The notes: generated by a model from the sequence alone, not told the origin. DNA of 64,000 bases from a virus (IMGVR_UViG_3300045988_176028), one strand, 5' to 3'; counted from the first letter of the stretch, positions 1-64,000 are shown. Numbers and translations are program-made.

Positions 1-690
1 GACTGGTCTCCGACCAAGGAAGCCGCCGACTTGTACAAGGAGCTGGGCGGCGGAAGCAAGATGACCATTTTGCAAGCGGCTGACTCGTTCCGTAAGGTCT
101 ACGATTCACGTTTGTACGTGAAACGTGACAATGGTTTCAAGGCCGCTCCGCTTTCGCCTGACCGACTTTTCATCCAACAGTTGCTTCACTGGCGTAAGGA
201 GAAGGACGAGGAAAACGAACGCAAAGCCAAGGAAAAAGCCGAGGAGGAAGCTCTCCTCAACGAGGAACCGACAATCGACGTAGACCCCATCTGGGGAAAC
301 CCCGAAGACTTGGTTTCCGCCAAAGTGGAACAGGAAAACCCCCAACAGGAGGAAGTGACCCCACTGATTCCAGACGAGGAAGTACCGAAAGTCCGCCACT
401 ATAAGCGGATGGTGCCGAAGGATTGGAAACCGAACCAGAAGCACATCGACCGGGCCAATGAACTGAACATCGACGTGAACACGGAAGCCGAGAAATTCTA
501 CAACTACAGCCATTCCAATGGCAAGAAATACTTGGACTTCGACCGCGCCTTCGACAATTGGCTCCTCAACGCCGACAAGTTCAACAGGAACAGCCGAAAC
601 ACACGACGCAAAACCCGTAGCGAGGAAGGATACGAGCACAACATGAACATGCTGAAAGAATCCCTCGCCCAAGCCGGATGGGATGAATGA
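1..690 (+). CDS. replication-organiser-like protein, C-terminal part (5' end outside window)
   Basis: The frame is open from base 1 (DWSPTKEAADLYKELGG...), so the TTG at 31 is probably internal. Two tandem W-x-P...F..Y...W modules (DWSPTKEAADLY...FIQQLLHW; KDWKPNQKHIDRANELNIDVNTEAEKFYNYSHSNGKKYLDFDRAFDNWLLNA) resemble the C-terminus of phage/plasmid DnaD/DnaT-type replication proteins. A K/E-rich linker separates them. Assignment is from motif memory only. Confidence 0.45.
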   Translation, partial: DWSPTKEAADLYKELGGGSKMTILQAADSFRKVYDSRLYVKRDNGFKAAPLSPDRLFIQQLLHWRKEKDEENERKAKEKAEEEALLNEEPTIDVDPIWGNPEDLVSAKVEQENPQQEEVTPLIPDEEVPKVRHYKRMVPKDWKPNQKHIDRANELNIDVNTEAEKFYNYSHSNGKKYLDFDRAFDNWLLNADKFNRNSRNTRRKTRSEEGYEHNMNMLKESLAQAGWDE

Positions 691-1358
691 TGACAGCACA
701 GGCTCCCACACAAGGAACGTTGACCACGGCACAGGCCAGCAATGGACAGCATTACCCACGCGCCTTCGAACGCCCGTGCGCCATCGCGCTGTTGACTCAA
801 ATCAACAGTCATTACGGCAACAAGCCGTTGGATGACGCGCAGGTGGATAACTTCGTCAACGAAATCGACCATACGATTAAAGCTGACGAAGCCCGTCAAG
901 CCATCATCGAATTCTTCCAGACACATTCGTCACGGGAAGCTTGGATTGCTCCCTACGACATCAATCAGATGGTCAGGAGGAAGCGTTTGAGCAGAGTGCC
1001 ATCCAATGCTGAAATCAGCCGCATGCTCGACGTATATGGCATCACCGACGCGAACACCGCATGGGGATTTCGACGAGGACTGACCTACGCCATCTCCAAA
1101 GGCGCTTCGCCGGAACGCGCTATCGAGTATGCGAAAAGACACTGTGATGACGTGAAGACCATCTCCAACACCCCAGACCAGTATCCACAGCTCACAGCCG
1201 GTGACAACGTGGGCAAGGAAGACGGTGTCACTTCATTTTCAGCGCTATTGAAAGACTTCCGGTCAGGATTGGAACGGCCATCCACACAGGCCAATCCAAT
1301 CCCAGCCGAAAACAATCCAATCCAGAAAACCGATAAGAAAGAAGAAAACAAACAATGA
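687..1358 (+). CDS. hypothetical protein
   Basis: 223-aa ORF whose ATG overlaps the upstream stop (ATGA), suggesting translational coupling. No domain recognised. Confidence 0.5.
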   Translation: MMTAQAPTQGTLTTAQASNGQHYPRAFERPCAIALLTQINSHYGNKPLDDAQVDNFVNEIDHTIKADEARQAIIEFFQTHSSREAWIAPYDINQMVRRKRLSRVPSNAEISRMLDVYGITDANTAWGFRRGLTYAISKGASPERAIEYAKRHCDDVKTISNTPDQYPQLTAGDNVGKEDGVTSFSALLKDFRSGLERPSTQANPIPAENNPIQKTDKKEENKQ

Positions 1359-1756
1359 CCGACGTCACCACCAAGCTTATTCACGACACTTTCATCCAGA
1401 ACCGTCCCGATAAGGTAGGCGAACAGGAAGCGGAGGAACTGTTCAACCATTGGCTTGAAGTCCACGGATTCCAGCCGGAGGAACAGCCCATCGCACCAGC
1501 CGGATTCGAGTATGAGACCGTCAAAACCAAGGAGGATTCCACACCATCCTCCGACGATTTGGACGCCATCGCCCTCGCATCCGACAATGCCACCAATTCC
1601 GCCGCAATGATTTCCGACGTGATGGATTCTCTTCCTGAAAGCACTCAGGAAGCGCTTGCGTGCGCGTTGAACGACTTCGACTGTGCCGCCGAGCATCTGC
1701 ACAGGTTGCTCGACAAGTACAATTACAAGCCTTTGGAAGAAAGGGAGGAAGAGTGA
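1355..1756 (+). CDS. hypothetical acidic protein
   Basis: 133-aa ORF with an ATGA overlap to the upstream gene. D/E-rich. No domain recognised. Confidence 0.5.
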   Translation: MTDVTTKLIHDTFIQNRPDKVGEQEAEELFNHWLEVHGFQPEEQPIAPAGFEYETVKTKEDSTPSSDDLDAIALASDNATNSAAMISDVMDSLPESTQEALACALNDFDCAAEHLHRLLDKYNYKPLEEREEE

Positions 1757-1812
1757 AGTAGCGCAAGAACACAAAACCAATCCACACACAGTAAGAAACC
1801 AGAAGGAAAGAT

Positions 1813-3756
1813 TTGAAAAACAAACTCCGAGGGAAAATCCCCTTCATCGCGGCAGTGTCCGCACTATCCATGCTCGCCTCCGCAAACGTGGCATTGGCCG
1901 CAGAGGTCGGCAACCCAATCATCGTGGACAAAACCAACATGTTCACAGCTGATGAAACCGTTGACCTGTTGGGCGGCGACTTGGGCGAGGCGGCGAACTT
2001 CGGTCTCGTCGGCTTCGACTCCGTCCGTCTGAACGCCCACACGAACAGTAATATCGCCACCGAGCACGCCTATATTGGCGCGGCCTTCGGCAATCATGCC
2101 AACGGTGTGGACGAGCCGGAAGTCAGCTACATGGACAAGGTTGACGGCAATATCAACGTCAATCTGCCCGCCGACTCCAAGATTGTCTTCGGACAGTCAA
2201 ACATCATCGGACAGACCGACAATGGCAACAGTTGGACGGTGAACGGGAACAAGCTGGAAATGCAGACCAGTGGAAGCCTCCCGAAGTCCGAACGAGTGCT
2301 CAAGGATTCCAAGACCGTCAAATATCTTGATTTGAAGTCCATGGAAAAGAGCATGACCAGCCTGTCCGCCAAGTGGTCGAAAGCTTCGGAATCCAACGCG
2401 ACCCATGATTTCTCCGACATGAACAAGCGTCACATCGACGCCAACGGTGATGTCGCTCATATCAACATCGACGCGAAAGAACTGCAAGGTAATCGTGTGA
2501 CCGCCACGTTGGGGGAGAAGACCCGTCTCGTCGTGAATGTTGACGCCGAAGGTGCGGACAATATCACTCTGCCCCAATTGGACGTGGACGGTATCAATCA
2601 CGCCGAATACGCCAAGTGGACGGACAAGGGTGTTATTTACAATCTGACCGACTCCAAAGCCAAGGACGGGCAGTATCACGGCAACGTCGGCACCGCTGGC
2701 GCATCCTCTTCCGTGATTCTCGCGCCGGAAGCCAACGTGGACGCGTCGCAGAACGTTGAAGGGCAGATTATCGCCAAGAACGTGACCATCGGCGGCGAAT
2801 TCCACCGCAACAGCGTCAACGTTCCCGCCACCCGCCACGTCGAGGTGAAGCTGGACGGTCAGGACAAGACCGAGACCACTCCGTTCGTCGTGCCCCAGCC
2901 CGCTAAAGACCATTACCGTTTCACCGTCTGGACCACCAACCCGGACGGAACCGGCGACTCCTACAAGCCGGGCGAGACCGTGACTTCGATTCCGGAGAAC
3001 ACCACCCTGTACCCGCAGTGGGAGGCGAAGCATTTGCTTCGCTATGATACGAACGGTGGCAACGGCAAGTATGTGGATTCCGACCTGCCGTCAGATGTGT
3101 CTGACACGGTTCCAACCCGCGACGGTTACGAGTTCGACGGTTGGATGATTGATGGAGTCAAGGTCGATTCCGGCGATAGCGTCGAGGACAACGGCTCCGA
3201 CGTGACCGTGGTCGCGCAGTGGACGCCGGTCAAGCAGGATGTGACCCCGACTAAGCCGGAAACCCCGAAGGACGACAACAAGACCGACAACGGTGGCAAC
3301 GGTTCTGAGATTCCGAAGGATGATAAGACGGATACTTCATCCAAGGATGACAACAAGACCGACGATTTCAAGCCGAACACTCCGAAGGACGATATCAATA
3401 CTGATACTCCTTCCAAGGGTGATGATTCCAAGCCGGAAACCCCGAAGGATGATACGGACAAGAACGATACTCCGTCAAAGGATGATTCCGACAAGTCCGA
3501 CAATGATACGAAGGCTCCATCCAACGATAAGAGCGATGTGAACACTCCGACCAGCGATAAGACCGCCGATACTGGTAAGACCGATACCGGCAAGAAGACT
3601 GTGGGCGCCAAGAACAATACTCAGGCCGTTCAACAGGACGGTCAGGGCTTGGCTACCACCGGCGTGGCTGTTGGCGTCATCGCGGTCGCGGTCATTGTGC
3701 TTGCCGCCGCCGGTGTAATCCTCTCCGTCGCAAAACGACATGAGGGCAACCGCTGA
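1813..3756 (+). CDS. LAxTG (LATTG) cell-wall-anchored surface protein
   Basis: Signal peptide (KIPFIAAVSALSMLASANVALA). Choice-of-anchor-A-like segment (LLGGDLGEAANFGLVGFDSVRLNAHTNSNIA). Two Flg_new/Listeria-Bacteroides-type repeats (HYRFTVWTTNPDG...YPQWEA; GYEFDGWMIDG...VAQWTP). PKDD/SKDD low-complexity stalk. C-terminal LATTG, then a hydrophobic helix and a KRHEGNR tail. Confidence 0.85.
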   Translation: MKNKLRGKIPFIAAVSALSMLASANVALAAEVGNPIIVDKTNMFTADETVDLLGGDLGEAANFGLVGFDSVRLNAHTNSNIATEHAYIGAAFGNHANGVDEPEVSYMDKVDGNINVNLPADSKIVFGQSNIIGQTDNGNSWTVNGNKLEMQTSGSLPKSERVLKDSKTVKYLDLKSMEKSMTSLSAKWSKASESNATHDFSDMNKRHIDANGDVAHINIDAKELQGNRVTATLGEKTRLVVNVDAEGADNITLPQLDVDGINHAEYAKWTDKGVIYNLTDSKAKDGQYHGNVGTAGASSSVILAPEANVDASQNVEGQIIAKNVTIGGEFHRNSVNVPATRHVEVKLDGQDKTETTPFVVPQPAKDHYRFTVWTTNPDGTGDSYKPGETVTSIPENTTLYPQWEAKHLLRYDTNGGNGKYVDSDLPSDVSDTVPTRDGYEFDGWMIDGVKVDSGDSVEDNGSDVTVVAQWTPVKQDVTPTKPETPKDDNKTDNGGNGSEIPKDDKTDTSSKDDNKTDDFKPNTPKDDINTDTPSKGDDSKPETPKDDTDKNDTPSKDDSDKSDNDTKAPSNDKSDVNTPTSDKTADTGKTDTGKKTVGAKNNTQAVQQDGQGLATTGVAVGVIAVAVIVLAAAGVILSVAKRHEGNR

Positions 3757-3794
3757 CATTACCTCTCTATTCGATAGGGAGATAATGTGACTCC

Positions 3795-3829
3795 AATCCC
3801 GCCGTCTTTTTTGATGGCGGGATTTTTTA
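3795..3829 (+). terminator. intrinsic terminator
   Basis: AATCCCGCC-N12-GGCGGGATT stem followed by a T-run, just downstream of the 1813..3756 stop. Confidence 0.7.
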
Positions 3830-3833
3830 CCTA

Positions 3834-3855
3834 TGTTATACTGGCAGTGTTCACA
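3834..3855 (+). promoter_or_regulatory. repeated promoter motif, copy P1
   Basis: TGtTATACTggcagtGTTCACA: extended -10, a 6-nt spacer and the GTTCACA box, 23 nt upstream of TTG 3879. Confidence 0.6.
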
Positions 3856-3878
3856 AAATCGGTGAAGAGGTAAAACTT

Positions 3879-4406
3879 TTGAAAGACTACGACTGGTGGG
3901 TAAAAGCGTGGAACGCCTATAATAATCCACCCACCAAAACGATTCCATTGGACGCGTCCGATGCTCTCCAAGGGAAAATCACGTCCGTGGTGGTTCTTGT
4001 CATAGCCATATTCGCAATCCCGTTAATCATCCGACGGGCCATAGCTGACGCTAAAGAAGACATGATGGGGAAAATCGAACTCGTCGCCGCAGTAATCGCT
4101 TCGGTCTGTCTGTCCGTTATGTGTGTCTGGATGGTTTACGACGCTTTTGCCATGGAACAAACCCAAGAAGTCAAAACCAGTGTCACCCACCCGCTCGGTT
4201 TCGAAGACCAATTGGAAAAAGACTTCAAAGTGTCAAATCTATCTTGTAAGACCGACGCCTACTTAATCCTCCCCGACCATGGTTCCTACGATTGCACGTT
4301 CACCAGCAAGGACGGGAAATCAGTAACGAAGGGCACACTTGTTATAACCGAGAGCGAAAAAGTCGGACTATACGACGCCAATGGAAAGCTGGTTGAAACA
4401 AGATGA
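3879..4406 (+). CDS. small two-TM membrane protein, paralog family member A1
   Basis: 175 aa. N-terminal KDYDWWVKAWNAY motif, two hydrophobic helices, and a C-terminal ~80-aa domain with two Cys (SC...YDC) ending KVGLYDANGKLV. GAAGAGG RBS upstream of a TTG start. Confidence 0.7.
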   Translation: MKDYDWWVKAWNAYNNPPTKTIPLDASDALQGKITSVVVLVIAIFAIPLIIRRAIADAKEDMMGKIELVAAVIASVCLSVMCVWMVYDAFAMEQTQEVKTSVTHPLGFEDQLEKDFKVSNLSCKTDAYLILPDHGSYDCTFTSKDGKSVTKGTLVITESEKVGLYDANGKLVETR

Positions 4407-4876
4407 AAGATTTCAGCAATTGGCTGGAAGCGTGGAAGAATTATCCTCCTGTTCCTGACTGGTTAAACATTTTAGGCACTATTGTTATTGGTGTTCTCCT
4501 AGTATTGATGGCCGTCGGAATAATTGTCGGCTTTATCGGGGCTTTTCTCCGCGATAGTCTCTTATTCGTAAGAATTATCGGCATAAGTCTTGTTAGCGGG
4601 TTTATGGGCGTATTCCTCGTAATGTGCGTCAGCGGCCTTATCGACAACTATTACGAACAGCGTTCGACGGCACCTCCCACTATTCGCGAGCAGATTTCCA
4701 AAGTTTGGAACTTGGACGACATCGACTGCGATTTTTCTAGCAAAGACAAACTTCCTACCGAAGATTTGAAATGCGTCGTCTACCGTGGCGACAAGAAGAC
4801 CAAAGTCACACTGCACGCAAGCGAAAACAAACTCGGCCTGTACACACAGGATGGAAAACGTTTCCCAATCAAATAG
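4403..4876 (+). CDS. small two-TM membrane protein, paralog family member A2
   Basis: 157 aa with an ATGA overlap to A1. Motifs: KDFSNWLEAWKNY, a hydrophobic core, DC...KC, and NKLGLYTQDGKRF at the end. Confidence 0.7.
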   Translation: MKDFSNWLEAWKNYPPVPDWLNILGTIVIGVLLVLMAVGIIVGFIGAFLRDSLLFVRIIGISLVSGFMGVFLVMCVSGLIDNYYEQRSTAPPTIREQISKVWNLDDIDCDFSSKDKLPTEDLKCVVYRGDKKTKVTLHASENKLGLYTQDGKRFPIK

Positions 4877-4891
4877 GAAGGATTTAAAAAA

Positions 4892-5515
4892 GTGTTAGAG
4901 CATGGCGAAGAACTTAACCTGAGAATGTTGCAACCATTGGACACGGACACTACGGCTGGCATACTTCGCGAATCCGGCTATCTGGTTCCATTATCCAAGT
5001 GGAGCAAGGCCCGGCAAGACTACAAAGGCAATACCGACCGTTGGGCGTTCAATATCATAGCATGTGCTTTCATTGGCCTCATGGTCGCCTGTTTGGAAAT
5101 GTGGTCTACCCGAAATATTCCAATCAAACTTCCGAAATATACTCCCGTAGCCGTTTTTCTACTGGGTTTCGCTTTTGGTTGGGTGCAACTGTTAGGCACG
5201 TCCGATAGGCGGAAAAGGGGTTTTCGACCGAAGCCGGATAATCCAGTCCAAGTATTGGAGTCTACTTTCGACGTTCATGTGGCTGGAGACAGTGACACGT
5301 CGCTTTTCGACAAGACCGGATATAAGAAATTTCTTCTTCGTGTTGACGGCACTCACTACGCTCAGGCTACATTGTTTGTTTGGGAAGAATCATACGATTT
5401 GAAGGAAGAGCGTACTTGGCCTTTGGTTAGTATCGCATTGTTCGATGAGGACGGAAAGCCGGTCAAACTGCAATCGGTTGAGTCGAAGAAGGAATCTGAA
5501 AGCGTTGAACGGTAG
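4892..5515 (+). CDS. small two-TM membrane protein, divergent paralog A3
   Basis: 207 aa. GTG start with a GGAAGGA RBS. A ~33-aa N-terminal extension, then LSKWSKARQDY, two hydrophobic helices, and a C-terminus with IALFDEDGKPVKL. The ectodomain Cys pair is absent. Confidence 0.6.
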   Translation: MLEHGEELNLRMLQPLDTDTTAGILRESGYLVPLSKWSKARQDYKGNTDRWAFNIIACAFIGLMVACLEMWSTRNIPIKLPKYTPVAVFLLGFAFGWVQLLGTSDRRKRGFRPKPDNPVQVLESTFDVHVAGDSDTSLFDKTGYKKFLLRVDGTHYAQATLFVWEESYDLKEERTWPLVSIALFDEDGKPVKLQSVESKKESESVER

Positions 5516-5657
5516 ACCAACTTCGGAAGAACGGGATACGAGGTGGTAAGAACCGACGCAGTTCCGGGGCACAGTGGACAGACAGTCGAATATGATGTTT
5601 CCACCATCGACCGTCTACATTCTTCGCAAGAAAAAACATTAGAAGACTGGAGTAGGC

Positions 5658-6545
5658 ATGGCTTATTATGACCCGTGGCGTGAGGCTGTTGAAAACGCTA
5701 AAGAACTTCTCCGATTGGGAATGCCACCACAGAAAGTGCAGGAGCGGACCCGACTCCCCAAGAGCACCATCGACAAGATAGCCCCACCTATACTGCAAGA
5801 GAACGCAGACCGTGAAGCCATTCAGGAAGCCGAGCGAGCTTTGAAGCGGGAGCATGAAAAAATCCTCAAGGAAAAATATCCATGCCCGCTCTGCCATAAA
5901 GGTTATGGGATTGTTGACGGTGGAGCGCTCACCGCGTTTTTGAACGGTTCCGTCTGCCGTATCGGCGCGGAAGATGAGACCGTTGGCAAGGGAAGCCCAT
6001 TTTTTCGTCCTTATTATGCCCACTGTTCGTATAGGCGTTGTCCAGCCCGACTGATTTTTCCCCGTGACACGCGGGAGGAAGCGTTGAGGGCTTTCCTGTT
6101 GGGAGAGTGGATTAGACCACACCCGTTCGTCAGTGTGAGCGACGGTTCTGAATGGACGTACACCAAACAGGGATTGGCGTCAGCGGTTTCATCATTGATG
6201 AATGATTATTCGCCGGAGCAGATAAAACAATTAGGTTTCAATCCGATTGCCGTGGACGAGTTGGCGAACCGTAGGGCGTTACGGATTGCTAAATTCAATC
6301 CAGATGCTTTCGATTTGACGCTCATGTGTCCCAAGTGCGGTAGTCGGGGAGAGTTCCGTAAGGCTGTCAATCCGACGAATCATAGCAAGGAATCATGGTG
6401 TTGCTGGTGGAGGGTCGGCTGTCCAAGATGTGGAGCCAGAACCGTCAACTCGTTTCCTACCCGTGAACAGGCGCAGTCCGCTTTCGAGGAGGGGGACTTG
6501 TTAAGGGGGCTGAAAATCGATAAGTCCGGAAGTGGAAAGGATTAA
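5658..6545 (+). CDS. HTH + tandem Lar-like zinc-ribbon protein
   Basis: N-terminal HTH-like segment (QKVQERTRLPKSTIDKI). Two CxxC...CxxC modules, each ending in an A..AF/W helix (CPLCHKG...CSYRRCPAR...REEALRAFLLGEW; CPKCGSRG...GCPRCGAR...REQAQSAFEEG), as in the Lar restriction-alleviation family. Confidence 0.55.
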   Translation: MAYYDPWREAVENAKELLRLGMPPQKVQERTRLPKSTIDKIAPPILQENADREAIQEAERALKREHEKILKEKYPCPLCHKGYGIVDGGALTAFLNGSVCRIGAEDETVGKGSPFFRPYYAHCSYRRCPARLIFPRDTREEALRAFLLGEWIRPHPFVSVSDGSEWTYTKQGLASAVSSLMNDYSPEQIKQLGFNPIAVDELANRRALRIAKFNPDAFDLTLMCPKCGSRGEFRKAVNPTNHSKESWCCWWRVGCPRCGARTVNSFPTREQAQSAFEEGDLLRGLKIDKSGSGKD

Positions 6546-6551
6546 ACGAAG

Positions 6552-7436
6552 TTGTTCCATCTGCATGCAAGACCTAAAAACCGGTTGGAGTCAATTCATA
6601 CCAGTACGCCATCGTTAGAAGCCGAAAAACTGAAATCCGTCATGTACGGTCTCGCCATCGGTGACGCGTTGGGAGTCCCATACGAGTTTCAACAGAGAGA
6701 CACATTCAACTGCACTGGAATGATTGGTCATGGCGAGCATAACCAGCCAGCAGGAACATGGAGCGATGACACCGCGTTGAGTCTAGCAACCTTGGACTCG
6801 CTCACCGAATGCCATGGTGAAGTCAACACCGCCGACATGCTCATGCGTTACCGAATGTGGTTGGAACACGGAATGTACACGCCGGACGGGAACACGTATG
6901 ATTCCGGTATCACAGTAGCCACAGCCATCAGGTCAAGGCATGGTTGCGATGGTTTGAACGATAACGGCAATGGTTCGCTAATGCGGGTCGCACCATGCGC
7001 CTTCTACAATTTGCCAGACGTGGAAATCAAACAGGTCAGCGCCATCACCCACGCTCATGAAATCAGTATGACGGCGTGCGTACAATACGTGCGAATCCTC
7101 GAAGGACTGTTAAACTGCGTTCCTTCACATAAGGCGATAACGGATTCAGGATTCCCGTTCGACCCGACCATTCCCAGAACGGAAGTAGAATCGGACGGAT
7201 TCGTACTCCACACATTGAACGCGGCACTCTGGTGCTTAACCAATACCGACAATTATCGGGATTGCGTAATTACCGCAGTAAACCTTGGAGAAGACACGGA
7301 CACCACAGCCAGTGTCGCGGGAGCGTTAGCCGGAGCCGTCTACGGATTCGACAGCATTCCTACAGAGTGGATTGAAAAATTACGAGGAAGAGAACTTATA
7401 GACATGTATGTTTCAGAATCGGAGCTAAGGTGTTAA
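6552..7436 (+). CDS. ADP-ribosylglycohydrolase family protein
   Basis: ARH/DraG family motifs: GLAIGDALGVPYEF, WSDDTALSLA, GNGSLMRVAP and GEDTDTTASVAGALAGAVYG..IP.EW. The metal-binding acidic residues are all present. The true start may be ATG 6642 (MYGLAIGDALG). Confidence 0.85.
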   Translation: MFHLHARPKNRLESIHTSTPSLEAEKLKSVMYGLAIGDALGVPYEFQQRDTFNCTGMIGHGEHNQPAGTWSDDTALSLATLDSLTECHGEVNTADMLMRYRMWLEHGMYTPDGNTYDSGITVATAIRSRHGCDGLNDNGNGSLMRVAPCAFYNLPDVEIKQVSAITHAHEISMTACVQYVRILEGLLNCVPSHKAITDSGFPFDPTIPRTEVESDGFVLHTLNAALWCLTNTDNYRDCVITAVNLGEDTDTTASVAGALAGAVYGFDSIPTEWIEKLRGRELIDMYVSESELRC

Positions 7437-7732
7437 CCCTACCAATAACTCGAAAATGGTTTGACATGATTCTTTCCGGCGAGAAGACGGAAGAATACCG
7501 AGAAGTCAAACCCTACTACGATTCTCGCTTCCGCCGACTGTTCGACATGGACGAGTCGAATAATCCAACAGGATTGGACGAGCAGCCAATACTATTCCGC
7601 AACGGATACTCCCATACAAGTCCGAGCTTCACCGCCATCTGCACGCTCTCTAAAGGAGAGGGACGTACCGAATGGGGAGCCGAACCACATAAACGGTATT
7701 GGATATTAAACATCCACCGAATCCAAAAATAG
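7430..7732 (+). CDS. ASCH domain protein
   Basis: 100 aa. ITRKWFDMILSGEKTEEYRE...LFRNGY matches the ASCH (PUA-like) N-terminal signature. Overlaps the ARH stop by 7 nt. Confidence 0.6.
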   Translation: MLTLPITRKWFDMILSGEKTEEYREVKPYYDSRFRRLFDMDESNNPTGLDEQPILFRNGYSHTSPSFTAICTLSKGEGRTEWGAEPHKRYWILNIHRIQK

Positions 7733-7742
7733 GTTTTTACAC

Positions 7743-7787
7743 CCTTTCGGAGTATGTTTTAGCTAAAAAGAAACACACTCCGAAAGG
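7743..7787 (+). promoter_or_regulatory. RBS-occluding hairpin upstream of the NERD gene
   Basis: Perfect 11-bp inverted repeat CCTTTCGGAGT (7743-7753) / ACTCCGAAAGG (7777-7787) with a 23-nt loop. The right arm overlaps the AAAGGAAA RBS of GTG 7798. Confidence 0.4.
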
Positions 7788-7797
7788 AAACCTAACC

Positions 7798-9006
7798 GTG
7801 AAATACCTACTATTAATACTCGTCCCATCCTCCATCCTGCAATGGTTACTACTACTCGTATGCGGCGTGGGAGGATGGTTCCTGTTCTCCACTCAGTTTA
7901 AAACCTCAAAAAAGTCCATCGCCATGGTCAACGTATTAGGTGCTGTGTGTGGTATCGCATTCTTTTACGGATTGAAGAATGGTCTCGGTGGTTTGAGTGA
8001 CATGTTCATGTCACTCTCCGGAAAATACGTGTACGGGTATCTGCATTCGCAAGTTCCCCTAATCAACGCGTTTATCGCCATTCCTCGTATCCTCATTGGT
8101 GTTTTTTGCATGTGTGTCGCATATGGTCTTTATCAGCCGGTATCTGAAAAAGAAGGCGAGGAGTACAGGAGGCAGAGTCAGCAGAATGAGGCAAAGGAAG
8201 TTGAACAGGCTCTCAATCAGACCATCGACCAGATAGGCGTAGTCTTCAATCTGCTCAAGGCCGAACCCGGACGTCCGAATTATCACGGTTACAGGCTAGT
8301 GAATGAGGATTGTGGTGGTCAACCAGACCCATTGTGGAACACCATGAACCCAGCCAACATCCAACAGGCGAGAAGCCAATACCGCCTCTATGGCAATCCG
8401 GGCGGCGGTCTATCACAGTCGAACTTCACCACCAATGAGATTCAATCCGGCCAGAAAGGTGAACAAATCCTCGCCAACATGATTACCGGCAACTGTCCCA
8501 ACGTGGTGTCCTTCTGGTCGTTGCACGGTCTGAACGAGCAACACCAGTTCACTGACGCGGATATCGACTGCGTGATTGCCGGACAGGACAAACAGGGCAA
8601 AACGCATTTGTGGTTCGTGGATGCGAAGAACTATAAAGGCAATGCGGACACTGCCTACCGTAACCTCACCCCAGACCAACTGTTGAGAATTAGCGTCAGT
8701 CAGCGTGCGTTCGAAACCGGTGTGGATGGTCGTCCGGATTTGAAACTTTCCGCGAACATGAACTGGCAGAGGGACATGTGGGCTTTCATGTTCAACGGCA
8801 AGCCGGTTGAAGTGGAGTGGCTTGTCTGCATGGTGCCGACTTCCGATAAGGGTGCGCCGGATGTGACTAGGGTCATGTGGCCGGGTGATATTCCTTGCGT
8901 GACGCCGGAGGAGCTGGTGCGACGCGTGAATGCGGTTGACTTGGATTCGACGCAGAATCTTCCGTTGGACTGGTTGGATACTTTGAAACGGCATGTCAAG
9001 CACTGA
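7798..9006 (+). CDS. membrane-anchored NERD domain (nuclease-related) protein
   Basis: GTG 7798 follows an AAAGGAAA RBS; the track ORF from 7699 overlaps ASCH. About 4 N-terminal hydrophobic helices and a charged linker. NERD-like core: QKGEQILANMI...FWSLHGL...DADIDCVIAG...HLWFVDAKNYKG. Confidence 0.6.
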   Translation: MKYLLLILVPSSILQWLLLLVCGVGGWFLFSTQFKTSKKSIAMVNVLGAVCGIAFFYGLKNGLGGLSDMFMSLSGKYVYGYLHSQVPLINAFIAIPRILIGVFCMCVAYGLYQPVSEKEGEEYRRQSQQNEAKEVEQALNQTIDQIGVVFNLLKAEPGRPNYHGYRLVNEDCGGQPDPLWNTMNPANIQQARSQYRLYGNPGGGLSQSNFTTNEIQSGQKGEQILANMITGNCPNVVSFWSLHGLNEQHQFTDADIDCVIAGQDKQGKTHLWFVDAKNYKGNADTAYRNLTPDQLLRISVSQRAFETGVDGRPDLKLSANMNWQRDMWAFMFNGKPVEVEWLVCMVPTSDKGAPDVTRVMWPGDIPCVTPEELVRRVNAVDLDSTQNLPLDWLDTLKRHVKH

Positions 9007-9084
9007 GCTGTTTTTGGGCGCGGGTTGTTTTCTTCTCGCGCCTTTTTTGTTTTTGTTGTGTTCAGCGTGTCTTCTCACTTTCGA

Positions 9085-9106
9085 TGATATACTGGGATTG
9101 TTCACA
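9085..9106 (+). promoter_or_regulatory. repeated promoter motif, copy P2
   Basis: TGaTATACTgggattGTTCACA followed by AAGGAGG and ATG 9122. Confidence 0.6.
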
Positions 9107-9121
9107 CAAAGGAGGTTGGAA

Positions 9122-17600: not shown

Positions 17601-19764
17601 CAAGGACAAGGTCAAGAACGAGTCCTTCCGTTCCATCGAAGCGCAGACCGATATCGCCACCGAACGTTATGTGGGCACCGTGGTCAAAGACCATGCCGAC
17701 CTGACCAACGTGAAGTGGAAGCAGTCCGGCGACATCCGCGACGATTTGGCCCAAGGATTGGACGCACGCTGGTTCCTGTACAAGCAGGGCGACGGCGATG
17801 TGAAGACCGATAAGAAGATTTTCACCGGCGACTACGTACATCTGGCCAGCGGACAGACCGAAGCCTACGGCCCCGAACACAAGATGGACGAGGTGGGCGA
17901 CTACTACTGGGTCATCGAAATCAGCGACCCGAGCACGAATCACAAGGTTGTCAAGCTGGGAACCCAGCGCGACCCGCGTGAATCGTTCCGCATCGTAAAG
18001 GCTTCCTCCGAAGCTCAGGTGGCACAGCAGGTCAACAAGCCCACCAAGGACACCGTGACCATCACCGGACATCCGGCAGAAGGCACTCTGGTCTCTTGGA
18101 ACCTGTACAAGACCAATACTGCCGACGACGACGATTATCTGATTGACAAGACTGAGCAGCAGCAGGGCGAGAGCGAAGGCTCCGACGATACTGACGCCGA
18201 TGCCGAACCTCAATCCGATAACGGCGAAGCCTCCGACAGCATGCTCGTCGCAAGCTATCAGACCCCGGCTGATGGTGCTCACCTCATCACCGCCGAGGAA
18301 GCCGCCGAAGCGTTGAAGAACGGCAAGGTGACAGTGGAAAGCCCCGAGTATACTCCGACCGAGGTTGGCGAATACTACTGGGTGTTCAGTCTGACCAGTC
18401 CGACGAAGAACCTCGCCGGTGACGGACAGCCGAACAAGCCGCAGAACGATAAGGACACCAGCCATCTGGAGTCCGAGGACTTCTTCACCGACCGCGCCCA
18501 TGTGGCCGATGAGACCGTCCAGATTATCGACGCGACCACCAAGACCAAGCCGCTGGGACACGTCGGGGAGAAGTTCCATGACACCGTGCTCCTGCAAGGA
18601 CGCGTGCCGGAAGGCTCTCAGGCGGACGCCACCCTCTACCGTCAGGTGGACGGCGACGATTCCAGCAAGGATGAGGAGGTTCTGACCACGAAGCGCACCA
18701 CGCTCTCCGAAGGTCAGGCGTTCGCGGACTTGGAGGATGTGACCGTTGACAAGGTTGGCGTGTACTACTGGCGTGAGCACGTGTACGTGCCGACCAAGCA
18801 CACCACCACCGCAGACCACGACAAGAAGGTGGAAGTCGAGAAGACCCCGACCATCACCGGAAAGCCTCGCGTGAGCAACGAGACCGTCAGCGTGGTCAAC
18901 GTGACCACCACCACCCACCGTCTGGAAGAATCCGGCATCAAACTTCAGGACAAGGCGAAGATTGAAGGCAACGTCGTTGACGGCTCCTACATCATCTTCA
19001 CCCTGTGGAAGCAGTCCGATGGCGACGACTCCAGCAAGGACGAGAAGGTGTTCACCAGCGACAAGGTGATGCTCAAGGCCGGTCAGAAGGAAGCCGACTC
19101 CCCGACCTACGAGGTCAAGGAGACCGGAACCTACTACTGGCGTGAAAGCATCTACAATCCGGTCGAGGACACCGACATTCCGCCGTGCGTCCCGCCGACC
19201 GGAAACACCGACGAAGACCATCCGTGCGACACTCCGGTTCATACCGAGAAGCCGCGCACGCCGGGTGAAACCACCGACGTGGTGAAGGTCGCGACCAAGG
19301 CCCAGAGTAACGGCACCGCCACCAAGCCGGTCAAGGATACCGCCCTCATCGAAGGCAAGATTCCGAACGACGACTACGAGCTGGTGTTCGAACTGTGGAA
19401 GCAGAACGGCAACGATGTGAAGGACGACCAGAAGGTCGCCACCACCGACGCCGTGAACGTCCCGCAGAACGCGACCACGGTCGATTCGCCGGAAGTCACC
19501 CCGTCCGACGCTGGAACCTACTACTGGCGTGAGAAGCTGGTGGAGAAGTCCACCAAGCGGCTCGTCCACTACGGTGAGGCCCGTGTTCCGGGCGAGACCG
19601 TAATCGTGGGCGAACTCGCCAAGACCGGTATCGCAAGCGGCTTCATCATTCCGCTCATCGGAATGCTTGCAGTGCTTGGACTGGGATTGGCGGTCGTTTC
19701 CGAAGGAAAGCGTCGCATCGCTTCCCTCTCGAACGGCGCTCATCTGTCCGGCTCCACGAAGTGA
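11662..19764 (+). CDS. giant LAxTG (LAKTG) cell-wall-anchored adhesin, 2700 aa
   Basis: Single 8.1-kb ORF with a GGAG RBS. Signal peptide (AAVALVAATATLASGVITTGSALA) and an N-terminal globular region. Five tandem ~119-aa repeats, then about 7 divergent 130-150-aa modules each carrying a (D/G)YYW motif. C-terminal LAKTG (19615-19629), TM helix and KRR tail. Confidence 0.9.
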   Translation: MGNPLSKTSRKVKDSILKRVGKAAVALVAATATLASGVITTGSALAATTDGPGYWFNATRSGSWWIGTHGSSLGPQRYENGNPVYCVEAGEPVTNTGTWNKATDVNHKVGAWLVEKHKGDSSDFTQASVAYAIHEHLDQGSSHFRQLVAAGLEGADINAVASNAANLWNDAYNTLPANLNAAYAYTSGKRTGTVDPGVKNSSGQYIAGIQYTATLNGPAKFDQTGTNTISGTTTGQAMHIPWTATGNGKVTGHVSINVPTAAVLNSPGQDMMRPSDPENQTADVQFSVSRDFQPTVSTRVSKKQLTRGSPVEDRVTSGVASSDDEWADNVPVKFKGYYFVGDSKHILQVIKKNNGENPTDYLKRLRETDGIRQVAAATTRFIKSGQTNTVKAKAATGGIDYDSVNGLDDYQVSDEDAGLFGTWVWVEVKSDQSQQDYIKGDYIDEFGKTQETSVSVLPPNHDSTVLEQESGMNKDILDEINISRLPSDYGKFTGDTNYGFNADAKAKIRVWWAGSGTGNKDEDEKYVPTTEEEPTQDANHKLVGEWEVPAMNGKYKVGGGKIVLYPSDGSDAKTVATDVNIKVTDKAHCGYYVFIYDFPGSDRAEGFKSAYNNPWERSFVTQDAQPVTLTTNVNKTTVTQGEKFYDTATISGLVPRGSYVTFTAYDAVSGEPDVSTNKLLDNTRVNVTNDQADHSDTTQFEVKSPEISTNKIGKVYWVAKLYNAKGKALAGHAIGLENETIEVVGPSLTTKTSAQQTYVGRPFHDTAVINNKIDAGAYLTFTAYDAVSGKPDTNAAKLLDNKRVDIPADKIASSGAGKSFTVDSPDVTATKAGIVYWKATLYNKGGMELATHELGATGESVLIKNPSITTKVSKEQVSINEEFTDTATINGEIESGDYVTFDAYAPVDGAPNAQGAKLLDSERVNIPAKDVTASQNGQAINVTSPKTHATEGGNVYWKATLHRANGTVLATHDLGVGGETVQVKYPTITTHVSSTSVGVGEDFYDTADIKGVVHAGDFVVFRAYDAVGEKPDTNASLLLKDQKVNITAAQAKDSAQDKTVTVKSKTVNTMNGGNVYWKATLYDKQGRQLATHDLGLPEETVTVRPPTITTQVTKGKVKPSEEFADKATISGKVLKGSYVTFTAYDAVSGDPDANAPKLLDNVRVNIKDSDAEASASKKFTVTSPTTHTDNSGSVYWVATLWSPQGKQLASHDLGLPSETVQVNPGGIVTSNAQKMGATGEQLYDEITVYDETSEAESADGQVHEGEGNSNPTGVIGRIPQGSTVTVEMYRQAEEDDGDQGLFKIAEKTVTIDTNKFTAIKAGQEGNRPGKLTFKVTDPSFKTTKAGMIYWKATLKTPQGGVLDQHIYGEKGSDHKTGYKSYERTPVQKFSTTVSKKWLSDANGNYEDKTTQIYDVLHQTSYEQFDGESIDGDTYTTGKTAQTPNGAKVQFEIWAKDGANAGKMVKQYNAEDLPKVRELAKSEDPDKNHPYVGTDGLDNYQNVKSSTFPIPSDWSANKYYYRVKITVPSTTPGAGTDPADNNRDVVWYGDDDESEEFDVIHMDTKSTEPLWLDSMNVSDEITLKGNIPAGSQYEAELWRTSKDGNVRKDAATKQDDSDHNGIASEKVATTGRVNIPSKAIGAHLNGVTFRSKSVKNPGVGSYIWRVKIYTPEMPHKDGNGVGTGGDTSMNSAFGVITKEWMTAAKATTDADDSQAGDYWQNATAKQKGNGDGYADRWLLFDGKNIASEKFEVVKLTTNVTGTPNIHTSEGEHYVDVTNGNDVNDKLTITGYMLKDYKVAFKLYKQAENQTADKDTVVKTLDPVALTEAQKTLDSASVHLTDPADYYWQWVFTKPDGTAFQPDNINPAVSDKRIKDESFHAVRVTTSTYKWASKNGTVQDVARLEGHLPENATLTFEMHDYATGKKVASTKSATLKELGFDKSSIDQQLTSPSLKVPDAIDYYWVEVLNLPKDDQNTPLHTGKDKVKNESFRSIEAQTDIATERYVGTVVKDHADLTNVKWKQSGDIRDDLAQGLDARWFLYKQGDGDVKTDKKIFTGDYVHLASGQTEAYGPEHKMDEVGDYYWVIEISDPSTNHKVVKLGTQRDPRESFRIVKASSEAQVAQQVNKPTKDTVTITGHPAEGTLVSWNLYKTNTADDDDYLIDKTEQQQGESEGSDDTDADAEPQSDNGEASDSMLVASYQTPADGAHLITAEEAAEALKNGKVTVESPEYTPTEVGEYYWVFSLTSPTKNLAGDGQPNKPQNDKDTSHLESEDFFTDRAHVADETVQIIDATTKTKPLGHVGEKFHDTVLLQGRVPEGSQADATLYRQVDGDDSSKDEEVLTTKRTTLSEGQAFADLEDVTVDKVGVYYWREHVYVPTKHTTTADHDKKVEVEKTPTITGKPRVSNETVSVVNVTTTTHRLEESGIKLQDKAKIEGNVVDGSYIIFTLWKQSDGDDSSKDEKVFTSDKVMLKAGQKEADSPTYEVKETGTYYWRESIYNPVEDTDIPPCVPPTGNTDEDHPCDTPVHTEKPRTPGETTDVVKVATKAQSNGTATKPVKDTALIEGKIPNDDYELVFELWKQNGNDVKDDQKVATTDAVNVPQNATTVDSPEVTPSDAGTYYWREKLVEKSTKRLVHYGEARVPGETVIVGELAKTGIASGFIIPLIGMLAVLGLGLAVVSEGKRRIASLSNGAHLSGSTK
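13531..15335 (+). repeat. 5 x ~357-bp in-frame coding tandem repeat
   Basis: Protein units start P(S/T)(I/L)TT.V and end (A/S)(T/G)H(D/E/A)(L/I)G...E(T/S)(V/I). The internal TFTAYDAVSG.PD and VYW(K/V)ATL blocks are conserved. Confidence 0.85.
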
Positions 19765-19816
19765 CGGACTGAACCGGTAGGGGAGGGCCGATAGGGTTCC
19801 TTCCCTACACCGCCTA

Positions 19817-19858
19817 GTTTGGGGAGGTGGGAGAGCATGACTCCCCGCCTCCCCAAAC
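19817..19858 (+). terminator. intrinsic terminator
   Basis: GTTTGGGGAGGTGGGAG ... CTCCCCGCCTCCCCAAAC stem followed by TTTTCTTT, 53 nt after the stop. Confidence 0.7.
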
Positions 19859-19909
19859 TTTTCTTTGAAGGTCTTTAACATAGAAAGAAAAAATACGGAA
19901 AGAGGATAC

Positions 19910-22900
19910 ATGCGTAAACCTATCGCCCTGCTTGCGGCAGGTTCGATGATGCTCATGCCGCTATTGGGGGCAACGAGTGTCGTGCTGACACCCGTATCGG
20001 AGGCTTATGCCGAAACCGCCGATAGCACCGCAAGCGACTATCCGGAAGGTGTCACAGCCTATCTGGACGGTACACGGCTAGCGAGCTTCGACCCCTCCGG
20101 AAACGGAGTATATGACGCGACGGGACAAACTGTGGAACTGTCCGGTGTGCCCGACGATTGGACGGTGCAATGGAGAAGCATGGTCAATGGAATCACCAAC
20201 AAGGATTCCATCATGTACATCCTGTCCAACGGTTCCACCACCTATCGTTACTGGTTCGATGGGGCTGACGGCGCGGTTCATACCGTCGAAGAGCTTCACG
20301 GCATGACAATCACTTTGAACGGTCAGGCTGTGGACGGCGACATCACCAAGGGATTCACCATCCACAACGTGACCGCCAGCGACATGAAGGGATATGAGAA
20401 CACCCCATACGGTTGGGTGCTCGACGGTGATTCCGAAGACGACCACTACACGTACACCGCCCATCCAGAGGATTCGGACACGCCAAGCGTCCAATACACG
20501 TTCATGTATGACGACACCCGACCCCACGACAGCATCAATTCGTTGAGGAACCTGAAAGCGTATCTGACCGTTGACGGCAGCGCCGTGAAAGGATTCGACT
20601 ACACGCTCGCCAACACCGACACCATCGCCATTCCAATGAACACCGACGTGCGTCTGGAAGGCGTACCGGACGGCTGGAAAGTTGACTACAACAATCCTTC
20701 CACCGGGAAACTGAACCGCGTATACACGCTGACCGGCCCCTGTGGGGACACGTTCACCTACATCTTCCATCCGACTTCGGATTACAAAGGATACTATTAC
20801 ATCGACCAGCTCCAATACGTCCGGGCATTCGCTGACGGGGAACTGGTTGACGGATTCGACTACAAGGGAGGCGCATGGAGTTTCCCTGAAACCACCAAGA
20901 ACGTCGAAATCGCAAACGTACCAGACGACTGGAACACTCAACGTACCGTTAATGGCAACATCATCACCTACGTGGTATCCAGTCCGAACAATTCCGTCTC
21001 TGTCACCTACGTGTTCAACATCGCCAAACATCAGGCAAGTCTGGACGAACTGGCGAATGTGAAAGCCATCGTAGGCGGCAACTATGTTTCCGGATTCAAC
21101 CCGAAACAGTCCGGTATCTACGAATACGAAGACGGTCAAGGAATCGCCATCGTCAACGTGCCGTCCGGATGGACTCAGACCACAACCGACGGTGACGGAT
21201 ATAAGGTGTATACGTTGACCAGTGGAGACCTTTCGGTGTCCTACCGTTTCAACAAGCATGTGAAAACCTATTCGGTGGACGAGCTTGCCAAAGTGTCAGC
21301 TTCTACCGACGACGGCGTGGTTCAGGATTTTAAGCCGATGGAGTCCGGCACCTACACCATTGGAGAGCACGCTACCGTGTGGATTACCGGCGTGCCCGAC
21401 GGTTGGGATACCAAATCGTCCGACAATGATATGACCTACACGGTGACTAGTCCCGACGGGAAAATCAAAGTCGTCTACACGTTCAAACATGCGAAGCACC
21501 AGTATTCCGCTTCCGAATTGAAGAACGTCACCGCAAAACTCCCCAACGGAGACTACCTCAACGGCTTCGACCCGGTCTCCGGTGGTGAATTCACCGTACC
21601 GATGGGAACCAAGAACGTGACCATCGGTCATATTCCGAACGGGTGGAACCTCACCAAGAACAATGGACTGTCCTACACGCTAACCAGCAATGATGGGGAA
21701 GTGTCCGTCTCCTATAAGTTCCATGCGAAGAACGGCCATACGGTAGTCTTCGACACTGATGGAGGAACCACTGTCGAATCCCAAACCGTCGAGGATGGGG
21801 GAACTATCACACCACCCGACGACTATCCGTCCAAGACCGGCTACCGTTTTAAAGGCTGGTATAAGGATGGTGTCCCATACGATTTCACACAACCCGTCTA
21901 TGATGATGCGGTAATCACAGCCAAGTGGACGGTAAACACTTACGAAGTGTATTTCGACGCCGGAGCCAGTGACGACTGGTATCCTATGCAGACCATCGCA
22001 TATGGCGATAAGGTCGTCAAGCCGGTTGACCCGACTTTGGACGGTTACGATTTCGCCGGATGGCTGTTGGATGGCAAAGTGTACTCGTTCGACACTCCTG
22101 TCACCGCCGACATGACCTTGACCGCGTCTTGGAAGACCGCGCAGGTGAAGACGCATACGGTAACTTTCACCGGTGCGGGAGACGATTTCATCCAAACCGT
22201 GGCGGATGGTTCCTCGGCCACTGTTCCAACGGTTCCTTCCAAGAAAGGCTACACGTTCGACGGATGGTATTCCGGAGACTCCCTGTACGATTTCACCACG
22301 CCCGTTACGGATGATTTGACTGTGGAAGCCCATTGGACGAAGAACACGTACACGGTCAGCTTCGACTCCAATGGCGGAAGCGACGTGGACTCCCAGCAGG
22401 TGGAATACAAGGATACGGTGTCCCAGCCGGACAATCCGACATTGGACGGTTATACATTCCAAGGTTGGACTCTTGACGGCGACCCGTATGACTTCAACAC
22501 TCCAGTCACCTCCAGCATCACGTTGAAGGCACTATGGTCTAAGAACACGCCAGTAGCCAAAAAACATACGGTCACATTCGACAGTAGCGAGGGAAGCAAG
22601 GTCGATAGCCAAACCGTCAAGGAAGGCGACCCCGTGTCCAAGCCTGACAATCCAACCCGTGAAGGATACACGTTCAACGGTTGGCTGTTGGGCGGAGACC
22701 CGTATGATTTCACCACTCCCGTCATGCAGGATTTGACGTTGACGGCCTCTTGGACGAAGAACAAGAGCACGTACACCGTGAAGTTCGATTTGAATGGGGG
22801 AGATGGCAATATCGCAGACCAGAAGGTCAAGGAAGGCTCCACCATCGACCGTCCGGCCAATCCGACCCGTGAAGGATACACGTTCATGGGATGGCAGTAT

Positions 22901-25555
22901 GAGGATTCCGACTGGAACTTCCTGAACACCGTCGCATCCAACATGACATTGACGGCGCAATGGAAGCGCAACGAGGTCAAGAAGTATACGGTCGCTTTCG
23001 ACACTGCGGACGGCACCAGCATCGACCCGCAGACCATCAGGGATGGTGGCAAGGTTTCCAAGCCGGATGACCCGACCCGTGAGGGCTACGAGTTCAAGGG
23101 ATGGACTCTGAACGGCGTTGACTACGATTTCACCGCTCCAGTGAAAGCCGACCTTGTCCTGACAGCCGTATGGACTCCCGTCAAGCCGAAGACCTACACC
23201 ATCACGTTCGACACCGATGGAGGAACCGTAGTCCCCTCCCAGACGGTGAAGGACAAGGGAACGGCGACCGAACCTACCGCCCCAACCAAGACCGGTTACG
23301 AGTTCAAGGGTTGGCTGTTGGATGGGAAAACGTATGATTTCACCACGCCCGTCACCAAGGATGTGACATTGAAAGCCAAGTGGGAGAAGACGAAAGTCGA
23401 ATCCTACACGGTGGCGTTCAATTCAGCGGAAGGAAGTGAGGTGGCGTCCCAAACGGTCGAACAAGGCAAGACCGCCGTCAAACCTGACGACCCGACCCGT
23501 GAAGGCTACACATTCCTCGGCTGGTATGCGGGAGACGCCGCATACGATTGGGATACTCCGGTCACAGGCAACCTCATTCTGACCGCACACTGGCAGAAGG
23601 ACGAGCAACCCCAGCCGAAGACCTACACGGTCACGTTCGACTATCAGAACGGCAGTCCCTCCGATACTCGAACAGTGTCCGAGGGGAACACCGTCTCCCC
23701 GCCGGAAAATCCGGTGCGAGACGGTTACGACTTCCAAGGATGGGTTGCTATCGACGGTTCCGAATTCGATTTCGAACAGCCGATTACCTCTGACACTCTG
23801 GTGAGCGCCAAGTGGAAGAAGCATGAAGACCCGAAGCCGGTCATGCACACCGTCACGTTCAACTCGAACGGAGGCACGAGCATCGACCCGCAGACGGTTC
23901 AGGACGGGTTGACCGTCCGCCGTCCGGCAGACCCGGTGAAGAACGATTATGTGTTCGACGGATGGTATCTTGACAACGACCAGTATGATTTCAACAAGCC
24001 AGTCACCGGTGACATCACGCTGACCGCAATCTACCATCGCAAACCGATACCACAGCCGAACACGTACACCGTGCGTTTCGACACCGGTGAGGGAAGCAAG
24101 GTTGACCCGCAGACCATCATTGAAGGCAAGACCGTCATCCGTCCGGCAGACCCGAGCATGGACGGTTACGACTTCCAAGGATGGCTGTTGGACGGCAAGG
24201 ATTATGATTGGAACACTCCAATCACCGGCGACATGACTCTGACCGCATCGTGGAAGAAGCATGAGGAGCCGAAGCCCGTCACCCATACGGTCAGCTTCTA
24301 CACCGATGGCGGGAACACGGTCGCACAGCAGACCGTGAACGACGGTGAGACCGTCACGGTACCGGATACGCCAACCAAGAACGGATACACGTTCTCAGGG
24401 TGGACGCTGAACGGCGAACCATACGATTTCAACCTTCCCGTCACAGCCGACATCACCTTGAAGGCCACATGGGTTGAAAACCAGAAGCCCCAGCCGAAAC
24501 GCCACACGGTCACATTCGACACGACCGGAGGGTCTGAAATCGGCCAGCAGACCGTCGATGAGGGGGAGAAAGCCATCCAACCCGCAAACCCAACCCGTGA
24601 AGGATACGACTTCCAAGGCTGGTTGCTGAACGGACAAGCCTATGATTGGAACACTCCAATCACCGGCGACATCACCCTCACCGCATCGTGGACTGAGAAA
24701 GCCCCGACCCTATTCACGGTCGCGTTCAATACGGGCGGCGCTTCCAACATCCCATCTCAAAAAGTCAAGGAAGGTGATAAGGCCGCACGTCCGACCGACC
24801 CGAAGCGTACCGGATACACTTTCACCGGATGGCAGTTGAACGGCAAGGACTACGATTGGAACACTCCAATCACCACGGATATCATTCTGACCGCCACATG
24901 GCAGAAGAACGAAACTCCGAAACCGGTCTTCTACACCGTCAAATTCGACACCGGCAACGGTTCGAAGATTGACCTGCAAACCATTCAACAGGGAGGAAAG
25001 GTCAAGAAGCCCGCAGACCCGACCCTGAACAGTTACAAGTTCATCGGATGGCAGTTGGATGGCAAGGACTACGATTTCAACACTGCGGTATCCAAGGATA
25101 TGACTTTGACCGCAGTGTGGGAAGCCAATACCCTGCCCCCGACCGTCAAGAAGCATACCGTGACAGTGACCTTGTATGACGGCAAGACCGAACGTTATGA
25201 GGTCAAGGATGGTGAGAAGCTGACACTTCCATCCAATCCAACCCGTGACGGATACGTGTTCGACGGTTTCATTGACAAGGACGGCAACGTCTACGACATG
25301 AGCAAGCCCGTGGTCAAAGACCTGACGTTGACCTGCGTGTGGAAGAAGGCCAACGGCGTCTCCTCCGACAAGGACAAGGAGATTGCCGACGCATCCACCA
25401 ATGGGACGGTTGGTAATGGCGAACAGAATTCTGGCTCCCAGAATCCTCTAGCCAGCACTGGCGCTCCAATCTACGGAATGGTCATCGCGGCCATCATCGC
25501 CGGACTCGGCGGCATTGGAATACTGCTCGCCCGGCTATGTAGCCGAAACGAGTAA
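19910..25555 (+). CDS. LAxTG (LASTG) cell-wall-anchored protein with 17 Flg_new repeats
   Basis: ATG 19910 after a GAAAGAGGA RBS gives the signal peptide MRKPIALLAAGSMMLMPLLGATSVVLTPVSEAYA. Seven ~90-aa repeats carry VP(D/S/N)GW. Seventeen ~75-aa repeats follow (x(Y/H)TVTFDxxGG...GYxFxGWxxxGxxYDFxTPVTxDxTLTAxW). C-terminal LASTG (25448-25462), TM helix and charged tail. Confidence 0.9.
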   Translation: MRKPIALLAAGSMMLMPLLGATSVVLTPVSEAYAETADSTASDYPEGVTAYLDGTRLASFDPSGNGVYDATGQTVELSGVPDDWTVQWRSMVNGITNKDSIMYILSNGSTTYRYWFDGADGAVHTVEELHGMTITLNGQAVDGDITKGFTIHNVTASDMKGYENTPYGWVLDGDSEDDHYTYTAHPEDSDTPSVQYTFMYDDTRPHDSINSLRNLKAYLTVDGSAVKGFDYTLANTDTIAIPMNTDVRLEGVPDGWKVDYNNPSTGKLNRVYTLTGPCGDTFTYIFHPTSDYKGYYYIDQLQYVRAFADGELVDGFDYKGGAWSFPETTKNVEIANVPDDWNTQRTVNGNIITYVVSSPNNSVSVTYVFNIAKHQASLDELANVKAIVGGNYVSGFNPKQSGIYEYEDGQGIAIVNVPSGWTQTTTDGDGYKVYTLTSGDLSVSYRFNKHVKTYSVDELAKVSASTDDGVVQDFKPMESGTYTIGEHATVWITGVPDGWDTKSSDNDMTYTVTSPDGKIKVVYTFKHAKHQYSASELKNVTAKLPNGDYLNGFDPVSGGEFTVPMGTKNVTIGHIPNGWNLTKNNGLSYTLTSNDGEVSVSYKFHAKNGHTVVFDTDGGTTVESQTVEDGGTITPPDDYPSKTGYRFKGWYKDGVPYDFTQPVYDDAVITAKWTVNTYEVYFDAGASDDWYPMQTIAYGDKVVKPVDPTLDGYDFAGWLLDGKVYSFDTPVTADMTLTASWKTAQVKTHTVTFTGAGDDFIQTVADGSSATVPTVPSKKGYTFDGWYSGDSLYDFTTPVTDDLTVEAHWTKNTYTVSFDSNGGSDVDSQQVEYKDTVSQPDNPTLDGYTFQGWTLDGDPYDFNTPVTSSITLKALWSKNTPVAKKHTVTFDSSEGSKVDSQTVKEGDPVSKPDNPTREGYTFNGWLLGGDPYDFTTPVMQDLTLTASWTKNKSTYTVKFDLNGGDGNIADQKVKEGSTIDRPANPTREGYTFMGWQYEDSDWNFLNTVASNMTLTAQWKRNEVKKYTVAFDTADGTSIDPQTIRDGGKVSKPDDPTREGYEFKGWTLNGVDYDFTAPVKADLVLTAVWTPVKPKTYTITFDTDGGTVVPSQTVKDKGTATEPTAPTKTGYEFKGWLLDGKTYDFTTPVTKDVTLKAKWEKTKVESYTVAFNSAEGSEVASQTVEQGKTAVKPDDPTREGYTFLGWYAGDAAYDWDTPVTGNLILTAHWQKDEQPQPKTYTVTFDYQNGSPSDTRTVSEGNTVSPPENPVRDGYDFQGWVAIDGSEFDFEQPITSDTLVSAKWKKHEDPKPVMHTVTFNSNGGTSIDPQTVQDGLTVRRPADPVKNDYVFDGWYLDNDQYDFNKPVTGDITLTAIYHRKPIPQPNTYTVRFDTGEGSKVDPQTIIEGKTVIRPADPSMDGYDFQGWLLDGKDYDWNTPITGDMTLTASWKKHEEPKPVTHTVSFYTDGGNTVAQQTVNDGETVTVPDTPTKNGYTFSGWTLNGEPYDFNLPVTADITLKATWVENQKPQPKRHTVTFDTTGGSEIGQQTVDEGEKAIQPANPTREGYDFQGWLLNGQAYDWNTPITGDITLTASWTEKAPTLFTVAFNTGGASNIPSQKVKEGDKAARPTDPKRTGYTFTGWQLNGKDYDWNTPITTDIILTATWQKNETPKPVFYTVKFDTGNGSKIDLQTIQQGGKVKKPADPTLNSYKFIGWQLDGKDYDFNTAVSKDMTLTAVWEANTLPPTVKKHTVTVTLYDGKTERYEVKDGEKLTLPSNPTRDGYVFDGFIDKDGNVYDMSKPVVKDLTLTCVWKKANGVSSDKDKEIADASTNGTVGNGEQNSGSQNPLASTGAPIYGMVIAAIIAGLGGIGILLARLCSRNE
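21733..25345 (+). repeat. 17 x ~225-bp in-frame coding tandem repeat (Flg_new type)
   Basis: Counted from the translated protein: 17 units, each ending LTA.W or a variant. Confidence 0.85.
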
Positions 25556-25574
25556 CGCCTATATATAGCGAGGA

Positions 25575-25601
25575 AGCCTCCAGTCTTAAAAACTGGGGGC
25601 T
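25575..25601 (+). terminator. intrinsic terminator (weak)
   Basis: AGCCTCCAGT-N7-ACTGGGGGCT, then TTTCTC. Confidence 0.5.
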
Positions 25602-25904
25602 TTCTCGGTTAAGGGTGTGTATGATTGTTTTGTTATTTTTTCTTTAGAAAGTTTTACTGTGTCTATCAATTCCCCGAAATGCCATGAACAGAATCAAGAA
25701 GACAACCGACATGTGACATACTCGGAGAGTATGTCTAATAGCGTCAACGTCGAAGCACGACGTGAGGCTTTGGAAGGGAAGTACATCTTCTCTTCTTCGT
25801 CTGTTGACGAACTGATGAGGTTTCTTGATAAAGATGATTAATTACGATTCCATTGGGGGTAGGGGCCTTCTCTTTCGTGTTTTCTGTCAAATCACGCCAA
25901 TATC

Positions 25905-25926
25905 TGCTATACTGGGATAGTTCACA
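25905..25926 (+). promoter_or_regulatory. repeated promoter motif, copy P3
   Basis: TGcTATACTgggataGTTCACA, 22 nt upstream of the ssb ATG. Confidence 0.6.
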
Positions 25927-25948
25927 AATTCAATGGAAGGTTTAACAC

Positions 25949-26518
25949 ATGCCAACCCCAAGCACAACCCTCGAAGGCCGACTCACCGACGACCCGCAAC
26001 GCAACCAGCGCAACCCCAATCTGGTTGAATTCTCCATTGCGGAAGGCACTCGCTATCAGGATAAGAAGACCGGCGAGTGGAAAGACGGGCAGACGCTTTT
26101 CGCACGATGCAAAGTGTGGGATACCACGCTCGGCAACAACATCATGAACACACTCCGTAAAGGCATGGACGTGGTGGCGTTGGCCGACGTGAAGCAGAAC
26201 AGTTGGACTGACCAGCAGACCGGACAGAAGCGTTCGATGGTGGAATTCACAGTCACCAACATCGGTGTCGGACTCCGTCACGCGACCGCGCAGGTCATGC
26301 CGAATCCGAAACGCAACGGCGGATACGACGGCGGCAACCGTACCAACACCCAGCAGAACAATGGTCAGATGTTCCAAAATCCGAACAATCCGCCAGTGTT
26401 CCAAAATCCGAACAATTATGGTGCCGACAATTTCCAGCCAGCCGCATCCGACGACCCGTGGGGTGCTCCGATGGGCAATCCGGCACCGGTGTCGCAGAAC
26501 GACGAGCCGGAATTCTAG
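25949..26518 (+). CDS. ssb: single-stranded DNA-binding protein
   Basis: OB-fold N-terminus (LEGRLTDDPQ...FARCKVWDT...MVEFTVTNIGVGL), a G/N/Q/P-rich linker and an acidic C-terminal tip NDEPEF. Confidence 0.85.
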   Translation: MPTPSTTLEGRLTDDPQRNQRNPNLVEFSIAEGTRYQDKKTGEWKDGQTLFARCKVWDTTLGNNIMNTLRKGMDVVALADVKQNSWTDQQTGQKRSMVEFTVTNIGVGLRHATAQVMPNPKRNGGYDGGNRTNTQQNNGQMFQNPNNPPVFQNPNNYGADNFQPAASDDPWGAPMGNPAPVSQNDEPEF

Positions 26519-26527
26519 TCTCTAAAA

Positions 26528-26570
26528 GCGCGGGGTCATGCGTTTTAAGCATAGACCCCGCGTTCTTTTT
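26528..26570 (+). terminator. intrinsic terminator
   Basis: GCGCGGGGTCATGC ... GCATAGACCCCGCG stem followed by TTCTTTTT. Confidence 0.75.
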
Positions 26571-26595
26571 GGTTTAATCAGAAGGGGATAAAATA

Positions 26596-27993
26596 ATGGT
26601 CAAACCCGGTCGCAAACCCATGGATGTTGCCGGTCAACGTTTCGGGAAACTCACGGTGGAAAAGTATGTTCCCAATACTAAAAAAGGTTCCTATTGGTTA
26701 TGTTCTTGCGATTGCGGCAATAACGTCGTCGTATCTTTAGGTAATCTGAAAAAAGGCAATACAAAAAGCTGTGGGTGTCTTTCTAAAAAAGGAAAACCTT
26801 ACGGGGAACGGCCACGGGGAAAACGTAACGAGCTTTCGTCCACTTCTAAGGGGAGACGCCGGAGAGCAGATGAGTTGTGCGGAAAACAATTCGGACGTTT
26901 GACCGTATTAAGTTTTCAAGGTGTCAATAAGAACCATCACTCCGTCTACTTATGCCGGTGCTCTTGCGGGAAAACAGTCTCAGTAGTTAGAAATGCCCTA
27001 ACTACGGGGAACACTAGAAGTTGCGGGTGTTTTGAAGTTCAAAGGACTCGGGAAACCCGACTTAAACATGGTGACGCTTCTGAAAATTCTCCGTATGTTA
27101 AGCTTTTTCACTCGTGGAAACTGATGCTTGACCGTTGTAGCAATCCCCGTAACGTTTCTTATTCTCATTACGGGAAAAGAGGTGTTCAGGTCTGCGATGA
27201 ATGGAAGGAATGGGGAATCTTCAAAAAATGGGCTATTGACAATGGGTGGAAAGCGAACGCTGGATTATCCCTCGACAGAATAGATGTTGACGGAAACTAT
27301 GAACCGGATAATTGCAGGTGGACGGATGCCAAGACGCAGTCTAATAATAAAAGGAAAAGCATACGAGTCGTATATGGTGACAAACGTATTTCATTGTATG
27401 ATTGGGCGAGAATAAAGGGAATTTCTTTAGAAGAAGCAAAAGGAATGTTCTCCTCAAATATATTGGAGAACCCACCTCAACTATTAGAAGAAAAGGACGA
27501 CAACGTGGAAAAGAAAAAAATCACAAAGATTTCCGACGGAATGAAAATCGGGTATTTAACCGTACTTCGACCCAATGGGAAAGACAGGTACGGTCATGTC
27601 GTCTATCTTTGTCGTTGCGTGTGTGGCAGGGAGAAAAATGTTCTGGTTTCCAATCTAAGGAATGGTAGTGTCAAAAGCTGTGGGTGCATGAGAAAACAGC
27701 TCATATCCAAAGCTAGGACAAAACACGGGGATAGTATTAAAAGCTCTCCATATTATCGGTTGTATAGGGTTTGGGACGATATGATTCACCAGCGTCGGAT
27801 TGAATCTTATGAGGAACGGGAACTTATTCCCGTTTGCAAAGACTGGTCTGTATGGGCGTCTTTTAAGGAATGGTCTTTAGCCAATGGGTATTCGAAGGAT
27901 AAAAAGTTAACGAGAATTTCATATCGTAAAGGCTACGAACCGGATAATTGCGTTTGGCGTTCTGAGGGTGAGTATGTTTTGCATAAGTTTTAA
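26596..27993 (+). CDS. Cys-rich modular protein (3 x C.C...SCGC modules, 2 x HG...C(D/K)(E/D)W...PDNC.W modules)
   Basis: Repeated (Q/K)(R/Q)FG(K/R)LTV...Y(W)LC.C.CG...V....L..G..(K/R)SCGC at aa ~13, ~96 and ~327. Each block is followed by HGD(A/S)...Y..W..M..R....YGKRGVQVCDEW...DRID.DGNYEPDNCRW, or a degenerate second copy. I have seen this architecture in phage HNH/AP2-associated proteins. Function unknown. Confidence 0.6.
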   Translation: MVKPGRKPMDVAGQRFGKLTVEKYVPNTKKGSYWLCSCDCGNNVVVSLGNLKKGNTKSCGCLSKKGKPYGERPRGKRNELSSTSKGRRRRADELCGKQFGRLTVLSFQGVNKNHHSVYLCRCSCGKTVSVVRNALTTGNTRSCGCFEVQRTRETRLKHGDASENSPYVKLFHSWKLMLDRCSNPRNVSYSHYGKRGVQVCDEWKEWGIFKKWAIDNGWKANAGLSLDRIDVDGNYEPDNCRWTDAKTQSNNKRKSIRVVYGDKRISLYDWARIKGISLEEAKGMFSSNILENPPQLLEEKDDNVEKKKITKISDGMKIGYLTVLRPNGKDRYGHVVYLCRCVCGREKNVLVSNLRNGSVKSCGCMRKQLISKARTKHGDSIKSSPYYRLYRVWDDMIHQRRIESYEERELIPVCKDWSVWASFKEWSLANGYSKDKKLTRISYRKGYEPDNCVWRSEGEYVLHKF

Positions 27994-28219
27994 TCAAAGA
28001 TTGGAAACATTTTATGTATGGTTCTTTAGTTGACGCCGATAGCAGCGATTATGTCAGAAAAGAAATATGGGCAGTCCCCGTCCATAAAAAATCCAAGCAG
28101 ATAAGAGGATACTAAATGCGCGTGCAACATTACAATCCAAATCCCGTCCCCCAACCGAAAAACGCTTACGAATGGCGCGTTTTCCTGTTCAGCCACTTGG
28201 ATAAGCCAGTACCATTGAA

Positions 28220-28579
28220 TTGGAACAGCAACTCCCAACATCAAAGGAAAAACAAGTGGCGTCGATAAAAGTATTCATGGGAAACACGATATATCCGGTA
28301 GAAATATCTAAAGGCCAGCATATAAGCTTCTACTATCTTCCAGCCGGTGAGCATACCGCGCCCGGACGTGAGGAACAGGTTCAGAAAGCCACTTTGGAGA
28401 ATGAGTCCGGCAGAACCATCAAGACTTGGGAGGCTGTCGGCGGCTTGTTTAAGAACAAGATTGTGACCAAGCATGCTCCTCTACTTCGCCGTATGATGGG
28501 TGCTTCGGACACCTACCAGTTCGACAAGTGCATTGGTGGCCCTCAGTTTTTCTCCGCGCAGGAAGAAGCGGAGTGTTAA
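28220..28579 (+). CDS. hypothetical protein
   Basis: 119-aa ORF; the start is uncertain (TTG 28220 or ATG 28277). An alternative 50-aa ORF at 28116..28268 has an AAGAGGA RBS. No domain recognised. Confidence 0.35.
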   Translation: MEQQLPTSKEKQVASIKVFMGNTIYPVEISKGQHISFYYLPAGEHTAPGREEQVQKATLENESGRTIKTWEAVGGLFKNKIVTKHAPLLRRMMGASDTYQFDKCIGGPQFFSAQEEAEC

Positions 28580-28619
28580 ATTGGGTTCACCTGCACATAA
28601 AGCGGCTCCAACTAGAGTC

Positions 28620-29351
28620 ATGCAACGTCGGCGTAGACTATTCCAGCGTCGTATCGCGGTTTGTTTGTTGGCTGGAATGTTCGCCGCCGCCGGTACGTCT
28701 ATGCTTGTGTTGAAGCCAACTCCCAGCGCTTACGCTGAGGCTAAGCCGTTTGATACGAGTACCGCTACTACTCGAAGCACGTTGACTGAAACCAGTGCGG
28801 CATCCCGTAGCGCGTCCCGTGAAGAGTTGAAGGATTATAAGGCCACAAGCAATGATGGAAGTTGGAGCATGTCCGATTCCGATGGTGTGACCGGCAAACT
28901 GACTGCTATCAGTGCGGATAATCCGGTGGTTAAATCGTTGATTAACGGTCGTGACGAGGGTCAGACTCCTGACGGTTTCAATCCGAATCATGCGACCGGT
29001 GACACGGGCAATGCCTACGAGTTTTCGCAATGCACTTGGTGGGCTTACGTGCGCCGTCACCAGTTGGGATTGCCCGCTGGCTCCCACATGGGCAATGGTG
29101 CCGACTGGGCGAACACGGCCCGTAAACTCGGATATTGGGTTGACAACACTCCCCGTGTCGGTGATGTGATTTGCTTCCAACGTGGACAATACGATTCAGA
29201 CCCCACGTATGGTCATGTGGGGATTGTCGAAAACGTTGGCGCGGATGGTTCAATCACCACGTCCGAATGCGGTAGCGCATACAATGGCAAACCGTTCAGC
29301 CGCACTTTCACTGCGGAACAGGCGTCCCAACTGCAATTCATCCACTACTGA
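28620..29351 (+). CDS. secreted CHAP-domain peptidoglycan hydrolase
   Basis: RRRRLFQRR followed by a hydrophobic helix and an AYA cleavage-like site. CHAP signature: FSQCTWWAYVRR...GNGADWA...VGDVICF...YGHVGIVE. The start could also be TTG 28581. Confidence 0.8.
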   Translation: MQRRRRLFQRRIAVCLLAGMFAAAGTSMLVLKPTPSAYAEAKPFDTSTATTRSTLTETSAASRSASREELKDYKATSNDGSWSMSDSDGVTGKLTAISADNPVVKSLINGRDEGQTPDGFNPNHATGDTGNAYEFSQCTWWAYVRRHQLGLPAGSHMGNGADWANTARKLGYWVDNTPRVGDVICFQRGQYDSDPTYGHVGIVENVGADGSITTSECGSAYNGKPFSRTFTAEQASQLQFIHY

Positions 29352-29368
29352 CCGGAAAGAACACAAGA

Positions 29369-29560
29369 ATGGTGAAACCGCTTTCAAACCGCTCGCGCCG
29401 AAGCATTATGACTCCCCAAGGCGCGATAACAGGCCATGAGTTTGACGAGTTCGTGAAAGCCAGAGGTGGCACACCCTACCGGCTCGACACCGGCGGGGAT
29501 GGAATCTTCGACCCATTCCAAGAAGACGGAAAGAACAGCAAAAGCCCATCGAAGAAATGA
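29369..29560 (+). CDS. hypothetical small protein
   Basis: 63-aa ORF whose stop overlaps the next start (ATGA). Confidence 0.35.
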   Translation: MVKPLSNRSRRSIMTPQGAITGHEFDEFVKARGGTPYRLDTGGDGIFDPFQEDGKNSKSPSKK

Positions 29561-30498
29561 TTTGCGGCACAGAAAGCCGCCAGAAAGGAAAGATGCAAAC
29601 CATGTTGGATAAGAAAACAGCGCAGGAGATAAGCGAACTGTGCGTTGAGAAAATCGATTGGACGATAGTCGGCATTGAAGGTGGCACCGTAACCATCTTC
29701 ACCGGCAAGGACAGGTATTACGCGTCCTACGGTACCGAAGGTAGTGACCCCATCACGGAGACGAGCAAGTCAAAGGAACCCGGCAACGCGAGGTGGTTTG
29801 AACGGGACGGAACCGTGTCCTCCGACCATCCGGTAATCTGCACGGTGAGCGTGCATGACGGGAAGGCTGAGACGGACGTTCGTCACATGCCGCCCATGTT
29901 CGATGAGGAAGCCTACGAAGCTGTTGCCAATATGGAACTTGATAGGAAATTCGTCCACGATGAAAGTGGAGAGGATTATTGGCCGGATTGGCCGAAGGAC
30001 ACCATCAAGGCATGGCAACAGTTCCGGGATGAGATTGAAGACATTCCGGAAGACTACAAATACGTTCTATTTGAGGTCGAGCCGAGCACGCAGAAACTTC
30101 TGTTCGCCTTGTCGGAAATCACCGGAATACACTATCTGTCTGAAATTCCACTCACCATCAAAGTACTGCCCGAGGATGCGAAACAAGTCCGATTCAGCAT
30201 TCCCGAAAGCGAAGCGAAAATGTGGTGGGATGTTCGCGCCCGCAGTTGGGATAGCCGTTTCATCATATGTACCCACCAGTGGCCGTTCCACAAGAAAGGA
30301 CAATTGATGTACACCATCATCGACCGGAAGCGTAACGTTCGCGGCGCATGCACCTATCTGGGTGGCGGGGCGAGCAAGGACGGCACGTATACGGACGCGG
30401 AATGCGCGGAACTCATCAGCCGACTATCCGACCCGAAGGACGAAACCCAAGTCAGCTACCGCAACTACGTGCCCTTGCGACTCGTGGAATACCGGTAG
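29557..30498 (+). CDS. hypothetical protein
   Basis: 313-aa ORF (alternative start MQTMLDKK at 29593). No domain recognised. Confidence 0.5.
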   Translation: MICGTESRQKGKMQTMLDKKTAQEISELCVEKIDWTIVGIEGGTVTIFTGKDRYYASYGTEGSDPITETSKSKEPGNARWFERDGTVSSDHPVICTVSVHDGKAETDVRHMPPMFDEEAYEAVANMELDRKFVHDESGEDYWPDWPKDTIKAWQQFRDEIEDIPEDYKYVLFEVEPSTQKLLFALSEITGIHYLSEIPLTIKVLPEDAKQVRFSIPESEAKMWWDVRARSWDSRFIICTHQWPFHKKGQLMYTIIDRKRNVRGACTYLGGGASKDGTYTDAECAELISRLSDPKDETQVSYRNYVPLRLVEYR

Positions 30499-30521
30499 AA
30501 ATTAAAAGAAAGGAGCCGAAT

Positions 30522-30671
30522 ATGGGAACCGACATCACCGTAACCCAATTGGGCAGTCCCGCCGACCCCACCTATCTCGTCCGCCGTGGCGACGAATTCT
30601 GGAGCGAATGGCATTTAAGCTGTTCCGAAGCCCAACGATTGGCCTCTGAGCTAAGGAGCATGGGACTTTGA
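30522..30671 (+). CDS. hypothetical small protein
   Basis: 49 aa. AAAGGAG RBS 6 nt before ATG 30522. Its stop overlaps the next start. Confidence 0.4.
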   Translation: MGTDITVTQLGSPADPTYLVRRGDEFWSEWHLSCSEAQRLASELRSMGL

Positions 30672-31423
30672 AGTTGAGCAATAGGAACAGCATTCACTCC
30701 CTCATGCTCGTACTTTCACTGTGCGCGGACTGTCTGATGGCATTGCCCGCCACTGCGATGGCATACCCTCCATCAAACAACACCGTATACTCCGTGCGTT
30801 CATTCCCCGCTACCACGACCACGCGCCGAGACCTGACTCGCGAAAGCGTCAGCACCGACGTGCAGTCGGACAGCGATTGGGGTGGTATCGAAAACCTAAT
30901 TGTCCCGCAGACGAAATCCCAAGCCGAGAAAGACGCCGAAGCGAAAGCCCAACAGGAAGAGGAGACCCGCAAACAGGCACAGGAACAGGCGGTACGACAA
31001 GCCCAAACGCGAGCCGCCCAAAAGGAAGAAGCAAATAGAAGCGCGGAACGAACCGCCATCACTCCCCCAGCATCCAAAACCGGACAAGCCGTGGCAGAAT
31101 ATGCGATGCAGTTCAGCGGATACCCATACGTGTACGGCGGCAACCAGCCATCAGGCTGGGATTGTTCCGGATTCGTCCAATATGTGTTCGCGCAATTCGG
31201 TGTCAGTCTCCCCCACCAGTCAGGCAGTCAAATGAGCGTCGGTTCGCCCGTGGCATCATTGGCAGAAGCCCAACCGGGCGATATTCTCGCCAACGGTTCG
31301 CACGCCGCCATCTACATCGGCAACGGCATGGTCATGAACGCCATGAGTCCAAGCCAAGGCACTGGAGTCGCACCGGTCAGCATGGTCATGTACGGCGGGT
31401 ACGCAATCAGACGAATCGTCTGA
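30668..31423 (+). CDS. secreted NlpC/P60 (C40) peptidoglycan endopeptidase
   Basis: Signal peptide (LMLVLSLCADCLMALPATAMA) and a Q/E/A-rich linker. Catalytic core: YPYVYGGNQPSGWDCSGFVQYVF...GDIL...HAAIYIGNG. Confidence 0.85.
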   Translation: MKLSNRNSIHSLMLVLSLCADCLMALPATAMAYPPSNNTVYSVRSFPATTTTRRDLTRESVSTDVQSDSDWGGIENLIVPQTKSQAEKDAEAKAQQEEETRKQAQEQAVRQAQTRAAQKEEANRSAERTAITPPASKTGQAVAEYAMQFSGYPYVYGGNQPSGWDCSGFVQYVFAQFGVSLPHQSGSQMSVGSPVASLAEAQPGDILANGSHAAIYIGNGMVMNAMSPSQGTGVAPVSMVMYGGYAIRRIV

Positions 31424-31525
31424 AAAATTCCTCCCTATCATATTTTTTTGGTTTCCTATTGTTCCGACGAAAGAATACCTTAAGCTGGAAAACAAAAACC
31501 CTCCAAAAATGAAAGGCTTTCCGAC

Positions 31526-31972
31526 ATGAGCGACCCTAATTTCCCTCCACAGCAGTACCCAAATCCCAGTCAGAGCCAGCGGGCACAATACGACCAGCCG
31601 CGACAGCAGGTCTACCAACAGCCGCAGTATACGCAACCGCAAGCTAACCCATATGCGACCGGCCAACAGTATGCTCAGACCCCTCAATACGGTCAACCCC
31701 AATATCAGCAACCGCAGTATGCACAATACCAGTATGGTCAGCAACCGTATGTGAATCCGCAACCTGCCGACACGGGGTCGTTCGGATGGGCGGTATTGGG
31801 GTTCTTCTTCCCTATCGTCGGACTCATCCTATTCCTCATTTGGAAGACGGAGAAGCCGGTGAGTGCAAAACAGGCCGGAATGGGAGCGCTCGTATCGGTC
31901 ATCGTCAGCGTGGTTTTGTGGCTTATTGTCTTCATGTTCGCTCTCGCGACTGGAAGCGCCGCAGTCTATTAA
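31526..31972 (+). CDS. Q/P/Y-rich membrane protein
   Basis: N-terminal QYxQPQ repeats followed by two TM helices (WAVLGFFFPIVGLILFLIW; GALVSVIVSVVLWLIVFMFAL). Confidence 0.65.
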   Translation: MSDPNFPPQQYPNPSQSQRAQYDQPRQQVYQQPQYTQPQANPYATGQQYAQTPQYGQPQYQQPQYAQYQYGQQPYVNPQPADTGSFGWAVLGFFFPIVGLILFLIWKTEKPVSAKQAGMGALVSVIVSVVLWLIVFMFALATGSAAVY

Positions 31973-31973
31973 C

Positions 31974-32030
31974 TTTTTATGAGCTTTTAGCCCACCTGTG
32001 TTTATCAGGTGGGCTAAAAGCTCATAAAAA
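31974..32030. terminator. 25-bp perfect inverted repeat (bidirectional terminator candidate)
   Basis: TTTTTATGAGCTTTTAGCCCACCTG (31974-31998), loop TGTTTAT, then CAGGTGGGCTAAAAGCTCATAAAAA (32006-32030). Confidence 0.7.
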
Positions 32031-32094
32031 CCTCTTTTCAGAAGAAATCAACCTTATACTCCCCTAAGATGAGGTTGTAATACTAAAAAAGATT

Positions 32095-32115
32095 GTTCTC
32101 CATATATTGGAGAAC
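32095..32115. promoter_or_regulatory. palindromic operator candidate
   Basis: GTTCTCCA-tatat-TGGAGAAC, 58 nt upstream of ATG 32173. Confidence 0.35.
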
Positions 32116-32172
32116 CACTTAAAAAGAGAAGACGCGACCCTCCTCTATCTCAACGCAAGGAGCGAAACAAAA

Positions 32173-32664
32173 ATGACAATGCCGCAACAGCCTCAAGTCA
32201 ACGTGAACATTAATCAACCGTCCATACCGCAACAGCCTATGGCTCAACCCCAAAACCCAATCCGGCAGAACAGTCTCCGAACCAAACGTGGACTGCTTAA
32301 ATATCTTCTGCTTGGACTCGTCACCTTCGGCATTTACGACATTTGGCAAATGAGCGAAGTCGGCACCACGTTGAATCTCATCGCCACGCGACGTGACGGC
32401 AAACGCACCATGCATTATTGTCTCATGTTCTTCCTGCTCGGCTGGCTGACCCTTGGCATCGGCTGGCTTGTCTGGTATCACAAGCTCAGCTCCCGTATCG
32501 GCACAGAACAGGCCGCTCGTGGACTGCCGGTCACGGTCACTGCCGCAACCTACTGGCTGTGGAACATTCTCGGCTCTCTCATCATCGTCGGCCCATTCAT
32601 TTACACGTACAAGCTTCTGCACGCCATGAACGACCTGTGCGCCGACTACAACGCGCGAGGCTGA
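32173..32664 (+). CDS. DUF4234-like membrane protein
   Basis: ATG 32173 with an AAGGAG RBS. Q/P-rich N-terminus. LLKYLLLGLVTFGIYDIWQM ... LGWLTLGIGWLVWYHKL matches the DUF4234 pattern. Confidence 0.6.
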   Translation: MTMPQQPQVNVNINQPSIPQQPMAQPQNPIRQNSLRTKRGLLKYLLLGLVTFGIYDIWQMSEVGTTLNLIATRRDGKRTMHYCLMFFLLGWLTLGIGWLVWYHKLSSRIGTEQAARGLPVTVTAATYWLWNILGSLIIVGPFIYTYKLLHAMNDLCADYNARG

Positions 32665-32668
32665 TACA

Positions 32669-32690
32669 TACTAAACTGGATTTGTCCACA
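32669..32690 (+). promoter_or_regulatory. repeated promoter motif, degenerate copy P11
   Basis: tacTAAACTggatttGTCCACA. It lacks the TG and has TAAACT as its -10. It sits 18 nt upstream of ATG 32709. Confidence 0.4.
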
Positions 32691-32708
32691 TAAGCAGAAA
32701 GAAAAACG

Positions 32709-32861
32709 ATGGCATCATTCATCATTGGACTTTTAGTCGGAGTGTTCATCGGCATGACTGTCATGAGCATGTGCGTAATTTCGAAGCAATCCGACAACAA
32801 GCGTATCATCGACACCCACGCCGACAGTACAGAGGATTCCATTCCCATGGGGAAGGATTAA
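32709..32861 (+). CDS. 50-aa single-TM micro-protein (below the ORF-track cutoff)
   Basis: Translated by hand: MASFIIGLLVGVFIGMTVMSMCVISKQSDNKRIIDTHADSTEDSIPMGKD. Its stop lies 2 nt before the next ATG. Confidence 0.45.
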   Translation: MASFIIGLLVGVFIGMTVMSMCVISKQSDNKRIIDTHADSTEDSIPMGKD

Positions 32862-32863
32862 GC

Positions 32864-33802
32864 ATGTCCTGCTTGCGGAAAAACATCGGACAAGGCATCC
32901 GACTGGTCATCCCCAGCATCCTCGTATTGTCGCTTCTGACCGTCGGCACGCCCGCATCCGCGAATCCGGCCACAGGAAGCATCCCCGTCGGACAGTCAGC
33001 CACACAAGTGTTGGACACGCTCACCGTCGGAGTGAAATCCAATGCGTCTTCCGACCGCAAGTCCCACCAGTGGAACAAGGTCGTTGGCAAAACCGGCAAT
33101 TACACGACCCGCGATTTGGTGTTGGAACGCGACATGGATAACGTGACCTACACGAGTCGAGGCAACGTGAACACCGGCATCCTATTGGAACCATACACGG
33201 GCAAGACCATCCACTTCCAACGCGGCACGTCGAACAAGACCGAGGGTGGAAGCGCGTCCAACCGTGACGGCGGCATCCAAATCGACCATGTGGTCGCCTA
33301 TGCGGAAGCGTATCGTTCCGGCTTGGACAAGCTCGACTTCGCCCAGCGAGACGCCTACTACAACGACCCCGACGTACTGCTCGCATCCCAAGCGGAAGCC
33401 AACAATGTGAAAAAGGACGGCACCATAGCCGAATGGGAACCTTCCAACCAAACGTTCCAATGCGATTACGCGAGCCTGCAAATCGGCATCAAAGCCAAAT
33501 ATGGGCTGATGGTAGACCAGAAGGAACATGATAAGCTGGCGCAAGTGTTGGCTTCCTGTCCGGCTGAAACCATTATTTCGACCAGTCAAGTGAAACAACG
33601 GTTAACCAGTGGGACATCAGAGGGGAACAATACAGGCACCGCTAACAATAATACGACCGGTGGCAACAGTCAGAACAGCCAATATAACGGTTCCACCAAC
33701 AGTAAGAACAATTCGCATACAACGAACAAACACCACACCACCACAACTAAGAAGAACTGGGTCAAAAACCTATTCAACGGACTCCTAAAACAATTCTTCT
33801 AG
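32864..33802 (+). CDS. secreted DUF1524/HNH-type nuclease
   Basis: ATG 32864 gives a signal peptide (LVIPSILVLSLLTVGTPASA). Core motifs: TRDLVLERD...EPYTGKTI...IQIDHVVAYAEAYRSG...NDPDVLLASQAEANNVKKDG..AEWEPSN...CDYA...IKAKYGL.VD. These match the DUF1524 (GmrSD C-terminal-like) pattern. N/T-rich tail. Confidence 0.7.
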   Translation: MSCLRKNIGQGIRLVIPSILVLSLLTVGTPASANPATGSIPVGQSATQVLDTLTVGVKSNASSDRKSHQWNKVVGKTGNYTTRDLVLERDMDNVTYTSRGNVNTGILLEPYTGKTIHFQRGTSNKTEGGSASNRDGGIQIDHVVAYAEAYRSGLDKLDFAQRDAYYNDPDVLLASQAEANNVKKDGTIAEWEPSNQTFQCDYASLQIGIKAKYGLMVDQKEHDKLAQVLASCPAETIISTSQVKQRLTSGTSEGNNTGTANNNTTGGNSQNSQYNGSTNSKNNSHTTNKHHTTTTKKNWVKNLFNGLLKQFF

Positions 33803-33817
33803 AACAGCCGTAACACA

Positions 33818-33855
33818 AGTAGTCCCGCCATTCACTTTCGGATGGTGGGACTACT
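33818..33855. terminator. stem-loop between the nuclease gene and the tnpB unit
   Basis: AGTAGTCCCGCCA-N12-TGGTGGGACTACT with one G-T pair and no clear T-run. Confidence 0.4.
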
Positions 33856-33949
33856 CATATATCAACTATGTTCTTCGTCCCATTTGTCCAAGGTTTCCAA
33901 CAGGTTAGGCAAGCCGAAATAGTCGTATGATTGCCCGTATTGTTTCCCA

Positions 33950-34200
33950 CCTTTGGTCTCATATATAATGTTGACTTCCTCACGGGGTTGAAATCCCGTG
34001 ATTCCTGTTGCCGGTTGGACGTGTCTTTCTTAATGTTTTTAATGGAAGAGATTCCGACCGGTATTGCAGGGGTTTGAGTTTCATCGACGTTGCTCCCCAC
34101 TGGTTTTCACCAGTGTGGAAGCTTGTTGTCTCCACTCTTCGGCATCGTCCATGCCGTTCGTTCCTAACGCGCGGTCGAGAATGTTCTTGGACGCGTTCAC
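33950..34200 (-). ncRNA. candidate TnpB omega RNA (reRNA), copy 1
   Basis: On the minus strand, about 75 nt after the tnpB stop: GGAATCACGGGATTTCAACCCCGTGAGGAAGTCAAC (33970-34005). It has the same layout as copy 2 with compensatory stem changes. The 5' boundary is a guess. The putative guide would begin ATTATATATGAGACCAAAGG. Confidence 0.4.
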
Positions 34201-35499
34201 GTCGGCGTTCGTCTCATGCCCGCAATTGTGGCAGTGGAACACCGCTTGGCTTTCACGGTTGTTCTTGCCGCAGTATCCGCAGACGTTGCAAATGCGTGAC
34301 GTGTCATAGGCGGGTACCTGAACGAGTCGGGTTCCCGCAAGCTTGGTTTTGTATTCGAGACAATGCAGGATGCCAGTCCAACGGTTGGCGAGGACGCTAC
34401 GGTTCAAACCGCTTTTCCTCTTCCGCCCGTTGTGCAGATAATGTCCCGGATTGTCGGGGTCTGGTTTCGGCCGGACGCTTCGGCTCATGGCCTTCACGTT
34501 CAACCGTTCCATGGCGATGAAATCGTATTCCCGGACGAGCGTGGTGGTCGTCTTGGCTATCCAATCGTCCTTGCGATTGTCTATCCGACGTTGGATGCGC
34601 CGCATGGCTTGGAGGGTGCGCTTGCGGCTTTTGGACGTGAATTTGGCGTTCCTGCCGCCACGCTTCTCGTTCGTCCTGTCCTGTCGGGCAAGCTTGCGTT
34701 GCAGACGCTTATACTCGTCCATCTCTTTGACGGACGGTTGGGGAATGTCGAGGAAAATGTTATCGGAGGTGGCGAGGGTATGCACGCAACCCCTATCCAA
34801 GCCGACCATCATGCCCGTATCGGTTCGGCTGATGGGGAGTGGACTATTGGTGAACACGAGTGTCCTGTTAGTCCAGTTCACCGCCACACTCGTATATTCA
34901 CGAACGGGTTGACTCACCCGCACATGAATGGCGATACGCCAACGAGCCTCGTTCTCACCCTCACGACGATACTGTCTCGGCACACTGCCAGTGATGACGA
35001 CCACACCGGTACGCTTGCCCGTCCGACGATACAAGGCGTTACCGGTCTTCGACTGGTTACGCCAGCACACGAAATACTGAGGAGCCTTATGGCGGGAACG
35101 GAACCCCGGAACCCGACCACCATTGGTCTTCTTCCGTTTCAATCCGGCGAACCAACCCGTGTTCTCGACACGTTCACATGAGGAGAGGATAGGCGAGGGA
35201 ATGCACGCCAGCCAAAGACAATCCAATCGCGCCTGACTGTCCTTGACGGCGGGCTTCACATCCGCGCCACCCAAAGGCACATCCACCCAAATACGCTCAC
35301 GGGTTTCAACATCCTCCACAAGCCTACGCTGGGGACGATGCGCCCGATGCTGGTTGTACCGGCTTCTCCACCCGTCGCACAGCCAGTCCATGATACGTTC
35401 CGGATTACGAGTCCACATACGATTCCCGTAAGAGTCCAAGCCGAGGAACACGCTGCACCCCGTATGCCGGACTTTCAGGATTCGTACTTTCTGACTCAT
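34081..35499 (-). CDS. tnpB: TnpB-like RNA-guided endonuclease (IS200/IS605-family OrfB), copy 1
   Basis: RuvC-I GLDRGCVHTLA, RuvC-II FIAMERLNVKAM, zinc finger CNVCGYCG...FHCHNCGHE, RuvC-III NADVNASKNI. No tnpA nearby. Confidence 0.85.
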   Translation of the reverse strand: MSQKVRILKVRHTGCSVFLGLDSYGNRMWTRNPERIMDWLCDGWRSRYNQHRAHRPQRRLVEDVETRERIWVDVPLGGADVKPAVKDSQARLDCLWLACIPSPILSSCERVENTGWFAGLKRKKTNGGRVPGFRSRHKAPQYFVCWRNQSKTGNALYRRTGKRTGVVVITGSVPRQYRREGENEARWRIAIHVRVSQPVREYTSVAVNWTNRTLVFTNSPLPISRTDTGMMVGLDRGCVHTLATSDNIFLDIPQPSVKEMDEYKRLQRKLARQDRTNEKRGGRNAKFTSKSRKRTLQAMRRIQRRIDNRKDDWIAKTTTTLVREYDFIAMERLNVKAMSRSVRPKPDPDNPGHYLHNGRKRKSGLNRSVLANRWTGILHCLEYKTKLAGTRLVQVPAYDTSRICNVCGYCGKNNRESQAVFHCHNCGHETNADVNASKNILDRALGTNGMDDAEEWRQQASTLVKTSGEQRR

Positions 35500-35536
35500 G
35501 CCTATAATGATACCATATTATTGAGTAATCAACAAT

Positions 35537-35791
35537 ATGAGAAGGCGTGCAGACCCGGCATTGAAATACCGGGCTTACACGCCAAAAATCAGTCAACAAG
35601 AGGAACTATTGGCTATCCGGCACGGTGACTTCGACCCCAAACAGTACGATTTGAAGCTTCTGGACGCCAAGTCCCGGTTCGAGGAAGCCGCCGAACACAC
35701 CCGGCTCCCCCAGCCTGTAAGCGATACGGAATTGCAGGATATGGTATTGCCTATCATCCACGAATATACTGAACGCCTGTTCAAGGAGTGA
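35537..35791 (+). CDS. hypothetical small protein
   Basis: 84-aa ORF divergent from tnpB copy 1. No domain recognised. Confidence 0.35.
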   Translation: MRRRADPALKYRAYTPKISQQEELLAIRHGDFDPKQYDLKLLDAKSRFEEAAEHTRLPQPVSDTELQDMVLPIIHEYTERLFKE

Positions 35792-36014
35792 GAACATCAG
35801 CCCACAACAAGCCTGAAAAACGAAGGTTGATAGCGTGAAACCCCAATGATTCCAACGGTTTCGACACGCATACAGGTTTGACCAAACAGCCGTATCCCGT
35901 ATACTTGATGTTGCGTTCAGCCGGTGGGTTGAACGCCTCATAATTTGGCGACTAAGTTCAAAAAGACTTTTGGTCTTTTTCTCCTTTTGGTCTGGCTTTT
36001 TATGTGTGGACATT

Positions 36015-36044
36015 CGAAGGCCCCGCCACTGTGCGGGGTCTTCG
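36015..36044. terminator. stem-loop downstream of repA
   Basis: CGAAGGCCCCGC-cactgt-GCGGGGTCTTCG, 16 nt beyond the repA stop. Confidence 0.55.
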
Positions 36045-36059
36045 TTTAACTAAAATCGG

Positions 36060-36965
36060 TCAGAACGGGTTGCCGTCCGGCTTGCCGCTGGTCTTGGTCG
36101 GCTGAGTCGGGGACTCCAGCATCGGAACCCCGCCAATAGCGCGTTGCTTCGATTCCAACGACTTCCGGCACGGATACACCTTCAGCCCCTCATCGACGGC
36201 CTCTACATGCAGTTCCGGCCAATTCTGCCGAACCATTTCCAACGCTTTCTTGAAACGTTCCTTGAATCTGCGGAGTGGAGTGTTCGACGCGTCGAACTGT
36301 ATTTGCAATCCGTTCCAAGGTATGAGAACCGGTTTAGAGATGTAATATGTTCTGCGGGCGAGCCACTGGTAGATGTCCAACGCTCTGGATGATTTCCCGA
36401 GATTCATCACTATCTCTCGGTTTAAAGGAACGGGATTCTCGTTGAGGATTCCCCACATAAGTTCGGAGAATCGAATATACGAACCTTCCTTGTATTCGTC
36501 GGAATTTCTGTCGAAGCAGATGTGAGTGCGGTCGGCCACCAGAACATTGATGGCATCATGGACAGTTCTGCCCTGTTCGTCCTTGAACCAATTGGTCACT
36601 TGAAAGACAGTGCTCCCCAGATTCTCCAACATGCGGGTCACCTGCTCCCGTTGTCCATTGGCCGCGATTCCCGTGTTCTTGCAGAACGAATTAAATGTTT
36701 CGTCCAAATGGATTGTCCTGTTTTCGAAATCAACCATCGGGGACACCTCTTTTATGAGGGTTTGGGCATACAGAAGGAATAGACGGGGGATTTTTCCGTA
36801 AGCCCACTGCCCTTTCCTCGGGGTCGTCGTTATGGACACGATTCCGTTGCTCCGGTTCAGATAAGGTACATCAGGCTCCTCCACTGGAAGCAGGGAGACC
36901 ACTGATGAGAGGGTGGCCGCATAGGTTATTGTCTTCTTGCTGGGGTTGATGATATCCTTGTTCAT
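36060..36965 (-). CDS. repA: plasmid replication initiator, RepA (RepA_C-type) family
   Basis: WAYGKIPRLFLLYAQTLIKE...IHLDETFNSFCKNTGI and VPLNREIVMNLGKSSRALDIYQWLARRTYYISKPVLIPWNGLQIQFDA....LRRFKERFKKALEMV...P.L match the conserved blocks of plasmid-encoded RepA proteins. Iterons lie immediately upstream. Confidence 0.75.
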   Translation of the reverse strand: MNKDIINPSKKTITYAATLSSVVSLLPVEEPDVPYLNRSNGIVSITTTPRKGQWAYGKIPRLFLLYAQTLIKEVSPMVDFENRTIHLDETFNSFCKNTGIAANGQREQVTRMLENLGSTVFQVTNWFKDEQGRTVHDAINVLVADRTHICFDRNSDEYKEGSYIRFSELMWGILNENPVPLNREIVMNLGKSSRALDIYQWLARRTYYISKPVLIPWNGLQIQFDASNTPLRRFKERFKKALEMVRQNWPELHVEAVDEGLKVYPCRKSLESKQRAIGGVPMLESPTQPTKTSGKPDGNPF

Positions 36966-36998
36966 GTTATCGGGATTCCTTTACTGTTGACTGATACT

Positions 36999-37029
36999 AA
37001 CCTCATCTCGGTACATACGGGATGAGGTT
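36999..37029. promoter_or_regulatory. inverted repeat in the repA promoter region
   Basis: AACCTCATC-N13-GATGAGGTT, 34 nt upstream of the repA ATG, followed by a highly AT-rich stretch (37027-37085). Candidate autoregulatory operator or antisense terminator. Confidence 0.4.
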
Positions 37030-37083
37030 TTTATTTTTATCCTAATGGGTTTTTGGAATATTTTTTTATAAATCAGATTTTTC

Positions 37084-37165
37084 TGTTCACATTCTCAGTC
37101 AAGAGTCTTACATTCTCGGGCAGAAGTCTTACATTCTCAGGCAGAAGTCTTACATTCTCAGGCAC
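37084..37165. repeat. 21-bp iterons (3 good copies + 1 degenerate)
   Basis: GTCTTACATTCTC(A/G)GGCAGAA at 37105, 37126 and 37147 with an exact 21-bp period, plus a degenerate copy TGTTCACATTCTCAGTCAAGA at 37084. Confidence 0.85.
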
Positions 37166-37210
37166 TTGGATGCTCTAATCCCTTGTGGGAGTAGGTCTAA
37201 GAGCACTGGT

Positions 37211-37248
37211 AATAGTATACAATAGATACAATAGTATACATAAGTATT
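37211..37248. repeat. helically phased 9-10-bp repeats
   Basis: AATAGTATAC AATAGATAC AATAGTATAC ATAAGTAT. Adjacent repeated ATGCTCTAA (37170, 37269) and the ACGAAAAATCGT / ACGATTTTTC inverted pair (37279, 37321). Confidence 0.6.
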
Positions 37249-37370
37249 TGTGGTACCGAATTTCTAAATGCTCTAAAAAACGAAAAATCGTTTGATTCAA
37301 AAAACATGGAATGATTTTTTACGATTTTTCTCCGACGCGTCTCAATGCTTTCGAAACCAGATACTTCGTA

Positions 37371-37392
37371 TGCTATAGTGGAATAGTTTACA
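37371..37392 (+). promoter_or_regulatory. repeated promoter motif, copy P8
   Basis: TGcTATAGTggaataGTTTACA, 80 nt upstream of the sortase ATG. Confidence 0.5.
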
Positions 37393-37472
37393 CAAGAAAA
37401 AGAGCTTTTCGCCAAACCATAAAAAACGGTTTCGCTCAAAGTCCTCACCCCAAAAAACCAGCTAAACTGGAT

Positions 37473-38699
37473 ATGTCCGCAACGAACCAAAACTGTCAAA
37501 GGAACGAAAGCATGGAAAACGGCTCCCCGAACAGGCTGCCCGACTGGACTGAAATCATCGACGGGAAACCCCCAAAACCCGACAATGGTCCCAACCATGT
37601 AGGCAGACACAGCAAAGGAAGCCACGCCCGACACGGAAGCCAACCAGCCAACACAACGTCCACTGGCGAACATGTCCTCCAATGCTCCATCGGAATCATA
37701 TTCACCGTCGTCATAATCCTCATCGCCCAAATCGGTTGGATGTTCTTCGGACATGACTTGGATTCCATCCACACTCAGGTCGCAAACTCGAAAAGGGTCA
37801 GCCTGAACCAGAACATCGACTTGGATACGACCCGCATAGCCAAACCACAGTCGGGCGAAGTGCCGGTAGATGGCACGCCCACCCACATGCAGGTAATCGG
37901 ATGGATGTACATTCCTAAAATCGAATCCGGTTGGAAGCGTGCAATCCAACAGGGAACCGACCAAATCGTGTTGGACAATCAGGGCATAGGCCATTACGAG
38001 CAGACCGTCATGCCCGGTGCCGTAGGCAACAGCGCCTATGCCGGGCATCGCACCGGCGGCGACTTGGGTTACATCGACCGGTTGCAGACGGGTGACGCCA
38101 TCGTCATCCAAACTGCCGAACACTGGTACGTGTACAAGATGACCGAAGGTTGGGTCACTACTCCGACCGACGTGAGCGTGTTGAACAATGACGGCGCGAA
38201 CCCGGACTCCCGCGAATTGACGTTGACGACCTGCCATCCTATGAGCGTATGGGCAGACCAGAGCATCAAACACAGGTATATCGTCCGAGCGCAATTCTCC
38301 TATTGGGCGAACGTTTCCGACGGTATTCCGGCTGAGTTGAGCACCGCCAACGGGAACGTCGTCCAGAAGACCGCATACAAGTGGCAGAAGACCGTCCGAA
38401 CCGTCAGCGCCTACGCTCCCGCGAGCATGATGTTCGCCGTGATTCTGCTTGTCGCGTGGATGGTCATGAACGGACTGTGCTGGCTGTTGTGGCGTGGGGA
38501 GCGGGAACGCAAGCCGGTGTCTTGGAACGTGCTCGTATTGTCTTGGCGTCTGCAACAGGGCGTCCTGCCGTTGCGCCTGTTGAACATGCTGTTGTTCTGG
38601 GGTGGTTTGGTTCTGCTGTTCTGGTGGTCTGTCAGCCCGCATTTCGACAGTTGGTTCCCGTTCCTGCAATCGGTGGGATTGCCGAACGTCACGTTCTGA
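37473..38699 (+). CDS. sortase (class E-like transpeptidase)
   Basis: N-terminal TM (IGIIFTVVIILIAQIGWMFF), catalytic His in AYAGHRTGG, TLTTCHP cysteine motif and Arg in HRYIVRAQF. Two extra C-terminal hydrophobic helices. The start could be ATG 37473 or 37512; the track ORF from 37311 runs through the promoter. Confidence 0.85.
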   Translation: MSATNQNCQRNESMENGSPNRLPDWTEIIDGKPPKPDNGPNHVGRHSKGSHARHGSQPANTTSTGEHVLQCSIGIIFTVVIILIAQIGWMFFGHDLDSIHTQVANSKRVSLNQNIDLDTTRIAKPQSGEVPVDGTPTHMQVIGWMYIPKIESGWKRAIQQGTDQIVLDNQGIGHYEQTVMPGAVGNSAYAGHRTGGDLGYIDRLQTGDAIVIQTAEHWYVYKMTEGWVTTPTDVSVLNNDGANPDSRELTLTTCHPMSVWADQSIKHRYIVRAQFSYWANVSDGIPAELSTANGNVVQKTAYKWQKTVRTVSAYAPASMMFAVILLVAWMVMNGLCWLLWRGERERKPVSWNVLVLSWRLQQGVLPLRLLNMLLFWGGLVLLFWWSVSPHFDSWFPFLQSVGLPNVTF

Positions 38700-38746
38700 C
38701 CCATTCCCTGAAACATATTTTCCGCAAAAACTAGGAGGTAGCCGTC

Positions 38747-39256
38747 ATGCGGCAAACATATCTGACCAGCGACAATCCGACCGTGGTGAACCGACTGCGC
38801 AAGGACTGCCGTGAATACGCGCGTCAACGCGAACTGGAGGAATGGTTCGAAAACATCCACCATGTCCGTCTGGCGTGGAAGGAGGACGCGGATGGCAAGC
38901 GAACCGTCGAAGGAGTTGAAGCCGTCATGTCCAAGGAGACCCTGACCATCCAAGGCAAAGGTGATTTGAAAGGCTACTGGCTCATGCCCATGAACGGCAT
39001 ATACAAGCCATGCAAGAACAATGTTGAAGTATGGAGGATGCTCCGCCAATTCGAATGGCGTCCCGACCCTCTGCCGGGCATCGTCAGCTCATACACGTAT
39101 ACGCCATACGTGGACATGTTTATCGAAGACGACAAAGCATATCTTTCCATGCCGGTGGAAAGCTGGGATGACTCTTTGTGGCATAAGAGCACGAAGGGGA
39201 CATTCCGTAAGGCCGAGGAACGTTTCAACGACGGCGCTTCGGGAGATGACCGTTGA
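38747..39256 (+). CDS. hypothetical protein
   Basis: 169-aa ORF with an AGGAGG RBS. No domain recognised. Confidence 0.5.
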   Translation: MRQTYLTSDNPTVVNRLRKDCREYARQRELEEWFENIHHVRLAWKEDADGKRTVEGVEAVMSKETLTIQGKGDLKGYWLMPMNGIYKPCKNNVEVWRMLRQFEWRPDPLPGIVSSYTYTPYVDMFIEDDKAYLSMPVESWDDSLWHKSTKGTFRKAEERFNDGASGDDR

Positions 39257-39362
39257 TGCTTCATGTCTTGACCGTATTGGCGGCGCAAGCCCTGTTTTTT
39301 TAAGACTGGGGTGAGTCGCCACTTCTTTGATTAATCACTGTTTCCGTGGTAAGGTTTTCAGT

Positions 39363-40820
39363 ATGAGCCAGAAGGTACGAATCATCAAAGTCAGGCATGC
39401 GGGCGCATCCGTGTACCTTGGCGACGATTCATGCCGCAACCACTGCTGGACGCGCAATCCCGAACGCATCATGGACTGGCTGTGCGACGGGTGGAGAAGC
39501 CGTTTCAACCAACATCGGGAGCATAGGACAATCCGCCGCTACATGGAGGACATGGAATCCCATGAACGCATGTGGGTGGACGTCCCGTTGGGCGGCGCGA
39601 CCGTCGGGGAACCTTTCAAGGACAGCGAGGCTCGAATCCGGTGTTCTTGGCTCGCATGCATCCCCTCCGCTATTCTCGCCAGTCCCATGCGCGTGGAGAA
39701 TTCGGAATGGTATGCCGCGTTGAAGCGCAAGAAAATCAATGGCGGTCGTGTCCCGGGATTCAAGTCCCGCAAACGCAGCCCCCAGTATTTCGTATGCTGG
39801 CGCAACCAGAACAAGACCGGCAACGCCATCTACCATCAGGTGTCACGCAAGCGCGGCGTGGTCGTCATCACCGGAACCGTGAAAAAGGAATTCCGCAAGC
39901 CGGACGAAACGGGATGCCGTTGGACGCTCTCCATCCACGTGCGCGTCAGCCAACCCATCAGGGATTATACGAGTGTGGCGGTGAATTGGACGGAACGTAC
40001 TCTGGCGTTCACCAACGAACCGTCGCCCATCCGACGGAATACCACCGGCAAGCAGACCGGTATCGACCGTGGCTGCGTCCACACGTTGGCCTTGTCGAAT
40101 GGAACCATGCTAGACATGCCGCAACCGTCCGAACGGGAGAGAAAAGAGTATCTGCGATTGCAACGCAAACTCTCCCGACAGGACAGAACCAACGAGAAGC
40201 GTGGCGGCAAAACCGCGAAATTCCAGTCGAAACGGCGTATGCTCACGTTGAAGCGTATGAACTCGTTACGTCGCCGTATCAACAATCGTAAGGACGATTG
40301 GGTGGCGAAAACCACGACACAGCTTGTCGAAGACTACGACCTTATAGCCTTGGAAGCGTTGAAGACCCGGCAGATGACGCGTAGGCCAAAGCCGAAGCAG
40401 GACCCCAACCATCAGGGGTGCTACCTGCATAATAGTGCAACATCCAAAGCCGGATTGAACCGTAGCATCCTCAACAACCGTTGGACGGATATTCAGAACA
40501 AACTCGAATACAAGACCCGACTCGCCGGAACCCAGCTCATACTGGTTGACCCGGCCTACACGTCCCAAACCTGCAACCGTTGCGGCCATGTCGCATTGGA
40601 GAACCGTGAGAGTCAAGCGGTCTTCCAATGCGTTAACTGCGGGAACAAGGATAATGCGGACGTGAACGCGGCTAAGAACATTCTCAACCGCGCGATACAT
40701 ACAACCGGCATGGACGATGCCGAGGGCGTGGAGGAACACGCATCCTATGGAACCCATGTTCCACAGGAGAGTTCCGGTGAAACGCCAACCCCTGCTACAC
40801 GTATGGGAAGACTTCTCTAA
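39363..40820 (+). CDS. tnpB: TnpB-like RNA-guided endonuclease, copy 2
   Basis: MSQKVRIIKVRHAGASVYLG... is collinear with copy 1 and roughly two-thirds identical by eye. Motifs: GIDRGCVHTLA, LIALEALKTRQM, CNRCGHV...FQCVNCGNK, NADVNAAKNI. Confidence 0.85.
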   Translation: MSQKVRIIKVRHAGASVYLGDDSCRNHCWTRNPERIMDWLCDGWRSRFNQHREHRTIRRYMEDMESHERMWVDVPLGGATVGEPFKDSEARIRCSWLACIPSAILASPMRVENSEWYAALKRKKINGGRVPGFKSRKRSPQYFVCWRNQNKTGNAIYHQVSRKRGVVVITGTVKKEFRKPDETGCRWTLSIHVRVSQPIRDYTSVAVNWTERTLAFTNEPSPIRRNTTGKQTGIDRGCVHTLALSNGTMLDMPQPSERERKEYLRLQRKLSRQDRTNEKRGGKTAKFQSKRRMLTLKRMNSLRRRINNRKDDWVAKTTTQLVEDYDLIALEALKTRQMTRRPKPKQDPNHQGCYLHNSATSKAGLNRSILNNRWTDIQNKLEYKTRLAGTQLILVDPAYTSQTCNRCGHVALENRESQAVFQCVNCGNKDNADVNAAKNILNRAIHTTGMDDAEGVEEHASYGTHVPQESSGETPTPATRMGRLL

Positions 40821-40901
40821 TGGGAAGCATGTCTCATATGCGACAGGAATCCCCCGGCTTCAGCCGTGGGGAGGAATTCAAAGCCGTCGTGGAGTTCCTT
40901 C
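40680..40901 (+). ncRNA. candidate TnpB omega RNA (reRNA), copy 2
   Basis: GGAATCCCCCGGCTTCAGCCGTGGGGAGGAATTCAA at 40846-40881, 25 nt after the stop. The putative guide begins AGCCGTCGTGGAGTTCCTTC. The 5' boundary is a guess. Confidence 0.4.
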
Positions 40902-41040
40902 GGTGCTTCCGGTTCGATAGCGTAAGCTCCGGCATGTGCGGACTCGTTTGGATTGTCACCGCGTTAATCTGGCTGTTTCTTATCCGCTGGGATGATAAGC
41001 CCGACGGTTTGGACGGTTCCGACTTGGAAGACTCGTCGGA

Positions 41041-41355
41041 ATGAGCGAGCAGGGTGTCTTCGACGTGTTGACGGCTCTGTACGTGGTTGCGTTCTTCCTG
41101 TTCGTCGTTGGGACGATAGTCTGGACGGGGAACAGAAGACGTGCCCGCAAACATCCCGGCAAAGGGTATGCTCCCCGATGGATTCGCTTGGGGACGATAG
41201 TATGCTCACTGTTGGTCGCCTTGTTGGAAATCTGCCTGTTCATAGGCAAATGGGGTTTCCTTGACGGACTGTCATGCGTATTGTGGATTGTGGTGTCGGC
41301 GTTGTGGATTGCCGAATACCGTTTGGAAAGAAGCCAAGAAAGGAAGGCGGGCTGA
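41041..41355 (+). CDS. small multi-TM membrane protein
   Basis: 104 aa with three hydrophobic helices. ATGA coupling to an upstream short ORF (40820..41044) that overlaps the omega-RNA candidate. Confidence 0.5.
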   Translation: MSEQGVFDVLTALYVVAFFLFVVGTIVWTGNRRRARKHPGKGYAPRWIRLGTIVCSLLVALLEICLFIGKWGFLDGLSCVLWIVVSALWIAEYRLERSQERKAG

Positions 41356-41730
41356 ATGCTTCCATTCCGTAGGTTCAAAGACGACGCGAACGTGCTCGAC
41401 CAGTGCGTGACGATGATTGAGGACACCATTCACGACATTGAGGAATACGTCAACAAGGACGAGCGTAAGACCGAGTCCTTGACGGAGACGCTTTCTTACT
41501 TGATGGACGTGTATAGCGAGATGTTGGACGTGTTGGAAGACGATGACATGACCGTGAATCCGCGACTGCACTATCGCATGTATCCAACGGTTCGCGCCTA
41601 TATTCGGGACTCATGCAACCGTTGCCAGTCGGCAGTGGGACGGTTGGCGCAGTTGGCGAGCGTTCAGGGCGAGTTGGATGGCATCGAATGTTATGCGAAC
41701 GGTGAATTGGATTTCGGTGGTGATTTCTGA
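41356..41730 (+). CDS. hypothetical acidic protein
   Basis: 124-aa ORF starting 1 nt after the upstream stop. Confidence 0.45.
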   Translation: MLPFRRFKDDANVLDQCVTMIEDTIHDIEEYVNKDERKTESLTETLSYLMDVYSEMLDVLEDDDMTVNPRLHYRMYPTVRAYIRDSCNRCQSAVGRLAQLASVQGELDGIECYANGELDFGGDF

Positions 41731-41744
41731 AACAAAATCACCGA

Positions 41745-41766
41745 TGTTATACTGAGATTGTTCACA
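41745..41766 (+). promoter_or_regulatory. repeated promoter motif, copy P4
   Basis: TGtTATACTgagattGTTCACA, 28 nt upstream of ATG 41795 (GGAGGAAGGA RBS). Confidence 0.6.
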
Positions 41767-41794
41767 TAAAAAGTTTTGGAGGAAGGAAGACGAT

Positions 41795-42169
41795 ATGGGC
41801 GCACCATGCGTCATCGCCATGCGAAACGGCGAAGACTTGTACCGTTGGATATTCAGCCCTTACGACGGGAATATCCAATCCGCGGGACGTATGCTTTTCG
41901 ACCATTACGACACTAGAGAGAAAGTAGAACGATTGCTGGATAACGGCGACATCGACCTGCTTGCCCCCGCCGTCGAGGAATGCGAGCCGTTAAGCGAACG
42001 AAGCCCCTACTATTCCGGCGGGCAAGGTTCCACGGACGAACTTCCGATGTTCGGTGAACTGCACACGTACATCTGGCGCGACGGATACGGGTGGGGTTGC
42101 AAACCTATGCTGTGGGAGGCTGTAATGCCCTTGAATCTGTTGCTGGGTGTGGAGAACCCTTGGGTCTGA
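41795..42169 (+). CDS. hypothetical protein
   Basis: 124-aa ORF with a strong RBS and promoter P4. Confidence 0.55.
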   Translation: MGAPCVIAMRNGEDLYRWIFSPYDGNIQSAGRMLFDHYDTREKVERLLDNGDIDLLAPAVEECEPLSERSPYYSGGQGSTDELPMFGELHTYIWRDGYGWGCKPMLWEAVMPLNLLLGVENPWV

Positions 42170-42180
42170 CAGCCAGATTA

Positions 42181-42202
42181 TGCTATAGTGGGCATGTTCA
42201 CA
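42181..42202 (+). promoter_or_regulatory. repeated promoter motif, copy P5
   Basis: TGcTATAGTgggcatGTTCACA, 20 nt upstream of ATG 42223. Confidence 0.6.
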
Positions 42203-42222
42203 TATTTTGAAAGGCCAAAAAC

Positions 42223-43200
42223 ATGCTCAATTTCGAATCCGTCAACTGTGACGGCAAGCACATCAATTGGGAGTTCAACACGCCCAACGAAGTACATCGA
42301 TTGTTCTGGTCGGATACCTGTCCACTTCCATCCAATGACGACCCAATCGTTCATGCCGAACTAGACGGCAAACCACTGCCGCAATGCAAAGCGTTCCTCG
42401 ACCTTTTACACATGCTTGGATTGGACGAGGAACAATATCCGCCCGAAAAAGGGAAAACCCATAAGCTTATCGCCATCGACTTGGACAACACTCTCGTAGA
42501 CTATACGACAGCGTTCAAGGATTGCATCAGCCAATTACAGAAGAAACCGTTCAACGCTCCCGAACCAACCGACTACGGTTTCGCCTGTGAAGGCTGGTTC
42601 GAAACCCATGCGGAATTCCGTGAATGGCATCATTGGTCGGTGAACGCGGGACTCTATTTACGTGAACACATGTATCCACATGCTATGGAAGCGTTGGTGA
42701 AGCTAATCGGCATGTCGGAAGACAATCGTCTCCTATTCGTCACCTCCCGTGACGACGACCGTGATGATACACGCCGGTGGATGATAGCCATGAATTTCGA
42801 CACAAGCCAGAACCATAACCTGTGTCCCCGCCGTAATCCGGACGACCTGCGACGCACGGAAGGTGACGCCGTATTCGCCTCGGACATCAGGCGAATGGCC
42901 GAAAAAGACTGGTATGAGAAAGACCCCATTACCAGCATCGGATACACTTACACGCCGTCACATCGAGATATCCCTTACTGTCATCTCAAGCAGAAGAACC
43001 TGCTCAAAGCCGACCTGTACATTGAGGACAATCCCATAATGTTGGACACTCTCATACGAGAAGGACTCCCCGTCTTGGCGAAACGCCACGGCTACAACGT
43101 GGAACAGTGCGAACGATTGGAGCATGAGGGCGGTGGAGCTGTGTTCGACTCGTGGAGCGAAGTGCCCGAACTGGTTGACCGGATTTTGGGAAAGGAATGA
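42223..43200 (+). CDS. HAD-superfamily (5'(3')-deoxyribonucleotidase-like) protein with N-terminal extension
   Basis: KLIAIDLDNTLVDY gives the DxDxT motif I. A later VTSRDDD segment and LYIEDNP are consistent with HAD motifs II-IV. The ~75-aa N-terminal domain is unassigned. Confidence 0.5.
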   Translation: MLNFESVNCDGKHINWEFNTPNEVHRLFWSDTCPLPSNDDPIVHAELDGKPLPQCKAFLDLLHMLGLDEEQYPPEKGKTHKLIAIDLDNTLVDYTTAFKDCISQLQKKPFNAPEPTDYGFACEGWFETHAEFREWHHWSVNAGLYLREHMYPHAMEALVKLIGMSEDNRLLFVTSRDDDRDDTRRWMIAMNFDTSQNHNLCPRRNPDDLRRTEGDAVFASDIRRMAEKDWYEKDPITSIGYTYTPSHRDIPYCHLKQKNLLKADLYIEDNPIMLDTLIREGLPVLAKRHGYNVEQCERLEHEGGGAVFDSWSEVPELVDRILGKE

Positions 43201-43700
43201 CGTTGAGAAAAAGAAAACCCGTGGTATACGGTTTCAGAGACCCCGCATTAAGCCTACTGCCGTTGGGTGCATGCCCGTACTGTGGAGGAAAAGTCACGTT
43301 CGACTTAGTGCAAGTGACATCCGACTCCAAGCTGTTCTCCCGCCCAGAGGGTTTTATCGTTTGGTGTGTGAAGTGCGAGAACGCGTGCGACTTGGAGCAT
43401 TTCGTCAGGCTTCACGGCGAATGGGATAGCCCATACAAGGATGATGCGGTCGGGATACTCCGCGAAGAATGGGCCGGAGCGTGCTCCAAGTTGAAGAATC
43501 TCAAACCCTGCGGTAGATGCGGAGTCAAACCGGTTTGGAGAATTCAACCCGACTCAGCCCGCGTGGAGTGTCCCAAATGTGGCAACGGATTCTCGGACGA
43601 CTCGGAATACTACGAGATAGGACGTCTGGCTCTGAAGTGGACCATGAGCCAGTCCGGACAGGGCGACGCGTACCGTTTGGAATCGATGCTGAACGGCTGA
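43197..43700 (+). CDS. tandem Lar-like zinc-ribbon protein
   Basis: CPYCGGK...WCVKCENAC...LHGEWD and CGRCGVK...ECPKCGNG...LALKWT modules. ATGA overlap with the upstream gene. Confidence 0.5.
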   Translation: MTLRKRKPVVYGFRDPALSLLPLGACPYCGGKVTFDLVQVTSDSKLFSRPEGFIVWCVKCENACDLEHFVRLHGEWDSPYKDDAVGILREEWAGACSKLKNLKPCGRCGVKPVWRIQPDSARVECPKCGNGFSDDSEYYEIGRLALKWTMSQSGQGDAYRLESMLNG

Positions 43701-43730
43701 ATATCCTACTCAAGGGAAAGGACCGGGGGA

Positions 43731-44150
43731 ATGATAGAACAGGACAAGAAGCCCGTCATCAAGGCCGTGGCCTACGAGGTGAGGCATGAGCCGGAGGATG
43801 AATACGATTTCGGATATTCTGAAACCCGCTACCGGCTCGTGAACATGGACACGGGTGAGATTGTGGATGACGCGCAAGGCTACGGGTACAAGACCGCCGC
43901 CGGGGCGCATCGCGCGTACGGATACAAGAGCATGCCGAAGAGTCGGAAGAGGAAAATCGCTTCCGTCAAGGAACGTGCGCGCCGCTTCCGCGAGGACAAT
44001 CCGAGTTTCGTGGACGACTTGGAGTACGGCATGCTGAACGCGTGCAAGGAAGGCGTCGAATACACGTTCGAGGATTTCAAGGAACTGCTGGACGAGGAGA
44101 AGCCTGACTTGAAAGGACTGACGGCGGAGCAGTTGTTTCGATACATCTGA
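43731..44150 (+). CDS. hypothetical protein
   Basis: 139-aa ORF with a GGGGGA RBS. No domain recognised. Confidence 0.5.
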   Translation: MIEQDKKPVIKAVAYEVRHEPEDEYDFGYSETRYRLVNMDTGEIVDDAQGYGYKTAAGAHRAYGYKSMPKSRKRKIASVKERARRFREDNPSFVDDLEYGMLNACKEGVEYTFEDFKELLDEEKPDLKGLTAEQLFRYI

Positions 44151-44243
44151 TTCTTCTTCGATTTTCTATTACGGTTAAATGGGGTGTCTAAGAATATCTT
44201 TTTCAGGCACCCTTTGCTTTTGATTGACTAGCGTCCTCTTTCT

Positions 44244-44265
44244 TGTTATACTGGTAGTGTCCACA
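44244..44265 (+). promoter_or_regulatory. repeated promoter motif, copy P6
   Basis: TTGACT (44224-44229), 17 nt, then TGtTATACTggtagtGTCCACA. ATG 44267 follows the box by 1 nt, which predicts a near-leaderless mRNA. Confidence 0.6.
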
Positions 44266-44266
44266 T

Positions 44267-44848
44267 ATGGGCGTGGTTGGCCAACCGCCAATCCCGCCCC
44301 ACATCAATTACAACCAGAAGGAAACACCTGCATTGGGTATCGAAATCTACGAACAGGACAAGTACGCAACCCATGTCGTCACCAGCAAAGGTGAAATCAA
44401 ATACGAGTGCAGTGCCCGCAACGTGGCCGAAGCCATCGTCAAAGAACACAACAAGCACAACGACGGGGAACCGTGGCATGTCGGTACCACCGTCACCTTG
44501 GTCAGCGCCAAAAACATCACATGGCGTGCCGAAGCGCTCATCGACTGGGATAAGGTCAAGACCGGCAAGAACACTCCCAACAAGTGTGTGAAGGTCACTG
44601 CTTCGGAAACCCAGACGAACTTGCAGGAAAGCAAGCCGAAGGTCAGCGCCACCTATCTGTTGTCCGACGGTGACAAGCCGGAAAACTACATGCGTTGGCA
44701 TGCCACGGCGTCCGATAAGGATGTAGCCATGGTGTTGGCGAAACAGGCGGCTGTCAAGGCTTTGGAAGCCTATCTTGAGAAGATTGGCAAGACCGTCAAG
44801 ACTTCGGTCAAGCCGACCGTAAAGCCGTCCGGGAAGGTTGCTAAATGA
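44267..44848 (+). CDS. hypothetical K-rich protein
   Basis: 193-aa ORF directly after P6. Confidence 0.5.
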   Translation: MGVVGQPPIPPHINYNQKETPALGIEIYEQDKYATHVVTSKGEIKYECSARNVAEAIVKEHNKHNDGEPWHVGTTVTLVSAKNITWRAEALIDWDKVKTGKNTPNKCVKVTASETQTNLQESKPKVSATYLLSDGDKPENYMRWHATASDKDVAMVLAKQAAVKALEAYLEKIGKTVKTSVKPTVKPSGKVAK

Positions 44849-45402
44849 GCGACCGGAACAAAGCTGACGAGAATCCGGATGACGAGTATTTGTTGGACGC
44901 GCTTCGAGACTTAGACCCCACGCCAATCGAGGAGCTTATCGACAAGTCCAACATGGATGACGGGTCGAAGAAACGGTTCCATGAATCACTGCGAGCGCAT
45001 GACTCCAATATCGCACGGGAACAGTCGGTGAAGATTGCCGTCGGTGAGGCGTTGCGGGAATTGGACAGGTTGAGTGAACGGTTGGATGAAATCAGCGCGT
45101 TGACCGTGTGGGATTCCAGCCGTCCGTTGTCCGATGCTATTCCTTCCGTCGAGGCAATCCGCGTCATCCTCAAGCAGATACGCGGACATGACAATGGTTG
45201 TGTGGATTCCGATTCTCGAATCCGTTATCGTCTGGTGTGTGATGTGGACGGTGGTGTCCTGCCGTTGCTCGGTCAAATGTCGGACGGGGCTGATGGGTTG
45301 GTGTATCTGAAGAACGTGCTTGACGCTTGCAAGTCTGCCAATATCGAGGGGAATCCGCGTATTCAGTACGCGTATGTGACCGGTTGGAGGGACTTGAACT
45401 GA
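44845..45402 (+). CDS. hypothetical protein
   Basis: 185-aa ORF with an ATGA overlap. Confidence 0.5.
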   Translation: MSDRNKADENPDDEYLLDALRDLDPTPIEELIDKSNMDDGSKKRFHESLRAHDSNIAREQSVKIAVGEALRELDRLSERLDEISALTVWDSSRPLSDAIPSVEAIRVILKQIRGHDNGCVDSDSRIRYRLVCDVDGGVLPLLGQMSDGADGLVYLKNVLDACKSANIEGNPRIQYAYVTGWRDLN

Positions 45403-45403
45403 A

Positions 45404-46375
45404 ATGTCCAAGTTCGACAAGACGGCCGTGTATGGGAGGGAGAATCCGTTCATTCCCTCCCCTGAGACCATGGACGCTTTAAAGGACGCGCTCATCGAGG
45501 AGGCGGATGAACGTTCCGACATGCTTATCGGCATGACCACCGCGCCTGATGGGAGGAAGGTTCTTCGCCGTCAGAGCGCGGGACGCAACACCGGATGGCG
45601 TTCCCTTATCGGCTTGCGTTACCGTATCCAAACCAAGGAGGAGGCCGACGAACTCCGTTTGGATTATCGTCGTTTCTTCGAGGGGTACGTGGAGCGAACC
45701 GACAGAAGCGAGCGCCGCAACCTGTTGGATTTGGAGCATAAGACCGTGGACGGCACGTACCGTTACACGGTCGAGGGTCTGGTGGCCGACTGTGACGAGA
45801 GCAGTGTGTCGAACGGGTATGTGTCGCGCCTGTGTCTGATGTTTCCTCATGTGGTGAATTCGGATGGTTCGCAGACGCTTATCGACTCGCATATTTGGCT
45901 TGCCACGTTCGTGAAGAACACTATTATCCGTCCCGACCGTATCGAACCTCATAATGGTTCCGCCGACCGGCTGATGACGATTCGGTTGGGTGACACGTTG
46001 CGTGTGGACGCCGGATTGTGCGCGTACACGGATAAGCGTGGCCGTCACCGTTTCGGCTTGGCGGATTGGACTCCGTTGGACTCGCATTTGAGGTATCTGC
46101 AACTCCGTTCGGATGGTACCACCACTCCGCGTGTGGTCAGCGAGCGCCTGTGTGGGCGTGAGTATGATATCTGCTGGTTGGAGCGGGATGGTAGGCCGGG
46201 TTTCCGTTCGGTGATGTTGGATGGGTTGAATGCTCGCGTGAAGGCGGGTTGGAGTTCGTATGATTGGCGTCATCGTCCGTTTCTGTCGGATGGTGATGGG
46301 TTCCCGTCCGTTTGTCTTGACCAGTATTTGACGCTTGACCCGTATAAGGGTGAGGCTCACGTGGTGTCCCGGTAG
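45404..46375 (+). CDS. hypothetical protein
   Basis: 323-aa ORF starting 1 nt after the upstream stop. Preferred over the antisense 353-aa ORF, which is R/T/P/H-rich. Confidence 0.5.
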   Translation: MSKFDKTAVYGRENPFIPSPETMDALKDALIEEADERSDMLIGMTTAPDGRKVLRRQSAGRNTGWRSLIGLRYRIQTKEEADELRLDYRRFFEGYVERTDRSERRNLLDLEHKTVDGTYRYTVEGLVADCDESSVSNGYVSRLCLMFPHVVNSDGSQTLIDSHIWLATFVKNTIIRPDRIEPHNGSADRLMTIRLGDTLRVDAGLCAYTDKRGRHRFGLADWTPLDSHLRYLQLRSDGTTTPRVVSERLCGREYDICWLERDGRPGFRSVMLDGLNARVKAGWSSYDWRHRPFLSDGDGFPSVCLDQYLTLDPYKGEAHVVSR

Positions 46376-46394
46376 TTGGATTGAGAGGATTTTT

Positions 46395-47039
46395 GTGTTG
46401 AGGAATTGTCTTAAAAAGGGTTTCCGTCCGGTGGCCGTGCTGGTTGTGGCGGTTCTGATGTGTTCGCTCGGCGGATGTTCGGATAGTGAGTCGGGTTGGT
46501 TGGAGGGCAGAGCGTTCACCATGAACGCGTATAGCAACACCGGTGAGCTGACGTTGACGAGTCATGCCGAGAAAATCGGGTTGGACGGCAATGTGACCAC
46601 CGACTCCCGTTACTACGGCATCGGCACCAATGGTTCGGTTTCCTCCGGCTCGACCGATTCCCTGTCTTCGGTCATTACCGTGACCCTTGACGGCAGGGAG
46701 TTGGATTCCTGTGGGGATACGCTCATCTTCACCGAGGATGGGTTGGAACCGGTCAAGGATTTCGCCGCCGACGCTCTCAAATCTCAGGACACGGAGAAGA
46801 CGACCGGTACCGGTTCAACGTCGCAATTGTTGAACCGGTATAAGGATTCTTTTGCCAAGAAGCATGTCGTGGTCATCAAAAGCCAGATGGGAACGCCGAT
46901 TGAAGTGTTCAACGGTGACACCATCAAATGGGATATAGACGACAATCTGCCTAAAACAACAAGGCTCATGGTCGATGGTAAAACGCTATACATTCATCGG
47001 GCGAACTTCCAAATCTTGGACAAGGATTCGTTGCAGTGA
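46395..47039 (+). CDS. lipoprotein
   Basis: GTG 46395 after a GAGAGGA RBS. VLRNCLKKGFRPVAVLVVAVLMCSLGGCSDSES contains the lipobox LGGC. Confidence 0.6.
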   Translation: MLRNCLKKGFRPVAVLVVAVLMCSLGGCSDSESGWLEGRAFTMNAYSNTGELTLTSHAEKIGLDGNVTTDSRYYGIGTNGSVSSGSTDSLSSVITVTLDGRELDSCGDTLIFTEDGLEPVKDFAADALKSQDTEKTTGTGSTSQLLNRYKDSFAKKHVVVIKSQMGTPIEVFNGDTIKWDIDDNLPKTTRLMVDGKTLYIHRANFQILDKDSLQ

Positions 47040-47410
47040 GCCACGATACCGAACCGGAGGAGGTCAAGTTGGTCAGCATCGTAGAGAGGGAGGCCGAGGA
47101 AGCGTATCCCGTCCAATACTGGGATGGTTCCGACATCAAGAAAACGTTCGAGGCCGACAGTGACTATTTGCAGGAAGCCTATATGAACGGGCGTCTCCAC
47201 CCCGCTTGCGGGGAGGAGGTGGAGGCCGTGGCGAAACATCTCATGTGGGCTGACGAAATCCCGCGATGGGAGAAGACCTACGGCGAGGCTCCCGATGAGG
47301 ATTTCTTCTGGAAGCGGGCCGAAACGGTCGGCGCACGCGACGGATATCTGACTCTAGCCAAGGAGCTTCTGGAAATCGCGCGGAAGAAAGTCGAGGAGGG
47401 ACTACTGTGA
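47036..47410 (+). CDS. hypothetical acidic protein
   Basis: 124-aa ORF with a GTGA overlap. Confidence 0.5.
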   Translation: MSHDTEPEEVKLVSIVEREAEEAYPVQYWDGSDIKKTFEADSDYLQEAYMNGRLHPACGEEVEAVAKHLMWADEIPRWEKTYGEAPDEDFFWKRAETVGARDGYLTLAKELLEIARKKVEEGLL

Positions 47411-47492
47411 TTCGACTGGCCGAGACACGGGGAAAACTCATCGCCGTCTACCGTGGAACGGAACCCAATGCGAACGGGCCGGACAATCCGAT

Positions 47493-47654
47493 ATGCGAGC
47501 CGCCATGGTCTTGTACCGATGCGAGAACGATTGGCCCGACGGCAAGCCCGACGACCGTGGACTCCTGTTGCGGTGGAATGGGATGTCCGAGGATGAGCGC
47601 GACGAGTATACGAATCGTGTCCTTCCGGTGTTGGAGGCTTTTCTGGACTACTAG
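47493..47654 (+). CDS. 53-aa ORF, or 3' part of a frame-disrupted gene starting at 47407
   Basis: Hand translation: MRAAMVLYRCENDWPDGKPDDRGLLLRWNGMSEDERDEYTNRVLPVLEAFLDY. It ends just before promoter P7. The track ORF 47407..47691 starts with a GTGA coupling, but its 3' half looks non-coding and runs through P7. Confidence 0.35.
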   Translation: MRAAMVLYRCENDWPDGKPDDRGLLLRWNGMSEDERDEYTNRVLPVLEAFLDY

Positions 47655-47664
47655 ACGCAAACTA

Positions 47665-47686
47665 TGCTATAGTGGATGTGTTCACA
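47665..47686 (+). promoter_or_regulatory. repeated promoter motif, copy P7
   Basis: TGcTATAGTggatgtGTTCACA, 35 nt upstream of ATG 47722. Confidence 0.6.
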
Positions 47687-47721
47687 CATAAAGAGTTTTC
47701 AGGCAAAGAAGGAAATAAACC

Positions 47722-48237
47722 ATGGACACGTCCGCCACCTTGAAGGAACAGATACAGGCTTTGATGGACTCGCTGGCCGACACCGCACTATCCGCCGCCG
47801 AGTCGCGCCATCAAAGTCAGGCCGGAGAAGCCCACCTGCTGTATGCGCTTTACCGGAACGATGGACTCGTAGGCTCGATGCTCCGGGGACACGGGTTGGA
47901 ATCCTCGGAAATCCGGCTCCTCATGTCCGATATTCCGAACCGTCCATTGAAAATGGGAGAAGACCCGGTATTGTCCGCTTCCAGCCGTCACATACTGCAC
48001 GACGCCCACGACGCGGTGGAAGTGTTACGCCAAGTGCAACGTGATAGTCATGTCGAACTCCTGCTCCGCGCCCATGGCATCGAACTGCCCGAACGTCAAC
48101 CCACTCGGGAGCAGGTCGAGGCGGCGTCAAGAACCGGCGTCAACCTAGCCCAGACCGTCAGCCCCAACCGTGGACGTCAGGTCGGTGTGGACTATCTCTC
48201 CTACACTCGGCTCATGCTCGAAGCCGCGTTGAACTGA
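47722..48237 (+). CDS. Clp N-terminal (R-domain)-like protein
   Basis: ALSAAESRHQSQAGEAHLLYALYRNDGLVGSMLRGHGLESSEIRLL resembles a Clp_N repeat, with a weaker second repeat. The C-terminus (YTRLMLEAALN) is shared with 48646..49206. Confidence 0.45.
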   Translation: MDTSATLKEQIQALMDSLADTALSAAESRHQSQAGEAHLLYALYRNDGLVGSMLRGHGLESSEIRLLMSDIPNRPLKMGEDPVLSASSRHILHDAHDAVEVLRQVQRDSHVELLLRAHGIELPERQPTREQVEAASRTGVNLAQTVSPNRGRQVGVDYLSYTRLMLEAALN

Positions 48238-48262
48238 ACGAAACCAGCCGGAAGGAATACCC

Positions 48263-48649
48263 ATGGAAAACACTGAGATGAAAAACGGGGAGACGGACGC
48301 CGTGGATGCAATCATCGCATGGTTGGACGAGTGGATAGACAGGACGGAAAAGACCATGTCCGCCGGTGAGGACGATTTTTCATGGCTTGCCGACCGTGAA
48401 TACCTGCAAGCCTACCGAAACGCCCGCTCGCACATGACAGCCCTGCGCGGCACGGACGAATGCACGGTGCGGCATCTGGCCGAATGGTGCGGGATTCGTA
48501 AGAGGGAGGCGAAGAACAGTCTGCAACGACTGTTGAAATCGAACATCCCGTATGGAGATGATTCCATCACCTGCGCCGATTCGAGAAGGTTCGCCTACCA
48601 ACTGATAATCGACCGTTGCGAAGAAGAAGACAAGGAGGTTCGGAAGTGA
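48263..48649 (+). CDS. hypothetical protein
   Basis: 128-aa ORF between the two Clp-N-like paralogs. Confidence 0.45.
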   Translation: MENTEMKNGETDAVDAIIAWLDEWIDRTEKTMSAGEDDFSWLADREYLQAYRNARSHMTALRGTDECTVRHLAEWCGIRKREAKNSLQRLLKSNIPYGDDSITCADSRRFAYQLIIDRCEEEDKEVRK

Positions 48650-49206
48650 CCAATACGACAATCAGCGACATCGTCCGGTACGCGGACAAGACCGCCCGCG
48701 AACGGAACGTGAAGTGGATGGACACGACCATCCTGCTCAAGTCCCTCCTCTGGTCGGCCAGTGAAGCCTATCGCATTCTCCAACGTGGCGGACTGGGATA
48801 TTCGGAAGACAACCCCGACTATCTGGCGAGATTCGACCGAGAGCTGGTGAGATTCGACAACGAACCGTTGGAGGAAGGCGAGAAGCCACGGTTCACTCCG
48901 GTCGCCTTACGGTTGGTCGAGCATGCGAACAGTCCACTCGCACTGTTGAGGGCGATGCAACACACCGACTGCGAGGGCAATCTGATTCTCAAAGAACATT
49001 GGATATGGCCCCCCGAACATGAGCCGACGGACGAGCAGGTGGAACGCGCCGCCGAAGCCGGATACTTCCTTTCCGCCCGCTCCTACTTCTCCTACGGAAA
49101 CCTGAAACCATGGGGCAAGGTGAAGCAAACGTCCAAGGAGAAGTGGCGGGAATGGGCGCGGCTCATGCTCGAAGCCACACTCAACGGAACGGAAGAACCA
49201 TGTTGA
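48646..49206 (+). CDS. Clp-N-like paralog
   Basis: GTG 48646 after an AAGGAGG RBS, with a GTGA overlap. ARERNVKWMDTTILLKSLLWSASEAYRILQRGGL and the C-terminal WARLMLEATLNG parallel 47722..48237. Confidence 0.4.
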   Translation: MTNTTISDIVRYADKTARERNVKWMDTTILLKSLLWSASEAYRILQRGGLGYSEDNPDYLARFDRELVRFDNEPLEEGEKPRFTPVALRLVEHANSPLALLRAMQHTDCEGNLILKEHWIWPPEHEPTDEQVERAAEAGYFLSARSYFSYGNLKPWGKVKQTSKEKWREWARLMLEATLNGTEEPC

Positions 49207-49802
49207 ACATCAACGGCGTGAATATCGAATACCAGTACGACGGCGCTCACGACGCGCGTCCAACCGAACATACGTTGCACGGCTTGGACGGGTTGAATCT
49301 GTCAGGCTTGGATTGGATGCGCCTGTCACACGTATGTCGTCTCATGGCCGCACGCGACCGTAAGCCGGAGCGGACGTTCGTACGCGTATCCGGTTGGACG
49401 GCGGACAGGCCGAACATGAGGCTCATCATGGACGTGATTCAAGACGACGACGGTACGGACAGCGTGCCACTGCCGCTCACATCCGACTGTCTACTGGTTG
49501 ATTCCGCCGAATGCGACAACCGATGCCAATACGGATGGTTGAGCGTGCTGGAACAGCTGCCCGAACATGTGGACTACGGTCGGTTGGACGAGACCGGCAT
49601 GCAGGTCGTGGACTGGCTGAACGGCATGGCCGACCCGTCACCGGAAATCTTCGAGGATTGGGAGGCCATCAGCCTTATACGACAGAACGTCTATGAGGAC
49701 GAACCGACCGAACTGGCGGACCTATTGCGTTCCACCACCCGGACGGAACGCGACGAATGCTTCGAAATGCTGGAACAGGTGGAAACGGGGAGGCCATTGT
49801 GA
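49200..49802 (+). CDS. hypothetical protein
   Basis: ATG 49200 overlaps the upstream stop. 200 aa. No domain recognised. Confidence 0.45.
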   Translation: MLNINGVNIEYQYDGAHDARPTEHTLHGLDGLNLSGLDWMRLSHVCRLMAARDRKPERTFVRVSGWTADRPNMRLIMDVIQDDDGTDSVPLPLTSDCLLVDSAECDNRCQYGWLSVLEQLPEHVDYGRLDETGMQVVDWLNGMADPSPEIFEDWEAISLIRQNVYEDEPTELADLLRSTTRTERDECFEMLEQVETGRPL

Positions 49803-50164
49803 TGAACGACTGGCTGCGCGTCAAAACCATTGGCGGCGACGACTACGAATGCCGCATGACCATTCTGAAAACGGACGATACGACCATCACCGTCACCCGC
49901 CCTTGGCATCACCATTGGACGGACGGCTGGGATTGGAAGACCATCATCCGCCAATGGCTGTCCGACGCGCCGGAAACATTCGAACCATACGACGGATTGG
50001 CTGAATGGCTCAGCGACGCGGATTCGGAACGTATCGACTGCTGGCAGTGCCTGAGTTGGCTCGCCAACCGACGGCGGTCGGCCGTCGAATTCCTATCGGA
50101 TGAGGAAAAGAAACGGCTTGCGTCCAGATTGGGTTTCGAGCGGATTGCGGGGCAGGAACGTTGA
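49802..50164 (+). CDS. hypothetical W-rich protein
   Basis: ATG 49802 (or GTG 49799) overlaps the upstream stop. Confidence 0.45.
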   Translation: MNDWLRVKTIGGDDYECRMTILKTDDTTITVTRPWHHHWTDGWDWKTIIRQWLSDAPETFEPYDGLAEWLSDADSERIDCWQCLSWLANRRRSAVEFLSDEEKKRLASRLGFERIAGQER

Positions 50165-50826
50165 GCGGTTTTCGCAAGAGATTGCTGATATTCTTGTCCG
50201 CATTGCCAGCCCTCGTGTTGCTCATTGTCTTGACGGGCAGTTGGCGAATACTGTTGACGCCAGCCGTGATAGCGTTCCTGAAGGATGTGATACGCACGCT
50301 GTGGTGTGGGCTGCTCTTCGGCGTGGGGATGTCCGTATTTCTTTTCGTGGCGTCCACCATGTTCGACCATGCGAAGGATTCGCTTGAATCATGGAAGTGC
50401 GTCCCCTACCTGACCGTGAGCCTCCTGCTGCCGGTCGTCGGCTTGTGGGCTGCGTGCAGGCTTGCGGACCAGCCTTCGTCGGGTAATGGTGTCGGCCTGC
50501 TACTGGGCGTCGTGCTGGGTGTGCTGTTGTTTGAGCAGGTGTGGCCTTGGCTATCGCCCGCATGGGTGTCCAATTACCTGACGTTAGAGGAACGGTATTC
50601 GGAACCGTCCGACTGGAAACCCAAGGACGGACTACTTCCTCCCTACTGGATGCGCGCATACAAAATCGCCTATCCGACCGTCCAAGGCACGAACGACACC
50701 CGCCCGCACCCGGAATGGGTCGAACAGCACGCTGACGACCTGCGGTTCCTACACGACCATCATGCGGATATGTACTGGAAGCTCGAAGATGCGATTTGGT
50801 GGATTGAAAAGGCGGACAAATCGTAA
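50161..50826 (+). CDS. multi-TM membrane protein
   Basis: TTGA overlap start. 4-5 hydrophobic helices followed by a soluble W/Y-rich tail. Confidence 0.5.
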   Translation: MSGFRKRLLIFLSALPALVLLIVLTGSWRILLTPAVIAFLKDVIRTLWCGLLFGVGMSVFLFVASTMFDHAKDSLESWKCVPYLTVSLLLPVVGLWAACRLADQPSSGNGVGLLLGVVLGVLLFEQVWPWLSPAWVSNYLTLEERYSEPSDWKPKDGLLPPYWMRAYKIAYPTVQGTNDTRPHPEWVEQHADDLRFLHDHHADMYWKLEDAIWWIEKADKS

Positions 50827-50935
50827 CCGACCCGTATGTTCGCCGCGCCAACGGCATCAGACCGAAGCGCATGTGGCGACCGTACTGGCGCAACGGCTTC
50901 GTCGAACCCGAAGAATCGAAAGGAAAAGATAACCA

Positions 50936-51388
50936 ATGAACAAGCAACCGACCATTGGTGAAGTCTATAAACGGCCTGAATATTTTGACGCAGTGTGGTC
51001 AGAAAGCATTGAATGTTACGGCGTGACCAAGCAGAGCATCGTCTGCATGGAGGAGTGCGCCGAGCTTATCGAAGCATACGATGTCCGACGGCGTGACGGG
51101 CTGACGGACGGGACACACTCCCACATAGTTGAGGAGATGGCGGACGTACTCATCTGCCTATGGCTACTCGAACACATGTACGACATCAAAGGACGCGACA
51201 AACGCAAGCGCCACCCGTCTCCGGTCGGAGCGTGCGCAGCGCTCATCAAAGCGGTCAGCAAAATCCTGCGCTACGGCACCGAAAAGGAGCGTCTGGATGG
51301 GCTTGCCGACGCGGTGGAGGACGTGCGACGCTGGGTGATGCGGCTCGAAAAAGAAAACGGCATCATGGACGAGGAACTAGGCGAATAG
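50936..51388 (+). CDS. MazG-like nucleotide pyrophosphohydrolase
   Basis: VCMEECAELIEA and IVEEMADVLICLW give the EExxE...E..D metal-binding helices of the MazG/all-alpha NTP-PPase fold. Confidence 0.65.
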   Translation: MNKQPTIGEVYKRPEYFDAVWSESIECYGVTKQSIVCMEECAELIEAYDVRRRDGLTDGTHSHIVEEMADVLICLWLLEHMYDIKGRDKRKRHPSPVGACAALIKAVSKILRYGTEKERLDGLADAVEDVRRWVMRLEKENGIMDEELGE

Positions 51389-51435
51389 GTGGAACGCAAG
51401 ACAGTCAGACAACAGCGGCGAAATGAGGACGACAA

Positions 51436-51651
51436 GTGAGCGTGCGAAGCGAAACATTGGGCGAGGTCATTGAATGGCTCGGAGACGAGGCGGACAGGGA
51501 ATGGGAGCGCGCCAAAGACGGCCTGAGCGACGGATACGACGGGTTCGACGCCTACACGCGGGCAATCCAGCACTGTCAGGACATGCTCATGGACGATACG
51601 GCGGAACACGGAAAGCCCGATGAAGGTGGAAAAAATGAACAAGCAGAATGA
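51436..51651 (+). CDS. hypothetical small acidic protein
   Basis: 71-aa ORF with a GTG start. Confidence 0.4.
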   Translation: MSVRSETLGEVIEWLGDEADREWERAKDGLSDGYDGFDAYTRAIQHCQDMLMDDTAEHGKPDEGGKNEQAE

Positions 51652-51823
51652 GACCGTTCTATTGGAACACTTGGCCGACACGTTCGAAACCAAGCTCCGC
51701 GAGGCCGACCGGTCTATCGGAACCGACATTCCGAACCAGTACCGGGAGGGATGGATGGACGCGTTCGGATGGGCGGCCACCTACTGCCGCCTATTGGCGG
51801 AACGGAAGTGGACCCATGCTTGA
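51635..51823 (+). CDS. hypothetical small protein
   Basis: ATG 51635 after a GAAGGTGGA RBS. 62 aa. Confidence 0.4.
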   Translation: MNKQNETVLLEHLADTFETKLREADRSIGTDIPNQYREGWMDAFGWAATYCRLLAERKWTHA

Positions 51824-52343
51824 CTTCTCCAAATGGGAGGCAATGTGGGACGCCTACAACCGGATGGGCGAAGCCGTGTCCGGCAGTCCCGCAAGCATAT
51901 GCCAAGACATCGGCGTGACATTGATGATGGTCTTCGGTTTCGTCGGGCTCATCGCGGTGGCCGTCATCAGTGGCGTGGGCGACGACCCCGAGAAAAGCCC
52001 GTTCTTCCGCTTGACCACGGCGATAGCCGTCATAGGCGGTGTGCTGGCGCTCACATCGTTCGTCATGCCATCTCACAACGACGCCCACGTATCCGAACCA
52101 CCCGCGCTCTCCACGCAAATCGAGAGAACGTGGGGGCTGGACGAAATGGGCGATTGCAAAAACACGAGCCACGGGCTTACCGACAGCCCAAGCCTACCCA
52201 AGTCGAGCCTTGACGACGGCGACTGGAAGTGCGTCGCCTACACCGACAGTCAACGCACCGAACTGACCGTCCACATCAAAGGAAACAAGGTCGGCCTGTA
52301 CAAGGCAGACGGCAAGGCGTTGAAACTAGTAGGAAAGGACTAG
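51816..52343 (+). CDS. small two-TM membrane protein, paralog family member B1
   Basis: ATG 51816 inside the longer track ORF. 175 aa. Motifs: LDFSKWEAMWDAYN, two TM helices, GDC...WKC, and GNKVGLYKADGKALK at the end. Confidence 0.65.
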   Translation: MLDFSKWEAMWDAYNRMGEAVSGSPASICQDIGVTLMMVFGFVGLIAVAVISGVGDDPEKSPFFRLTTAIAVIGGVLALTSFVMPSHNDAHVSEPPALSTQIERTWGLDEMGDCKNTSHGLTDSPSLPKSSLDDGDWKCVAYTDSQRTELTVHIKGNKVGLYKADGKALKLVGKD

Positions 52344-52802
52344 ATGGTGAAGGACTTCTCTGCTTGGGCCAATGCGTGGAACGACTACAGCAGGTCGGAT
52401 GTCAATTATCTCGTTTTCGTCGTGGGTGGCACGGCGGCTCTCGTCGTCCTTGCTCTTTCCCTCTTATTGGAAAGCAACGGCACCGTTCTGACCTTTTTCT
52501 GCGGTTTAGCCGTCATCGTAACCCTAGCTGGCATATGGGTTGTGAACTTCTACCCGATTTGGATGGAGGATTCCCCTGAGCCAGCCGTCTTCACCACTCA
52601 GGTCGAGAAGGAGTTCGGCGTGCATGATTTCTCGTGCCCACCCGACGTCATGTCCGTCAAGGACGCTCTGCCCGATGCGGGCGCCTACCAGTGCACCATC
52701 ACCGACGGCAAGGACGATTCGACAGTAAGGGACGTGAGGCTCATCGTGACGGCGGACAACAAGGTCGGACTCTACGACGCTGACGGAAAGGCATTGAAAT
52801 GA
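52344..52802 (+). CDS. small two-TM membrane protein, paralog family member B2
   Basis: 152 aa. Motifs: KDFSAWANAWNDY, two TM helices, SC...YQC, and DNKVGLYDADGKALK at the end. Confidence 0.7.
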   Translation: MVKDFSAWANAWNDYSRSDVNYLVFVVGGTAALVVLALSLLLESNGTVLTFFCGLAVIVTLAGIWVVNFYPIWMEDSPEPAVFTTQVEKEFGVHDFSCPPDVMSVKDALPDAGAYQCTITDGKDDSTVRDVRLIVTADNKVGLYDADGKALK

Positions 52803-53284
52803 TAGACATGAGCGAATGGGCCTCCAATCACCACGGTCTGTCGGACTGCATATACATGGCGGCATTGTCCACGGTGCTGGTTTTCGCCGTGCTGGGCGTC
52901 GTCTGGCGGGCGGGCAGACGCTTGGTGCTTCGCGCGACGCATCGTATCCCACGGGACGCCCAGCCATTGCTGGAGGACACCAAATTCGTCATATGTCTGG
53001 CCCTTGTGGGCGGCTTCGGACTGCTCCTGACGTTGAACCCCGGTCTTCTCGTTCTCCCGAAGGACACCACGTTCACCGAACAGGTGGCACGACAGGCCGG
53101 ATTGGAGGCGTTGTCTTGCCCGACCATCCCTGATTCCAAGTACATGCCCGGTCAGGGCAGGTACGAGTGCGAATACGTGGACGCGAAAGGAAAGGCCCAC
53201 GACCTGAGCCTGCTGGTCGCATCCGGCGACAGGGTATGGCTTTACGACCACAACGGCAAGCCGATGAAGGTGACGACGAAATGA
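52799..53284 (+). CDS. small two-TM membrane protein, paralog family member B3
   Basis: 161 aa with an ATGA overlap. Motifs: MSEWASNHH, two TM helices, SC...YEC, and GDRVWLYDHNGKPMK at the end. Confidence 0.65.
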   Translation: MIDMSEWASNHHGLSDCIYMAALSTVLVFAVLGVVWRAGRRLVLRATHRIPRDAQPLLEDTKFVICLALVGGFGLLLTLNPGLLVLPKDTTFTEQVARQAGLEALSCPTIPDSKYMPGQGRYECEYVDAKGKAHDLSLLVASGDRVWLYDHNGKPMKVTTK

Positions 53285-53487
53285 ACCCAGAAGACAATCC
53301 GATGCCGCTCGTCTCCGAATGTAATCCGGTGGATGCGGTCGAATGCCCATGCTGCTTGACCGTGTTCCGCGTGCGCACGCTCATGACCGACGGGAACGGG
53401 CAGCTCATGGGCGACGGATACGAGGCCATCCCCATGTTCTGCCCCATGTGTGGCGGACGGCTCGAACAGTCGGAAAGAAAGGAATAG
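53281..53487 (+). CDS. zinc-ribbon protein
   Basis: ATG 53281 (ATGA overlap). 68 aa with ECPCC...FCPMCGG. Confidence 0.5.
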   Translation: MNPEDNPMPLVSECNPVDAVECPCCLTVFRVRTLMTDGNGQLMGDGYEAIPMFCPMCGGRLEQSERKE

Positions 53488-53491
53488 GATA

Positions 53492-53758
53492 ATGGCCGAC
53501 CCGAAGTACATGAGGAAAATACAGGACATGTGCCGCTGTCAGGATTGCGGTCTCATGGCCGACAATGCGGACATCGACGTGGAATTGGATTGTGACGAAA
53601 TCGTGTTTGAGTGGAGCGACGCGGACGACAGCCAGACATGTAACCTACCGCCCTGCTACGGCGGACACAGGCTTCAGACCGATATGACCGCCTACGACCT
53701 GTTGCTGGAGCTTGGCGTCATAGACGACCCCTACGCGCGAAACAAGGAGCGAGATTGA
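53492..53758 (+). CDS. Cys-rich acidic small protein
   Basis: ATG 53492. 88 aa with CRCQDCG...C...CNLPPC. Confidence 0.45.
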   Translation: MADPKYMRKIQDMCRCQDCGLMADNADIDVELDCDEIVFEWSDADDSQTCNLPPCYGGHRLQTDMTAYDLLLELGVIDDPYARNKERD

Positions 53759-54054
53759 GAAGACTATTGGCATTACTGCTGGTACCCATGTGCCTGATGT
53801 GCGCCGGATGCGACGAAGTGGCCGACGAATCGGAACAGGAAACGGACACCACACCGGCATCCCAGTCGGAGAAGACCGTCACCGGCTGCGCCGACTACGA
53901 CACCAGAAACTCCGCCGTTGATAGTGGCGGTATCGGTGAATGCGAACTCACGCTGCACGACGGGCGGCACGTCACATGCGCGGTAATGTCCGACTATAGG
54001 AAAGGCGGACTGTCCTGCGACTGGGCAAACGCCGCCAAGGAGGCGTCCAATTGA
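53755..54054 (+). CDS. putative lipoprotein
   Basis: MRRLLALLLVPMCLMCAGCDE is a signal peptide with a non-canonical lipobox (CAGC). TTG start overlapping the upstream stop. Confidence 0.45.
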   Translation: MRRLLALLLVPMCLMCAGCDEVADESEQETDTTPASQSEKTVTGCADYDTRNSAVDSGGIGECELTLHDGRHVTCAVMSDYRKGGLSCDWANAAKEASN

Positions 54055-55028
54055 CTCAACACATCGAACTCAAAACCCCATGCCCGGACTGCCGGGGTCG
54101 GCTGACACTGTCAGTACGTCACACGCCGCTATTGGGCTGGCATGCGGTGCGACTGGCATGCGAGAACGGTTGCGACCTCCACTGGTACTACTACGACCTG
54201 CCGAACGGGCGGGCATGGTTTTCGACCGTCGAACAATGCGCCGACTATCACGACGGCGTCATCCGCAGGGAGGGGGAGGAGAACGAACGGATACTGGCGT
54301 TCGAATGCCCAAACTGCGGGGAGTGCCCGCACGTGTCAAGCAAAAGCATCGGACGCCAGACGTTCCCCACCGCCACATGCCGGTGCGCATCCTGTTGGGA
54401 CGTGGACCTGCACTCAGCGCTCTGCGAATGGCTGACGGAGACCAAGAACAAGAAGAACGCGGACATCCTCGAAAAAATCGGCCGTTCCACGACGTTTCAG
54501 GCGGAACCCGATTGCCCGTTCTGCGGCGGGCCGGTGTTTGTCCGCATCATCGAGACCGGCGATGACCGACGCTGGGGCTTCACCGTACACCATGCCAGTC
54601 CATGCAATCTCGAACCATTGCTACAGGGGCTACGCCCATGCGACAGAGCGCAGGAGATGGCGGACGACTTCGACAGGCACTGGCGCAAGACCGTGGCCGC
54701 CGTCAAGGACACGCCCGACTGTCCACACTGCGGCAGGCCGCCCGAATGCGCATGGGACCATACGTCCGGCCTATGGTCCGTCGGCTGCGGAAAATGCGAC
54801 AAACCGAACAACGGCGTATCCGACGACATCTTGACTGCGATGGCATCATGGCGTGAACATACGGACGCCTACCGACGCAACCACGACGGCGAAGGATTGC
54901 AAAACCAACTGACCGAATACTGGAGAAAAACAAGACAGGTGACAGCCTACCCCTCCCTTACGGAAGGGGATTGCGGCCTAAAATCCGTTCGACCGACTTT
55001 CCGCAAAACTTGTCGCAACCTCAACTAA
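54051..55028 (+). CDS. four-module Lar-like zinc-ribbon protein
   Basis: CPDCRGR...CENGC; CPNCGEC...CRCASC; CPFCGGP...; CPHCGRP...GCGKCDK...ILTAMASWREH. These are four CxxC-type modules in 325 aa. Confidence 0.5.
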   Translation: MTQHIELKTPCPDCRGRLTLSVRHTPLLGWHAVRLACENGCDLHWYYYDLPNGRAWFSTVEQCADYHDGVIRREGEENERILAFECPNCGECPHVSSKSIGRQTFPTATCRCASCWDVDLHSALCEWLTETKNKKNADILEKIGRSTTFQAEPDCPFCGGPVFVRIIETGDDRRWGFTVHHASPCNLEPLLQGLRPCDRAQEMADDFDRHWRKTVAAVKDTPDCPHCGRPPECAWDHTSGLWSVGCGKCDKPNNGVSDDILTAMASWREHTDAYRRNHDGEGLQNQLTEYWRKTRQVTAYPSLTEGDCGLKSVRPTFRKTCRNLN

Positions 55029-55109
55029 ACCCCTTACCATGAAGGTAACAACCTCAAACAAATCCGGTTGCAAACTCGAAGCATCCATCCCAAAAAAAGG
55101 GGAAACAAC

Positions 55110-55745
55110 ATGGTCGAAGCGGAAACCCAGTCCATATACGATTTAGAACACCTGCCCGGGCATAGGGAAATCCGAAGACCAAAATATGCGGTGAAATATT
55201 GGCCACAATCGGAAACCTGCCAACGCAATCCCCGCAAATACGTGCTTGTCGCCAAATCTGACAGCCAACGGACAATCCGTAACATCATGCGTCGTATCGA
55301 CACGCAGGACGGCAATCATCAATACTCCTCGTTCCGCGTCCGCTCACTGGTCGATTCGGACGAATATCCGGAGGGCGTTTTCTCGACTGAAATCCGTCAG
55401 GATGATGACGGTAATTTTCTCCTCTACGTCGCATACATTCCCGCCGAAGACGAGCCGGAACCGAACCCGCGCAACGAGGATGTGGTGAAGACAATCCGCT
55501 ACGGTGCGGAATGCACTCTCGCAGGTGACATGAAAGCGGCACTGCGAGGCAACGGCAACAAGCCAAAAGACATCGTCCAAGTGACCGGAACAGTGGAACA
55601 GTGGAAATGCCGGTTCGATGACCCGAACGTGGCATTCCATTCCGAACAGCTCCACCTGTGGACGGAAGACCGCGTGTACGGGTTCATGCAGTCGGACGGG
55701 TGCGCCGTGGTTGTAGACATGCCGAGAAATCCAGCCTCGGATTAG
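55110..55745 (+). CDS. hypothetical protein
   Basis: ATG 55110 after an AAGGGGA RBS. 211 aa. No domain recognised. Confidence 0.45.
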   Translation: MVEAETQSIYDLEHLPGHREIRRPKYAVKYWPQSETCQRNPRKYVLVAKSDSQRTIRNIMRRIDTQDGNHQYSSFRVRSLVDSDEYPEGVFSTEIRQDDDGNFLLYVAYIPAEDEPEPNPRNEDVVKTIRYGAECTLAGDMKAALRGNGNKPKDIVQVTGTVEQWKCRFDDPNVAFHSEQLHLWTEDRVYGFMQSDGCAVVVDMPRNPASD

Positions 55746-55837
55746 CTTCCTCCAAGCCGGTCGATGTGCGAAAAACGGATTGCCTCCGGCTTTAGATGTC
55801 GAAAGCAATCCGATAACCCTCTTCCTATCGGGAAGGA

Positions 55838-58800
55838 TTAATGCTTCCTACCCGTCTTTTGCGGCCTCAACAAGACGAGGCCGACAACAAGCGACAGACT
55901 GGAGATGGCGGCAAGAACCAACAACAATCGGCCTCCCGTAAACGGCATGGATGCTATGGGAGTTTCCAAGTACGGCATCACAACGCGGATGATGCCGCAA
56001 TTCTCGTACACATCCTCATATACCGGGCTTGCCATCTGAGAGGGTGATGGGAAGTCGTTCAGATTGATATAAGCGCCTTTCATGCCGGAAGTATCCGAAA
56101 TCGGGTCTGCGGCACTGTTGGTCGCTTTTGTCGAGCCTTTGGCGTTCTTGGCCGTGACCTTCAATTTCAACCAAGAATCTCTTCTGCCGGGAGAGAACCG
56201 AACCTGATATCCGCTACCGGCGGGAATGCCGACGATACGGTAGGTTCCGTCTTTGCCCGTCGTGTCGGCCAATGGTTTTCCATCGTATCCCAAAACGGGG
56301 GTTCCGTTGGAATCGGTCAGAGTGACGGTCACATTGGAGGCGAGCGCGTCGGTATCCTCGCGGATGCCGTTTCCGTCCTTGTCGTACCATACGATGCCTG
56401 AAACGACTCGTTGGACTACGGTGACGTCGGCGTCGGTTTTGTTGTATCCGTCTCCCCAACGGATGCTGTACAGGTCGGCGGGACGGTTGTTGGAAGGTTG
56501 GATGGTGATGTCGAACATGAGGCTTGAGCCTCCCGGCAGTGGTTTGTCTCCCACCCATGCCCAAGCTGTTGGATGCAGGTTTTGCGGGATGGCGGCTATG
56601 CCTGTCGTACTGTCGAACGGTAGTGTCTTCCAATCTTTTACGTCAGTGGTTTTGATGTTGCTTGGGTCTGTGGTCAGGTATTTGCTGTCGGTGGAGTAGA
56701 CAAGATGCCCGTCTCCAAGTTGGGAGCCGTTTCGGGGGCTAATGTGGATGCCTGCCAAAACCCAGTCGCCATGATAGGAGCTGAGTGTGTTGGCGGTGTT
56801 CGGCATGATGGCCGTGGCTATCGGATTGGACAACGGTGTTTCGAGATTGTTGGTTTTGATACTCTTCCAATGCAATGCCGAGTTGACCTCATTTACCAAC
56901 GGGTCAGCCTTGATAGCCAAAGTGGTCAGTTCCAAACGACTGATTTTGATGGTGTACTCGGAATGTGTCAAATCCATTTTCGGTCTGACTGGAGAACGAT
57001 AAGTGGAAACGGAAACCTTGTTCGTCAACTGTTCCGCGTTAACCACATCATTGTCCGGGTCGGTTGCGTCACCGATGCTGGTCGAATAGTGGATTGTATA
57101 CTGTTTGGACGTGTCGATATTGTCCAAATGCCAGACAAGAGTGGTGGTTCCGTCTGCGTTGAGTGTGGCGTTCGGTTCGATTCTCGTGCCATTGGCTACG
57201 CTTCCCTGACTTGGAGTGTTCTCCTTGTAGTCTCCGCCCAAATATGCGGTCGATGGAAGATAATGGAGTTTTGACGGGAGTGTGTCGGTGACCGTCATAT
57301 CCGTTTTGGTATCGACGGTATCCCGCCCATACAGGTTGGATGCCATGTTTAAATCCAGTTTCCAGTCCACGTAGCGTTGTCCGTTGTCGATGTCGTAGGT
57401 TTGTTTGGAGCCTTTGTTCCCGTCGCTTTGGTCTGTGCTTTTGGAGACTTGGGCGATTTCCGCCACGATGTGGAGGCTGTCACCGTAATGCCTGTCGGCT
57501 GTGTCTCCGCCCACATATCCTTGGACGTCATCCCATTTTGCCTTCTGATATGGGGTGCTGTCCACTCGTCCGGTCGGAGCGACTTGTTTGACGAGTTCTG
57601 CCGGGTCAAGTTTGTTTTTGCTAATCCAATTGGCCCAATCCTTATTGGATGCGTTGTCGGCGTCGAGACCGGCTTTTGCGGCCAAGTCTTTACGTGTCCA
57701 CATGAGGCTTTGCACAGTATATTGGGCGGTCTTGTTGATGATTTCACGTCCGGTTTTGACTTGGACGTCCAGTCCGAAAAAATCACGTCCAATACCTTCG
57801 TTGCCTTCCATCCAAGACGAGTTATATGGTGCGGCATTGTATGACGTGGCGAGAATGGCTACGATTTCGCCGTGTTTCTTTGCCTCGCTGATGGAATTGT
57901 AATAGTTCAGGTAGCCGATTCCAGCTTTTGCCTGTTCAGTGTCGGAAGACCATGCTTTCCCGTCTTTTTTGACACCATAAGCCAAGGTGCTTTCGGAGAA
58001 GATGTTCTTTCCATCACCCAAACTCGCACGATTCCATGTGGAAGCATTCTCATAGGGTTCAAGCACTGTTGAATCGATTTTCATGAGTCGGGTTCTGATG
58101 ACGGGCAGATTGGTTTTGTTTTGAGTGTAGCTTATGCGGGAGGCCAGCATGACTTTTTGGCCGCGCACGGCAATGTCGGAACCATCGTGAACACTGGAAC
58201 CTTTTTGCTGGAACAGTATACAGGAGGAATCCCTTGTCTGAGTGTCCTGCCATTCCCATCCGGCGCACCCATACTCTATACCTTGATTATATTCGGAGGC
58301 CATTCCGGACACGTAAAGAGGAATACTCACCCCAGTCTCATCATCTGAGATTATCGACTGATTGGAAGAGTCCGACGGCGCCGATTTGGCTTTAATGCCA
58401 CTGACACTGGATGCTTGAAGGTTCATATCCCAAACATCCTGTTGAAGGTTCAGGTCGCTTCCGTACTGGTCGGCCAGATTCTTATTGTTGATTTTAGTGG
58501 GATTCACGAGGTCGATGCCTGCGGACGCCCAATTGAGGATGCCGTTCTGCTGGTCTTTGTTGTTGGGGTTGTAATATTGGTCTAGATGGGATACGGTGAG
58601 ATGCAGGATGATGTAGCCGTTTTTGGTTTCCTGCGTCATTTTCCATTCGCTGGCATTGTCGTTTTTCTTTCGGGAGTTGAAAGTTTCGGCTTCTTTCGTA
58701 TTGCTTCTGTCCGACGGGTATTTGTGGAATATTGCCATCCAGCTGTTGCTGCCGTTGGCGATGCTCCAAGCTAATGGCTGCAAAGAATTCGGCTGGTTGG

Positions 58801-59572
58801 CTATAGGCGTGGAAGCGCCTTGCCTCCTCCACTGGTTTGAGATTTTAACGTCGAACGTGACCGGCTCATTAGTGGCCTCCAAGCCTTTGACGCCTTTTGC
58901 ATGGTCGGTGGAGGTGTTCGCCACGTTGATGGTCAGATGGGAGAGGACTCCGGTCACTTTGCCCGCTGTCTTGTTTATCGCATCATCATCCTTGGATTCT
59001 CCGAAATCGTAGGTGCCGGATTGGATTCGTTTCAAGCTCGCCAATTCGATGTTCCATCGTGGCGCGGCGCTAACGGTGACGGTTTCCAACTGTTTGGTGA
59101 CTGCCTCGCTATCAGTATTGTGTTCCATACTGGCTTGGACAGTCGGATGAATCTTGGTTCCATTAGGTGCGCCATACACGTTGATGGGCAGATTGACGGT
59201 AGCCGCGCCCGGAACGACGGTCGGATTATCCTTTGTCCCATTGATGTGACGCCAGCATGTCAACGTCTGGTATTTAGCACCTTTGACATCCTCATATCCT
59301 ACCTTGTATCCGTATCCTGCGGCTGTGTCCATCCAAAGCATTTCCTTGGTGGAGAACTCAGCCACGCTTGTATTGAATGTCATGGAGAATTTGAATTTGA
59401 TTCTGGCGTCCTTGTAGTAATCTTTACTGTTCTTTGACGCCATGGTGTAGGAGATGGTGTAGTTCAAGGAATCGTAGGAGCGGACGATGCTGTTATCGAT
59501 GCTTGAATCGTCTCCGGGATTGTCGTCTTTGTCGAATGGTGCTGTTCCCGTGGTCTTCGAGACTGTGGACAC
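55838..59572 (-). CDS. large LPXTG-like (MPFTG) cell-wall-anchored adhesin, body without signal peptide
   Basis: 1244-aa ORF. SdrD-B/CnaB-like module (VSGIVWYDKDGNGIREDTD...VTLTDSNGTPV...TTGKDGTYRIVGIPAGSGYQVRF). C-terminal MPFTGG, TM helix and a basic tail. This frame is open up to 59719 and, upstream of the GTG at 59572, encodes GVSSANAEETPATQ..., the end of a signal peptide. Confidence 0.8.
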   Translation of the reverse strand: MSTVSKTTGTAPFDKDDNPGDDSSIDNSIVRSYDSLNYTISYTMASKNSKDYYKDARIKFKFSMTFNTSVAEFSTKEMLWMDTAAGYGYKVGYEDVKGAKYQTLTCWRHINGTKDNPTVVPGAATVNLPINVYGAPNGTKIHPTVQASMEHNTDSEAVTKQLETVTVSAAPRWNIELASLKRIQSGTYDFGESKDDDAINKTAGKVTGVLSHLTINVANTSTDHAKGVKGLEATNEPVTFDVKISNQWRRQGASTPIANQPNSLQPLAWSIANGSNSWMAIFHKYPSDRSNTKEAETFNSRKKNDNASEWKMTQETKNGYIILHLTVSHLDQYYNPNNKDQQNGILNWASAGIDLVNPTKINNKNLADQYGSDLNLQQDVWDMNLQASSVSGIKAKSAPSDSSNQSIISDDETGVSIPLYVSGMASEYNQGIEYGCAGWEWQDTQTRDSSCILFQQKGSSVHDGSDIAVRGQKVMLASRISYTQNKTNLPVIRTRLMKIDSTVLEPYENASTWNRASLGDGKNIFSESTLAYGVKKDGKAWSSDTEQAKAGIGYLNYYNSISEAKKHGEIVAILATSYNAAPYNSSWMEGNEGIGRDFFGLDVQVKTGREIINKTAQYTVQSLMWTRKDLAAKAGLDADNASNKDWANWISKNKLDPAELVKQVAPTGRVDSTPYQKAKWDDVQGYVGGDTADRHYGDSLHIVAEIAQVSKSTDQSDGNKGSKQTYDIDNGQRYVDWKLDLNMASNLYGRDTVDTKTDMTVTDTLPSKLHYLPSTAYLGGDYKENTPSQGSVANGTRIEPNATLNADGTTTLVWHLDNIDTSKQYTIHYSTSIGDATDPDNDVVNAEQLTNKVSVSTYRSPVRPKMDLTHSEYTIKISRLELTTLAIKADPLVNEVNSALHWKSIKTNNLETPLSNPIATAIMPNTANTLSSYHGDWVLAGIHISPRNGSQLGDGHLVYSTDSKYLTTDPSNIKTTDVKDWKTLPFDSTTGIAAIPQNLHPTAWAWVGDKPLPGGSSLMFDITIQPSNNRPADLYSIRWGDGYNKTDADVTVVQRVVSGIVWYDKDGNGIREDTDALASNVTVTLTDSNGTPVLGYDGKPLADTTGKDGTYRIVGIPAGSGYQVRFSPGRRDSWLKLKVTAKNAKGSTKATNSAADPISDTSGMKGAYINLNDFPSPSQMASPVYEDVYENCGIIRVVMPYLETPIASMPFTGGRLLLVLAAISSLSLVVGLVLLRPQKTGRKH

Positions 59573-59657
59573 GTCGGCGATTTTCGCATCATCGCCTGTA
59601 AGCGAATCATGTATGGTCGCGTCGCTTGGCGGGTTCCAGCTTTGCTGGGAAACCCCA

Positions 59658-59783
59658 TTATCGGTAGATTGTGTGGCGGGGGTTTCTTCGGCATTGGCCG
59701 AGGAGACACCCCCCCCCCGCTAGGATTAGCGTTGCGGCGATAAAGGCGGACAGCGTTGCTCCCGCTCTATGAAGCATTCTCAT
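59658..59783 (-). CDS. 41-aa leader ORF encoding the adhesin signal peptide (out of frame with the body)
   Basis: GGAG RBS, then ATG 59783: MRMLHRAGATLSAFIAATLILAGGG... It enters the poly-G tract and, with 10 G, terminates at 59658. With 9 G it fuses in frame to 55838..59572. Confidence 0.7.
   Translation of the reverse strand: MRMLHRAGATLSAFIAATLILAGGGCLLGQCRRNPRHTIYR
59709..59718 (-). repeat. homopolymeric G10 tract (C10 on the plus strand)
   Basis: Counted directly: aggagaca[cccccccccc]gctagg. The end coordinate of track ORF 59487..59723 confirms the count. I noticed no other G/C run of this length. Confidence 0.95.
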
Positions 59784-59996
59784 ACCACTTACTCCAATCG
59801 GATTCCTTAGATGTTTCCTTTCCTAAAATACCTTGAAATGTCAGTTAAAAACCGTTCTGCGGGGATTTTGGGACAGGAAACCGAAAGACCCGAATGCAGT
59901 GGTGCGGCATTCTTCCCCGTCCGATAGAGGCGGGCGAACCTCGGCAAAATCAGCTGAAAATCCCATCCACGGCGTCGAAGACGCCGGAGACGCGCG

Positions 59997-60854
59997 TCAG
60001 ACGGCTACGGGAGCTTTGATTGACGGCCACGGGGTGTAGTCGATGAGATGGAACATGTCCGGCTTGTAGTCGAACAGGCTATCCGCCTTGTCGATTTCCA
60101 TATGCGGCCACGGGCGTGGCTCGCGCGACAATTGTTCGCACACTTGTTCCAGATGGTTCAAATACACGTGCGTGTCGCCGCCGACCCAAATGAACCGTCC
60201 CGGCTCCAATCCGGCCTGTTGGGACATCATCATGGTCAGCAGCGAGTAGGACGCGATGTTGAACGGCACGCCCAAGAACATGTCCGCCGAACGCTGATAC
60301 AGTTGGCAGTCCAAAAACTTGTTGCCGCGCACGTGGAATTGGAACAGGGCGTGGCATGGCGGTAATGCCATTTCGTCCAATTCTCCCGCGTTCCATGCGG
60401 ATACGATGATTCGACGGCTGGACGGGTTATGTCGGATAAGGTCGAGCGCGTTCGACAATTGGTCTACCGTGGTGCCGTCGGTTTTATGCCATGAACGCCA
60501 TTGGACGGGATACCCTTTGCCAATTGTTCCGTCCGGCAACACCCATTCATCCCAAATGTGGACGTTCTGCTTTTGCAGAGTGTTGACCTTGTTGTCTCCG
60601 GCAATGAACCACAACAGTTCCGCGATGATGCCACGCAGGAACACTTTTTTCGTGGTCACGAGCGGGAAACCGTCTTGCAGGTTGAATTCCATACGCGTGC
60701 CAAACATGGACAACGTTCCCACTCCGGTACGGTCGTGAGTCAGCTCGCCTTCCAGTACGACTTGTCGTAACAGTCTCTCATATGGCTGGTCGCGTTCCAA
60801 TGTTCCGGCAACATAATTTTTGGCTTCTTCAGGTGTCATACGTTTTCCTTTCAT
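59997..60854 (-). CDS. thyA: thymidylate synthase
   Basis: [44 protein letters not shown] and [20 protein letters not shown] are canonical ThyA motifs. Confidence 0.9.
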
Positions 60855-61159
60855 CAGCCCATTAAATGGGTCAAGTCTTGGTCGGTTTCTATTTTCAGAT
60901 TATCGTTCCGTTCTTTGCGACGACGATTATGAGTGCCCTCCAACCGGTCGGCTTTCTCCCGGCAATACCATTGGCCGAGAGGGAGAAGAACACTCACGAG
61001 CAGAGCCGCGATAAGCGCCAAACATTCCCAAGCACATGCCGTTCCCATAGAATCCCTATTGGCAGCGGAAGTATGTAACTCCAACCTAATATCGTGTTGG
61101 CCTTGTCCAGTCGGCTTATCTTTTTTCTGACTGTCGGGCGATGATTCTTTTTCAACCAA
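60854..61159 (-). CDS. hypothetical single-TM protein
   Basis: TTG start 10 nt after GGAGGG. 101 aa. One hydrophobic helix ([17 protein letters not shown]). Confidence 0.4.
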
Positions 61160-61190
61160 TCTTGTTAAGCCCTCCGAATCGGTAGGAGAA

Positions 61191-64000: not shown

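Follow-up and report, generated by a model that had tools for sequence, protein, structure and literature searches.

A length-variable poly-G tract in the signal peptide of a putative Bifidobacterium megaplasmid adhesin as a probable slipped-strand ON/OFF switch

Poly-G and poly-C contingency loci are known from mucosal pathogens, e.g., opa, pilC and lgt of Neisseria and surface genes of Campylobacter and Helicobacter. The systems closest to the locus described here belong to the genus Bifidobacterium. In B. breve UCC2003, an ORF with a Sec signal and an LPXTG ORF are split by a G11 tract in bbr_0113 and by a G10 tract in bbr_1889 (Penno et al., Sci Rep 2022, PMC9187656). Replication slippage occurs at the G tract of both loci, and in-frame placement leads to pili. 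Maximum-depth sequencing revealed 6.5% G9 in a G10 population at the bbr_1889 locus, and the in-frame tract length of the B. breve pilus genes was enriched in mice. Pilus clusters with G tracts of 8-13 have also been listed for B. longum, B. breve, B. dentium, B. pseudocatenulatum and B. bifidum (PMC9187656). The preliminary description of the DNA studied here had pointed to such G-tract frameshifts in bifidobacterial sortase-dependent pilus loci, and this statement is correct and experimentally backed. G-tract slippage has thus already been demonstrated in the same genus, and the mechanism is not new here.

The locus considered here lies within a 64-kb stretch of DNA, referred to as the window in its whole length. 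The preliminary description had proposed that a run of ten G residues between a signal peptide and a large adhesin ORF is a slipped-strand ON/OFF switch. This reading is supported by a tract that varies in length, by flanks that are nearly free of indels and by an ORF that is intact and under selection in OFF copies. The G10 run is probably a hypermutable contingency locus, at which slippage would switch a surface adhesin ON and OFF. As in bbr_0113 and bbr_1889, a short ORF with RBS and Sec signal is followed by a G tract and by a long ORF with a sorting signal and without RBS or signal of its own. The tract length equals that of bbr_1889, where G10 is accompanied by a G9 minority. The predicted consequence is also alike, in that the in-frame state would give rise to a surface structure. 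The locus is a real feature and not mechanistically surprising; the evolutionary twist is that a mobile element carries two putative switches whose placement is independent.

Several differences from the B. breve loci are found. Whereas bbr_0113 and bbr_1889 are chromosomal, the adhesin gene is carried by a megaplasmid-like element. It does not head a pilin and sortase operon, its putative sorting motif is MPFTG instead of LPXTG, and the downstream genes are convergent. Unlike the B. breve loci, its alleles vary in tract site and strand, with a poly-G in the signal peptide or a poly-C about 50 codons in. B. adolescentis is absent from the table of Penno et al., and the paper on the pMP7017 transcriptome makes no mention of such a switch on megaplasmids. 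With the classical contingency loci, the adhesin gene shares a 5' intragenic G/C homopolymer (~8-13) and a stochastic frameshift, predicted in our case from the DNA, that would turn a surface protein ON or OFF. Unlike those loci, it is plasmid-borne and its host is a Gram-positive gut commensal. The features of the locus are listed in Table 1.

Table 1. Positions of the switch region and adhesin features in the window
Feature	Position	Strand	Remarks
Shine-Dalgarno-like GGAG	59792..59795	minus	Read directly; the ATG (59783-59781) is 8 nt farther downstream
Signal-peptide coding region	59690..59783	minus	31 codons in the ON frame; contains the G tract; based on translations
Homopolymeric G10 tract, proposed slippage switch	59709..59718	minus	Exactly ten G; codons 23-26 of the signal peptide
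Predicted OFF-state product, 41-codon ORF	59658..59783	minus	Signal peptide and 16 out-of-frame residues, then TAA 59660-59658
Mature adhesin reading frame	55838..59719	minus	Starts directly after TAG 59722-59720, i.e., right at the tract
SdrD B-like domain (Ig-like, CnaB-type)	56087..56395	minus	Pfam PF17210, 33.2 bits (cutoff 29.7), E = 6.5e-08
Putative C-terminal cell-wall sorting signal	55841..55948	minus	MPFTG (55934-55948), 22-residue hydrophobic GRLLLVLAAISSLSLVVGLVLL, charged tail RPQKTGRKH
Terminator-like hairpin, weak	55810..55831	minus	Just past the adhesin stop codon

On the minus strand, translation from the ATG at 59783 yields the signal peptide MRMLHRAGATLSAFIAATLILAGGG, which runs into the ten G. 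In the ON frame, the signal-peptide region consists of the n-region MRMLHR, the h-region AGATLSAFIAATLILAGGG and the c-region VSSANA, with the cleavage site between A-N-A and E. The tract codes for the GGG of ...LILAGGG..., and the signal peptide is present in the ON frame only. The most hydrophobic 11-residue segment of the upstream peptide (residues 11-21) has a Kyte-Doolittle mean of 2.46. The ATG with its GGAG ribosome-binding site, the textbook signal peptide, the ten G residues and the stop after 41 codons had all been described before, and each was reproduced from the minus-strand sequence and its translation.

The effect of other tract lengths was examined in silico. It had been stated that with nine or twelve G the frame opens into the adhesin ORF and gains an A-x-A site. 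Indeed, the removal of one G gives an uninterrupted frame of 1314 aa up to the TAA at 55840-55838, which reads ...LAGGGVSSANA before the cleavage site and EETPATQ... after it; G12 results in 1315 aa. With G8 or G11, a stop is reached about 105 codons in, and G7 and G13 have the same outcome as G10. The signal peptide and the mature frame are fused only with 9 (or 6, or 12) G. A consensus scan of the 213-nt spacer upstream of the ATG found no sigma-70-like promoter. The gene, which lies downstream of thyA, may be co-transcribed with it or may have a promoter outside the reach of such a scan.

The mechanical ORF call for the adhesin is 55838-59572, with a GTG start and 1244 aa. Gene callers use this kind of start (1244, 1201 and 1260 aa; e.g., WP_368093294.1), as would be expected if the big ORF were expressed independently from GTG 59572 or from ATG 59443, the start called in relatives, and its product reached the surface via another route, with the upstream signal peptide being irrelevant. 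The probability of this is close to negligible. No Shine-Dalgarno-like motif was found ahead of either start, and the first 60 residues of both ORFs contain no hydrophobic segment. Their best 11-residue Kyte-Doolittle means are 0.26-0.37 compared to 2.46 for the upstream peptide, in agreement with the earlier remark that the big ORF as annotated has no export signal. Moreover, no more than about 5 residues separate the GTG from the start of the conserved domain, and N-terminal signal peptides are present in all complete homologues, both near and distant. Sec export is an established requirement for sortase substrates.

The G10 run is the only homopolymer of at least 8 nt in the 64-kb window, and the other G or C runs of at least 6 nt are limited to one C6. 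In a sequence of such composition, the expected number of G10 runs is 0.18, and at least one occurred in 14 of 100 dinucleotide shuffles. The presence of a G10 run is therefore not rare per se, and the case rests on its position at the junction of signal peptide and mature domain and on the length variation in relatives.

A comparison of tract lengths in homologous elements had been suggested as a test of the switch. Thirty independent contigs that carry the allele of the window and span the whole tract, the window included, were gathered from IMG/VR, from metagenomes of JGI/ENA and from Logan assemblies; they are 93-99% identical. The tract is fixed neither at G9 nor at G10 but ranges from G7 to G11. 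G10 is found in 11 contigs, among them the window, G9 in nine, G7 in three, G8 in two and G11 in one, while no relative had G12. One contig each carries G8T, G10 minus the following T, GGAG8 and GGGAG9, the first two of which are in frame. Five uninterrupted lengths and four interrupted or boundary-altered forms are thus present. In total, the reading frame is open in 11/30 contigs and out of frame in 19/30.

The variation is concentrated in the tract itself. The contigs L073 (G10) and L074 (G8) show no substitution in the remaining 4076 positions, and the same holds for L106 (GGAG8) in comparison with L107 and L108 (G10) over 4075 positions. G9 and G10 are interspersed among close relatives. 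Indels were mapped by pairwise BLAST, and contigs with good coverage were compared. About five indel events were found outside the tract in the ~3.9 kb CDS, versus at least eight state changes within its 10 nt. This corresponds to a roughly estimated 600-fold excess per nucleotide. In three contigs (L008, L025 and L094), the sequence diverges past breakpoints.

Errors made at the homopolymer during sequencing or assembly could account for part of the length differences seen between assemblies, given that long G runs are prone to error. Some relatives come from contigs of very low coverage (1.5-2.6), two contigs have a coverage below 3x, and L021, an additional contig beyond the 30, breaks off inside the tract. 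Nevertheless, it is very unlikely that the true tract is G9, that the gene is intact and that the length differences are mere artefacts. Identical lengths recur across independent samples of one sublineage, namely G7 in L004, L007 and L094, G10 in L104 and L105, and G10 in the window and in L107/L108, its relatives at a distance of 3 substitutions. Such recurrence speaks against random assembly error. Furthermore, L109 has G10 at 35x coverage, the differences of 2-3 nt (G7 and G8 vs G10) exceed typical consensus errors, and a like pattern exists at the unrelated poly-C tract of a sister allele. As G10 is found in further independent samples of the window sublineage, the G10 of the window represents a real OFF state. 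All four samples of this sublineage have G10 or GGAG8, which also fits a lineage that is stuck OFF.

The remainder of the gene appears to be maintained. Once the tract was normalised, 18 of 21 full-length copies had an intact ORF of 1313-1315 codons, and nine of the 11 OFF copies in this set were otherwise intact over ~3.9 kb. The dN/dS values (Nei-Gojobori) lie between 0.12 and 0.36 in all comparisons, including those of OFF alleles with each other that differ at 6-7% of sites. The intact ORF and the low dN/dS indicate that the gene is kept by selection though it is often OFF. Second frameshifts were identified in three relatives, a T6 to T7 change near 57783 in L019 and L027 and a 2-nt deletion in L030, which means that some decay occurs.

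These frameshifts are among the observations that would suit a non-adaptive hotspot, in which an unstable tract inactivated a dispensable plasmid gene and the OFF copies decay without functional switching. The 19/30 copies out of frame and the window sublineage, which is OFF throughout, point in the same direction, as does the low share of the 1314-aa form, only 2/13 among the near-full-length members listed from the 1910-member protein cluster. We consider this pseudogene explanation unlikely, as it is at odds with the mostly intact OFF copies and with the low dN/dS even between OFF alleles. ON and OFF copies are also interspersed in close relatives, and the poly-G and poly-C tracts are retained at 7-10 nt and have not been purged, though a tract-free homologue exists. 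An ORF that is often OFF yet selected is the signature expected from a contingency gene and not from a decaying pseudogene.

Besides changes in the DNA, recoding might restore the frame. RNA polymerase slippage on a G10 or C10 template or ribosomal frameshifting would provide a constant in-frame fraction and constitutive low expression. It is generally known that transcriptional slippage is possible on long homopolymers, a subject reportedly reviewed by Atkins et al. in 2016 (as cited in PMC9187656). As the main mechanism, recoding has a very slim chance indeed; it may contribute alongside DNA slippage. DNA polymorphism alone is sufficient to explain ON and OFF, and genomic in-frame G9 copies are common (9/30). 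In addition, the B. breve precedent was ascribed by its authors to replication slippage measured on DNA (PMC9187656).

Under the preferred reading, a replicative slippage switch, slipped-strand mispairing during DNA replication would add or remove G residues. With 9 (or 6, or 12) G, the RBS-equipped ATG 59783 and the Sec signal peptide would be in frame with the mature protein of 1283 residues, and the gene would be ON. After export, the ON protein would be cleaved behind ANA, and MPFTG would presumably serve to anchor it to the wall. With 7, 8, 10 or 11 G, translation would end after 41 or ~105 codons, and the large ORF would be left without a usable start or export signal, i.e., OFF. The window would accordingly show the OFF state (G10), and a minority of G9 cells in the ON state is expected in such a population. 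We infer that the slippage takes place in replication, that in a clone it is both reversible and frequent, and that the exported and wall-anchored ON protein mediates adhesion. The break of L021 inside the tract and the B. breve measurements are indirect hints of such switching within a clone.

The tract also leaves its mark on gene annotation. The 90%-identity protein cluster of the adhesin comprises 1910 member sequences. Its gene calls either lack a signal, at lengths of 1201, 1244 or 1260 aa, or include one, at 1314 aa. In the 1314-aa proteins P0021 and P0022, the frame is read through without interruption (...GGGISSANAEE). Contiguous signal peptides are present in the homologues with 80-98% identity (P0002, P0004, P0021 and P0022), and each of the distant homologues P0005-P0009 begins with one. 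For the NCBI protein P0011, an exact look-up yielded no contig. Since pipelines call the gene as signal-less (1201-1260 aa) or split, surface-proteome predictions and strain comparisons miss the adhesin unless the tract length is considered.

Two other alleles, alleles 2 and 3, whose proteins are 88% and 80% identical to that of the window, have a different 5' end. They become homologous to the window only from 59664 on, past the position of its G tract in the direction of transcription. Their signal peptide is MQSSKVRTVFSALLAGMLFLS[S/G]GVSTAYA, followed by ED after the cleavage site, and its coding sequence has no G run. A poly-C tract is located at codons 48-51 (SWTPPQD) instead, whereas the window reads TGGAACCCGCCAAGC at the equivalent position and has no run there. 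The poly-C length is C9 in the 1313-aa forms, which would be ON, and C7, C8 or C10 in truncated calls, the contigs being 0-27 substitutions apart in 4.08 kb. Judged by this pattern, the poly-C tract is a second, independent candidate switch in the same gene. A scan of viral contigs for the flank of the allele-2 poly-C gave no match. Yet another N-terminus with a signal peptide, MKAMLSTLIAGTLILAGGG, is found in the L109 allele, which is located on a 224.7-kb contig and retains ...LILAGGG with G10.

In the loci examined (10-24 kb each), G or C runs of at least 7 nt are restricted to the 5' end of the adhesin gene, with two minor exceptions. Both the poly-G and the poly-C tract precede the first conserved block, TGTAPFDKDDNPG..., and are situated in a stretch of low conservation, where a surplus or missing Gly or Pro is harmless.

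A homologue without a tract is known from B. longum and B. breve, whose megaplasmids of the pMP7017 family encode a 'FctA domain-containing protein' of ~2577 aa (e.g., NZ_CP065398.1, WP_212106162.1). This annotation is the sole lead towards a possible homology of the adhesin with Bbr_0113 or Bbr_1889. Its N-terminal ~1240 residues are 31% identical to the adhesin over 97-98% of the query, and the layout of its signal peptide is the same (...LFGSGASVVSAAYA, followed by DD after the cleavage site). It also resides on a Bifidobacterium megaplasmid. Unlike the adhesin, the FctA-domain protein is twice as long, carries the motif LAKTG and is encoded in B. longum by one continuous ORF, with GSG at the position of the tract. 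No homopolymer of at least 7 nt is present near its 5' end, so this gene is not switchable in this way.

More tentatively, switchability itself might be the selected trait, and this on a mobile element. At least two non-homologous homopolymer switches would have been kept in different alleles and plasmid locations, the switch would have been re-invented repeatedly after replacement of the 5' end, and a widespread gut megaplasmid would impose bet-hedged adhesion on its commensal host. We are nearly evenly divided on this proposal and lean slightly against it. The two alternative tract positions constitute a natural experiment on the origin of contingency loci. Should the proposed switch operate in this way, a large surface adhesin is toggled stochastically by an abundant megaplasmid of human-gut Bifidobacterium. 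G-tract slippage, so far demonstrated for chromosomal pilus operons of B. breve alone, would then extend to a mobile element, another species and a non-pilus adhesin.

As for the carrier, its gene content and relatives identify it as a megaplasmid-like element of ~200 kb from Bifidobacterium, apparently B. adolescentis, and not as a chromosome. A RepA_C protein is encoded at 36060-36965 on the minus strand of the window and shares 35-36% identity with RepA of the B. longum and B. breve megaplasmids of the pMP7017 family. The Pnk/RNA-ligase of the window has 83% identity with its counterpart on the B. longum megaplasmid NZ_CP084013. Further genes encode SSB, a Lar restriction-alleviation protein, TnpB-like transposases, and CHAP and NlpC/P60 hydrolases. 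Relatives are found on contigs of up to 205-225 kb. The species assignment was made by one NCBI record, a B. adolescentis protein of the same 90% cluster on a 217-kb contig. PLSDB contains no match at the nucleotide level, so the element represents a different, undeposited megaplasmid lineage. Megablast against phage and plasmid collections gave nothing useful, and a 20-mer scan of the GTDB species representatives returned chance matches only (Collinsella, Zobellella and others), i.e., the element is absent from the representatives searched. A jumbo phage had first been suggested by the thymidylate synthase, Pnk/RNA ligase and HNH genes and by the filing in IMG/VR. This candidate was rejected, as no PHROGs structural matches were obtained and as the plasmid RepA and the close matches to Bifidobacterium megaplasmid cargo indicate a megaplasmid rather than a phage.

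The adhesin gene is located downstream of thyA, and the next genes are convergent in the window and in its relatives. Among the ~45 ORFs scanned in the window, which is part of the ~200-kb element, no Pfam match to a sortase (PF04203) or a pilin was found. Within the window, the adhesin gene stands alone, without a sortase/pilin operon.

The label 'adhesin' is reasonable but inferred from matches to surface adhesins of Gram-positive bacteria. For the first 699 residues of the ORF, AlphaFold predicts a mostly beta-sandwich structure with medium confidence (pLDDT 69, pTM 0.46). The top Foldseek matches in the PDB are Ig-like domains of stalk or adhesive type, namely AgI/II C123, PrgB, SspB, SdrE/SdrG, FnBPA and CNA, with E values of 1e-12 to 1e-4 and low TM-scores (0.1-0.38). 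At the sequence level, no PDB chain matched the adhesin. The SdrD_B domain and the beta-sandwich model resemble the Ig-fold adhesins of Gram-positive bacteria (antigen I/II, PrgB and the Sdr/Clf/Cna MSCRAMMs), a likeness to be read with the low TM-scores and the pLDDT of 69 in mind.

Two other ideas on the gene products were abandoned. The motif VQSLMW resembles the Gln motif of thioester-domain adhesins, but neither this Gln nor the candidate Cys is conserved among the distant homologues, and Pfam TED was unmatched. In the OFF frame, AGGG-C resembles a lipobox, as would be expected from a lipoprotein and a switch between two products. The Cys is, however, Tyr in most relatives, so the resemblance is a coincidence and the OFF peptide is no conserved second product.

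The NCBIfam models for LPXTG anchors did not match the adhesin, and Met at the first position of the motif is atypical. The MPFTG motif is kept in all alleles sampled as protein, i.e., alleles 1-3 and P0003, a 1202-aa protein of the L109 type. Other proteins encoded in the window carry LATTG or LASTG motifs.

The entire window appears to belong to a Bifidobacterium (adolescentis) megaplasmid-like element of about 200-225 kb, which IMG/VR classifies as 'viral'. A plasmid replication protein of the RepA_C type is encoded in it. Compared to the pMP7017 family, megaplasmids of B. longum and B. breve, the element is only distant kin, its RepA being 35% identical; its kinase-ligase protein (Pnk/Rnl) is 83% identical to the counterpart on one B. 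longum megaplasmid. No nucleotide-level match to the element was found in PLSDB. The 90% protein cluster of the adhesin comprises 1910 members, and the element is therefore common in human-gut metagenomes. The RepA region is flanked on both sides by TnpB/IS605-OrfB-like genes, which are mutually inverted.

The adhesin gene does not occupy the same site in all elements. A sister element (L098), syntenic with window 1-19.7 kb, carries allele 2 of the adhesin at its positions 10001-13942 (compared with window 7725-9749 and 55822-59664), between an ADP-ribosylglycohydrolase gene and the gene for a 2706-aa surface protein. At the equivalent site, the window has two unrelated ORFs (7699-9006 and 8993-9964), and its own adhesin copy adjoins thyA, 48 kb from the site used in L098. 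The gene has therefore been moved or cassette-swapped, with a new 5' end.

Genes for thymidylate synthase, a kinase/ligase and a metallophosphoesterase lie upstream of the adhesin and form a phage-like nucleotide and RNA-repair module, which is kept in all relatives. Module and adhesin may be co-transcribed; the 213-nt spacer between them yielded neither a promoter nor a terminator.

A few relatives show secondary single-base insertions at short T/A runs within the adhesin ORF, namely T6 to T7 in L019 and L027 (window ~57783), both of which were already OFF at the G tract, and A5 to A6 in L008 (window ~57620). These insertions may reflect true decay in copies that have long been OFF; alternatively, they may be errors of assembly. 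One metagenome contig with the same allele as the window (L021, OCHI01011239.1) breaks off within the G tract, at least 10 G into it. Reads disagreeing on tract length could make an assembler stop there.

The plasmid appears to remodel the host surface. Three other large surface proteins are predicted in the window; none of their three genes contains a homopolymer tract, and the 2700-aa protein has no Pfam match. Four small paralogous proteins, without Pfam or PHROG matches, are arranged in tandem pairs at two far-apart window sites and share the ending ...KVGLY(D/K/T)xDGK...

Predicted genes of the element within the window
Feature	Position	Strand	Remarks
Surface protein, 647 aa	1813-3756	+	predicted secreted/sorted; pAdhesive_15 + Flg_new; LATTG
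Small paralogous protein	3879-4406	+	
Small paralogous protein	4403-4876	+	
Surface protein, 2700 aa	11662-19764	+	predicted secreted/sorted
Surface protein, 1896 aa	19865-25555	+	predicted secreted/sorted; 17 Listeria-Bacteroides (Flg_new) repeats; LASTG
TnpB/IS605-OrfB-like	34081-35499	-	Cas12f-like TNB domain
RepA_C	36060-36965	-	
TnpB/IS605-OrfB-like	39327-40820	+	Cas12f-like TNB domain
Small paralogous protein	51648-52343	+	
Small paralogous protein	52344-52802	+	
Thymidylate synthase	59997-60854	-	
Polynucleotide kinase-RNA ligase fusion	61191-62894	-	AAA_33; T4-type RNA ligase 1
Metallophosphoesterase	63363-63935	-
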